DNA of 64,000 nt from Octopus vulgaris (Eukaryota): the NCBI GenBank assembly GCA_951406725.2, contig OX597822.1, positions 71,300,001 through 71,364,000 of the forward strand, written 5' to 3'. Each line of letters opens with the position of its first letter. Positions within the stretch are counted from its first letter, which is position 1. Positions 1 through 64,000 of this stretch are shown one piece after another. The translations under genes and the position numbers were made by a program. Under the pieces are notes generated by a model, which saw only the letters and a list, made by a program, of their open reading frames with translations, was not told the DNA's origin and searched no databases.

Positions 1-8
1 TGCTTTTA

Positions 9-79
<71 letters not shown>

Positions 80-92
80 TAATAATAATATA
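9..92. repeat. (AAT)n microsatellite
   Basis: Directly visible trinucleotide run. Confidence 0.95.
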
Positions 93-258
93 AAATAGTT
101 TTATTTACTTTAAATCTATATCTATATGGAAATTTTAAAAGATATTTCCTTTTACTTTACTTTGTAAATATACTAACATCATGACCACTTAGGTTTGCTA
201 ATGTTGATCTTAAACATTAATAAACTTTGCTAAATGAGATGGAAAAATTATTAGTAAC

Positions 259-447
259 AAATTTTGGTAGAAGGACAGCAATTTCGTGGGAGGGTATAAG
301 TCGATAACATCGATCTCCGGTCTCCACTGGTATTTATTTTATCGACACCAAAACTGTATTTTTTATTGGCCCCCGAAAGGATGAAGGCAAAGTTGACCTC
401 AGTGGAATTTGATCTCAGAACGTAAAAACGGAGGAAATGCCGCTAAA
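259..447 (-). mobile_element. SINE family B fragment (Meta/MESC-domain-like)
   Basis: ccccgaaaggatgaaggcaaagttgacctc is the reverse complement of the GCCTTTCATCCTTTCGGGGTCGATAAA core, which recurs many times in the window. Confidence 0.8.
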
Positions 448-448
448 A

Positions 449-770
449 CTGGCACTCCGTCAGTACTGAGGACAAGGGTTCCGGTTGATCTGATCAACAG
501 AATAGCCTGCTTGTGAAACTGATATGCAAGTGGCTGAGTACTCTACAGACATGTGTACCCTTCACATAGTTCTCATGGAGATTTAGCATGACACAGAAAG
601 TGACAAGGCTGGTCGTTTGAATGACAGGTAGAAATCACTTTTGCAAGCTGAGTGGACTGGAGCAATGTGAAATAAAGTGTCTTGCTCAAGGACACAGAGA
701 ACCACCAGAAATTGAACTCATGACTGTATGACCATGAGCTGAATACATTAACGACTTAGCTATGTACCTT
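449..770 (-). mobile_element. tRNA-derived SINE (family E)
   Basis: Decayed tRNA head on the minus strand, gtgtcttgctcaaggacac core; body homologous to 43110-43275 in the opposite orientation. Confidence 0.65.
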
Positions 771-1824
771 TAATATAGACTCAATATCTTTGTGGTACTC
801 CAGCGTGGCTGCGGTTAAATGACTGAAACAAATGAAAGAATAAAAGAATAATGATTTATTAAGAATATGGCTGTGGAAAAAAATTAAACCAATTTCTTTT
901 CAGGCATTCACCTTAGTGTGATTGCATTAATACGCTCTGACTCTCACCAATTCTTTTAACGACTTTTTCTTCCTTCCCCAGAATGTCTCAACATTGCTAG
1001 TTGGTGAATGGAAATAAAATCACAGAGGAATTAAGTTACCATAAAATAAGTTACAGAACACAGGAAAAAAAAAGACACAATTTTAGTTTGAAAGAAACAA
1101 AACAAAAAAGACTAGAAACAATTACCGGAAAAAATGTCACATTTCATTTAAATACCATAAATAATAGTTTAATTAATTAAAAAAATAATTTTTTAAACTC
1201 GCTAAATGACAATACATGGCTTCTACACAATGACAACACACACAATATATATATATATAATAGCATTAAATGCTTGCAAAAAGAATCAGATTTTGGATCA
1301 ATATCGTCAATAAAACAATAAAAATCATAAAAAGAAATTTAATTAGTTCATTTATTGAAATTTTCCTGAGATATTTTTTCTGTGACATTTTACTTGCAAT
1401 TTTTTTTTTATTCCTGTGAATTTAATTTTTTTCCTATGGATTCTGTAGCAGATGCACCTATTATGGGATCAATAACGTAACACTAATGATTAACTCTTAA
1501 AATGTTGATAATTAAATGCAGCTAATCCAGTTACATATCGTGAAAGTATTATGACCTTTTTGAAAATATTCCATAATGAGAAAATTGCATACTTTCATTT
1601 TGATGTATCGATATTTTATGTTCCTCCTCCTCCTCTGCTCTTAATATGTGTTAACTCTTTCCAAAGCTCGCATGACACCTGTTATAGAATATTCTCCCTA
1701 CATCTGGGGGAATATTCCATATAATTTTTGGTTCAGTCCTACTGCATGGCACCTCAAGAAAGTATCTTTGCTAATCAAAGCCATGTGAGGATGTGATCGA
1801 CAAAAACAAAAAAGAGCCTGTCAT

Positions 1825-1877
<53 letters not shown>

Positions 1878-1883
<6 letters not shown>

Positions 1884-2934
1884 ATGGAATAAATGGAGTT
1901 GAACGAAGATTGTACAGAATACCTTTTATTACATTCTACACATGTTTCGAAGGCCACAAATTTCCAAATTCTGTTTAAATAAGGGTACCATATTGCGGCT
2001 TTCTCTTCAGGAAAAAAAACAGGAATTCCGTTGACAGGACAAAACAAAACAGAGGCACAGCAATTCGAACGAAGATGCTCCTTAGGAGCCCATGGCTGAA
2101 CTGTTTATCAATGTACGTTGAAATCGGGGATTTGGTGCGTTGAAGATATCTACAGGTCAGGCGGCGGTCAGATCTAGTCGGTGGAAGCAAGGGGTGTGGG
2201 GATGCTCTGTGTGACCAACACTAATGTTCTGAAAAATTTAAGAATGCTGGGTGTATTTTTGGGGGCGAGACAAAAGCCTCCTATAAGCATGTATGTGTGT
2301 GATGGCCTATGTGTGCGTGGTCGTGTGCTGGCGAGGGGGGCTACAAAATGACCACTGCTGAAAAAACCAGTCAAGCGGCTGAAAGAATTTTTTGTGTTCG
2401 TGTGTTCGACTCGGCCTGCTTGTCAAAATTTAACATCGTTAAAGAATCCTAATGGCATATATAGTTCCACGCCTAATGGGAGTAATTTCCCCTTGCAAGG
2501 GTTATTCATAGATTTCTTAATAAGCTTTTTTAAAAATTATTTCCAAAGATTATTTTCATTTTAGTAGGGTAACTAGGTGTTAATTGTCTTAGGTATCATT
2601 TATATGTAAGATATGTATGACGCCTCCAATGGGGACATCGAAAGGCCGACTGTAAAAGACCATTTACCAACCGGTCTCTGGCGAACAGTATGTGGAAATT
2701 TGTGGCCTTCGAAACATGTGTAGAATGTAATAAAAGGTATTCTGTACAATCTTCGTTCAACTCCATTTATTCCATTCACTAATAATATTAAACTTCAATT
2801 ATCCGCTCCAACACACGGTTGCAACACCAAATGGTCTTATCTCCAACCGTGCTGTTTTCCGCAGTGATTTTTGCTACCCAGGTATCGGTTAAACCTTTGA
2901 ATAATCTGTTACAAGAAAATTCATCTTTCTATTT

Positions 2935-2940
<6 letters not shown>
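1878..2940 (-). mobile_element. Non-autonomous Penelope-like/retrozyme insertion with inverted terminal segment, inside (TA)n
   Basis: Perfect 89-bp inverted repeat (1878-1966 vs 2693-2781), hammerhead on the minus strand, (TA)n on both flanks (about 1834-1879 and 2941-3018), no ORF. Confidence 0.75.
1934..2013 (-). ncRNA. Minimal type I hammerhead ribozyme
   Basis: Minus strand reads TTC-CTGAAGA-GAAAGCCGCAA...TTGTGGCCTTC-GAAA-C-ATGT-G-TA-GAA; all core nucleotides present, stems I and II pair. Confidence 0.8.
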
Positions 2941-3018
<78 letters not shown>

Positions 3019-3021
<3 letters not shown>

Positions 3022-3317
3022 CGTGACCGACCAGGCTATCAGATGTTGCTACACATCGCCAGTCACAATGCGCTTCGCATTTTTTTAGCCTCCAAATGAC
3101 GCTACCCCGCTGGCTAAGCGAGCAGGCCAACAGATGAAACAGTGAGAGAAAGTTGTGGCGAAAGAGTACAGCAGGGATAGCCAACACCCCCTGCCGGAGC
3201 CGCGTTGAGCTTTAGGCGTTTTCGCTCAATAAACACTAACAACGCCCGGTCTGGGAATCGAAACCTGGATCCTACAACCGTGAGTCCGCTCCCCTAACCA
3301 CTGGGCCATTGCGCCTC

Positions 3318-3319
<2 letters not shown>
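3019..3319 (-). mobile_element. tRNA-derived SINE (octopus OR-like)
   Basis: Minus-strand A box TGGCCCAGTGG and B box GGTTTCGATTCC; head and body shared with 62570-62875; tail shared with 18328-18449. Confidence 0.8.
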
Positions 3320-3371
<52 letters not shown>

Positions 3372-3389
3372 GAGACGCAAATACACACA

Positions 3390-4175
3390 TTCACACAATG
3401 GTAAATTGCCGCCATTTTATATTTTTTATTTCGTGCATGTACATTGTTTGTTTTTGATTTTGTTGACTTCACACCATAGTAGGGTCAGTTGGGCACTGTC
3501 TGTGAGAAAAACAGTACCATGACACAATTCACTCTATCAGGAATTTGGAAATGACATGTTGCACTGCTTGGTGTTCATGCTGGAATCTCCAATACGAACA
3601 TGGCAGAGTGTTTGGGTGTCAATCTGAGGACAGTGCAATTTGAGGACATGTACCGAGAGTGATTAAGATCAAACAACCAGTCAACATCATGATGTTCGAA
3701 GTGATCACTAGTGATGGCAATGTTATGCCTCCATTAATCTTCCCACATGGCCTCAGCCTCAACACAGAGGCCTACATCAAGTGCCTGGAGGAGGAAGTGC
3801 TGCCCTGGGTGAAGATGGCTGCTGGAAGACCCTATACAATAGGACTCTGCACCATATCACACCAGCAGGAGAACATAGTTATGGCTGTTAGACAACTTCT
3901 ACAACCACATCACCCCTAACATCTGACTCCCCAGACTGCAACCCCCTTGATTATTATGTGTGGGGCACAGTTGAGTGAAAGATCAATAAAACTCCTTGTA
4001 ACACCAAAGATGAACTGAAGGCAAGGATTATGGCTGCATTCAACAACTTAAACAAGGAGATTGTCTAGAAGATTTGCAGGAGATTCTGAAGTCGACTGGA
4101 GGCCATAGTTGAAGCCAGTGGCGATTTTGTTGAATAGATTTACTCTTTAGTATTTCAAGATATTTTTATATAATT
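3390..4175 (+). mobile_element. Decayed Tc1/mariner (maT/DD37D-like) transposase remnant
   Basis: Translates to VITSDGNVMPPLIFPHGL...YIKCLEEEVLPWV...DSAP and PDCNPLDYYVWG...RLEAIVEASGDFVE, with frameshifts and stops. Confidence 0.85.
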
Positions 4176-5320
4176 TTGGTAAACATGCATTCATTTAAGA
4201 ATAAAACATTGATTGATTCTACTGGCCTTAGCAAATATATATGGGAATTGAAATCTAAAGGAATTAAGTATAATTTAAATTGGGAGATAGTTTGTAAAGC
4301 TAAATCTTATCGAATAGGTAATAATTTTTGTTTCCTATGTAGAAATGAATTTATGGAGATATTATTAACTAATAATAAAAAATTGATTAATTCCCAAGAT
4401 GAGCAAAAAATTAAATGCATACATAATTGAAATTACTTATATAATAAGCTTAGCTAATTTGTGTATATATTTAAACCCTGATTTATGTTACTAATTTTTG
4501 TAGTTATAATTTCTAGTAGTATAATGAGTATAAATTAGCAGTAGATTACGTTGTGTGCATTACATAATTGGAATAAGATTAAAGCAAGGTGTTTATAAAT
4601 TAAATAAATAAATTGATGAATATAGATTAAGTTATCGAAATTTAGTTTATTTTATGTATGTTACATATTTTAGTTTTAAATTATTGAGATTTTGGAATTT
4701 TTCCAGTAAATGCTGTATTACATCTAGTTTATCTCTTATTTTCATAACTAAAATACATTTTTCTATCTATTTATTCTATTGTTATTATTTACGTCATGTT
4801 TTCACGTGATAAATTTCTTAGTAACGCTAGGTTCTAAGTATAACGTTTAAAATTTCAGTTAACTGGAATTCCTCAATAAGATAAGTTATAATTTTATTTT
4901 TCAATAATATTGTTATATTTTATCCGAGTATTTACGGTTAAGATATGTATTTTTCTATATTTATTTATTATATGTTAAGATACATACATTTATTTTATTA
5001 TTATTTTAGACCTGAAGAGTGGCTATATTTTTAAATCGAATTAATTTCAAATTGAATAAATTTTAATTGTATCGATTTTATTATTATCAATTTAAAGACA
5101 TAGTCACGAAACGCGTGTAGTCAATTTAATGTTTATTTAATTTAGTGATTTTTAAAATTAATATTTATTATAGTATATTTTAATTTTTCTATATAGATAA
5201 GGTCTTTCACTATTGAATTATTTAATAGAGGTAATTTCTCTTAATTATATACATATATTATATATTGTGAAATTTGATTTTGAATTGCTAAATTGAATTT
5301 TTCCCTGTAAGTTTGGAATT
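4176..5320 (+). mobile_element. 5'-truncated Penelope-like retroelement (GIY-YIG C-terminus, 3' UTR/pLTR with hammerhead)
   Basis: ORF 4176-4430 STGLSKYIWELK...NWEIV..KA..Y....CFLC..E..I....LIN..E....CIH; hammerhead at 5009; ends at (TA)n; truncates the Tc1/mariner remnant. Confidence 0.85.
5009..5122 (+). ncRNA. Minimal type I hammerhead ribozyme with long stem II
   Basis: GAC-CTGAAGA-GTGGCTATATTTTTAAAT...ATTTAAAGACATAGTCAC-GAAA-C-GCGT-G-TA-GTC. Confidence 0.85.
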
Positions 5321-5419
5321 ATATATATATATATGTATATATCTATATGTGTGTGTGTGTGTGTGCGTGTGTGTGTGTGTGCGTGTGTGTGTGTGTGTGT
5401 ATATGTATATATTTATGTG

Positions 5420-5638
5420 TGTGTGTTTTAGTGTTTGTCCCCTCACACCATCGCTTGACAACCGATGTTGGTGGGCTTATGTCCCTTAGTGGTTTGGCAA
5501 AAAAATTTGATAGAATAAGAACTAGGCTAAGAAAGAGCTAAGTCCTGGAGTCAATTTCTGCAACTAAAAAAGCCCTTTAAATCAGTGCTCCACCATGGCC
5601 GCAGTTAAATGAGTGAAACAAGTAAAAGGATAAAAGAA
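5420..5638 (+). mobile_element. SINE family A, 3' half
   Basis: tgtttgtcccc...gcttgacaaccgatg...gtgctccaccatggccgcagttaaatgagtgaaacaagtaaaag, matching other family A copies. Confidence 0.8.
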
Positions 5639-5781
5639 TATGTGTATGAGTGTGTGTTGTTGTCTCCTTACTTTGACACTGCATGGTGGTAGTGAATGAA
5701 TGCTACCAACATGCAAGCAGTGTCCTTTGTTTCCAATCTTCCAGGAAAACATGTCTAGTCATGGGGAAATATTTACCTTAC

Positions 5782-6560
5782 TTGGAAACAGGTGAGGGTT
5801 GGTGACAAGGAGGACATCCAGCCATTAAAAAATCCAGTTCAACAAGTTCTGTCTGACCCCTGTGCACATGGTAAAGTGGATGATAATGATGATGACGACG
5901 ATTGTGATGATGACAATGATGACGATGGTGATGATGATGATGACAATGACAATGATGACAATGATGATGACAACGATGATGATGATGATGATAATGATTT
6001 TGTAACGACGATGATGATGATGATGACAATGATGATGATGATGATGACAACGACGATGGTGACGATGGTCTGAGACGGTGCTGTTTTTATGCATGCAGAT
6101 ACCATAAATGCCATCCCCCCACAAATATCCACTTCGTTTCGTTAGCACAAGTGTTGCTCCCCAACAAACCCATACCTTGACCTACACAGACATGCCATCT
6201 CTTCATTTCTCTGACATTTCTGCTGCTACTGCACTCAGTTGGAAACTGGTGAGGGTTGGTGACAGGGAGGGCATCCAGCCATAAAAAAATCCAGCTCAAC
6301 AAATTCTGTCTGACGCCTGTGTACATGAAAAAGTGGGCATAAAAAATGATGACAATGATGATGATGGTGATAGCGATGACGACAGTGATAATGATGGCCT
6401 AAGACGGTGCTGCTTTTATGCATACAGAGATGCCATCCCCAGAAAATATCCACTTCGGTTTGTTAGCACAAGTGTTGCTCCCCAACACACCCCATACCTT
6501 GACCTACACAGACATGCCATCTCTTCATTTCTCTGACATTTCTGCTGCAACTACACTCAG
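5782..6560 (+). repeat. Local tandem duplication (5782-6238 / 6239-6560) of a retro-tail with (GAT)n plus about 170 bp of flank
   Basis: Both units start ttggaaac.ggtgagggttggtgaca and end ctgacatttctgctgc.act.cactcag. Confidence 0.9.
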
Positions 6561-7139
6561 CACTGCTTCTCACAATTGGCTGGCCTTATGCCATCTTTAC
6601 TTGACTCACACATCCTTCATATTATTAATAGATTTAAAACTAACTATAAGTTCACTATTGATTCTTCTGTCTCCTAAAATTCAAAATATGTTGCTTATTT
6701 TAAAAGTAATTTTTTAAAACGTTTTGTTTTCAAAATGTTCAATACAAAACTGTTCTTATTGATTTGGTGAGGAAGGTTTTAGTGGATTTACCTCAACTCA
6801 CATACAAGTTTGACATTATATCATTGAACACTCAGAAAATGAAAGTGAAAGTAGACCTCAGTGCAATTAGAGCACAAAGAGATGACATAAATAGCTTCAG
6901 TCTCACTGAATAGCAGTTTGGACATGTGTCTTCTACTACAGTCTATGCAACATGAGTGAATATGGTTGACAGAAACTGTGTTGAAGCCCATCATGTGTAT
7001 GCATATATGTGTATGTGTGTGTGTATGTATTTTTGTATCTGTCTTTCTGCCTCCCAAACCATTTGACAACTGGTGCTGGTTTGTTTACATCTTTGTAACC
7101 TAGCAGTTTGGCAAAAGAGGCCAACAGAATAAATACTTA

Positions 7140-7563
7140 CTCTTTTACTTGTTTCAGTCATTTGACTGCAGCCATGCTGGAGCACTGCCTTTAGTTGAGC
7201 AAATCGACTCCAGGACTTATTCTTTGTAAGCCTAGTACTTATTCTATTGGTCTCTTTTGCCGAACTGCTAAGTTATGGGGACATAAAAACACCAGCATCG
7301 GTTGTCAAGTGATGTTGGGGGGACAAACACAGACACACAAACATATATACACACATGCATACATGCATATACACACATATATACATATATACATATATAC
7401 AATGGGCTTCTTTCAGTTTCCGTCTACCAAATCCAGTCACAAGTCTTTGGTTGGCCTGAGGCTATAGTAGAAGACACTTGCCCAAGGTGCCATGCAGTGG
7501 GACTGAACCCAGAACCAAGTGGTTCATAAGCAAGCTACTTACCACACAGCCACTCCTACACCT
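7140..7563 (-). mobile_element. tRNA-derived SINE family A, full length
   Basis: Reverse complement of the 10069-10475 copy. Confidence 0.9.
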
Positions 7564-8019
7564 ATGTATAAAATATATAAAATAAATGATAATGAAATGG
7601 CTGCATTGAGCCCCACTCTTAAGCAGTACCATTTAAAATGTTTTTAAATGTTTTTACAAACAGTTTTTAATAATTTTCTTTGTTTGAAATGTTGGCACAA
7701 GGTCAGAGAATCTGGAGAATATGGCTAGTTGATTACATTAACCTCAGTACTCAGCTGCTGTATGTTTTATTGACCTTGAAAGAATGACAGACAAAGTTGA
7801 CCTTGGTGGAATTTCAATTCAGAAAATAAATATGGATAAAATGCCACTACGCATTTTCCCCATCATGCCTTAAACTAAACAAAACATTAATTTAATTTTC
7901 TTTTTCTTAATTTCTTGCAAACACTAAAAAAAAAATATGTGTTTTCAACCAACAGAAATTACAACCACTTCTCTTTTGTGTTACTAATGTCATTAGAACT
8001 GCAGAAATTGTAGTTAAGA

Positions 8020-8349
8020 TATCTGTGCCGGTGACACATAAAAAGCACTGTCTGAGCATGGCCGATGCCAGCGCCACCTGACTGGCGTCCGTGTCGGTGA
8101 CACGTAAAAGCACCAACTGATCGTGGCCATTTGCCAGCCTCCTCTGGCCCCTGTGCTGGTGGCATGTAAAAAGCACCCACTACACTCATGGAGTGGTTGG
8201 CGTTAGGAAGGGCATCAAGCTATAGAAACATTGCCAGATCAGACTGGAGCCTGGTGCAACCATCTGGTTTGCTAGACCCCGGTCGAACCGTCCAACCCAT
8301 GCTAGCATGGAAAATGGACGTTAAATGATGATGATGATGATGATGATGA
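8020..8349 (+). mobile_element. Non-autonomous retroelement family C with (GAT)n tail
   Basis: ggcacgtaaaagcacc-type internal repeats, ggaagggcatc...aacccatgctagcatggaaaatggacgttaaa(tga)n; many other copies (e.g. 15325-15680, 18480-18735, 27215-27620, 38545-38925, 50700-51045, 58390-58750). Confidence 0.8.
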
Positions 8350-10068
8350 ACTCACTTTGTCTCCCCTGTAAATATGGATCCTTCTAGCTATGTAAGAAAT
8401 TGCAATTAACTTTTGTTAAAAATAATCTTGATAAATTGTTAGTTTAATTTTCAGAGTATTTTCTGTAGCTAATCAGTGAAGAAAATTTTCATGACAAAAA
8501 AGGAAAAAAAAAGAAAAAAAATGCATAAACAGGTAAAGCAAATCTTACATTTCTAAATCTCTCAGTAAACATGTATTAATCTGCACCAATTTTCTTTTAA
8601 ACACAGCATATTTTGCAATAGATTTTATTTATTTAAGAATAATTTGGGGATATCTAGAATCCAACAAGAATTATATCCAAATCTAATATCAGTACAGATT
8701 GAGCAAACAAATGTATTTTGTCAAACTTTGTAATAAATTATTATGTGAAAAATGTTTTTTTTTCTTCTGTTATACATATATGTAAAATAATTTGATTCCC
8801 ATTCAAAATTGACAAGAAAATTTTTTATATGCAATGTAGCATTCAGAATGCTGAGATGGAAGAAAAAAATAGATGTTACAGCTGCGAGAGAAAAAAAAAA
8901 GGAAAAAATTTCCACAAGATTTCCATTCTTCTTTAAGCTGTAACTATGGTATCTGTTATTGTAATATAAATTACATTTACATGACAAATACAGACTATAA
9001 GTACAACTGAAGAAGATTCAAGAAACAATGAAAATCATGTAAACACTAAAATTTAACCTTCGACAAAACCATTTCTCTCAATTTTTGCAAAGCAGATTAT
9101 ATGAAGCATATATGCATTTAGTTTATGACAGCATTGCAAGGAAACACAAAAAGTGAATAGGGAAAATATCATATGCCTAGAGAGCGGCTAAATTTAGCAA
9201 GAAATGGTGTCCACATGTAAAAATGAGAATTGTAGATGTCGTGGTTGGTAGGATTTCAGATAGCTTTCTGCGAGTTCAGCAGTTTTGTACTCTGTCGTTA
9301 TAACCATGCTGTGTCCTTGGCTAAGATGTTTACCTCTCAACAATTTGATTCACCTAGTTGTTGGTAAATATTACTAGACAGTTTAATTTTCATCTGCAGG
9401 CTGTAGGACAAGAACAAGTGTTAAATCAAATATTTTGCTAGCATGCACTACTGAGCTCTTTTAAAGAGTTGCTTTCTTTTTTTTAAGTTTCTCATTCACT
9501 TAACTCTAAGAAACTGGTGTCACATGATACATTAACAATGGTTTCAAATTTTGGCACTTGGCCAGCAGGCACATGGGAGAAGGAAGGTCGATTATATTGA
9601 CCTTGTGCTCAATTGGTACTTTTTTTATCAACTCTGAAAGGCTGAAAGGCTGAAAAGCAAAGCCAACCTCAGTGGAATTTGATCTCAAGATGTAAAGACA
9701 GACAAAATGTTGTTAAGTATTTTGTCTGGCAGCTAACAATTCTGTTAACTCACCACTTTGCTTGATACCTTCATAATAACCTGAGTCTGAGAAAAGCAAT
9801 AAAATAATAAATTCTAAGAAATCCTAGAAGAAGCCATGTCCTACACATATGAGATGAGCAGATGGTAAACATTACTGGCCCATATTTGAAATAGCAAGAT
9901 CATGGAACAAATTACCAGAGGGAATCATATTATGTCATAAGAGGAAAATAACTTGTGGAATAATATTCAGCACGCTTCCATTAAGGTAGATGGTGTCTCA
10001 TATTAATGAGGCACAATATAACTGGATATTAATGCAGCTTCTCAAGTTGTTAAACATATGCATCTATA

Positions 10069-10475
10069 GGCGCAGGAGTGGCTGTGTGGTAAGTAGCTTG
10101 TTTACCAACCACATGGTTCCGGGTTCAGTCCCACTGTGTGGCATCTTGGGCAAGTGTCTTCTACTATAGCCTCGGGCCGACCAGAGCCTTGTGAGTGGAT
10201 TTGGTAGACGGAAACTGAAAGAAGCCTGTTGTATATATGTACATATATATATGCGTGCATGTGTTTGTATGTCTGTGTTTGTCCCCCTAGCATTGCTTGA
10301 CAACCGATGCTGGTGTGTTTATGTCCCCGTTACTTAGCGGTTCGGCAAAAGAGACCGATAGAATAAGTACTGGGCTTACAAAAGAATAAGTCCCGGGGTC
10401 GATTTGCTTGATTAAAAGGCGGTGCTCCAGCATGGCTGCTGTCAAATGACTGAAACAAGTAAAAGAGTAAAGAGA
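10069..10475 (+). mobile_element. tRNA-derived SINE family A, full length
   Basis: A box TGGCTGTGTGG, B-box-like GGTTCAGTCC, central microsatellite, tail ggtgctccagcatggc...gactgaaacaag(taaaagag)n. Confidence 0.9.
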
Positions 10476-10485
10476 ATATGTCATT

Positions 10486-10634
10486 GTTCAGATTTAAGAT
10501 TTCTTGCCAATAGAGAAAGAGTTGGTTTCTAACCCAGATCCAAGGCTACTTCATTGGAAGTTCAACAACATCAACATGGTATTTTCTATGTATGTACGTA
10601 TGTATGTATGTATGTATGTATGTATGTATGTATG

Positions 10635-10665
<31 letters not shown>

Positions 10666-10781
10666 GCATGCATGTATTTATGTATGTATGCATGTATATA
10701 TGTATGTATGTATGCATGTATATATGAATTCATGTATGTATGTATGTATGTATGTATGCATGTATATATGAATTCATGTAC

Positions 10782-10812
<31 letters not shown>

Positions 10813-11107
10813 TGCATGCATGTATGTATGTATGTATTTATGTATATATCTATGTAATTATGTATGTATGTATGCAGATTTGTATGTTTTGTATTATGTA
10901 TGCATTCTCATGCATATAGTTGCATGTCTAGACATGCTCATATATACTTAAATGATTAACTTCTGGAAAGTTTTACAGATTTTTACAGTTCCAATGTTAG
11001 CTTGAATCTTTAGTCTTCGAATCAGCTTTCTCCTTTCTGGTTTTGAGAAGCTTAATTTCCCAAGATTGGTATTTAGGCAGTGTGTTACATATCCCAGGGC
11101 CATAATG
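10486..11107 (-). mobile_element. 3' fragment of an RLE-type non-LTR retrotransposon (R4/Dong/NeSL-like) with (CATA)n in the 3' UTR
   Basis: Minus strand about 11106-10948 reads IMALGYVTHCLNTNLGKLSFSKPERRKLIRRLKIQANIGTVKICKTFQKLII*, resembling the (G)ALG...IQ...GT.KI end of restriction-like endonuclease domains. Confidence 0.7.
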
Positions 11108-11259
11108 ATTACAACTCTAAGCCTGAACTTGTGACATGGATATGTATGTATGTATGTATTTCCAGATAAGGGAAGTAAAAATCAGTCCACAAATATATAA
11201 TCAGGCAAACTTCAAGGAATTTTGTGTAGCTCTGCTTCAGCAAGACTTGAAAAAAATCA

Positions 11260-11407
11260 TAGAAAGAAGTGAAATGGATACAGTAAACTTGCCATGGGGA
11301 GTAGAATATCCAGTGTTTCAGAACCAATCCTGACGAAGGATTGCATCCAAAATGTTGGGTATTCTACTTCTCATGGCAAGTTCCCTGTACCCATTTCACT
11401 TCTTTCT
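11260..11407. repeat. Imperfect hairpin of about 60 bp with a decayed hammerhead-like loop
   Basis: agaaagaagtgaaatggatacagtaaacttgccatggggagtagaatatccagtgtttc pairs with aaaatgttgggtattctacttctcatggcaagttccctgtacccatttcacttctttct. Confidence 0.8.
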
Positions 11408-11639
11408 TATTTCTTTATTGCCCACAAGAGGCTAAACATACAGGGGACAAACAAAGACAGATAAAGGGATTAAGTCGATTACATCGACCCTAGTGCATAA
11501 CTGGTACTTAATTTATCGACCCCGAAAAGACGAAAGGCAAAGTCGATCTCGGCGGAATTTGAACTCAGAATGTAATGGCAGACGAAATACTGCTAAGCAT
11601 TTCGCCCGGCATGCTAACGTTTCTGCCAGCTCACTGCCT
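11408..11639 (-). mobile_element. SINE family B with TSD
   Basis: TSD ttcacttctttct at 11395-11407 and 11640-11652. Confidence 0.9.
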
Positions 11640-11651
11640 TTCACTTCTTTC

Positions 11652-11906
11652 TATTGTGTTGGTGCATAATTATTGCGGCTTTTTTTCAACAAATTTTGTT
11701 CAACAAAAACAATAACAACATGTAACAAAAACATCTTTAAATGATTATTCTGGAGCATATTCACCATCTACTTCAATTACTGCTACCCATTTACTTGGCA
11801 GTCAGTCAGACCATCATTTACAAATGTTTTTGTTAAATATTGTTATTATTTTTGTTGAATTAAATTTATTGATAAAAAGCTGCAATAATTATGCACCAAC
11901 CCAATA
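11652..11906. mobile_element. Mariner-type MITE
   Basis: TIRs tattgtgttggtgcataattattgcggc / gctgcaataattatgcaccaacccaata. Confidence 0.85.
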
Positions 11907-12789
11907 TATTTTTTCCACACACATATATATTTTTCTATTATTTCAAAAAGGCTTTTGGCAGTATCAATTATATAATCTCAAAATAGTCAGAAATCTAAGA
12001 GAGTGGTTGCAGGAAGAGGAATCAAAATAATTCAGTCAGTGGCAATCTTTCTGAAAAGTAGAATTTAAGTGAGGTGCTTCACTGTGCTGGCTTTGGTCAA
12101 TTACTAATTGTAATAGCTCTCAAACACATTTTCATTTATTAAAACTACTGCCACAAGCTATACCGAAGTTCCCAAACTGTTAAAGGTTATCAAATGTCAT
12201 AATAACATCATCAATGAACAAAAGGACATTTTGCAGGTAGACACATTTGCTATTTGCAGTTACTCTGACAGCATGAAGTTTAATGTATGAAATTTAATGT
12301 ATGAGGTTTCTAAGCATTTTCCTCGCAGTAAAATGCCTGGAACTTTTGATTTGGAGCTTTTAGAGCCAGCATGTACAGTAGCAAGACAAATTGGAAGTCA
12401 AAAATTAGAATGCATGCAAGACATGGGAATTATGAGTAATATTGCACCATTAGGAATATTAATTAATAAGAGGATGGCATTTAGAAGAGAACAAGAAATC
12501 GTGTTGATCCTGTGAAATATACTGAAGCCCAATCGTCAAGATTATTACTTACATCTCTGGCCTCCTTTTAGTGTTAAGCTCATTACCAAATTTGGACACA
12601 ATCCAATTGTTCTACACATGTGTATGTACACACACACACACACACACACACATGCACATGCACACATACGCACACATGATTGCTCGTAGATGAATTTCTA
12701 GAATTGAAAAGCTTTAATACTTTATTTCCTGTACTAGCTGAACTGAATGAGGAGGCTATATGCAGTAATTCATATTTGATGTGTGTGTG

Positions 12790-12822
<33 letters not shown>

Positions 12823-13447
12823 TTGTGTGTGTGTTATTAGCGGATGTGTGTGTGTGTGTGTGTGTGTGTTGTGTGTTTGTGTGTGTGTTATTAGCGGATG
12901 TTAAACGATGATGAGGATGATGATGATGATACATATATGTATATGTGTGTGTGTGGGTGAGTGTGTATGTGTGTTTTTATACAATATAGATATAATACGA
13001 GTAAGAAAATGAAGAACAAATTCACCACATCTTTATTATTAATCTCAACTGTTCTGGTGCCACTTCATTATTAAAGCCATTGCATGTAATAATTCCATGT
13101 GAAAAGTTAGACAATATGTATGGTTGATTATATATTATATAGGAGTGGTACTTCATCAGATTAGCATCAAGACATGCATTCTTACATCATCAATATCATC
13201 ATCATCATCATCTAACGTCCATTTTCATGCTGGCATAGGTTGGAGGCTTTGACAGGAGCTGGCCAGTCAGGAAGCTGCACCAGGCTCCAGCTGTCTGTTT
13301 TGGGATGGTTTCTACACCTGGATGCCCTTCCTAACACCAAACACTTTACAGAGAGTACTGAATGCTTTTTTACATGGCATTAGCACCAGTGCTTTATATG
13401 TTGCACTGATGTAGGGCTTTTCATGTAGCACTGGCACATATAATATA

Positions 13448-13648
13448 TATGAGGTTGTGCCGAAAAGTTTGCGGCTTTGGGTAAAAGAAAATACAGGAGA
13501 ATCAGTTAATCATGATTTTATCCAACATATTCCCCTCTCAGATTCACACACTATTTTTTAAGCTCTGTAAAAGAACTTGGATGGTTGGGCCACCAGCCAG
13601 GCCTTTTGCGAGACTCTTTTGGTCAGGAACTTTTCAGCACCCCTTGTG
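13448..13648. mobile_element. Mariner-type MITE / internal deletion derivative
   Basis: TIRs tatgaggttgtgccgaaaagtt / aacttttcagcaccccttgtg. Confidence 0.7.
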
Positions 13649-13746
13649 CATGCAAGTGTGTGTGTATGTATGTATGTATGTATGTATGTATGTATGTATG
13701 TATGTATGTATGTATGTATGTATGTATGTATGTGTGTGCATGCATG

Positions 13747-13787
<41 letters not shown>

Positions 13788-14900
13788 GGTGCATAAGATA
13801 TTTGAGGACAGATTTATGTTTATAAAAAAACAGATATTAATAACAGATAATAACTTAATTTATCATTATAGAACCTTCTTTTCTATAATGTGATTAAATA
13901 AAGCCACCTTCAGCTTCAACAACTGCTTCCATATGAGATCTAAATCATCTACATGCTTGAATCAAGTGGTCCTAGGTCATTTTGGACATTACTCTGACTA
14001 TTGCAGCTTTCAAAGAATATTTGGTGTTATGGTCGTGTTCATTGACCTCTCTCTCAACAACACTCCACATGTAATAGTCAATGTTAGGGATTATGTGTCA
14101 TAAAAATTTTCAGTCATCTATTCCTGGTTTAGTAGAGCCATGTGTGATAGTACAGAGTCTTACTGAAACACATATGGCCTTCCATTGCATACACTGTCTA
14201 TCCAGGGCTTAACAATTATTTCCAGGACCTCAATGTAGGCAGCAGAGTTAACTCTAAGGCCTTATGGAAAGAAGTAAAGAGGCATCACATGTCCTTCATT
14301 GCTGACAATCCCTAAAACCATGAAAGTTGCAGGAAATTTTGTATGCATAAGACTTGGAACTGCACATAACCATCTGTCATTTCTTCTGTTAACTTTTTGA
14401 TCTTTGTGGAACTTTTTTTCATTTGAGAAAAACTAAATCAAATCTTCTGCTGGATTTTTCAGTTTGTTTTTAAGTGCCTTTTAGATCTGATGTAGTGATT
14501 TTCTCTTGCTTTTTCTGACAAATTGACCTTTCCTCATCATATAAAACTTATATCAGATGTCTTCGTTGACAAAATTTCTGACTGTTCCTTCTGACACATG
14601 GAGATCTTTTACAATTGAACTCATGGACTTTCTGGGATTGTAATCAATGGTCTATTGAATTTGTTGGATAAATTCAGGTGTTCTGATTATTTAGAATGCT
14701 CTTTATGCTTTGGTATTGGTGATAAGTTTCCATCTTCAGTCTCTAGCTCTTTACAAACTTTGTAAATGAAACATCTGGCAACTTTTAAAAATCGAGATAT
14801 TTCAAAATTGCTATGCTCAGGCTTTATAACCACAAAAACAGCATGCCTCTTCATTTCTTGATTAAGCTATGGGTCTGCCATTATTATTTTCTGAAACAAA
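13788..14900 (-). mobile_element. Decayed Tc1/mariner (maT-like) transposase remnant
   Basis: Minus strand reads MHTKFPATFMVLGIVSNEGHVMPLYFFP*GLRVNSAAYIEVLEIIVKPWIDSVCNGRPY, related to 3390-4175. Confidence 0.8.
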
Positions 14901-15681
14901 CATTTACATGGGTTGGACAGTTTGACTGAGGATTGGCAAGCCATGAGGCTGTACCAGGCTCCAATCTGATCTGGCAAGGTTTCTACTGATGAATGACCTT
15001 CCTAATGTCAACCACTCCTAGAGTGTAGTGGGTGCTTTTTATGTGCCGCTGGCATCGACCATGCTTGAATGGTGCTACCAGTACAGGTGCCAGTCAAGCA
15101 GCACTGACATCAACCACGACTACAATTTTGCTTCCTTTTCTTCCTTTTCTTTTGGACTTTCCCGTCTCCTATTTCTAAAGAAGAGCATTGCTTGAAATGT
15201 AAAACCCCCTTTCTTTCCTTCCCTGAATGTCTTATTAATACTTTGCATGTACAATGCCAGCGCATTATTGTTTTTTCTTGTTGTCTTTTTCCTCCATTTT
15301 TTGATTAACTATATATATATCATCATTATCATCATCATCATCGTTTAACGTCCGTTTTCCATGCTAGCATAGGTTGGACGGTTCGACTGGAGTCTGGGAA
15401 GCCAGGAAGCTGCACCAGGCTCCAGTCTGATCTGGTAGTGTTTCTACAGCTGGATGCCCTTCCTAACACCAACTACTCTGTGAGTGTAGTGGGTGCTTTT
15501 TACGTGCCACCGGCACAGGGGCCAGAGGGGCCAGAGGAGACTGACAACATCTATGATCAGTTGGTGCTTTTTACATGCCACTGGCATGGACACAAGTCAA
15601 GGTGGCACTGGCATTGGCCATGTTCAGATGGTGTTTTTTTCATGCCACTGGCATGAGTATCCTAACTACAATTTCCATTTT

Positions 15682-16840
15682 ATTGCAATGTTATTATTGG
15701 TCCAAATATGCTTGAGGTATGTTCGAATCAGGGAACCAGCTACTCACTGTGTTTTGCCATGGAAAATATCTCCTGCTTGTTGATAAATGGTATGTATGCA
15801 ACAATATCAGCTCACAGCACTGCCTACCCAGACTGTGAGATGCAAGCATTTTGGAGTAGTTATCTCCTCTTTGGTCATGGTCACCAGGCAGGTGGCGTTG
15901 TGAGCTGATTGAAGAAACTAATTCTCTTATGCTTTTTCAATTGCTATATGGTGACTGGCAGTGCTGTGTGGCAGCTCACCATAAGTAAATTACGGAGAAG
16001 GAACGCCAAGCCGTGATAAGTAAAATTGCAATGTTATTCTTTTCTATGATAGTCACAAGGTCTGAAATTTTTTGGGAGGGGCCAAGCTATTAGATCGACT
16101 CCAGTATGCAACTGGTATGTAATTTATCTACCCTCAAAGGAAGAAAGGTAAAGTTGACCTTGGTAGAATTTGAACTCAGAACATAGAGACAGATGAAATA
16201 CTGCTAAGTATTTCACCTGGTGTGCTAATGATTCTGCCAGCTTGCCGCCTGACTTAATAATCTTTTCTACTTTAAGCACAAGGCCCAAAATTTTTGGGGA
16301 GAGACCAGTCGATTAGATTGACACCAGCATGCAATTGGTACCTAATTTATCAACCCCAAAAGGATGAAAGACAAAGTTGACCTTGGCAGAATTTGAACTC
16401 AGAACATAGAGACAGATGAAATTGCACTAAACATTTCAGCCAGCGTGCTAACGTTTCTGCCAGCTCACCGCCTTTAAATATTCTTTTCTTCTCTAGGTAC
16501 AAGGCCCAAAATTTTGGGGGAGGGTGGTAAGTCAATTACATCGACCTCAGTATGCAACTGGTACTTAATTTATTGACCCCAAAAAGATGAAAGGCAAAGT
16601 CGACCTCAGCGAAATTTGAACTCAGAATGTAAAGACAGATGAAATACTGCTAAGCGTGCTAACATTTCTGCCAGCTCACAGCCTTAAAATTGCAATGTTA
16701 TTATCAGTCCGAATAAACTACTCCAAAATGCTTGCATCTCACTGTCTGTGTAGACAGTGCTGTGAGCTGATAGAAGTATATATACACCCTTTGTCAACAA
16801 GCAAGATATATTTTCCGTGATAAAACACAGTGAGTAGCTG
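15682..16840. mobile_element. Fold-back element with inverted arms of about 125 bp (15737-15862 / 16716-16840), interrupted by a SINE trimer
   Basis: cagctactcactgtgttt...atgcaagcattttggagtagtt vs aactactccaaaatgcttgcat...aaacacagtgagtagctg. Confidence 0.7.
16039..16685 (-). mobile_element. Three head-to-tail SINE family B copies inside one TSD
   Basis: TSD aaaattgcaatgttatt at 16022-16038 and 16686-16702. Confidence 0.85.
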
Positions 16841-16872
16841 ATAATAGCATAGCAATTTTACTAATCACTGCA

Positions 16873-16912
<40 letters not shown>

Positions 16913-17472
16913 CATGCTTGCTTGTGTGTGTATTTGTATGTGTTTGTATCCATGTGCATGCCTATGTTTGTGGGAGTGATTTCATATTTTCTCCTTGACT
17001 TTACATCTGAGTGTTTGTTGACTATACACAAAACAGCGACCTTACTATCAATACAGGCTGGTCTCGTGCAAGCAGTCGACAGTGAAAACATGTACTGGCT
17101 TCTTAGCTATGTCATTACAAGTTGTGTGACCTCTGTAAGCAAAACAGGCCTCAAACCTCTGACCATGTCTGGGCTGTTTCATTGTTTGATAGGTTTAAAA
17201 GATTATTACCACATTCAGAAACAGGTGAAGGGTGGTGACAGGAAAGGCATCCAGCCTTAGAAAATTTGCCCCAACCGATTCCATTTGGCCCAGGCAAATA
17301 TAAAAAAGTGGATGGTACAATGATGATGCTGATAGTGATGATGATGTTGATGACGGTGTTGGTGGTGGTGGTGATGATGATAGCATCAATAATAATGTTT
17401 CTGTGTGTGTGTGTGCATGTGCATGCGCTTGTACACACACACACACGCACACATATATATATATATATATAT

Positions 17473-17616
17473 TTAAGAAATATTGAGTTTCTAAATCTCT
17501 CGTAGAGAGGTGTACGGTGGTGGAGCGATATAATGGTTGTATACTGTCAATCTAACAAGAACGTGTACCCCCTACTGTCACGTTCTTGTTAGATTGACAG
17601 TATACAACCATTATAT
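17473..17616. repeat. Short insertion in (TA)n ending in a perfect 38-bp hairpin
   Basis: 17528-17565 is the exact reverse complement of 17579-17616, with a 13-nt loop. Confidence 0.9.
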
Positions 17617-17995
17617 ATATATATATTGCAGCATAACCAGCCCATTTAAGAGTACTCCTCAATTATTGGACAATAAACTGTGCTTGCAAAAACCTTTTGA
17701 GTCGAGTGAAGTCATTATTGTGGCCGATGCCAGTACCGCCATGTTGGTAGCATGTAAAAAGCACCATTTGAGCTGGTTGATGCCAGTGCTGCCTGACTGG
17801 CTCCCACTCCTGTGGCACGTAAAAAGCACCATTCCAGCGTAGTTGATGCCAGTACCACCTGACTGGCCCTCATGCCGGTGGCATTTAAGTAGCATTCACT
17901 ACACTCTCGGAGTGGTTGGCATTAGGAAGGGCATCCAGCTGTAGAAACTTTTGCCAGATCAGAATGGAGCCTGGTGCAGCCTCCTGGTTATAGCT

Positions 17996-18318
17996 GAGAC
18001 GGAAAGAAAGAATTAAAGTGAAGCATAAAGGTTAATAGTTCAACTTTCTATAACTTAGGAAAGTTGAACTATGAACTTTTATGCTTCTTTTTTCTTCTCT
18101 CTTTCCATCTCCTTATTCTTTTACACCCTTCCTCTATGTCATCATCTCATTAACATATACCATTCTCATTTTCCGTATTTCTCTTTGATGATGGAATATC
18201 CCATACTCGAGGATATCCCAGAAACAACTGTAAAATTTTGAATTTCTTCCTATAATAATAATGTATACAACTTGAGATGCTTGCCTTACCTTAATGTTTG
18301 CTGTCCTGTTTAACAATT
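17996..18318 (+). mobile_element. Decayed PLE-like fragment: 5' fold-back (17996-18111) plus decayed hammerhead (18182-18235), ending at (TA)n
   Basis: TTGATGA-TGGAATATCC...GGATATCCCA-GAAAC-AACT-GTA; hairpin gaagcataaaggttaatagttcaacttt / aaagttgaactatgaacttttatgcttc. Confidence 0.65.
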
Positions 18319-18327
18319 ATATATATA

Positions 18328-18449
18328 TCACCGTGATCACCGTGACCGACCAGGCTATCAGATGCTGCTACACATCGCTGGTCACAATGGGCTTCACATT
18401 GTTTTAGTCTTCAAATGACGCCACCCCGCTGGCTAAGCGAACAGGCCAA
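18328..18449 (-). mobile_element. Isolated 3' tail of the OR-like SINE, in (TA)n
   Basis: Matches 3019-3130 (caccgtgaccgaccaggctatcagatg...gctggctaagcg). Confidence 0.85.
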
Positions 18450-18730
18450 TATATATATATATGTATATATATATCATAATCATCATCATCATCATCGTTT
18501 AACGTCCGTTTTCCGTGCTAGCATGGTTGGATGGTTCGATCGGGATCTGGGAAGCCAGGAGGCTGCACCAGGCTCCAGTCTGACCTGGGAGTGTTTCTAC
18601 AGCTGGATGCCCTTCCTAACGCCAACCACTCCGTGAGTGTAGTGGGTGTTTTTTACATGCCACCGGCACATGTATCGCAACTACTATTTCCATTTGATAT
18701 TTATTTCGATGTTTATGTACTTGACTCAAT

Positions 18731-18764
<34 letters not shown>

Positions 18765-18972
18765 GAGCACACACATACATATATGTATATAACATATATC
18801 ATTGTTTATTTACATTATCTACGTTTGACAGATATTTGTCTTCATCTTGTTTGTTGTTAATACATTTTGGTTTCATGGGGGAAATTTTCAAACCTGGGTT
18901 CTCATTCCTAAGGTATTTTTCGATGTTGTTGTTGTTGTTGTTGTTGTTGTTATTATTGTTATTATTATTATT

Positions 18973-19532
18973 GAGTGAGAGAGCAGTTCATGCCATCAAA
19001 GTGACACTGGGGTAAAATATACGAAGCCCAATATACCCATCATGACTACCCGTCTGATAAAGGTACACCAGGCACATGCATCACAACCATATGTGCGCGA
19101 CATGGTGATCTCATATCAAGATAAACAGCACATGACCTTGCAGGTGGGGCCCAGTTAGAATTTTCTTCAGGTTGAGTAGCCCATCCTGCTCAAACGGTCC
19201 CTGAATAAGGGTTGTTTAAGGATGTTGAAAGAACCACCCATGTTTCCAGAGGTGAACTATTCAAACCCCAAAGAATCCCTCTCAACACATGGCTATGATG
19301 CTCCCCCACTACTTCTGCTCGTGATCAGAGATGCACATATTGTCAGCCACTAAGGGACATGCTCAACTGGTTAAGGTCAAACATCTGACAAGCAAATCTG
19401 TGGTATTGAGCAGAATATTTACTGTAGTCCATCTCTTATACCAAGACAAAACAATGTACATGATAACACTTCCAATCAGTTAAGATCAGAAGCCATGAGA
19501 GCCACTGCCTGGTACTGCATCAGGGCATTTAT
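18973..19532 (-). mobile_element. Non-coding element of about 560 bp inserted into (TAA)n; orientation inferred
   Basis: (TTA)n directly on both sides; higher GC than the flanks; no ORF. Confidence 0.7.
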
Positions 19533-20144
19533 GGTACTGCATCAGGGCATTGGTACTGCATCAGGGCATTGGTACTGCATCAGGGCATTTATGTACTGCA
19601 TCAGGGCATTGGTACTGCATCAGGGCATTGGTACTGCATCAGGGCATTTATACTGCATCAGGGCATTGGTACTGCATCAGGGCATTGGTACTGCATCAGG
19701 GCATTGGTACTGCATCAGGGCATTGGTACTGCATCAGGGCATTTATGTACTGCATCAGGGCATTGGTACTGCATCAGGGCATTTATACTGCATCAGGGCA
19801 TTGGTACTGCATCGGGGCATTGGTACTGCATCAGGGCATTTATACTGCATCAGGGCATTGGTACTGCATCAGGGCATTGGTACTGCATCAGGGCATTGGT
19901 ACTGCATCAGGGCATTGGTACTGCATCAGGGCATTTATACTGCATCAGGGCATTGGTACTGCATCAGGGCATTTATACTGCATCAGGGCATTGGTACTGC
20001 ATCAGGGCATTGGTACTGCATCAGGGCATTTATACTGCATCAGGGCATTTATACTGCATCAGGGCATTGGTACTGCATCAGGGCATTGGTACTGCATCAG
20101 GGCATTGGTACTGCATCAGGGCATTGGTACTGCATCAGGGCATT
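19511..20144. repeat. 33-copy tandem array of the element terminus (core tactgcatcagggcatt)
   Basis: Counted 33 cores; junctions gg x22, ta x7, tatg x2, tatgg x1; one substitution near 19814. Confidence 0.95.
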
Positions 20145-20432
<288 letters not shown>

Positions 20433-20620
20433 TGGTCACTGCCTGGGATTGAACTCAGAGTCTTGGAGTTAGTAGCCCATACTCTTAATCACTATGCCAT
20501 ATGTATATATATATGTCATTGTTCTTATGCAAAAGTGTCATAAGTCTATATATATATATAACACACACACCCACATATACATATATATATATATATAACA
20601 CACATATAAATATATAGATT

Positions 20621-20654
<34 letters not shown>

Positions 20655-20666
20655 TTCTCTCACACC

Positions 20667-20697
<31 letters not shown>

Positions 20698-21428
20698 CTA
20701 TATATAAATACTCTTATAAACATTGCAGTAGGGGTTAATTTTCATAGGAGTTTTAAAAATAATCAATAAATTAAATTTAGCTGAAGTATGGGATGGTTTA
20801 CTAATAATACATTGACAAGAACCAAAGGCATGAATTTCATACATTCATAAGTGAAATTTTATTGCTATTTCAGCTGTGTGTAGCAGAATCTATACACAAT
20901 GGACAAGAAGTTGTAGAATTAAACGAACGCCTATGCAACCTGTGGCCAAATTCTGCACATAAATCTCTTTTGCTCTTTCTCACCATATATATATATATAT
21001 ATACATATATACACACACCCCACTCACACAAATACACATACATGTAAATACACAGATGTTCACACACATGTGTATATAAAAATAAATATATATATATCAT
21101 CATCCTTAGCGGTTCGGCAAAAGAAACCGATAGAATAAGTACTGGGCTTACAAAGAATAAGTCCTGGGGTCGATTTGCTCGATTAAAGGTGGTGCTCCAG
21201 CATGGCTGCAGTCAAATGACTGAAACAAGTAAAAGAGTAAAAGAGTAAAAGAGTATCATCGTTTAACGTCCGCTTTCTATGCTAGCATGGGTTGGACGAT
21301 TTGACTGAGGACTGGTGAACCAGATGGCTGCACCAGGCTCCAATCTGATCTGGCAGAGTTTCTACAGCTGGATGCCCTTCTTAACGCTAACCACTCCGAG
21401 AGTGTAGTGAGTGCTTTTATATATATAT

Positions 21429-21520
21429 AAAAATTTTTTTTTGTAATGAGATAAAAAAAAACCAAGGCAGTTTAGATTTTTGCCTTGGTTTTTTATCTCA
21501 TTACGGAAAAAAAATTTTTT
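21429..21520. repeat. Hairpin in TA-rich context
   Basis: gtaatgagataaaaaaaaaccaaggca (21443-21469) vs tgccttggttttttatctcattac (21481-21504). Confidence 0.8.
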
Positions 21521-21818
21521 TTGTATATACACATGCTGATATATGACCTAAGTTGGACCCCTTATTCACATAATCACCGAACCTGGAACTTAACTATGGT
21601 CTATCCATAGCACTTATTCAGCATTACCTGACACCTTTAGGTCTTACTGACACCATTACCTCTTATAACAGAATCGGGTGAAGCCTGGAAACAGGAAGGA
21701 CATCCAGCTGTAGAAAATCTGCCGCAATAAACTCCATCCATTCCATGCAAGCATGAAGGAGTGGACACTAAAGTTAGAATGACAAAGATGATGATGACAG
21801 TTATGATAATGGTGGTGG

Positions 21819-21851
<33 letters not shown>

Positions 21852-21862
21852 CAATAACAACG

Positions 21863-21914
<52 letters not shown>

Positions 21915-21915
<1 letters not shown>

Positions 21916-22711
21916 TGTGTACAGTGCTCAGGTGCACTACAACTCATCTAAAGTGTATATATAATCAGGTGTAGTTTCGGCGGATTTCGGAAAGCATGAG
22001 GGCCTTAAAGGATGCAGTGTCATGGCAGTCAACAACTGATGCAGGCAGTTTATTCCATGCTTCAGCAACTCTGAGCGTGAAAAAATGTTTCCGAAAGTCA
22101 TGGGAGCTGTGTTGTTTTCTGACTTTGTAGGCATGTCCACGTGTGTTAGACACATGGAGATCAAAAAGGTGTTCAGTGTTGTTGTTGGTGAGGTGGTTGA
22201 TAACTTTGTGGGTTTTTACCAAGTCCGTCGCCAGACGCCGGAGCTTCAGTGAATCCATGCCCAGGGAAACAAGGCGCTCAGAATATGGTAGGTGTCTGAT
22301 GGAGGGTATGCGTTTGGTTGCACGTCTCTGGACAGATTCCAGGAGGTCAATGTTCTGAGCAAGATAGGGGTTCCAAACTGATGATGCGAATTCCAAGTGT
22401 GGTCGTACCATAGCTGTATACAGTTTTAAATAGATGGCTGGAGAGCGGCTAACAAAATTCTTGCTGAGTGATGCCAAGACACCCTCGGCCTTCTTGACAA
22501 TTTTAGAGATATGCTTTGTCCAACACAAATCACTGCTGACAGTGATGCCTAGGTCACGATCGCAAGAGGATTTCTTGATATCAGTGTTGTGGAGGGTGTA
22601 TGTGGACGCAGGGTTTTTTCTCCCAAAATGCATGGTGGTACACTTGTCCACAGCCAGTTTCAGTTGCCAGTCTGTGATCCATTGCTGCATTGTGTCTAGG
22701 TCTGATTGCAG
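21915..22711 (-). mobile_element. 5'-truncated CR1/L2-group LINE with (ATT)n tail, inserted into a (GAT)n tract
   Basis: RT C-terminal ORF, short 3' UTR with GTGC-ACCTGA-GCAC stem-loop, tail is plus-strand (AAT)n at 21863-21915. Confidence 0.9.
21965..22690 (-). CDS. CR1/L2-type reverse transcriptase C-terminal fragment (241 aa uninterrupted; truncated TE ORF)
   Basis: W...W.LKL...KC, RDLGI, LY...VRPHLEFASSVWNP, LESVQRRATK, Y.ERL..L...SL..RR, TRGH..K, FFT.RV...WN.LP..VV motifs. Confidence 0.9.
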   Translation of the reverse strand: MQQWITDWQLKLAVDKCTTMHFGRKNPASTYTLHNTDIKKSSCDRDLGITVSSDLCWTKHISKIVKKAEGVLASLSKNFVSRSPAIYLKLYTAMVRPHLEFASSVWNPYLAQNIDLLESVQRRATKRIPSIRHLPYSERLVSLGMDSLKLRRLATDLVKTHKVINHLTNNNTEHLFDLHVSNTRGHAYKVRKQHSSHDFRKHFFTLRVAEAWNKLPASVVDCHDTASFKALMLSEIRRNYT

Positions 22712-22886
22712 GATGGTGAGGACAATGATGATGATGATGACAAGGACAACAACAATGTTGATGATGATGATGATGATGAAGAGGAGGACGATTGTAATGA
22801 TGATGATGATGATGATGATGATGACAACATCAATGATAATGACAATGATGACGACGACAATGACAATACATACATAAATATATATA

Positions 22887-22917
<31 letters not shown>

Positions 22918-23334
22918 CTGTGTGTGTATATATATGTATGATTTCTGTGGTTATCTTAATCTGAAGATTATGCAGACTTATTAGATAGACATATTAATGG
23001 GATGGATGTGAAATGATTATTATTATTATTATTATTTTTTCTTTTTTCTTTTTTTTTCTCTTTTGTAAATTTTACAGATTTACCTGATTGAATGCTGACT
23101 GTATTTATTTTCTCCTTCTTCAATCTAAATTCAAAATTAGGATAGATTCAATAAGCAAGCTAGCAGACATTTAATGATTTTAACAGTCTTTAAATATACC
23201 ATTTCACTAAAAATTTCTGGCTCTTTTGCTAACATGAGAATAACCATGCATTTTAAAAGCTGGTTCCAGTTTCCAATTAACCCTTTTGTTACCAAATTTC
23301 AGTTTTAACATTTCATCTTTTCTTTTATGTTTTA

Positions 23335-23615
23335 CTAGCAGTATCGCCCGGCGTTGCTCGAGTTTGTAAGGGAAATAACTATATAAGCATTTTTAGAGAG
23401 TTACTTCCTTTATAGATGCCAATTCGGGTTTTCTTAGCCATTTCTGTTTTGGTGTCTTCAAGCCATGAAGTCGTTGTTCTAAAAGAACGCTGGTCTCCTT
23501 GACAACGCATTACGACGTTGATTTCCTTAAACTCCCTTCCCCACAGCTTCACGAGGGAGGGAAGAAGGGGGAGAAGCAAACACAGGTGCAGGTGTTTGAG
23601 CGTGGACGCCAACTC
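23335..23615 (-). mobile_element. Non-autonomous Helitron, 3' end
   Basis: Minus strand CTCGAGCAACGCCGGG hairpin followed by CGATACTG-CTAG-t; 5' end not defined. Confidence 0.7.
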
Positions 23616-24313
23616 GACTGAGTGTGAGTTGGATAGGATTCAATCAATGGATTGCAGCCAAGCTGGAGCACCATTTTAAATGATCCCTTCAAGGAACCTT
23701 TAGTCTAATAAATTGATCTCAGTACTTATTAAAAAAAAAATTCTGCTACTCATTCAATCAGTCTCTTTGACCAAACTGATTAGTTATAGGAATATAAACA
23801 AACCAACACAAGTTTTCAAAAGGTGGTGTGAGGAGCAAGCACAAACACAAAGACATACAGACACACATACACATTCTCACTTGCACTTATATATGATGGG
23901 CTTCCATACAGTTTCCATCTACCAAATTCACTCACAAGGCATTGGAAAGCTTGGAGCTATAATAACAGACACTTGCCTAAAGTGCCATGCAGTGGGACTG
24001 AACTCAAACTACCTGGCCTCAAAGTAAGCTTTTTTCCCACACAGCCATGCCTGTACCTATTAAAGAATTTAATAAGATAACTTCGATATTATTAAGCTTG
24101 GGAAGGCAATCAGCTGGTAGCATCGTGACTGTGCCAGGGAAAATGCTTAATGGCATTTCTTCCAACTTCATGTTCTGAGTTCAAATTCCACCAAAGTTGA
24201 CTTTACCTTTCATTCTTTCATAGTTGAAAAAATGAGTACCAGTTGTAAACTGGGGTCAATGTAACCAACTTACCCCCTCTTCAAAATTGCTGACCTTATA
24301 CTAAAATTTGAAA

Positions 24314-24380
<67 letters not shown>

Positions 24381-25362
24381 GTCAGAATTGTTAGCACACC
24401 GGGTGAAATGCTTAGTGCAATTTCATCTGCTGCTACATTCTGAGTTCAAATTCTGCCAAGGTCGACTTTGCCTTTCATTCTTTCAGGGTTGATTAAATAA
24501 GTACCAGTTACACACTGAAATCGGTATAATCAACTTAATCCCTTCCTCCAAGCTGCCCTTGTGGCAAAAATTTGAAATCATTATTAAGCTTGGAATATAA
24601 ACAAACATAAAATTTTAGGTACTGTCTCAGGTAGGTTGGCATTGAAAGGAAAATGGGTGAGGATATAATTTAACACCAAATAAAATGTTGATTTGGTACC
24701 TATTAATAATTCCTAAGTTAAATGAAACAGCAGTGAAAATTGTTTGACCCAGAAACTCAATGAAATACACACTGAAGGATTGAACCTAGTACCTCTGTGC
24801 ACTTTACCCGCTCAGCAATCTGTACATATATGAGGTGGTATCACAAAGTTCCTGGACTTGTTCTGTAGCGCACCAACAAGTGGCAGTGCACAGCTGCATG
24901 CACAATGACAGATGGAAGTGATCCTCATGAGGCAGTGACATCACTGTGTTTATTTTGCAAGTTGTGAAATTTGTGTGTTTGTGATCACATGTATGCTGTA
25001 ATCTGCGATTTTGACATGGACAGGAACAAAGAGCCAATGTGAAATTTTGTGTTAAACTTCAGAAGTCTGCTGCATAGACATTGAGCATTCTTCGACAGGC
25101 TTATGGTAATGAGGCAATGGGTCATGCACAATGTTTTGAGTGGCACGGGTGTTTCAAAAGTGGAAGAATGTTCTTGGAAAACGATGAGCAATCTGGAAGA
25201 CCTGCCACAAGTGTCACCTTTGGAAATGTGGCATTATGCATTGAGAATTCCTACCCCAGTGCCAGACTGTCAATTGAGAATTCTACTGTGCGGTTTTGAA
25301 GCATTTGAGAGAGGACATTCAGTGGAAGTGACTGGATTGGTGGAGCACGAAGAATTGGATTT

Positions 25363-25597
25363 GAAGAAGGCGGTGAGGTGGCAGAATCGTTAGCATGCCA
25401 GGCGAAATGCTTAGATGTACTTCTTCTGCTATGTTCTAAGTTCAAATTCCGCCGAGGTCAACCTTGCCTTTCATCTTTTTGGGGTCGATAAATTAAGTAC
25501 CAATTACGCACTGGGGTCGATATAATCGACTTAATCCCTTTGTCTGTCCTTGTTTGTCCCCTGTATGTTTAGCCCCTTGTGGCCAATAAAGAAATAT
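25363..25597 (+). mobile_element. SINE family B with 14-bp TSD
   Basis: TSD gaagaattggattt at 25349-25362 and 25598-25611. Confidence 0.9.
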
Positions 25598-25950
25598 GAA
25601 GAATTGGATTTTTCATGATGACAATGCACCCTGTCATGAAGCTCTCTTCACTTGTGAGTTTCTTGCCAAAAAATAACATGGTACAACTCACACACCTGCC
25701 CTATTTGCCAGATTTAACATCAGTGGACTTCCATATCTTCCCCAAGATGAAAATGCAGCTGAAAGGTTACCATTCTAACAACATTGTCAAGATTAAGAGT
25801 GAATCACAGAAGGTCCTCAAATCACATACAGAAAATGACTTCCAGGCTGGATTCCAAGAGTGGCAGGATTGCTGGAACTGGTGTATTGCTGTGCAAGATG
25901 ATTATTTCGAAAAAGATGATGTTAAAATTTAGGTAAATAAGTTATTTCTT

Positions 25951-26187
25951 GAAAATTACTATTTTAAAATCTCACAATGTGAGATATTCAGCAACAGTAC
26001 TTTGTAGTAAAGATTGTTTGCCAACATAACATGGCAGTTCTGGTTTAGGACTAATGTTGTTGTAATTAAGCACCAGGAGACATCGTCGTATAGCCAGCTG
26101 GAGACGATGTCTCCTGGGGCTAAATTACAGCAACATTAGTCCTAAACCAGGACTGCCATGTTATGTTGGCAAACAATCTTTACTGCA
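25951..26187. mobile_element. Fold-back insertion (89-bp arms, 15-nt loop) with 12-bp TSD
   Basis: Arms 25999-26087 / 26103-26191 with 5 mismatches; TSD aagttatttctt at 25939-25950 and 26188-26199. Confidence 0.85.
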
Positions 26188-26429
26188 AAGTTATTTCTTA
26201 TTAAACCTAGGTGGTTCTGGAACTGTTTGATACCACCTTGTACATGTATTCTGAGACAGACATAACTAAATACACAAATAACAGAAATAGAGCTGTTTAT
26301 GGAAAACTTATTGGTTGTTGTTGCTTATTAAGATACACCAAAGAATTTTGGGGAGAAAATGATTAGTGAAGCTAAGATCCCCAATAATTCCATAGATTTG
26401 TTTCATTCTGTAAATGTTTAGAGCAATAT

Positions 26430-26850
26430 ACTTTTCTTCTCTAGGCACATGGCCTGAAATTTTTGCGGAGGGGGCCAGTCGATTAGATCGATCCCAGTAC
26501 ACAACTGGTACTTAATTTATTGACAATGAAAAGATGAAAGGCAAAGTCGACCTCGGTGGAATTTGAACTCAGAACATTTCGCCTGGCATGCTAACATTTC
26601 TGCCACTTCACCGCCTTGATATCAAAACAAATATTCTTTTCTACTCTAGGCACAAGGTCCCAAATTTTTGGGGAGTGGGGCTAGGCAATTAGATCAACCC
26701 AAGTACGCAACTGGTACTTAATTTATCAATTCTGGAAGGATGAAAGGCAAAGTTGACCTCGCCAGAATTTGAACTCAGAACGTAAAGACAGACGAAATGC
26801 TGCTAAGCATTTCACCCAGTGTTTTAATGTTTCTGCCAGCTCGCCACCTT
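26430..26850 (-). mobile_element. SINE family B dimer inside one TSD
   Basis: TSD tgtttagagcaatat at 26415-26429 and 26851-26865. Confidence 0.85.
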
Positions 26851-27064
26851 TGTTTAGAGCAATATTTCCAATAATTCAGATAACTTAAAACAGTGCCAAA
26901 TTTTAAAGCTGTCAATCTATTTGGACAGGGCAACACTTTCCAGATACAAAGGAAGCTGTACTTGTGTAAGTACTTAGTTGCTTTTCAATTATTCTTTCAA
27001 AACATTTTGAATCAGTGTGCCAAAATGATTGTCATCTTATTTGATACAGACACACATACATGCT

Positions 27065-27135
<71 letters not shown>

Positions 27136-27213
27136 GTATATATATATATGTGTATATATATATATGTATGTATATATGTATATATATGTGTGTGTGTGTA
27201 TATATATATATAT

Positions 27214-27248
<35 letters not shown>

Positions 27249-28124
27249 TGTTTGGTGTCCGTTTTGCATGCTGGTATGGGTTGGATGGTTTTCCAGGCTC
27301 CAATTTGATCTAGCAATGTTTCTACAGCTGGATGCCCTTCCTAACGCCAAACACTCCTAGAGTGTAGTAGGTGCTTTTTACATACCACCAGCAGGCGAGC
27401 CAGTCAGGTGGAACTGGCATCAGCCACATTCAGATGGAGCTTTTTACGTGCCACCAGCACAGGAGTCAGTTGGGGTGATGAGACTATGTTTGAATGGTGC
27501 TTTTTACATGCCACTGGCATGGGGAGCCAGTCAGGCAGCACTGGCAATGACCTACGCATGAATGGTAATTATTGCGTGCCACCAGCATGAGAGCAAGTCA
27601 GGTAGCACTGGCATCGGCCACAATTACAATTCCTATTTGATAGCGATTTGATTTGATTTGATTTTGATTTTGATTTTGATTTTGATTTTACTTGACTCAA
27701 TAGATGGCATTTAAATAATGGTAGGAAGCCATCTAGGACTCACTATCTAGGTGGGCCTACCTCCTTTAGAGTGTCAGGAACTATCATCATCTTCATCATC
27801 ATCATCATCATCGTTTAACATCCGCTTTCCGTGCTGGGTAGTTTGACCGAGGTCTGGCGAGCCAATGGGCTGCACCAGGCTCCAATCTGATCTGGCAAAA
27901 TTTCTGTTAAAGTTTGTTTCTAAGACGTTTCTGTTTACAGAAGCAGTAAGTATATGGCAGAGGGAGTGGCTAGGCTGCATGTGGTTGGAATTTGAATGCA
28001 GAACTTTTGGGAAGAAGGAAAGGAGGCGTCATCTTTATAGGAGCAAGTGTGGAATAAATAAAAAGGTTACATCAGGGGATTAGAGAAGGAATGGTATGAG
28101 AGCTGTAATGATAATATAATAGGA

Positions 28125-28790
28125 AATGGAGTGTGAGAGAGAAAGAGTGAGATGGAGAGAGAGAGAGAGAAAGAGAGGGAGAGTGTGTGTGTGTGTGTGC
28201 ATGGGCATGTGTCTAAGCATAAGTATGAAGGAAAGAGAGAAGAAAAGAAGGAGGTAGAGAGAGGTAGAGAGAAATAGAGGGAGAGAGAGTAAGAGGGAGG
28301 AAAAGAGGGAGAGAGGAGAGAGAGTAAGAGAAAGAGGGAGAGAAAGAGATGAGAGAGAGACTAAGAGGGAAGAAAAGAGGGAGAGGGGAGAGAGAGTAAG
28401 AGAAAGAGGGAGAGAAAGAGAAAGAGATGAGAGAGGGAGAGAGAGAATAAGAGGGAGGAAAAGAGAGATAGAGAGAGTAAAAGAAAGATGGAGAGAAAGA
28501 GGATGAGAGAGGGAGAGAGAGGGAGAGGAAGGAAAAGAGAGAGAGGGGCAAGAGAGTAAGAGAAAGAGGGAGAGAAAGAGAGTGAGAGATTGTGTGTTTG
28601 AGAGTGTGTGTTTGTGTGTGTGTGCATGTGTGTGAGCATATGTATGATGGAAAGAGAGAGGAAGAGAGGGAGGTAGAGAGAGGGAGAGGGAGTAAGAGAG
28701 AGAGGGAAACAGAGTGAGAGGGAGGATAAGAGAGAGGGAGTGAGTAGAGAAAAAGGAAGAGAGAGTGAGAGAGAGAGAAAGAGAGATTCA
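28125..28790. repeat. GA-rich low-complexity tract with internal gagagagtaagagaaagaggg repeats
   Basis: Directly visible polypurine sequence. Confidence 0.9.
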
Positions 28791-29661
28791 CATTGCATGC
28801 CAGACAGTCAAAGACTCTTCAGATGTCAAGAATAATAAGAATCCAATGATGGAATCTTTATGTATTTAATTGATCTATTAGAAAGAGCGGATCTCCATCA
28901 AATCACATGCAACCGTCATTAAAAATCGAAGGAGACATATGTGTTCAGAATAATGGGACCCCAACACTTTGATACCTTATACAAAGATGAGATGTTCATC
29001 CTCATCTTTTATCTTTTATTTGTTTCAGTCATTGGGCTGCGGCCATACTAGGGCACCGGCACTTATTTTATTGGCCTGTTTTGCCAAGCTGCTTAGTTAG
29101 AGGGATGTAAACAAACCAGCACCAGGTGGTCAGATGGAGGACAAATGTAGACACAGAGGTACACATGCACACACTCACACAAACACACATACACATGCAC
29201 AGATGTATGCACTCATATATACATATGACAGGCTTCCACACAGTTTCCATCAACCAAATTTACTCACGAGGCATTGGATAACGTGGGGTTATAGCAGAAG
29301 ACACTTATTGTTGACTCTGAAGAGGTTTTATTGGGGTATATGCAGGGTAGAAATTGAAGCAAAAAGGATAGAAAGATAGTGGGCTTACCTGCAGAAGTGC
29401 TACTTAGAGAACCATTTTACTTATCTATAGAAAGACAAACAATGCATTTGGTCCTGTTTAAGGCCTCTTAGATTTGTCAGGAGATATAAGTTGTTCCTGG
29501 ACCAGAATTTTGGCCTGAATGCTTGCAACACAATGACCTCAATTGAAACCATTCAATAAAACTAAACTAGGAGAATGAGTAAGTCGACACACTAAAACCA
29601 GGAAAGCACCATCCGATAGGCTTTGACACAGTTTCCTATAACAAATCCAGAGTGTATTTGT

Positions 29662-29889
29662 TTAACTCTTTAGTCTTTAGGTTATTCTATCAAACGTAAT
29701 GCTTATTCATTCACACTGTTTTAAATTAACCATGCATTATCTCTTATCCTTGGGATTTTGATGATGTGATTGTTTAATGTATGATAACATTGTAGGGTAA
29801 GGTGTGAGAGTCTGGATTGGGTCAGTTTGAACATATAACAAATGGAAAATTTTGGTCAGCTGTAGCCAGTTTAAATGCTAAATGGTTAA
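29662..29889. mobile_element. piggyBac-like MITE
   Basis: TTAA-ctctttag...atgctaaatgg-TTAA; homologous to 30016-30376. Confidence 0.65.
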
Positions 29890-30015
29890 TCCCTTTACTG
29901 TGGCCTCTTTGCACAGTGCTCATTTAATTTATCCTGTAGTCATACAAAGTCCCTTTTCCTCCAGAGGTCCTATTCAACTACTTAGTTCAGCTCTCATGTT
30001 GAACTGCAACCCTTG

Positions 30016-30376
30016 TTAACCCTTAAGCATTCAGATTCCTTTGTCAAATGCAATGCTTATTTATTCACATTGCTATGAATTTATTCAACTTTATCTTACA
30101 GCTTTGAAATTTTGATAATTGATTGTTTATTTTTAGCATGGCATTGCATGGTAGGTGTGAGAGCCCTGATCTGGCTTCTTTGAACATAGAACAGGTAGAA
30201 TATTTGGGCCTGATAGGTCCTGCAGTTCTATATTTAAGAGATGAGGAATTATGTACATTATTTACATTTGACGGATATCTGTTGTGTTAACAACAAACAA
30301 GATGAGGACAAATATCCGTCAAATGTAAATAATGTAAATAATGCTGATAGGTCCTGTTTGAATATTAAAGGGTTAA
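30016..30376. mobile_element. piggyBac-like MITE with nested insertion
   Basis: TTAA-CCCTTAAGCATTCA...TGAATATTAAAGGG-TTAA. Confidence 0.75.
30223..30343. mobile_element. 121-bp fold-back insertion with 13-bp TSD
   Basis: TSD ctgataggtcctg at 30210-30222 and 30344-30356; inverted 25-mer tacattatttacatttgacggatat / atatccgtcaaatgtaaataatgta. Confidence 0.85.
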
Positions 30377-30574
30377 ATAGTGCACATCTCGTGTGAACTT
30401 CAAGTTGAGTCACATGACAGAGCAAATGCATCAAACTTAAATGTCAGGGATGTCACATATCTTGCTTCTTTTTGTAGTGCATTTTACTTCTAGCTTTTCA
30501 AACTCATGGTGTCAGAGTATGAACAAATTATCAGACTCATAGGGTTTGGAGATATGAAATAGCTTACAAATTTA

Positions 30575-30810
30575 TCTATTTTTGCAGAAGCTTCCCACAC
30601 TTTTTGTAGAAACCAGGTGGAAATTTTATGAAAGCCAGGTGCAACTTTTGTAAAAATCACATGCTGTTTTGTAAAAGCCGGGTGCAATTTTGGTAGAACC
30701 CAGTGGCAGATTTTGCAGAAGTCCATTGAAATTTTTATAGAACCAACTGCACTTGTTATAGATACCAGCCGTGCTTATAAAACCAGCTGCTCTTATAAAG
30801 CCAGCAATAC
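30575..30810. repeat. Degenerate minisatellite, period about 18-22 bp (ttttgtagaaaccaggtgca-like)
   Basis: About ten diverged units visible. Confidence 0.65.
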
Positions 30811-31187
30811 TCAAAATCAAATGTAGTCACCCAGATTAAACATTGTCCCTAAATGTAGACATAAATCAAATGAGCTCACACAGATCAAATGTAACGATTT
30901 CAAATTTTAGTACAAGCTCAGCAGTTTTAGGGAAGAGGGTAAGATAATTACAAGCCCCAGCACTTCTACTGGTGCTTGTTTTATTAACCCTGAAAAGATG
31001 AAAGGCAAAGTTCACACTGGCAGAGTTTGAACTTAAAACATGAAGATGGATGACAATGTCACTAAACATTTTGTCCAGCATAACTAATGATTCTGCGAGC
31101 TCAGTGTCTTACACAGATAAGATATAATACAAATTGCCTTGTAAAATGTTTGTCAAAAGACAAATCTGTAGTTACAAGAGGTTAGTT

Positions 31188-31538
31188 GGAGTAAAGATTT
31201 GTTTGCCAACATAACATGGCAGTCCTGGTTTAGGACGAATGTTGCTGTAACTTAGCCCCAGGAGACATGGTCTCCAGCTGGCTATCTGTGTCGTGATTTC
31301 CTGGAAATTGTGATACACAGATATTGTTTTGAGCTGAGTGAGGGTGCTAGATTCCCTTGTTCGAAAATATAAGAACACAGATTGTGTCATGTAGCCAGCT
31401 GGATATGATGTCTCCTGGGGCTAAATTGCAGCAACATTCGTCATAAACCAGGACTGCCATGTTATGTTGGCAAACAATCTTTACCCCAAAGTACTCTTGC
31501 TTAATATCTCTTGTGGGATTTGCAAATAGTAATTTTTT
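31188..31538. mobile_element. Second fold-back insertion of the 25951 family, with TSD
   Basis: Same arm sequence; TSD aagaggttagtt 31176-31187 / aagaggtcagtt 31539-31550. Confidence 0.85.
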
Positions 31539-32530
31539 AAGAGGTCAGTTTACCTCTGTAACCCTTTTTGTCACTAAATGGAGTTAGAAAATATTTTTGA
31601 ATGTAAAAAAACCCCCAAAGAAGTTATAGAATATATCTAACTTGGTGCATATAAAGCTATAAGTTTATATAATGTCTCTTCCTAGGTATATATAAACAAA
31701 TATAAGGTTATATAATGTCTAATTTGGTATGTATAGACCAACAAGATTAAATAATGTCTTTGTATAAATGAACATAAACCAAAAAATTTATAGGAATATT
31801 TTTTCTCTGAAATTTTCAAAATTATTTTTAAGATTTCAAAGCCAAAAAGTGTAAAATATGCGTAAAATATAAATAGAGAAAATCTATCATTGTTAAAAAA
31901 CTAAATCCTAGCAAGCTTGCCAAAAATGTTATTCCATTTTCCATCTGTTTTTTTTCAAATTTTTCTAAGTAACTTTAAATATAATGCAAAACAATAATGA
32001 AAAGATAGTTCAGCTCAGAATTCCAGTGCTACCTACTTTCCAAATGTATATAATATAGATATGTATGTCTGCGGTATATAAATACTAAAATAACTTTAAA
32101 TGTACATTTTTTTTTACCTTTTTTCTTCCATTTTAGTAGAAATAATCATGTTACTTGAGCCCGGTTAACTTGGACCATTTACAGCCACAGTTACTATTTT
32201 TTGGCACTTTCTGCCACTTTTTAAATAGACATCACTCATTTGATGATTTGTCTCTTAGGCCATCATAAGCAACTTGGCAATATATTAATAGACTAAGGCA
32301 GTGAGCTGGCTGACTCATTAGCATGCTGGGCAAAATGTTTAGTGGTATTTCATCTGAGTTCAAATGCTGCCAAGGTTGACTTTATCTTTTGAGGTCGATA
32401 AAATTATTTCCTGTCAAGCACTGGTGTCAATGTAATCGAGTTAACCCCTCTCCTGAAATTGCTGAAACCAATATATTAATAGAATATTGGCACCTGACTT
32501 TTTCCTTGTTTAATCTCATCTTCGTTAAGT

Positions 32531-33482
32531 ATACAGGTATGAGCAAAAGTAGGTGTACAGTTACTTACTCTGAGTGGAATATTCTCTACATTCTTCTATT
32601 TTATTTTTTAAAACCTAAGTGATTCCTAAGTCAGCGACTGGATCTGCAGGAGACGCCTCGCTCATTGGAAACCCTCTTGTTTTGATTTCTGAGGACTTTG
32701 AGTGAATTCTTGAATAACATGCATTTTGTTTACTTCAGTGGTAACACTGATTGATCAATCATTTCTCTGTGCATTGCAGATGGACCCAGTCTGCTCAAAT
32801 TTGTCATGTATTCTGTAAAGGTTTAATCTTGATGGAGATGGTCTTTGAAATTCTTTAGTCCATTTTTGTCTAACCACTTCTGCATTTCCTGTTTGCCAGG
32901 ACTGCTTGATTATACACTTTCATTCATTGTTGGTCAAATTTCCAGCCATATAATAGATATCTGAAAGTAAGAATAATTATTTTATTATAGGTGCAGGAGT
33001 GGCTGTGTGGTAAGTAGCTTGCTTACCAACCACATGGTTCCGGGTTCAGTCCCACTGCGTGGCACCTTGGGCTGACCAAAGACTTATGAGTGGATTTGGT
33101 AGATGGAAACTGAAAGAAGCTTGTCGTATAAATGTGTGTGTGTGTGTGTATGTTTGTGAGTCTGTGTTTGTCCCCAACATCGCTTGACAACCGATGCTGG
33201 TGTGGATGCTGGTGTGTTTACGTCCCCACAACTTAGTGGTTCGGCAAGAGAGACCGATAGAATAAGTATTAGGCTTACAAAGAATAAGTCCTGGGGTCGA
33301 TTTGCTCAACTAAAGGCAGTGCTCCAGCATGGCCACTGTCAAATGACTGAAACAAATAAAAGAATAAAAGAATATAGAAAAAATTAGTTAAAAAGAAGAT
33401 AGAATCACAGAATTCTTATTCTAAAAAAGAGATAGGGAAATGAAAAGAACATTCTTCTCATATTAAGAAACTATGTACCTAC
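32531..33482 (-). mobile_element. Decayed Tc1-like element interrupted by SINE family A (32990-33372)
   Basis: TA-CAGGTATGAGCAAAAGTAGG terminus; minus-strand KFEQTGSI HTH-like remnant. Confidence 0.45.
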
Positions 33483-33524
33483 AGTAAGTGGAGGTACGTG
33501 GCCTAGTGGTTAGAGCAGCGGAGA

Positions 33525-34012
33525 AATGTTAGCACGCTAGGTGAACTGCTTAGTGGTATTTCGTCTGCCGTTACGTTTTGAGTTCAAATTCTGCTGAGGT
33601 CGACTTTGCCTTTCATCCTTTCGGGGTCGATAAATTAAGTACCAGTTACACACTGGGGTCGATGTTATCGACTTAATCCCTTTGTCTGTCCTTGTTTGTC
33701 CCCTCTATGTTTAGCCCCTTGTGGGTAATAAAGAAATAAGAAATGTTAGCATGCTGAGTTCAAATTCTGCTGAGGTTGACTTTGCCTTTCATCCTTTCAG
33801 GGTCGATAAATTAAGTACAAGTTGGATACGGGGGTTGATCTAATCAATTGGCCCCTCTCCCCAAAAGTTTTGGGCCTCGTGCCTGGAGCAGAAAAGAATA
33901 TTCAAGTTAATAAGGTGGCGTGCTGGCAGAAATGCTTAGCGATATTATGTCAATCTTTACGTTCTGAGTTCAAATTCCCCCAAAATTTCAGGCCTTGTGC
34001 CTGGAGTAGAAA
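33525..34012 (+). mobile_element. Tandem SINE family B fragments
   Basis: Repeated gagttcaaattc...gcctttcatcctttc.gggtcgataaattaagtac. Confidence 0.8.
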
Positions 34013-34609
34013 AAAATAAGGACCACTTCTGTTGTATATTTGAATCATGAAAAATAAAATAACCAGCTACAAAAGTATTTGCTGCAATAAAATGCTGAAG
34101 TTCAAACATATTGGAAACTAAATTGCGTGTAAAACAACAAAATTAAGTAATCTATGTATCGTTTGTTTTCTTCTATTTATTTTATTTGTAATCACAAACT
34201 CCATTATTTCAACTGATGTCTGCAGACAAACATGGCCCATAACAACCAGCCATTACGGTCCTCAGCTTCTCACTCCTAGAATCAGTGCAGCAGTTTGAAA
34301 TGTTGGAAATAGTTTTCAAAAATTTTGCCATGTTTTTCTTAATTGTAATGAGTCGACAGAAAAAGAAAAGAAGAAAAGAAAAGGAAAAACATGAAATTTG
34401 TTTATTTCAAACCAATGATTTTTCAAAATTCTTTTGAAGCCTGTATCCTAACTGAATTAATTTAGTGATAACCTGATAAATAATTTTGATAAAAGAGATT
34501 GCTTTTGAAAATTTAAATATTGATGAGTTAAGTGGAAAATCTTGTGACAGCCTCCAAGCTAAAGACAAGCTAAAGAAATTTGGAAATATTGTTTCTACCA
34601 TCCAACATC

Positions 34610-34830
34610 CACAGCCACCATCACCACTACCACCGTCAACACCACCACCACCACCACCACCACCATCACCACCACTGCCACCCATTACCATCAGCTTTAC
34701 CACCATCACCACCTCTATCACCATCACCACTACCATTACCATCATCACCATCACCACCTCCACTATTACCATATCACTGCCATCCACTACCAACCACCAC
34801 CACCACCACCACCACCACCAGCTACAACCA
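34610..34830. repeat. (CAC/CAT)n trinucleotide tract
   Basis: Directly visible. Confidence 0.9.
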
Positions 34831-35122
34831 TCACTAACGCTATTGACAACAAATTTCATAAATGTAAATATTTTACAGAAAATTTAAAAAGTAGAAGCCA
34901 ACTAATAAACTAATTGATCAAAATATTAGATTTTAAAACCAGCTGAAACGGTTTCAAATTTTGACACAGGCACACAATGTATTTTTCTTGTTCTTTAACT
35001 CTAAGTCAGCTCTGAAAGGCTTTCTAGTTATGGCCATCACATCTTTTACTCTGTCAAAGTGTACCCGTGACTACAATATTTGATGTATCATTCTCATTTT
35101 AAGACAGCAGAGTGTAGTTTAA

Positions 35123-35284
35123 GAGAGTATTGGTTGCTATATCTAGCAAGCTGAATATCCACGTGGATGATCCCTCGTTAGTTCAAATTTGTTTTTGGGT
35201 TCCTCAATAGCAAAGGTTAAGAAAGTATTGGCTGCTATATCTAGCAAGCTGAATATCCACGTGGAGGATCCCTCATTAGTTCAA
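35123..35284 (+). repeat. Direct duplication of about 62 bp
   Basis: agtattgg.tgctatatctagcaagctgaatatccacgtgga.gatccctc.ttagttcaa occurs twice. Confidence 0.9.
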
Positions 35285-37238
35285 TGTGTGTGTATATGTT
35301 TGTGTGTCTGTGTTTGTCCCACCCAACATCACTTGACAACCGATGTTGGCGTGTTTACATCCCTGTAACTTAGCAGTTCGGTGAAAGAGATCGATAGAAT
35401 AAGTACTAGGCTTACAAAGAATAAGTCCTGGGGTCAGTTTGCTCGACTAAAAGGCAGTGCTCCAGCATGGCCACAGTCAAACGACTGAAACAAGTAAAAG
35501 AGTACCAAGAAACTCTTAGAAATGTTTATATTTATAGAACTATTTAACTCATGTTCTTGTAACAGTGAGTTTCCTTTGGCAAAACTTGATCTGTTAAATT
35601 TCATGTTTTATTACAGATTTTTCCACTTGATACCATATACTTAGCCCATAGTGATTTCAGACAATTGATTTTGATGCATAGATGTCCTGTCTGTTAGTAC
35701 AGGTCAACAAAAATTAACATAATACGAATAACAAAACACCAGAGCGGAGGGAAAAAACACATGTAAGAATCAATGACAAGACAGGAACAGTAAATTAAGA
35801 TTTTATTTATTGATATATTTATATATTTTTTTTGGTAAGTTTTCGAATACTTATAGAGAATTTGATTGAGAAGGTTTCGATACTTGAAGTCGAAAGAAAA
35901 GTAGCTTGTTAGCAGATTGTCTGATGAAATTTGCAGCTTGACTTGTTCAATTATTTGTAAAATGTCAGAGCTAAATTTGGTCAATCAAGTGAGAGATGGT
36001 GGAAGATAAGTTTCTTAGCTGCTCTTGGAAAGCTGAAATGACAGGTCAGAAGCTGACCTAATCTGATAATTAAGGTAGATTTTCTTTTCCTTTTTATAAC
36101 CATTGATTATGATGGTATTTGTCTTTGTGTGTGTGTACCTATGTAAGATTTTGTTCACATATGTACATGTAGAGTTCTTGTTTTTCATGTTTACATATGT
36201 CTGCTGTTGGAATAAATGTTTGACTTGTCAGGTTAATCTTTTTCAGCTATGAATGAATAAGAACTGTCCAAACCAATGATGAAAGCAGTCAGCTGGCAGA
36301 ATAATTAGCATGTTGAACGAAATGCTTACTGACATTTCCTCTGGTGCTTTATCTTCTGAGTTCAAATCCTGTTGAGGTCACCTTTGCCTTTCAACTCTTT
36401 TGGGGTTGATAAAATAAGTACTAGTGAAACAGTGGGGTTGATGTAATCAATTTGTTCCCTTCTCTCAAAATTGGTGGCACTGAATCCTGTAATGGACAGA
36501 TGTCCTGTTCAAGGGGAATATTGTGATCTTGATTCCTTACATGTCTTGGAAACTAGGGAACCAGACTAATGATTCTTAGGGCTCAAGAAAAAAATAGCGA
36601 CTAGGAAACTGTAACCTTCTGGAAGCAGTTTGAATTTTGCTTTAAAAAGCACATTTATAGTTTCATTTTTTTTTTTGCTTTATCAATAAAGCAGGGCAGG
36701 GCCCATAGCTTTTTCCAGGATCTTTGAGACTAATGGGAAAGAATGAGGAAGCTACCCTCAAATTGGAGATTTGATGTAAATGCATGCACTAGAGTGGAGT
36801 CTGCTAAAGGTATCTAAGGAACAGGCAGTGGTGTTAAGCCAAGCAAAGAATCAACTCAACTTTCAGGATTTGAACTCATAAAGAGAAGTGCTGGAATGAA
36901 TACTGCATGCTATCTTGTTGAATGCTCTAATAACTCTGCTACCCATTGTCCTATACTGGTGCTTTATTTATCTAACCTCAAAGGATGAAAGGTAAAGTTG
37001 GTTTCAGCAGGAATTGAACTCAGAGTGCAAGTAACTGGAATAAGATATTCTATCTGATGCTCTAACATTTCTGTAAAATTTATTTCTAACTTTCCTAAAG
37101 TTTTAAAAAGTATTTAAAGTTATCGCTACAGATTTTCTATATACTGTGTCCTACATGTGTTAGCAGTGCGATTTAATCACTATCTAAGATTATGTCCACA
37201 GATTTTCTTTCTCTCTCTCACTCTTCCTCTCGCTCTTA

Positions 37239-37297
<59 letters not shown>

Positions 37298-37551
37298 AAG
37301 AGAATAGAGATTTATACATCCAGTTTTATTCTGCTATCAATAATGTCCTTCCATTTCTGCACCTACATATGTTTCTGCTGTATTTCATGCACACTGCAAA
37401 ATTTTGCTTCTTGGTGTGCATTTTAGTGTAATTTGCCACTACCCTCACGGAGGTTAGCCAGCATTATTAACCAATAAAATGCTAATATGGCACCAGCTAG
37501 GATTGTATATCCCTACCAACCTAATTTGGAAACTTACCTAAATATATATAT

Positions 37552-38105
37552 ATATGGTAGCTGCCCCCTCCTTATCGAGTATGGCCATTGCACGAAGCTT
37601 AATCAATGTTGTTATCATGCAATGCCTGTGCAAGAAGATTTTTTTTAAAGTGAGGAAAAGCTGTGCACTGAGACAATCCCACTCACTAAGCTACAGCAGC
37701 CATAATCCGAAAAGAAGAACAAGTCAACATCATCGGTAACCACTGAGCCACAGGTTTTATGTCAGAGTTATCCCAGTTACCTGAGTTACCTTCTCCTAGA
37801 AGGATGCCCTAACAAAGGCTAGGAGTCCTTCACTCCCAATGGCTTAACTGCGCGATTGGGTATTCAGTCCGATTATTTCTATGGCCCCGCACATGATACA
37901 GCCTTAAGACATTTATTGGATAGCCGTTGTCTCTCAAGAGTTCCTCCGCCCTTTAACGGGCTTTGTTTTTCATCCCGCTGGGTGTCCAATAAACACCCTC
38001 CTCAGCAAGCAAACTTGGTGGGGTTGCCAGTTTAGTCACCGACGACCCTACCATGCAACAGGTTGTACTGGATTACATGTTACCAGTAGCACTCGAAAGT
38101 GACCT

Positions 38106-38108
<3 letters not shown>
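37552..38108 (-). mobile_element. Non-coding element in (TA)n resembling an RTE 5' UTR derivative
   Basis: Minus-strand ctcctagcctttgttagggcatccttctaggagaaggtaactc motif; TA flanks; no ORF. Confidence 0.5.
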
Positions 38109-38161
<53 letters not shown>

Positions 38162-40140
38162 AATAATATATAAATATATGCATATATACATACATATATC
38201 TACATACCTATATATATGTATATATGCATGCATATGTGAGTATAGGACATCAAAAAAACGTTGAACACAATGAGAAATGAAAACATAAAAACAAAAACAT
38301 AGAAAATGAACTTTTTTTTCAAACAACGAAAAAAACAAGCAGAGAAACGAGACATACAATGTATAGAATATTTCCCTTCTTCAGTTGTCCCTGTTTCATC
38401 TACTCCGCGTTTCGAATACAAAGACAATACGCGACTTCATTGAAACAGTCCTTCCTGCAAAGCAAATTAAATAAAATTATATATTTATATTATTATATGA
38501 TCGAACACTATGCATCCTTTTCCAATTATATCTATCTATCTATCTATCATCATCATCATCATCATCATTTAACGTCCGTTTTCCATGCTAGCATGGGTTG
38601 GATGGTTCGACTGAGATCTGGGAAGCTAGGAGGCTGCACCAGGCTCCAGTTTGATTTGGTAGTGTTTCTACAGCTGGATGCCCTTCCTAACGCCAATCAC
38701 TCCATGTGTGTGGTGGATGCTTTTTACGTGCCACCAGCATGGAAGCCAGTCAAGGCGGCACTGGCGTTGGCCACGATTTGATGGTGCTTTTTATGTGCCA
38801 CCGGCACAGGTATCACAACTACAATTTTCATTTGATTTTTGATGTTGATGTACTTGACTAATAGGTCTCCACAAGCACAGCAGGTCGCCCTATGGTCCAA
38901 GGTAAGCACAGTAGGCTGTCCTATATATATATATAACACAATTTAAAGTTACCTCAGCAGATTTTCTCTATAGGAAATCTATAGAGATAATTCTAAACTG
39001 TGATTGAATAGCACTGCTAATACAGGTAGGACACAGTAATGAATTATAACCCTTTTACGTACTTGGTAGTATCTTATTGTTGCATAACAAAATACAGTGT
39101 CCCTACCAGCAGTTAAAAGTTTTAGGAATGTAATTTAAAAGGTCAGTTTATATTTTTATTTCTTAATTTTATATTTATAGCTATGTTTTCACAATAAATT
39201 TTATTCCATTCTTAATATATTTAATAAAATTTTCTTTAAAGGAGACTAATTTTATTACACTTAATTAAAGGTTGCCTTCAAATATGTTTTTCTCTGGTTC
39301 TTATCCAAACTATCATTCTAGGAATATTAATGATGTCTAAATTAGGTGTAAGACCATTTTCAGAAGAAAGTTATTATTAACCAAAGTGACCCTACTATCG
39401 TACCTTTGCACTTCTATTATTTTATCAATCCTGAAGTATGAACATGAAAGTGTGTGTGGCTAGGTGATTAAAGTGTTGCACACATGATCACAAGGTTGCG
39501 ATTTCGAATCCTGGACCAGGCACTGTATTGGCTCCTCGAGTAAAGCCTTTCATTTTCACGTTGCTACGGACCAGTCAGCTTTAAATAAGTAACTGGCATC
39601 CCATTCAATGGGAAATTTGCTTTCTTGGTCACTTACCATCATCATCATCATCATCATCATCATTATCCTCATCATCATAACCATCATCATTTAATGTCTA
39701 TTTACCATGCTTGCAAAGGTTGGACGGTTTGACCAGAGCTGGCCAGCTAGAGAGTTGCATCAGGTTCCAATTGTCTGTTTGGGTAGGGTTTCGACAGTTA
39801 GATGTCCTTCCTAATGCCAACCACTTTACAGAGTGTACTGGGTGGTTTTTTTTTTACATGGCACCACATGGATGCTTTATCTGTAGCACCTGCACAGGTG
39901 CTTTACATGTGACACCGGCATATATCTTTTGTATATGACACCAGCACAAGTGCTTTATACATGATAGCATCATAGGAGCTTCATAAGCGATGCTAGCAAG
40001 GGTGGTTTACCCATGGCACCAGCATGGGGATTTTGCAAATGCCATCAGCATGAATACTTTTTACATGGCACCAGCGTGGCTGCTTTTTACTATGACCCGA
40101 CTTTTCTTCCGATGTCACTTTGTCCAATGTCGCTTCGTCC

Positions 40141-40532
40141 TCTTTTACTCTTTACTTTTTTACTTGCTTTCAGTCATTCAACTGTGGCCATGCTGGAGCA
40201 CCGCCTTTAGTCGAGTAAATTGATTCCAGGACTTATTTTTTGTAAGCCTTGTAGTTATTCTATCAGTCTCTTTTGCTGAACTCCTAAGTTACAGGGATGT
40301 AAACATACCAGCATCGGGTGTCAAGCGATGTTGGGAGAACAAACACAGACACACATATATATATATACATATATACGACAGGCTTCTTTCAGTTTCTGTC
40401 TACCAAATCCATTCACAAGGCTTTGGTCAGCCTGAGGCTATAGTAGAAGACACTTGCCCAAGATGCCATGCAGTGGAACTGAATCCAAAACCATGTGGTT
40501 GGTAAGCAAGCTACTTACCACACAGCCACTCT
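40141..40532 (-). mobile_element. SINE family A, full length
   Basis: Reverse complement of 10069-10475. Confidence 0.9.
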
Positions 40533-40547
40533 ACGTCCATGTATTTT

Positions 40548-40754
40548 GGTTCAACATGTTTTAGTCTGATGATCTTTTTGTCCAATGACTTTTTGTCCAA
40601 TATTAAATAAACTCTTTTGAACAAAAGGTGAACATGGAAATCAAATAATCATTGAGAATTTTATTGATAGGATTTGTCGGACAAAAAGAGAGACAAAAAG
40701 ATGTGGATGAAAAGATGTTTGATGAAGTAGCATCAGACTAAAAGACATAGAACC
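40548..40754. mobile_element. MITE-like element with subterminal tttgtcc/ggacaaa repeats
   Basis: ggttcaacatgttttagtctgatg vs catcagactaaaagacatagaacc inverted ends. Confidence 0.55.
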
Positions 40755-41217
40755 ACTTTTTACATGGTATTGGTATGGGTGCTTTTCTATGAGGCATCAG
40801 TACAGGTGCCACAAATGTGGCCCTGGCACAGGTGCATTCTTATGTGACTCTAGCATGGGTGCTTTTTACAGGATCCTGACATGGGTACCAGCCCTATGAG
40901 TATTAGGACTGAGGACAGTAATGTCCCAGGGTTGATCATGAAGTGTGTAAAGTGAAGTTGATTTTAGCATGATTTGAACTCAAACCAAAAATATTAATGA
41001 CTAAATAGTGCTAGGTATTTTACCTGAAGCTCCATAGATTTGGCCAATTCAACATAAAGTCCAGACATTTAATTATATATCTCTAGTTCTTGGTCAACAG
41101 CAAATCATAACTACTAGCAGCAGCATCTGATTTACCAATTATCCCACACTTAGAGTGAATTAAAGTTTCAAAGTATTATCTAACTTTAGAAAGCACCCAC
41201 AGACTTTATAATGCACT

Positions 41218-41254
41218 CACCATCATCATCATCATCGTCGTCATTATTGTCATC

Positions 41255-41314
<60 letters not shown>

Positions 41315-41430
41315 GTCATCATCGTCATCATCATCATCATCGTCGTCATCGTCTTCATTATCATCATCGTTATCGTCTTCATTATCATTGCCATTGTCAT
41401 CATCATCATCATTGTCATCGTTGTCATCAT
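41218..41430. repeat. (CAT)n tract, tail of a minus-strand retroelement
   Basis: Directly visible; followed by taacgtccacttttccatg...cagctggatgcccttcc. Confidence 0.85.
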
Positions 41431-41872
41431 CTTTGTTTCTTAACGTCCACTTTTCCATGTTCACATGAGCTGCACAGAATTTGTTGATGGAAATTTTGTA
41501 CAGCTGGATGCCCTTCCCATCACCAACCATCACCTGTTTCCCATGACCAGATATGTTTTCACAAGGAGACTGGGAATGAAGGACACTGCTTGTGAAAAGA
41601 TGTCACTCGTTTACAACCATCACAGGATGTCAAGGTAAGGAGAGAGGACAAGCAAACGTGCATATGCATGTGCACACATGCACACACATGTACATGGGAC
41701 AGGCTTCTTTCAGTTTCTGTCTACCTAATTCACTTACAAGGCATTGGTTGGCCTGAGACTATACTGGAAGATACTTGGCCAAGGTGCCACACTATGGGAT
41801 TGAACACAAGACCACGTGGTTTCGAAAGCAAGCTTTTTAACTACACAGCCATGCTTGTACATTTATTAATAG

Positions 41873-42268
41873 AGGCGCAGGAGTGGCTGTGTGGTAAGTA
41901 GCTTGCTTACCAACCACGTGGTTCCAGGTACAGTCCCACTGCATGATACCTTGGGCAAGTGTCTTCTACTATAGCCTCGGGCCAACCAAAGCCTTGTGAG
42001 TGAATTTGGTAGACGGAAACTGAAAGAAGCACGTTATGTATGTATGTATACATGTGTGTGTGTGTGTGTGTGCATGTGCTTGTGTGTCTATGTTTGTCCC
42101 CCCAACATTACTGGTGTGTTTACTTCCTCATAACTTAGCGGTTCGGCAAAAGATACCAATTGAATAAGTACTAGGCTTACAAAGAATAAGTCCTGGGGTC
42201 GATTTGCTCAACTAAAGGTGTTGCTCCAGCATGGCCGCAGTCAAATGACTGAAACACATAAAAGAGTA
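41873..42268 (+). mobile_element. SINE family A, full length
   Basis: ggcgcaggagtggctgtgtggtaagtagc...gactgaaacacataaaagag. Confidence 0.9.
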
Positions 42269-42652
42269 ATTGTCTTCACAAATGATTTTCCTCTAATTCT
42301 TTGAAGACTGAAGATATTCAAGCCAGAAGAAATTTCATTAGACAAATATCTTTCCTAAGCTAGGATATTTTCTGAAAACATGACTGTTTCTGACCTTGTT
42401 TCCCATGTGATGTTCATGATTTATCTCAAGTGTTTCCTCATGAATATTTACGGTTTTATTTCACTTGTTTCATGTATATTTCATATAGGCTCAGGAATGG
42501 TTGCATTACTAGAACCTTGTTTTCCAACCACATGGTTTCGGGTTCAATCCCATTGTGCAGTACCTTGGGCAAGTGTCTTCTGCTATAGCTCCGGGCCAAC
42601 CATGTGAATGGAAGTGGTAGGTGGAAACTGAAAGAAGCTCGTCATATATCTA

Positions 42653-42708
<56 letters not shown>

Positions 42709-42769
42709 ATCTATCTATCTATCTATCTATCTCTCTATCTCTCTATCTCTCTATCTATCTATCTATCTA

Positions 42770-43096
<327 letters not shown>

Positions 43097-44574
43097 TCTA
43101 TCTATATTTCAAAGGGCCAGTCCTGTCACATTCTGTGTCATGCTGAATCTCCCTGTGAATTACATTAAGGGTACACATGTCTGCGGAGTGCTCAGCCATT
43201 TGCAAGTTAATTCCATGAGCAGGCTGTTCCGTTGATCGTATCAACTGGAACACTCGTCATTATAACCAATGGAGTGTTTGGTTTTATTAGGCATCAGACA
43301 TTCTAATCTTTCTCTCCTTGTTTTCCCCTCTCTGCCTCTCTCTCTCCATTTAAGTGTGCGAGCATCTACTCTGTCTGTATGCATGTGTACTATCTTTCTG
43401 TTTCTTTCTCTCTCTCTCTCTCTCTCACTATCTTTCTTATTCTTTCTATCTGCATGCATATAAATCTGTGCACACTTGTATGCATATGTGTGTTTGCAAT
43501 CAGCATCAAAAAATAATGTCACCAAAACAGCCTGAATGTTCAGTCAGCCGTGACAAACCATCAACAACCAAAGAGTTGCACCAATTGCCTCATTCTAAAA
43601 ACTTCTCTTCTGTTTTGGATGTAGCTACGTTGCTGAAAGACTATACAATAAGGCAAGAAATTTTAGCATATTTTGTAATTTGTTTCGCTGTATGATAATT
43701 TTTAATACATTATTTATTGAAATATACTGCTAATGAAAGTAAGTTATTCTTGTAATTAACCAATCAGGAGTAAACTCATTAAAAAGTTTCCAGTTTCCGC
43801 TAAAAAAAAAAAATATCAAAATTGATAAAACAAGTTAGTTTTGACTATGGCTGCAATAATATGCCAACATTTTTAAAAAGAACATTTTCATTACTGTCTT
43901 CACTTAATAAAAATGAAATTTAAACATAAAAGAAACTTTTTAAAAAGGAAATTACTGGCACACTGTATTTTTAAGTCTAGTGTAATTAAAACAACGTTTG
44001 ATTATTTAAAATAGCATGCAGTAAATTAATAATGAAAGTTAATAGAAACAAACAAAATTATCTTATTCTATGTTTATTTATTTATTCGTTTGTTTTTGTG
44101 TGTGTATTATGTTTAAAACATAACCACGTCTCATTGTGTTCGTTTTTACCCAACAATCTCTGGAGAGAGAAAAATACAGTTTGTCATTGTTCATGAAATG
44201 AAATTTTTATCAAAAGTGCAGAAGTTTTTTTGGTAATATTAATGTTTTGAACAAACTTATCTGTCAAACTTTATTAATAAGTCCTGTCAGAACCCAGAAA
44301 CTAACTTTCTCATCGACCATGACAAAGTGTTGCGAATCCATTGGGTGAATGTAAATCTAGGTAAGTGAGCACTGGCTTGACACTCCCCACCTCTCCTGAC
44401 TCACATTTTAATTTGTAACCTTATTCACCATTCGGTGATCACCATGGAAAGTTATACTTAAGCATGTTTTTAGTAATTTAGAGAACCTATTAAAATTTGG
44501 TTTTATTTTGTCACCGTTCTTATAAATTAATAATAATAATACTACTACTACTAATAATAATAATAATAATAATA

Positions 44575-44737
44575 CTTTCTACTATAGGCACAAAACTTGA
44601 AATTTCATTGGTACTTAATTTATCGACCCCGAAAGGATGAAAGGCAAAGTTGACCTTGATAGAATCTGAATTCAGAACATAGTGGGAAACAAAATACTGC
44701 TAAGCATTTCGTCCGGTGTGCCAGCTGGCCACCCTCA

Positions 44738-44770
<33 letters not shown>

Positions 44771-44882
44771 CCTTTCTACTAAAGGCACAAAGCCTGAAAT
44801 TTGAGGGAGAGGATTAGTCAATTACATTGACCCCAGTGTTTCACTGGTACTCAATTTATCAAACTTGAAAGGATGAAAGACA

Positions 44883-44928
<46 letters not shown>

Positions 44929-45350
44929 GTTCCAAGGTGGTGAGATGGTAGAATTGTTAGCACGCCAGGTGAAATGCTTAGCAGTATTTTGTCTGTCTTT
45001 ATGTTCTGAGTTCAAATTCTGCTGAGGTCAACTTTGCCTTTCATCCTTTCGGGGTTGATAAATTAAGTACCAGTTGTGTACTGGGGTCAATCTAATCGAC
45101 TGGCCCTCTCCCCAAACATTTTGGGCCTTGTACCTAGAGTAGAAAAGAATAATGATAATGGTTCCAAATTTTGGCAGAAGGCCAGAAATTTCAGGTGAAG
45201 GGCTAAGGTCGATTAAATCAACCCCAGTGCTCAACTGGCACTTCTGTTATTGACCCCTTGGCAGAATTTGAACCCAGAATGTAAAGATGGACAAAGTGCT
45301 GCTAAGCATTTTTCCTGATGTAGTAACAATTCTGTCAGCTTGCTGCCCTT
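44575..45350. mobile_element. Cluster of SINE family B copies in both orientations within (AAT)n tracts
   Basis: Repeated family B core. Confidence 0.8.
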
Positions 45351-45737
45351 ACTCATTTAAATCAGGATTTGTTCTTAACACAGTAACCACCATGGCCTGT
45401 TACTGGAACTTGCCAGTGATGCCACAGATTTTGCATGGTCATGCTGCATACTGCTTAATTACAAGGAAATTTAATTTGCTTTGCATTTTTACAATATCTT
45501 ATAATTAAACTTTAATATTTAGCACTCACGTTATTTAAATATCCATGAAACCATATCAAAAACATAGAATAAAATATTTTTTCAAATTATGAAAATGCAC
45601 TCTCAGTGGTGCATAAGGAAGTTGAATGAAATTTGCAATGAATCACTGGTGGTACATGTGTTTGTTAATGTGTTAAATTAATTTGATTTAGAAATGGACA
45701 TTAGAAATGTTATGCAAAATAAAAAAATTAAAAAATA

Positions 45738-45902
45738 GACGCAGGAGGGGCTGTGTGGTAAGAAGCTTGCTTACCAGCCACATGGTTCCGGGTTCAGTCC
45801 CACTGTATGGCACCTTAGGCAAGTGTCTTCTATTATAGCCTCGGGCTGACCAAAGCCTTGTGAGTGGATTTGGTAGACGGAAACTGAAAGAAGCCCGTCT
45901 TA

Positions 45903-45934
<32 letters not shown>

Positions 45935-46345
45935 CACTTGTGTGTGTTTGTATGTATGTCTTGTATGTATGTATCTACTCGCAACACCAGAGGGCGCACA
46001 CTCTCCTACCCTGATGTAATCTCCAGGGATACAGGCATCCAGCAACAGGACCTCCGTAATGCTATGATGGACCATGAAGTCTGGCGCAACATGGTAAATT
46101 CCATTGTCTCGACCACGGTCGAACAATGATGATGATGATGTGTGTGTTTGTATGTCGCTTGACAACCGATGCTGGTGTGTTTACGTCCCCGTAACTTAGC
46201 AGTTTGGCAAAAGAGACCGATAGAATAAGTACTAGGCTTACGAAGAATAAGTCCTGGGGTCGATTTGCTCAACTAAAGGCAGTGCTCCAGCATGGATGCA
46301 GTCAAATGACTGAAACAAGTAAAAGAGTAAAAGAGAGAGTAAAGA
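45738..46345 (+). mobile_element. SINE family A interrupted by an RTE fragment
   Basis: Head at 45738, tail at 46141-46345; tgtgtgtgtttgtatgt duplicated at 45939 and 46139. Confidence 0.85.
45973..46140 (+). mobile_element. RTE/RTEX-type LINE 3' end with (TGA)n tail
   Basis: TRGRTLSYPDVISRDTGIQQQDLRNAMMDHEVWRNMV. Confidence 0.75.
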
Positions 46346-46656
46346 GAGAAAATAAAACTTCTGATTGTGAAACTAGATAGAAGGTGAATAAATGAGCCTA
46401 AAAAAAAACCAAGTACCATTTCCATGCCAGATTTAAAATCTGATTCTTTTACTCTTTTCCTTGTTTCAGTCATTTGACTGCAGCCATGCTGGAGCATCAC
46501 CTTTAGTCAAGCAAATTGACCCCAGGACTTATTCTTTGTAAGCCTAGTACTTATTCTATCGGTCTCTTTTGCCGAACCTCTAAGTTACGGGGACGTAAAC
46601 ACACCACCATCGGTTGTCAAACGATGCTGGGGGGACAAACACAGACACACAAACAT

Positions 46657-46689
<33 letters not shown>

Positions 46690-47737
46690 CACACACACAC
46701 ACACACCCACATATATATATATAAGACAAAAAACATTGAAATTTTGTTACACAGTGTTATGATTTCAAAAAGGATGCAAAGTGGCTTCACAGATCATGCC
46801 ATGAATGGTTAAGTGAAAATTCTCCCAGGGTTAATTATTCTTTGCAGAAGAGAGGGACATCCTGAAGAACTGCATAATATTTCCAGAGCCTGTTCATCAT
46901 GGCTCTCAAGGCACCTTTATTATCACACCATGACATTGAGAAGAGTCATATATCAAATAAATGGTAGAAGGACAATGAAATGGACACAGCAAACTTTATG
47001 GCCATAAGAGACAAAACAGAAAAAGAGCATTGTGTGTCACTTTGACAGTGCTGTGACATGATTGGTAAAGGAAAATCGAAAGAAATAATTTGTAATCTAT
47101 GCTACAATGAAAAAATATGCTTATTAATTCGTTGGGAGTATGTAACTTTTACTAAAAGAAAGCAATTATTAAAGTCTACAGTGTCTAGAAAATTCTTAAA
47201 AATTCTAATTTTAAGAAATTTCTTTTAACAAAATTTGGTTTCTAAACTTCTTTTATTATGGATGGTTTCAACTAGAGAAAGCTAATTCTAATTCATTGCA
47301 GAACAGAATTATTTAAACTACAAAATAATTACCATTCATTCTTTGTTATTTCTCTCTCTCAAATACATTAAGGAGCTACTTTCTTCAGACATATCAATAA
47401 AAACATTTCTCTAAATTATAAGTTTGAACCAGCGTCAGCCAAATTATGATGATTCCAGTATTCTTGCATATTTGTTGAGTGTTTTTGAAGAAATAGAAAG
47501 CTGAATAAGAAAAGTGGTTTTAGTTTACTTAGATCATTTGTACCAAATATAAACTATAAATTTGCAATCTTAATGATTTTATCATGCAGCACTCCTGATG
47601 TTATTTTATGATGGGGTGGGGGTTGGGGGACACAACTGTAAATTTAAAAAAAAGGCTTTTAATAGGTTGCACATTGAAACAGAATATAAGACATTGCAAA
47701 ATCATTTGGAAAATTCTTCAGTTGCTCACGGTATTTC

Positions 47738-48022
47738 ACCACCACCACCACCACCACCACCACCACTATCATCATCATCGTTGTCGTCGTTGTTGTTGTC
47801 ATCATCATCATCATCATCAGCAACAGCAGCAACAGCAGCACCACCACCATCACCAGCATCATTATCATCATCATCATCATCATCATCACCACCAGCAGCA
47901 GCAGCACCACCGCCACCACCATCACCACTATCATCATCATCATCATTGTCATCGTCGTCATCATCATTGGTAGCACCAGCGGCAGCACCACCACCACCAC
48001 CACAATCATCATCATCATCATT

Positions 48023-48059
<37 letters not shown>

Positions 48060-48137
48060 CCACCATCACCATCATCAGCAGCAGCAGCACCACCACCATC
48101 AGCAGCAGCAGCAGTACCACCAACAACAACAACAACT
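47738..48137. repeat. Mixed (CAN)n trinucleotide tract
   Basis: Directly visible. Confidence 0.9.
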
Positions 48138-48229
48138 ACACTGATTTAATGTAACATCCACTCTTTCATGCATGCATGGGTTGGATGGAATTTATCGATG
48201 CAGATTGTCTTCAATTCAGGCTGGATGTC

Positions 48230-48690
48230 CTGAATTGATCAAATTGAGTGAAGAAATTGCAAGAGAGGGTATTGTTTTGGAGGTCAATGTCTCATATGGA
48301 TTTTCAATAATTACTGATAAAATGTGCTGAAATGTCTGAGAAGGGCAATTGTCACTTGGTCTATGTTTTGTTAACACAATAAAATCTGATATTATGCAAG
48401 AGAAATTCCTTAAGTGAATTGGATACTGTTTCCATTGTTAATATAAGCATTGATTCGTTTAGAAAATTCATGTTAAGTCTAGAAAAAATGCTAAGTCTAG
48501 AAAACTACTAAAAACCACAAAATGTATAAAAACTACCTAAAAAAATCTACTTAAATCTAGGAATATTATTAAGGATATGATGGTTGCTCTACAAAGACAG
48601 GAAAGGAATTTGAGGAGGAAGCGAAAATAAAGGGCAAATACCCAAAAGCTGCATTTGTTCATTGTGTGACATGAAAGCTAAATCTTGTTA
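48230..48690 (+). mobile_element. Decayed hAT transposase remnant
   Basis: ELIKLSEEIAREGIVLEVNVSYGFSIITDK...QLSLGLCFV...QEKFL and GYDGCSTKTGK...IKGKYPKAAFVHCVT*KLNLV (hAT YDG / CxxH region). Confidence 0.75.
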
Positions 48691-48697
48691 AATCCTC

Positions 48698-49148
48698 TTA
48701 AATCCTTTAGCATTTAAACCAGCTATATCCAGCCCAAATATTCTACTTGTTTTACGTCCATACAAGGCTGATCCAACTTCTCACACCTACCCTGCAATGT
48801 GATTCTGAAAATGAAGAATCACATTTTTGAAATCTCAAAGCTGCAAAATAACATATACTCTTTTACTTGTTTCAGTCATTTGTTCAGTCATAAGATATGT
48901 ATATATGTATGTGTGTGTATGTCTGTATAAATATATTTTTTATTCTTTTATTTGTTTCAGTCATTTGACTGTGGCCATGCTGGAGCACCGCCTTTAGTCG
49001 AGCAAATCAACGCTTGGACTTATTCTTTGTAAGCCTAGTACTTATTCTATCTGTCCCTTTTGCTGAACTGCTAAGTTACAGGGACATAAACATACCAGCA
49101 CCAGTTGTCAAGCGATGTTGGGGGGACAAACACAGACACACAAACATA

Positions 49149-49199
<51 letters not shown>

Positions 49200-49466
49200 A
49201 TATATACATATATATATATACATATACATATATATGACAGGCTTCTTTCAGTTTCTATCTACCAAATCTACTCACAAGGCTTTGGTCGGCCCGAGGCTAT
49301 AGTAAAAGACTCTTGTCCAAAGTGCCACACAGTGGGGACTGAATCCAGATCCATGTGGTTTGTAAGCAAGCTACTTACCACACAGCCACTCCTGTGCCTA
49401 TAATTAAGAAATGTTAAATAAATAAGCATTATAGTTGACAGAGTTATCTGAATGCTAAAACGTTAA
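48698..49466. mobile_element. piggyBac-like MITE (reverse of the 30016 copy) carrying a SINE family A insertion (about 48940-49399)
   Basis: ttaaatcctttagcatttaaacc...tctgaatgctaaaacgttaa. Confidence 0.65.
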
Positions 49467-51184
49467 CACAGTTTCAGAAATAAGGAATGCTATTGGCATT
49501 CAATTACAGCCTTTACAATTGTTTCTCATTTAGTCTGTGGAGCATTACTCTATATAATGCCAACTATAGCTTGTGAAGAAATTCCTTGAGAGTTCTCACA
49601 TTCATTCCTATCATTCTTCTTGAATGTAGAGGATCTTCCTAGCATCTTTTTAGTCTGATGAGACTTCAAGAATCTGCCTCCCATGATTCCAGCAACCTCT
49701 AGCATTGACAGATGAACTTGTCTTGTCATGCCTGGGCTAGCACCACATAAAAAGCACCCATACCAGCACCACGTATACAAGCACCTGTGCTGGTGCCATA
49801 TAAAAAGCACATATGCAGTGTCACATAAAAGGCAGCTGTGCTGGCACCACATAAAAAGCATCCTGTGGATGGAATTAGGAAGGGCATCCAGCTGTAGAAA
49901 CCATAGCAAAACAGATGTGGGGAGCATGGTGCAGCTCTCTGGCTTGCCAGTTAATGAATGTTAAATGATGATGATGTGATGATATAATGATGATGATGAT
50001 GACTTTTGCCAGAATCCTGTTCTGTCATCATGATGCTTTCCTATCTGGGAGTACCCTGTCGGAGGACAATTCTTCTGTATTCAGTGTTTTACCCATTGAT
50101 ACATCAACATTATGATGTGTTATATTTCCCCAAAGTTCTTTGCTTCACGTATCCTGGTATTTTGAGCAATTGCTAGAAGTACTCTGCAAGGCAACCAAGT
50201 AATTTTCCTTTTTCCTGGAGCATTGATGATTCATCAGATAACTTCTGTTGGGTAACATCTCACATCTGAGATCCATTTTTGCCCTTCAATCCAGCCAGTT
50301 CTGTCTTAAGATTTGGATTCCTCATGGGCTTAATGGCCTGAAACTGATTTATGCATACAGTAGCTTGCTGTTAAGGAATAAATACTATAGGGCTCAGTGC
50401 TTTGGTTTGCCCAGGATCCTGTAATGCAGCCGAGATAACCAAGTACCATTTCTACATGAGATTTAACAGTTGACTGTAGTAGACATGAATGTTCTTGATT
50501 TGTTAATGGTTATGGCATTGAAGGACATGTTTGATGGCATATAAGACACATTTTTACCAAAGATACATCTCAAAAAAAAAATCACCTCAAGTTCTATATG
50601 TAAAATCCCCCCCCCCCCCCACTAAGCTGTAATGAACTAAAAACATTTTGCTTGAATATGTGCTACTGAAATTGGGGTACTTATAATATTCCTGTACATC
50701 TGTTCCGGTGGCACGTAAAAAGCACCATTTGATCGTGATCGTTACCTGCATTGCCTTACTGGCACTTGTGCCGGTGGCACATGAAAAAACATTCCAGCGA
50801 GGTCATTGCCAGTGCCGCTGTACTGACTCCTGTGCCAGTGGCACGTAAAAAAACACCATTTGAGTGTGGCTGTTGCCAGTACCACCCTCGTGCCATGGCA
50901 TTAGGAAGGGCATCCAGCTGTAGAAACTCTGCCAGATCAGATTGGAGCCTGGTGCAGCCATCTGGTTCACCAGTTCTCAGCCAAATCGTCCAACCCATGC
51001 TAGCATGGAAAGCGGATGTTAAATGATGATGATGATGATGATGATCTGTTATGTTATCAAATACAGTTATTCATCAAACAAATCAGTAAATGGTTTTGGA
51101 CACAAACGTTTTGTGAAGTGTTAGCACAGAATCTAACCATATCAGCTTGTTTTGTTTTGTTTTCATTTTGCAAAGTATACTGTT

Positions 51185-51388
51185 ATGGAGATGTACTTGC
51201 ATAGCAAGTGATTTGATCTGAGATCATGTGCTGGAACGAAAACAATTGCAGCGTGGAAGGTGTTTATAAGCCATTTAAGAAACACACAAAAGCCGTTCGA
51301 TTCACTTCAACATTTAAGTTTAATTTGTCAAAATATTTTCGTCGCTATAAGACCGCGACCTGTTTACTGACAAAAATCCGTGCTGCAT
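51185..51388 (-). mobile_element. 204-bp insertion with 14-bp TSD carrying a variant hammerhead fold (51324-51374)
   Basis: TSD caaagtatactgtt at 51171-51184 and 51389-51402. Confidence 0.85.
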
Positions 51389-52838
51389 CAAAGTATACTG
51401 TTGCCGTTTCCTTTTAATTTTCCAAGGACATTGTTGATCCATCAACTAACTTCAGTTGAGTGGCACTCCTTTTCTGAGGTCTGCATTGTTCCTTAAATCC
51501 AGCACAGAATATCCCCATGTTAGCTTGATTGCTTTATTTTCATACTTATCCATTGTCATTTTGCAAAGAATAATGCTGCTGTCTTCCCTTGGCATTATTA
51601 TATTCAGTACAGCTTAAGAAAACGCTAGAAATCTGGAGATATTTCTGGTGAGATTAGGTGTGTTGCTCTTGTGAGACCAAAGTGGTATTCTTGTGGGCAA
51701 ATCGAGAAGATATAGTGTTGTGAGGAGATATATTGATACAGGTGATCAAGTTAATTAGAACCAAATAGTTGCAGGTGTTAAATCCAAAAGAATACATCTT
51801 ACTTTGCAGTCAAACAATCTAATAACTAAACTATCTGATGAATGATGTTTACAATAACTGGTGATATATTGTCTTGGAACACACTGCATAAATATACCCA
51901 TCTATCAACACACACACACACACACAGATATTCATATTAATTCTTCTTGCTATCAACCACCTTGCTACTATCTATTGCTCTCCTCTCTTCATTGCACTCA
52001 CTTATCTATAAACCAGTACCTAACACACATGCACACACACACACACACACATGCACACACGCACAATGACTCAACCCCCCACACACATATGCGTATGAAC
52101 ACACACACACACAAACACACTCTCTCTCTCACTTCCTCCCCTATTATCTTCTTTTTGATCTCCCCCCATCTCCTTTCACTCTGGCCCTTTTCTATTACTT
52201 CCCCTTTCATCTCCTCCTTGCCCCCTGATTAATCTGGTTTCCTACCATCAGGTCCTCTTTACCTTACTGTTTATGTAATTATGGATGCAACGCACAGCTG
52301 TATGGCTGATGTGATTCAAAACGTTTCTTCTACGTACCCAGTTGGTCTGGAAAGAAGGCAATAAGCAAACAGTTATAATACAGGGAAGAGGAGACTCTCC
52401 TTGAATTGTATCAAAGGGGAGATAACCTCTCTGATGCAGTGTGTGAATGAATGGAAACAGTGTAGGAGTTAGGGCCTTTTTAGTCTTCCTATGGTTCCAG
52501 TGGAAGACAACGTCTCTAGTAATGATGGCCTCATAAAATGAACCCAGCACACTCTGTTTGCGAGGACAGTTATGTTGAATAAGAACTGACTTGGATTCAA
52601 ATGCCACCTCTAACTTTTGCTCCTTATCTATATTTTTCTTTCTTTTATTTATTTCAGTCATTTGACTGTGGCCATGCTAGAGCACCGCCTTTAGTCGAGC
52701 AAATCGACTTATTCTTTGTAAGCCTAGTACTTATTCTATCGGTCTCTCTTGCTGAACTACTAACAGCCTGAGAAAGTGGACATGAAATGAAGATGGTGAC
52801 AACGATTATGATGAGGATGACAACGACAAAGGTGATGA

Positions 52839-52879
<41 letters not shown>

Positions 52880-52884
<5 letters not shown>

Positions 52885-52985
52885 GGAATATTATTCCAAA
52901 CTTACAGGGAAAAATTCAATATAGAAAAACTAAATCAAATTTCACAAAATATAATATATATATATATAAATTAGAAAATTATTTT
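52880..52985 (-). mobile_element. Terminal fragment of the same PLE family as 4176-5320, in (TA)n
   Basis: attccaaacttacagggaaaaattcaat...aaatcaaatttcaca is the reverse complement of about 5265-5320. Confidence 0.8.
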
Positions 52986-53104
52986 GCACATTACTTAATC
53001 ATCATTATATTTTTTATCTGATATTTAATCTTTCTATATGTAATTTTCTAGATGGCATAATTTAATTTTTCATTATTGAATTGATGAAAGGTGTTTTTTT
53101 TCTA

Positions 53105-53145
<41 letters not shown>

Positions 53146-53148
<3 letters not shown>

Positions 53149-53395
53149 TTAGCCAGGTGTCCTATCTTTGTCCAGAGATTAGCTCGCAAAGGGTTTTGAT
53201 TTTCCTTTGTGCTGCATTGCAATGTATACATCAAGCTCTTGTTTCAGTCCATTCTTTAATGTTGTCAGTCCACAAACATCATTCACAACCCCTTGCTCTT
53301 ATCCCTACAAGACTTCCTGTCAGGAAGGTCTCGGGCAGTGACTTATGATGCATTGAATGCCCAAAATATAACTTTGTGAACTTGATCCTTCATGA
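53146..53395 (-). mobile_element. RTE LINE 3' remnant
   Basis: KLYFGHSMHHKSLPETFLTGSLVGIRARG...WTDNIKEWT. Confidence 0.7.
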
Positions 53396-53511
53396 TAAGC
53401 GTCTTACAACTTATTCTTAGTACTTATTCTATCGGTCTCTCTTGCCGAACCGCTAAGTGACGGGGACATAAACACACCAGCGATGCTGGGGGGACAAACA
53501 TAAACACACAA

Positions 53512-53552
<41 letters not shown>

Positions 53553-53819
53553 CGATGGGCTTCTTTCAGTTTCTGTCTTACCAAATCCACTCACAAGGCT
53601 TTGGTCAGCCTGAGGCTATAGTAGAAGACACTTGCTCAAGGTGCCACACAGTGGGACTGAACCCGGAACCATATAGTTGGTAAGCAAGCTACTTACCACA
53701 CAGCCACTCTCGCGCCTGGCTACTTACCACACAACCACTCCTGTACATTGTCTGAGCTTTTGCCCAATAGAGAACAACTAATGGTTTACTAGCCTCTCTT
53801 ATGAATATCATTCTTTGAC

Positions 53820-54120
53820 TAGATCAGGAATGAGATCCTATGGTGCACTGGCCTGCCTCCTACAATAGAAATCCTCATTGATAGAAATTTATGTCAATTG
53901 GGACACGTACACAAGATGGACAATAGCAGATTCCTCAGACAACTCATTTTCTCCAAGCAAAGAGGAAAGAAACCACGGAAGACCTAGACCGAGATTCAAA
54001 GATACTGCAAAAAGAACATGGAGTGGAATAGAATTGATCAAAATAAATGGCAAACTTATGTATGGCGGAAGCTTATCAAGTCATGCCAAAGCCATGAACA
54101 TTCATAGTTGGGATGATTGA
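53820..54120 (+). mobile_element. RTE LINE 3' remnant
   Basis: LGHVHKMDNSRFLRQLIFS...RNHGRPRPRFKDTAKR (frameshifted). Confidence 0.7.
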
Positions 54121-54599
54121 CCACAGATAATACCTTCAGTTTCTGATGCAGTATATTTCTTTTTAGGTGAAGGTCATTTTTATTCTCATAAATGTTGGGC
54201 TTCACGGACGCGAGGTAGCTGAGTTCCTTTCAAGCATTGGGCATCATGGAGGCAAAGTGGCCGAGTTCCTTTCAAGTGTTGGGCCTCACAGAGGCAATGA
54301 CCAAGACCTTTGGCATTATGTCATGCTTGGGAAGAAGACCCATCAAACCGAGCAAAATCACAGTCATGACAGATACTGGTGTCACACAAATGGCACCCGT
54401 GCTGGTGGCACGTAAAAGCACCCATTACACTCTCAGAGTGGTTGGTGTTAGGAAGGGTGTCCAACCATACAAAACCAAGCCAAATCAGACAGGAGTCTGG
54501 TGCAGCCTTCCAGCATGCCAGCCTAGTCAAATCGTCCAACCCATGCCAGCATGGACAACAGATATAACAATGATGATGATGATGATGTTTCTTAGAGTA

Positions 54600-54930
54600 A
54601 CTTCTTCTTCACATCACCTTTCCTGATTTACTATTTGTCCAAAGTACTTGAAGATATTTCACTTCAAGTTTCCGGCCATCTGCCTTCACACATATTTGCT
54701 TCCTTCTGTTCTGTCTCCCTAATAACCATTGCCTTTGTCTTTTCTCACTTCAATATTCGCAGCTTTCCTCTCACTTTTTCCCCTTTACACACTCAACTGT
54801 TTCTTGAGTGTTTCTTGAGTGTGTCTGCTGATAATGCTGTGTCATCAGCATTGCTTATATTGTTTATATTCCTTTCATTGATTGTGAATCCTTTGATCTT
54901 ATTTCACTATCCGAATATATATTTAGAATA
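54600..54930 (-). mobile_element. RTE-type RT core remnant
   Basis: [22 protein letters not shown] (YADD box), EKTKAMVI, FKYFG. Confidence 0.7.
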
Positions 54931-54943
54931 GATATCATATATA

Positions 54944-54947
<4 letters not shown>

Positions 54948-55011
<64 letters not shown>

Positions 55012-55066
55012 TGTATGTATGTATGTATGTATTTATGTATGTATTTATGTATGTATGTATGCCTAT

Positions 55067-55100
<34 letters not shown>

Positions 55101-55101
55101 G

Positions 55102-55190
<89 letters not shown>

Positions 55191-55265
55191 GCCTATATAT
55201 ATGTGTGTATATATATGTATGTACGTATATATATGTATATAAATATATGTATATATATATATATG

Positions 55266-55297
<32 letters not shown>

Positions 55298-55365
55298 TAT
55301 ATGCATATATATGCATATGTATACACATACACATGTATATTCGCGTGCGCGCGTGTGTGTGTGTT
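54948..55365. repeat. Compound (TA)n/(TATG)n microsatellite
   Basis: Directly visible. Confidence 0.95.
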
Positions 55366-56296
55366 CATGTTGGGAAAATGATTGAAAATGCATTAAATTT
55401 TTTTGTTTTATACAAATGCTTTGAATAAAACGAGTTAAATGTTTTAACATATCAGGTAAATAGTTCTATTATATATCTGTATATATAAAAACCAAAAAAA
55501 TAGGAAATTATGTTTACACATTACAAATACTTTCATATAACAGTTTTACAGTAGAAATATTTGTGTATGTTTTCACAAGCTGTGTTTTACACACACAGAA
55601 AAAAGGTTAAAAGAAAAAAAATGAGAAGAGAGTCGCATATTACTGAAAAGTTTTCTTACAGAAAAAAAGTTTCCATATAATAAAAAAAATATTCATATCA
55701 AAAAGTTTTACTGAATAAATTTTTACACATGTAGCAAAACGAGGTTGTTGCAGTAGACTCACAAATCACTATTGTTCAGATTGCAATGTTCAAAATATGT
55801 TCTTCAATACATTTTTAGAACAAGTGGTGGTAGAAATATTTGTGGATTAATTCTATGTAGCCATTTTGCTAACATTATTCCCAATACAAGGAATGCAAGT
55901 TACACGTTGTATGTCTTAAGCAGCTTATGTTCATTTGACAGGGGTATACGCCGCTTAATATTTTCAGAACAAAAGGGTTTTTTTAAGAGAGGAAAGGATA
56001 TTTAATTAAAATATCAGATAAAGCCATAAAAACATAAGGTAAGAGATTTCTGTTTCCATAAAAAAAAATGTGTTTGCTGTTCCTAGAAAGTGTCACCTCA
56101 GTATTTTTTTCTTTTGATGTTGTTATTGATGTCGTTATTGTAACTCTTATTGGTGTTGGTGTAATTACTCCTGTTTTATCAACCAAAATCCAGTGTAATC
56201 ACACAAAAAAGCTTATCTTAAGTATTCAATTTTAATTGCTTCAATCAACAAATATATCTAAAAGTGTATGTGCACAAACACATACACACACACAAA

Positions 56297-56680
56297 CAAA
56301 TTAGCATAAACATATTACACACACACCCACATACACCCCACACACCCACACACACACATACATGCACACACACCCAAATACACACACATACAGAAAAATA
56401 AATTAGTGTAAACATATTACACACACACACAGAGTAAAATAAATTAGCGTAAACATATTACACACACACATACACGCACACATACACACACACATACCCA
56501 GAGAAAAATAAATTAACGTAAACATATTACACGCACACACATACCCAGAGAAAAATAAATTAGCGTAAACATATTACACACACACACACACACACACACA
56601 TCCAGAGAAAAATAAATTAGCGTAAACATATTACACACACATACACACGCACACACAAATTAGCATGAATATATTAACAA
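56297..56680. repeat. Compound minisatellite: about 7 copies of aaattagcgtaaacatatta separated by variable (CA)n
   Basis: Directly visible. Confidence 0.9.
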
Positions 56681-57230
56681 ATATATTTGAGTCTGTTTTC
56701 AGTGAGAGCAGCTGCTGGTATTCATTACACCATTGTTAGCACTTTGCAGACATTTGAATTCCTGTCACCAACTTGAAGAACATACAGTCAGTGTTGTGAC
56801 CTTATCAATATTTAAATATGTCTGTGCATATGTATTATGGACTCTCCCATTATTAGACGATGTATAAGGGTGCAGCAATTTCTTGCCGATCAACGACACA
56901 CTTGATTTGTTTATAGTGATCAGATGTTTGTGTATCACTAATAAAAAATAACAGATGCAATAAAAAAAAATTGAACACACAATACAGTGAAAGAAGTATA
57001 AAAATATGACTGTTAACAAATATGGGTGTATAAACATCCTAGCATAGGTTGCATGGCACATGTAGACTCATTCATACAAACTTCCATGAAGATGTAAGCA
57101 TATGCACATGCGTGGTTTGGTGCAAATACGTTCACATAGCAAATTAAATAGCTACTTGGTGTTTATAAGAATGGAGAAATTAGAGCTAAATTTAATTCAT
57201 CCATACCTTAAGGGGAATTATGATAGTTAA

Positions 57231-57720
57231 TTAGGTTAATAGTGACTGAAATTCATTCCCACTGCATTGTATGGAAGAGCATTTATATGTATGTATACAT
57301 CATGAGAATCTTTCAGAAATTCTGTTAATGATCTTCTCATTGATCCACAGAAAAGACAGAGATTCCTCGGAGCAGAGTTGGCATCTGGAATTGATATCAT
57401 ATAGTTTTGGATACTTTAATATGGACCAAGTTATGTTATACTTGATTTTATCTTCCTTAAGTCACCACACAAAATTGACCAAAGATGTTGAATGTTTCTT
57501 GTTGATTTTCTTGAAGCTGGTGACATGGCTGCGATAACAATTCTTGAATGAATCAACAGTTGCCCCAGTGTAAACATATGGTCCTCCCCTTGTATGTACA
57601 GTACATTTATATACAAGATTTGTATTTGTACAGAGGTTCATCAATGGACACCTTGATTTTTCTCTGCATGAGCATTTATTATATTTAGTTGTATATACGG
57701 CAGTTTTGACTTTCTGATGC
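57231..57720 (-). pseudogene. Penelope-like (Naiad-type) Zn-knuckle plus GIY-YIG endonuclease remnant
   Basis: CSCREKSRCPLMNLC (CxCx5Cx5C) - LVY...YTGAT..SFKNCY.SH..SF...STSL..FVW*LK...YNITWSI...CQLC..E...IINR.SE..*CIH in one frame. Confidence 0.85.
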
Positions 57721-59911
57721 TATTACTGTGTTAGCTATATCACCATTATCGCAGCTACAACTTCAGATGCTCCTGAACCAGTTGTTAAGTACCCCACCCA
57801 TGGGGGATCGATCCTAGATGGGTCAAAGCAATTGTCATGATAAATAAAATTTTTGCATCTTCCATCTCTCTCATTAACCAAATATATATATGTCCCAGAT
57901 GCGATGTCTTCATCCCACAAGTTACTTGGCAACTCTTCTGGTGTTGGTGCCACATAAAAAGCACCAGTGCTGGTGCCACATACAAAGCACCCAGCACACT
58001 CTCTAAAGTGATTAGCATTAGAAAGGGTATCCAGCCATAGAAACAATATCAAAGCAGACAATGCATCATGCTGCAGTTCCCCAGCATGCCAGCTCCTCTC
58101 AAACCGTCCAACCCATGCCAGCACAGAATATGGACGTTAAGCATACACATATATGTATATCATCATCAACATTAACATTTTAGAATCCAATTTTCCATGT
58201 TTGCAGGGGTCAGGCAGAATTTATTGAGATTGATTTTTTACAGCCAGATGCCTTTCTAGTTGCCAACCTTCACTTGTTTCAAAACAAGGCAATATTCCCC
58301 CCCCCATTTGCTAATGAATAACTTAGTATTTATAAACTCACCATCGACAGGCTTCAAGACATAAAGGTATACGCGGCCACTCCTTCAGAACATCATCATC
58401 ATCGTTTAACGTCCCTTTTCCATGCTGGCATAGGTTGGATGTTTTGACTGGGGACCAGCAAGCCAGTAGGCTGCACCAGGCTCCAATCTGATCTGGCAAG
58501 TTTTTTCTACAGTTGAGTGCTTTTCACATGCCACCAGCACTGGAGCCAGTCAGGTGACACTGGCAGCAACCACGTTCACAAGGTGCTTTTTACATGCCAC
58601 TGGCATGGGACCAGTCAGGCGGTACTGGCATCGGACTATACTCGTATAGTGCTTTTTATATGCTACTGGCACAGAGATCCAGTCGGGCAGGACTGGCACT
58701 GACCCAAGCTTGAATGGTGCTTATTACATGCCACCAGCATGGGTGCCAGTCACTTTCTTAAAAACGGTTCTGTTTTATCAAATATCCTAAGTAATTAGTT
58801 CCTTTCTGAAATAAAAGTCGTTTCTCATTATTTTTTTGGTCATATTTTTTTTACTGATTATAATTGCATTAGAAGAACTTTCTGGAACCCTTACTATATT
58901 TGACCTATGTAATCAGGCTTCTGTAATGGGTTGGTAGCTGCTGACATAAAGGAAACTAAATGAAACCATGGTATCATAATCTCCTCTCTGACACCAGGCA
59001 GTCTTGTGCTATTTCATTTGTTTCTATAGTATAAGACAGCAACTTCAGATACATATAGGTTTCATACATAATGATACTATTATTGAAAGGTGACATTAAT
59101 GAATATAAAATATATATGTGTATATTATCACTAATAAGATATTTCATGTAATATGAGAAATGATCATGCATTAAATAAGCCATTCACTGATAACCTAAAA
59201 AGTCAAGGATTGTTGGCCATATTAAATTATATTCTTGTCATGTACTGATACAGTCAGTCGTGACCTAGACAAACATTTAATTGCTTCATGAATTTTTGGT
59301 GCAGCACAACTGCATAATGCACCCACATTGAATGTATGGCCATCTAAAAGTATACTGTTGTTTACCACACACACACACAGTTAATTCGTATAATTGAATA
59401 AAATTAACGGACAGCAAGAAGATGTGCACGAGAAATGTATTATCTTGACACTTGATAAAAAGAGAGAGTGCGACATTTTGAGCATAGCTCTTTGTTGGAA
59501 AGAAGAAAGGGAAAAGTCTAAAGAAGGAAAAGAAGTCACCAACAGCACATAAGTAGTTACATTGCAGAAGTATGTATATATATATATATATATATATTTA
59601 TATGAAGAGCTTCTTTCAGTTTCTATATACCAAATCCACTCACAATGCTTTGTTCAGTCTGAGGATGTAGTAGACACTTGGACACTTGTCTAAGATGCTA
59701 CACAATGACAATGGGACAGAACCCACAACCATGAGGTTGGGAAGCAAATTTCTTACCACACAGCCATGCCTGCACCTGAAGATTTCCCAAATCAATCACA
59801 GCATTATAGTAACATCAATGGCTCCAACCAATCAATAACTACTTAATAACTTTTCAGAAACTTACCATCTGAGTTTCCTATTTTACTATTTAAGAAAAGT
59901 ATCAGCCAATA

Positions 59912-60433
59912 AATATTCTTTTCTACTCTAGGCACAAGGCCTGAAATTTTGGGAAAGGGGGCCAGTCAATTAGATCAAACCCAGTATGCAACTGGTACTT
60001 AATTTAGTGACCCCGAAAGGATAAAATGCAAAGTTGACCTCGGCTGAATTTGAACTCAGAATGTAAAGACAAACAAAATACCGCTTAACATTTTGCCCGG
60101 CATGCTAACATTTCTTCCAGCTTGCCGCCTTAACAATTATACAATGTTAATGGAAGATTTTTTATGTCTTTCCATGTCTTTTGTACAAGGAAAGTAACTC
60201 TGTAGGACTCGAGTCTTTTCTACTCTAGGCACAAGGCCTGAAATTTTTTTTGGTGGGGTGGACAGTTGATTAGATCGATCCCAGTATGCAACTGGTACTT
60301 AATTTAGCGACCCCGAAATGATAAAATGTAAAGTTGACCTCGGCAGAATTTGAACTCAGAACATAATGACAGACGGAATACCGCTAAGCATTTTACTTGG
60401 CGTGCTAACATTTTTGCCAGCTTGCCACCTTGC
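59912..60433 (-). mobile_element. SINE family B dimer with a non-SINE spacer of about 80 bp, inside one TSD
   Basis: atcagccaata at 59901-59911 and 60434-60444. Confidence 0.8.
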
Positions 60434-60491
60434 ATCAGCCAATAGATTATGAGACAGCTGCCTGGCCTCTGCCACTATTAATGGACTGCCA

Positions 60492-61145
60492 AAGGCGGTG
60501 AGCAGGCAGAAATGTTAAGCATGCCGGGCGAAATGCTTAGCAGTATTTCGTCTGTTTTTATGTTCTGAGTTCAAATTCTGTCAAGGTCAACTTTGCCTTT
60601 CATCCTTTTGGGGTCAATAAATTAAGTACCAGTTACGCACTTGGGTCGATGTAATCAACTTAATCCCTTTGTCTGTCCTTGCTTGCCCCTTTATGTTTAG
60701 CCCCTTGTGGGCAGTAAAGAAATAAGAAACATTAGCACATCAGATGAAATGCTTAGTGGCATTTCGTCTACCATTATGTTCTGTGTTCAAATTCTGCCAA
60801 GGTCGACTTTGCCTTTCATCCTTTCAGGGTCGATTAAATAAGTACCTGTTATGCACTGGGGTCGATGTAATCAACTTAATCCCTTTGTCTTTCCTTGTTT
60901 GGCCCCTCTATGTTTAGCCCATTGTGGGCAGTTAAGAAATAAGAATCATTAGCACACCAGGTGAAATGCTTAGGGGTATTTCGTCTGCTGTTAGGTTTTG
61001 AGTTTGAATTCCACTGAGGTCAACTTTGCCTTTCATGTTTTCAGAGTCAATAAAATTAGTACCAGTTACATACTGGGGTCGATGTAATTGATTTAATCTA
61101 TCCCCCAAAAAATTTGAGGTCTCATGCTTCCTATAGAAAGGATCA
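60492..61145 (+). mobile_element. SINE family B trimer
   Basis: Three cores; aatggactg.ca flanks at 60480 and 61146. Confidence 0.8.
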
Positions 61146-61571
61146 ATGGACTGTCATGTCACTTTCAGTATATGTTATCTTTTATTTGTTTTAGTCATTG
61201 GACAACGACCATACTGGAGCACCAGTGTCATAAGAATTTAGGTAAACAGATTGACCCCAGTACATTTTCCTTTTTTTTTTGTTTTTGCTCTTTTGAAGTC
61301 TGGCACTTATTTTATCAATATCTTTTGCTGAAGCACTAGATTTATAGGGGATGTAAACAAACCGACACCAGTTGTTGAGCAGGGGATGGGAGACAAACAC
61401 AAACACACACACACTCGCAGACTGCAGCCATGCTTGGGCACCAACTTGAATTTAGTGAACCAATTAACCCCAGTACTCACACTCACACACACGTATACAT
61501 AACAGATTTTCACACAGTTTCTCTTGACCAAATTTCCTCACACAACATTGACCATCCCAAAGCTAGAATGA

Positions 61572-62122
61572 AAGACACTTGCCGAAGCTGCTGCACTGTA
61601 GGACTGAACATTTATTTCCTTTCCAACAGTGTATATAGAATTTAATGTTAAAGAATTCTCTTTCTTCTATAAATCAATTCAGATCAAAATACTCCAAATA
61701 TGGTCCAATTTTTCAGTTTGGATGTTTTATTTATCTTATTTGTCTTTAAAATCTTTATAAGAGGTGATTAAAGTGTCGTCCTTCATTTTAAATATGGAAA
61801 TTGAGACTCTGACTCTTGGAGAGTCAGGATGAAAAAATTCCCTGCAGAGAGACTATTTGAACACCCTGTGTATGTATGTGTATATATATATATATAAGAA
61901 ATTAAAAAAGGAAAATACGCACACTTACATTGTCATAGTATAATTTTTAATGCATTGACCGGTTTCGCAATCGCTATTCATGATAAAATGTTTAATTTAT
62001 ATGAAAATATATTTTTTCTTAAGAAGAAATATGGTCCATGTTGTTTGTAATGAAATTCTATATACACTGTTGGAAAGGAAATAAATGTTCAGTCCTACAG
62101 TGCAGCAGCTTCGGCAAGAGTC

Positions 62123-62124
<2 letters not shown>
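61572..62124. repeat. 72-bp local inverted duplication (61572-61643 / 62053-62124)
   Basis: 71/72 identity by eye. Confidence 0.9.
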
Positions 62125-62170
<46 letters not shown>

Positions 62171-62203
62171 ATGTATATATATACGTATATATATATATGT
62201 GTG

Positions 62204-62268
<65 letters not shown>

Positions 62269-62414
62269 ATATCATCATCATCACCATCATCATCGTTTAA
62301 CGTCCGCTTTCCATGCTAGCATGGGTTGGACGGTTCAACTGGGGTCTGGCAAGCTCGAAGGCTGCACCAGGCCAGTCATATATATATATATATAATAAAT
62401 ATATATATCAGTGG

Positions 62415-63160
62415 CATACAGTGATTTCTGGGGTTGGACATGCAATGAATTTCTTTGCTCCCCACTCCCCCGGGCAATTTTTCAGTAAAAAAATTTTAGG
62501 ATTCCTACGATTTACATATGGGAGATTCTGAATATGCAATCACCCCCGAATGAACTAGAATAAAAAAAAAAACGTTGCCCTTTTCAAGCCTAGCCAGGCT
62601 CATAGGCCTGGTTTCCCGGTTTCTGTGGCATATGTGTTCCCCACCAGCTGGACGGGATGCCGGTCCATTGCACGTGAGCTTCAAGATGCAGGAGAAAAGA
62701 GTGAGAGAAAGTTGTGGTGAAAGAGTCAGCAGAAGTTCGCCATTACCTTCTGCCTGAGCCGCGTGGAGGTTAGGTGTTTCACTCATAAACACACATCACC
62801 TGGCCTGAGATTCGAACCCACAATCCCTCGGTCACGAGTCTGCTGCCCTAAGCACTGGGCCATTGTGCCTCCATATGACCTAGAATAAGCAGGGAATAAA
62901 AAATGGCTCTGTAAAGATGAGCCTGAAATAAGTGTATTGTTTGTATTTTTCTTTCTCTTTGAAACGTTGGTATTTTCCCATCCTCACCCTCCCTTAAAAA
63001 AGTCTAAAAATCATAAGTGAAATGTAATAAAGATGAAATTGGATTCTGCTAATATTTTTGCATATTCAGAATCTCTGTTAAAGGTAGGAATCTGAAAAAA
63101 AATTTTTCACAAAAATTCGTTTATCAAAGAGGTGTGATTCTGCATTAGCCCCTATACCTA
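62415..63160. mobile_element. Non-autonomous DNA transposon with subterminal inverted repeats, host of a SINE
   Basis: gattcctac...gagattctgaatatgcaa vs ttgcatattcagaatctc...gtaggaatc. Confidence 0.5.
62570..62875 (-). mobile_element. tRNA(Arg-like)-derived SINE (OR-like) with TSD
   Basis: A and B boxes on the minus strand; TSD tgaactagaataa 62551-62563 / tgacctagaataa 62876-62888. Confidence 0.85.
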
Positions 63161-63656
63161 CTTAATTTGAAATGATTTAATTTTTTTGGATAAAAAAATT
63201 CAAACTTACTGCCAGGCTGTTCCAACATTTCAGCTGGTTAACTCAAGAATTATGGGACTGCTTTTGTTCCTGTCAAAAACTTTATGGGTCAAAAAGTAGA
63301 ACCAGGTTAGCAACAATTCTACACTAACAAAGAGACAGAGAGGGAGGTCATTCTGGTATTCTCAAAGCATGACATGCCACAATGAATATATCAAGTCACT
63401 AAGAGAGAGAGGAAGGGGGTACAAAATATTTCAATGCTACTTGTATGATGGTGGTGCTTGTTTATAATCATCATGATATTTTGATAAGGGTACATGCATG
63501 AGTGCACACACACACACACACACACACACAAGCACAACCACATACACACAGACACACATAGAGATAGATAGATAGAGAGACAGACAGACAGGCTAACATA
63601 CAGACAAACAGACAAACAGAGTAATATACCAATAGATAAATAGATATGCATAGATA

Positions 63657-64000
63657 GGCGTAGAAGTGGCTGTATTGTAAGTAGCTTGCTTACCCACCAC
63701 ATGGTTCCGGGTTCAATCTCACTGCATGGCACCTTGGGCAAGTGTCTTCTACTATAGCCTAGGGCTGACCAAAGCCTTGTGAGTGGATGTGGTAGATGGA
63801 AACTGAAAGAAGCCTGTCGTATATATGTATATATGTGTGTGTGTGTGTGTGTGTGTTTGTCCCCCCAACATCACTTGACAACAGATGCTGGTGTATTTAC
63901 GTCCCCATAACTTTGCGGTTCAGCAAAAGAGACCAATAGAATAAGTACTAGGCTTACAAAGAATAAGTCCTGGGTTCGATTTGCTTGACTAAAGGTGGTG
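63657..64000 (+). mobile_element. SINE family A, running off the window
   Basis: Matches 10069-10475. Confidence 0.9.

Follow-up and report, generated by a model that had tools for sequence, protein, structure and literature searches.

A high-copy non-coding Octopus repeat whose right end recurs in tandem: 33 terminal units at one locus and how they may have arisen

The element and its terminal array

We analysed a 64,000-nucleotide stretch of the Octopus vulgaris genome (contig OX597822.1, positions 71,300,001 to 71,364,000; this whole stretch is the window, and all positions below are counted within it). It holds a non-coding element which is followed, at its right end, by a tandem array of that same end. 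The features of the locus are as follows.

18924..18972, no strand: left flank, (GTT)n then (ATT)n on the plus strand, the minus strand reading (AAT)n(AAC)n; presumed priming target
18973..19532, minus strand (putative, from folding): 560-bp non-coding, high-copy interspersed element
18979..19052, minus strand: predicted stem-loops at the putative RNA 3' end, from folding against shuffles
19391..19529, no strand: 139-bp terminal segment that is tandemly repeated in other copies (P0006, twice, and P0029; in run X2 the joint runs from 19525 to 19391)
19511..19532, minus strand: last 22 bp of the element, from which each unit is templated (stops 19528, 19529 or 19532; restarts 19511-19514)
19533..20144, no strand: 32 further units of 19-22 bp with one substitution (TRF and unit decoding)
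20145..20147, no strand: GTA, either a last 3-base restart (19512-19514) or G plus target, abutting the microsatellite (junction decoding)
20148..20431, no strand: interrupted (TTA)n right flank, 284 bp (TRF)
20432..20490, minus strand: head of a tRNA-like short repeat whose (AAT)n tail is the right flank (labelled by eye from A- and B-box-like words)

The element terminus ends cctGGTACTGCATCAGGGCATTTAT at 19532, and the array consists of 33 copies of a 16-bp core (19514-20144) with 32 joins between them, reported by TRF as period 19, 33.1 copies and score 1090. A sequence-only reading of the same DNA had described an element of about 560 bp lying in TAA-type repeats (18973-19532) with 33 units and one substitution, and our recount agrees with it; its tally of the joins (22 gg, seven ta, two tatg and one tatgg) proved exact. 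The lone substitution is an A>G in the core that starts at 19806. With F standing for tatgg, G for gg, X for tatg and T for ta, the joins run FGGXGGTGGGGXGTGGTGGGGTGTGGTTGGGG, the longest type coming first, and this order is irregular, as had been claimed, in the sense that it matches shuffles. Every join can be read as a stop at 19529 or 19532 and then a restart at 19511-19514 within the terminus, which upholds one half of the earlier description of register-shifted junctions; the other half fares less well, as the gg and ta joins, 29 of the 32, share one 19-bp period, so most junctions are not shifted in register at all. No join holds more than three bases of (TAT)n, which would be expected of a fixed RNA end and not of a repeat tail. 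The array closes, again as had been reported, with GTA running into (TTA)n, which is interrupted as it continues to 20431. At this locus the element is flanked by TAA-type repeats on both sides and on the same strand, and it appears to sit inside the (AAT)n tail of the tRNA-like repeat at 20432-20490. The window holds no second copy of it.

Several other features of the window were recorded alongside. On the minus strand at 21916-22570 a LINE ORF that we take to be CR1/L2-like is present with its 3' end, beyond which come a short UTR and a tail of (ATT)n; Pfam returned no family for this fragment. Tandem units of 217-223 bp, in 2.6-2.7 copies, lie at 16054-16647 and 60530-61088 and resemble the window's common short repeats, whilst two strong inverted repeats at 17528-17615 and 18001-18105 draw chance microRNA matches in Rfam.

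A high-copy family with a repeating right end

The element is a very abundant, dispersed, non-coding Octopus repeat family. Part of 18000-19533 was present in 20 of 24 public runs, with a best share of 0.66 of its words, and large shares were spread over five coded organisms. In X18-X20 the share fell under 0.1, and these three runs carry no weight in the evidence. Four of the 24 runs were mapped, onto 18790-19572 with 18914-18977 masked, a target that takes in three of the 33 units. Aligned on this target were 120523 contigs of run X2 (organism A), 74019 of X10 (organism E) and 10766 of X16 (organism A, a run guessed to be RNA), contig depth ran along the whole element in all three, and most depth lay over the element. 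Translated copies are present in UniRef entries of Octopus bimaculoides, which places the family in the genus Octopus; among 18 of the 28 matches in a HMMER protein search, six were family copies and 12 were unrelated repeats or weak matches. In the raw WGS run X23, which bears the organism A label and with it the species label of the run with the largest share, 11 reads out of 12.9 million aligned, mostly to mosaic relatives. A mislabelled run, filtering or a lineage that lacks the family might account for this scarcity, and no conclusion here draws on X23.

The element body holds no ORF of at least 120 aa, the only such frames being those that run through the array, and with no RT (reverse transcriptase) or restriction-like endonuclease ORF the element is at most a non-autonomous passenger. 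A partner LINE for it was found neither in the window nor in the sequence collections searched. We found no Pol III promoter, and no tRNA, 5S or 7SL head by ARAGORN or Rfam, a single degenerate internal box pair being all that was seen; ARAGORN called 0 tRNA genes, the tRNA-like head at 20432-20490 included. All Rfam matches over 17500-21500 fell below the gathering score, none giving a family for the element. An HDV-like ribozyme was sought in one diverged copy, with no Rfam match to E 10 and 0 hits of our own crude descriptor on both strands, and a wider list of pairings for such a fold gave no convincing L3 loop by eye. Protein searches with translations of the array (111-356 and 33-105 residues) gave no match, the array 19-mer gave only three chance matches with dissimilar flanks in metagenome contigs, and three longer patterns gave 0 matches in contigs of viruses and prokaryotes. 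Neither the papers searched nor supplement files 1-4 of PMC9115989 contained any of four 16-mers taken from the element, and the literature search found no published description of the array; the element itself may well be catalogued in Repbase or Dfam.

Abundant relatives keep the middle of the element and differ left of 19258 (128, 14 and 190 contigs) or right of 19420 (108 contigs of X2, seven of X16), and among those that share the middle there may be a sister element or the autonomous partner itself. In the protein entry P0002 the last 67 residues derive from the plus strand of the element and the N-terminal part is unrelated, possibly an exonised copy or a gene-prediction error; Pfam has no family for it.

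The right end of the family is usually single, with 19532 followed by (TAT)n in 214 contigs of X2, 31 of X16 and 305 of X10, and the same single end is seen in P0030; an alternative usual end, 19529 followed by (ATT)n, occurs in 118 contigs of X10. These two usual ends coincide with two of the stops, 19532 and 19529. Other insertions with terminal repeats, whose absence was to have counted against the sequence-only reading, are present in contigs of three runs with other joins and other unit lengths. Joins of three lengths that are absent from the array here were found: 18 bp in eight contigs of X2 (summed depth 20364) and one of X16, 17 bp in six contigs of X2, one of X16 and two of X10, and 20 bp in four contigs of X2, one of X16 and one of X10. 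Together with the four types in the window they make seven regular join types, all of them products of the stops 19528/19529/19532 and the restarts 19511-19514; a join with a CTA insertion in X10 lies off this grid. All six indel rows listed within 19511-19572 (the indel table has nine rows) fall at joins and none in cores; the P of 8e-5 is rough, and the rows depend on one another.

In other copies this end returns to points much further back, by 47, 119, 139, 192 and 233 bp (five joints among those listed). The return from 19529 to 19391 (139 bp) occurs in two O. bimaculoides entries, twice in one of them, and with one letter changed it is also found in run X2; the 139-bp unit may represent a satellite or subfamily of greater age that arose from this end. 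When unitigs of the one array were simulated at 80-fold depth, they reached 9200 at 19550 (loosest bound 51920), against which the X2 depth of 192763 amounts to about 21 locus-equivalents of array, a rough figure drawn from summed contig depth and not a copy number. No second array is complete in the contigs, which reveal joins but do not resolve loci, and a small number of long satellites could supply the additional array DNA. Depth past the terminus relative to terminal depth was 40% in X2, 3% in X16 and 0.7% in X10, and the low value in X16, which comes from organism A as X2 does, counts against the account favoured below. On the joins and jump-backs of other copies and the array depth in one run, the repeating right end is a family-level trait.

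Strand, re-priming and the growth of the array

Folding makes the minus strand the better candidate RNA, as the sequence-only reading had assumed: its z was -2.44, with 2/100 shuffles as good, vs. -0.22 for the plus strand (38/100). The left end at 18973-19052 folds on the minus strand only (z -2.04, 7/200 shuffles; plus z +0.80), and since the minus strand folds better, the RNA 5' end is more likely to be the right one. Over 22 columns the start of the minus strand is similar to the 3' part of the neighbouring tRNA-like head (shuffle P 0.004, the best of four comparisons). Strand bias of A-to-I type in X16 (10 T>C vs. five A>G places) is too weak to assign a strand. Taken with the TAA-type repeats on both sides, the folding fits a Dong/R4-type passenger with its 5' end at the right; of the R4/Dong-type TPRT that had been proposed, the flanks bear out the target, but no Dong/R4 partner was found. 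The CCTG...CAGG hairpin, which had been offered as a restart feature, was rejected in that role as unsupported, since shuffled sequences fold equally well (z +0.20 on the minus strand, +0.01 on the plus strand).

The opposite orientation, in which the right end would be the RNA 3' end and the units would stem from repeated restarts of initiation by UnaL2-type slippage, yields the same structure, and a weak hairpin does precede (ATT)n. On the sense strand of the CR1/L2-like LINE end in the window, the tail is likewise (ATT)n. Slippage in UnaL2 has already been described as telomerase-like (PMC1636434). We nevertheless regard this orientation as very improbable, given the folding, the tRNA-like resemblance of the minus-strand start, the lack of similarity between the element and the window LINE's 3' end (shuffle P 0.19), and joins that come without variable (ATT)n. 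An assembly artefact at the locus is scarcely credible: no aligned piece spans the stretch, but public runs that are independent of one another have contigs with gg and ta joins at high depth, and a collapsed or looped assembly would not look like this irregular order with its single private substitution.

The sequence-only reading had an RT re-prime some 30 times. Had one insertion event written all 33 units in this way, the RT would have processively recycled the last 17-22 RNA bases about 30 times, and we consider this unlikely. The join order is what such an event might leave, being like random (longest repeat 7 vs. a shuffle mean of 7.9, with LRS and LZ also like shuffles, and no signal in a pairwise block test, P 0.70); the sole substitution is confined to one unit, the first join is the longest, and X2 adds its many locus-equivalents of array and further join types. 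However, when arrays were simulated to grow in blocks of at most 3, 6 or 12 units, 8-16% of them agreed with all three statistics vs. 8% of shuffles, so an irregular order is no proof of one-pass synthesis. Growth by single-unit slippage reproduced the order in 0/400 simulations and was rejected, so that the caveat of later slippage, which the reading had itself entered, fails for single units and may hold for multi-unit block duplication.

The run ta-gg-gg-gg-gg does recur three times, as had been pointed out (P=0.135 in 20000 shuffles), and a division into three blocks, each ending in this run, was equalled by 9/300 shuffles, a post hoc comparison. The tatg join makes up two of the 32 joins here, yet is absent from indels reaching 1% in any run, which hints that one tatg was copied from the other. 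With the pairwise test null and LRS and LZ like shuffles, support for later duplication is weak.

The cleanness of the array can be read in two ways. At 13 listed places the element body departs from the family's majority letter; scaled to the array, this would mean 14 substitutions where one is seen. Several of these differences, however, are subfamily letters (22-45% in X2, 1-2% in X10), and the copy may accordingly be of an age at which a clean array is no surprise, as a single event would have it. If one to three of the differences are private, one array substitution is expected; if at least five are, one substitution in 612 bp is too few for a single event (P 0.027 at five, 1e-5 if all 13 are private). 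The longest comparable R2 insert among those listed in the part of PMC3774820 seen by us carries three copies, of about 20 nt. What stands of the reading, then, is a dispersed family that repeats this end with other joins and unit lengths, the minus strand as the better candidate RNA and the TAA-type flanks; for the number and order of the units, block duplication serves as well as a single event. The wider proposal, that an Octopus non-LTR RT performs telomerase-like processive repeat addition in the germ line, laying down a whole minisatellite per insertion and doing so far more commonly in one lineage than in its sister species, seems to us doubtful.

A purely DNA-level minisatellite would begin with one 22-bp duplication, acquire small deletions at the joins and then spread by unequal exchange and homogenisation. 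Each join type can indeed be derived from the 22-bp tatgg join by a deletion nested within it, of a kind open to DNA repair, most joins share the 19-bp period, and the array is more uniform than the likeness of the body to the family majority; the contrast between organisms in depth past the terminus (40% vs. 0.7%) is typical of satellites as described in PMC10702118. This origin is improbable on three grounds: the join has six variants in length or letters where the cores show a single substitution and, among the indels listed, none, the restarts and the long jump-backs use the same terminal stops, and several join types at single-copy depth in organism E look like independent short events.

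Quite improbable, too, is a master RNA, in which a source copy already bearing an array is read through from upstream and its daughters inherit the array, varying by RT slips. An identical 139-bp join in two O. bimaculoides entries, with its one-letter variant in X2, is what inheritance would give, the window copy bears letters of the subfamily enriched in organism A, and RNA-borne inheritance of 5' junction variation has been proposed for R2 (PMC3774820). Against this, the 17- and 18-bp joins that are abundant in X2 are absent from the 32 joins here, and the question of origin is shifted to the master and left unanswered.

The account that we tentatively favour, whilst rating it a little short of evenly balanced, combines likely re-priming by an RT with probable later growth of the array. 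The locus carries a copy of the high-copy repeat described above, which likely travels with a LINE that targets TAA, and the RT was likely primed at the left (TAA)n. On reaching the RNA 5' end it would fail to join the target and would re-engage 17-22 bases back with an overlap of 0-1 base, several times, before the join to (TTA)n; multi-unit duplication at the DNA level probably lengthened the array afterwards. Speculatively, the unit length may be that of the terminal RNA stretch which the RT shields from host RNase H, or alternatively free short 5' fragments may be used in end-to-end jumping. We infer in this account the RNA strand, TPRT of Dong/R4 type, re-priming by an RT and not by a repair polymerase, and the later duplication; between RT re-priming and iterative synthesis by polymerase theta the sequence cannot separate.

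Comparison with known systems

A close parallel is in R2, for which PMC3774820 describes tandem duplications of 13-28 nt at 5' junctions (about 5% of junctions in flour beetle B). The likeness lies in short direct repeats of RNA 5'-terminal sequence at an insertion junction with variable joins, whereas R2 repeats 28S target bases in single duplications that are explained without repeated copying and the Octopus element repeats its own sequence 33 times (PMC3774820). R2 proteins perform serial template jumping in vitro and give tandem products in cells (PMC11371274), and microhomology and non-templated bases are documented at R1/R2 5' junctions (PMC2718515). As a case of the family's repeated end the array is unusually long and clean, and it would work like R2-type 5' re-priming carried much further.

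For Dong/R4 elements, 1129 recently active Dong-R4 insertions are listed in O. vulgaris (PMC13282606) though for O. bimaculoides one study reported that a Dong element had not been active recently (PMC9115989); a ribozyme in Dong cuts at the element 5' end, after TAA repeats (PMC3774820), and non-autonomous, non-Pol III derivatives of SIDE type exist (PMC3414825). The Octopus element resembles Dong/R4 and SIDE-type elements in having TAA repeats on both sides, in being non-coding and in lacking a Pol III head (PMC3774820, PMC3414825, PMC13282606). It differs from Dong/R4 in having no detected HDV-like ribozyme and no demonstrated LINE-shared end, and in its array, which goes unreported for Dong/R4 in the parts of these sources seen by us.

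In squamates, processes at the DNA level bring SINE-derived satellites to about 1000 units (PMC10702118). They share with the Octopus array tandem units that stem from one portion of a short retroelement, a terminal unit of greater length, an abundance that is specific to lineages and alternating subvariants (PMC10702118). Squamate units of about 115-215 nt are, however, 63-97% alike and are attributed to recombination (PMC10702118), in contrast to the near-invariant 17-22 bp Octopus units that vary at the joins only; the 139-bp Octopus unit is closer to the squamate satellites than these are. The array has the structure of a SINE-derived satellite, the element being perhaps a SINE in a loose sense only. 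Among the octopus repeat classes presented in the portion of PMC8967140 seen by us, none has this feature.

UnaL2 offers a LINE RT that repeatedly copies an RNA end and has already been likened to telomerase, but its repeat is 5 nt, pre-exists in the RNA, usually in three copies, and lies at the 3' end (PMC1636434). Telomerase itself and the DRT10 and DRT2 systems, DRT10 making tandem repeats with a telomerase-like RNA (PMC12632851), likewise produce many head-to-tail copies of a short RNA segment (PMC12632851, PMC12039810). As described in those sources they are dedicated enzymes with a structurally bounded template, whereas the Octopus array has realignment on 0-1 base, ragged boundaries and no sign of function. 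The telomerase likeness drawn by the sequence-only reading therefore extends to the product and not to the mechanism, the joins allowing an overlap of 0-1 base with no template alignment region.

How the 5' end of a non-LTR insertion is finished is named as the greatest uncertainty of the R2 model (PMC3774820), and a high-copy family that records jump-backs at one end supplies thousands of natural junctions on which 5'-end completion can be tested. If whole arrays are written at once, then retroelements would give birth to full-length minisatellites, a LINE-type enzyme would display the repeat addition that is central to debates on the origin of telomerase, and a by-product to watch for would arise when R2-like proteins are used for gene insertion. 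If the arrays instead grow later, the Octopus family would still be a clear case of RT errors seeding satellites.
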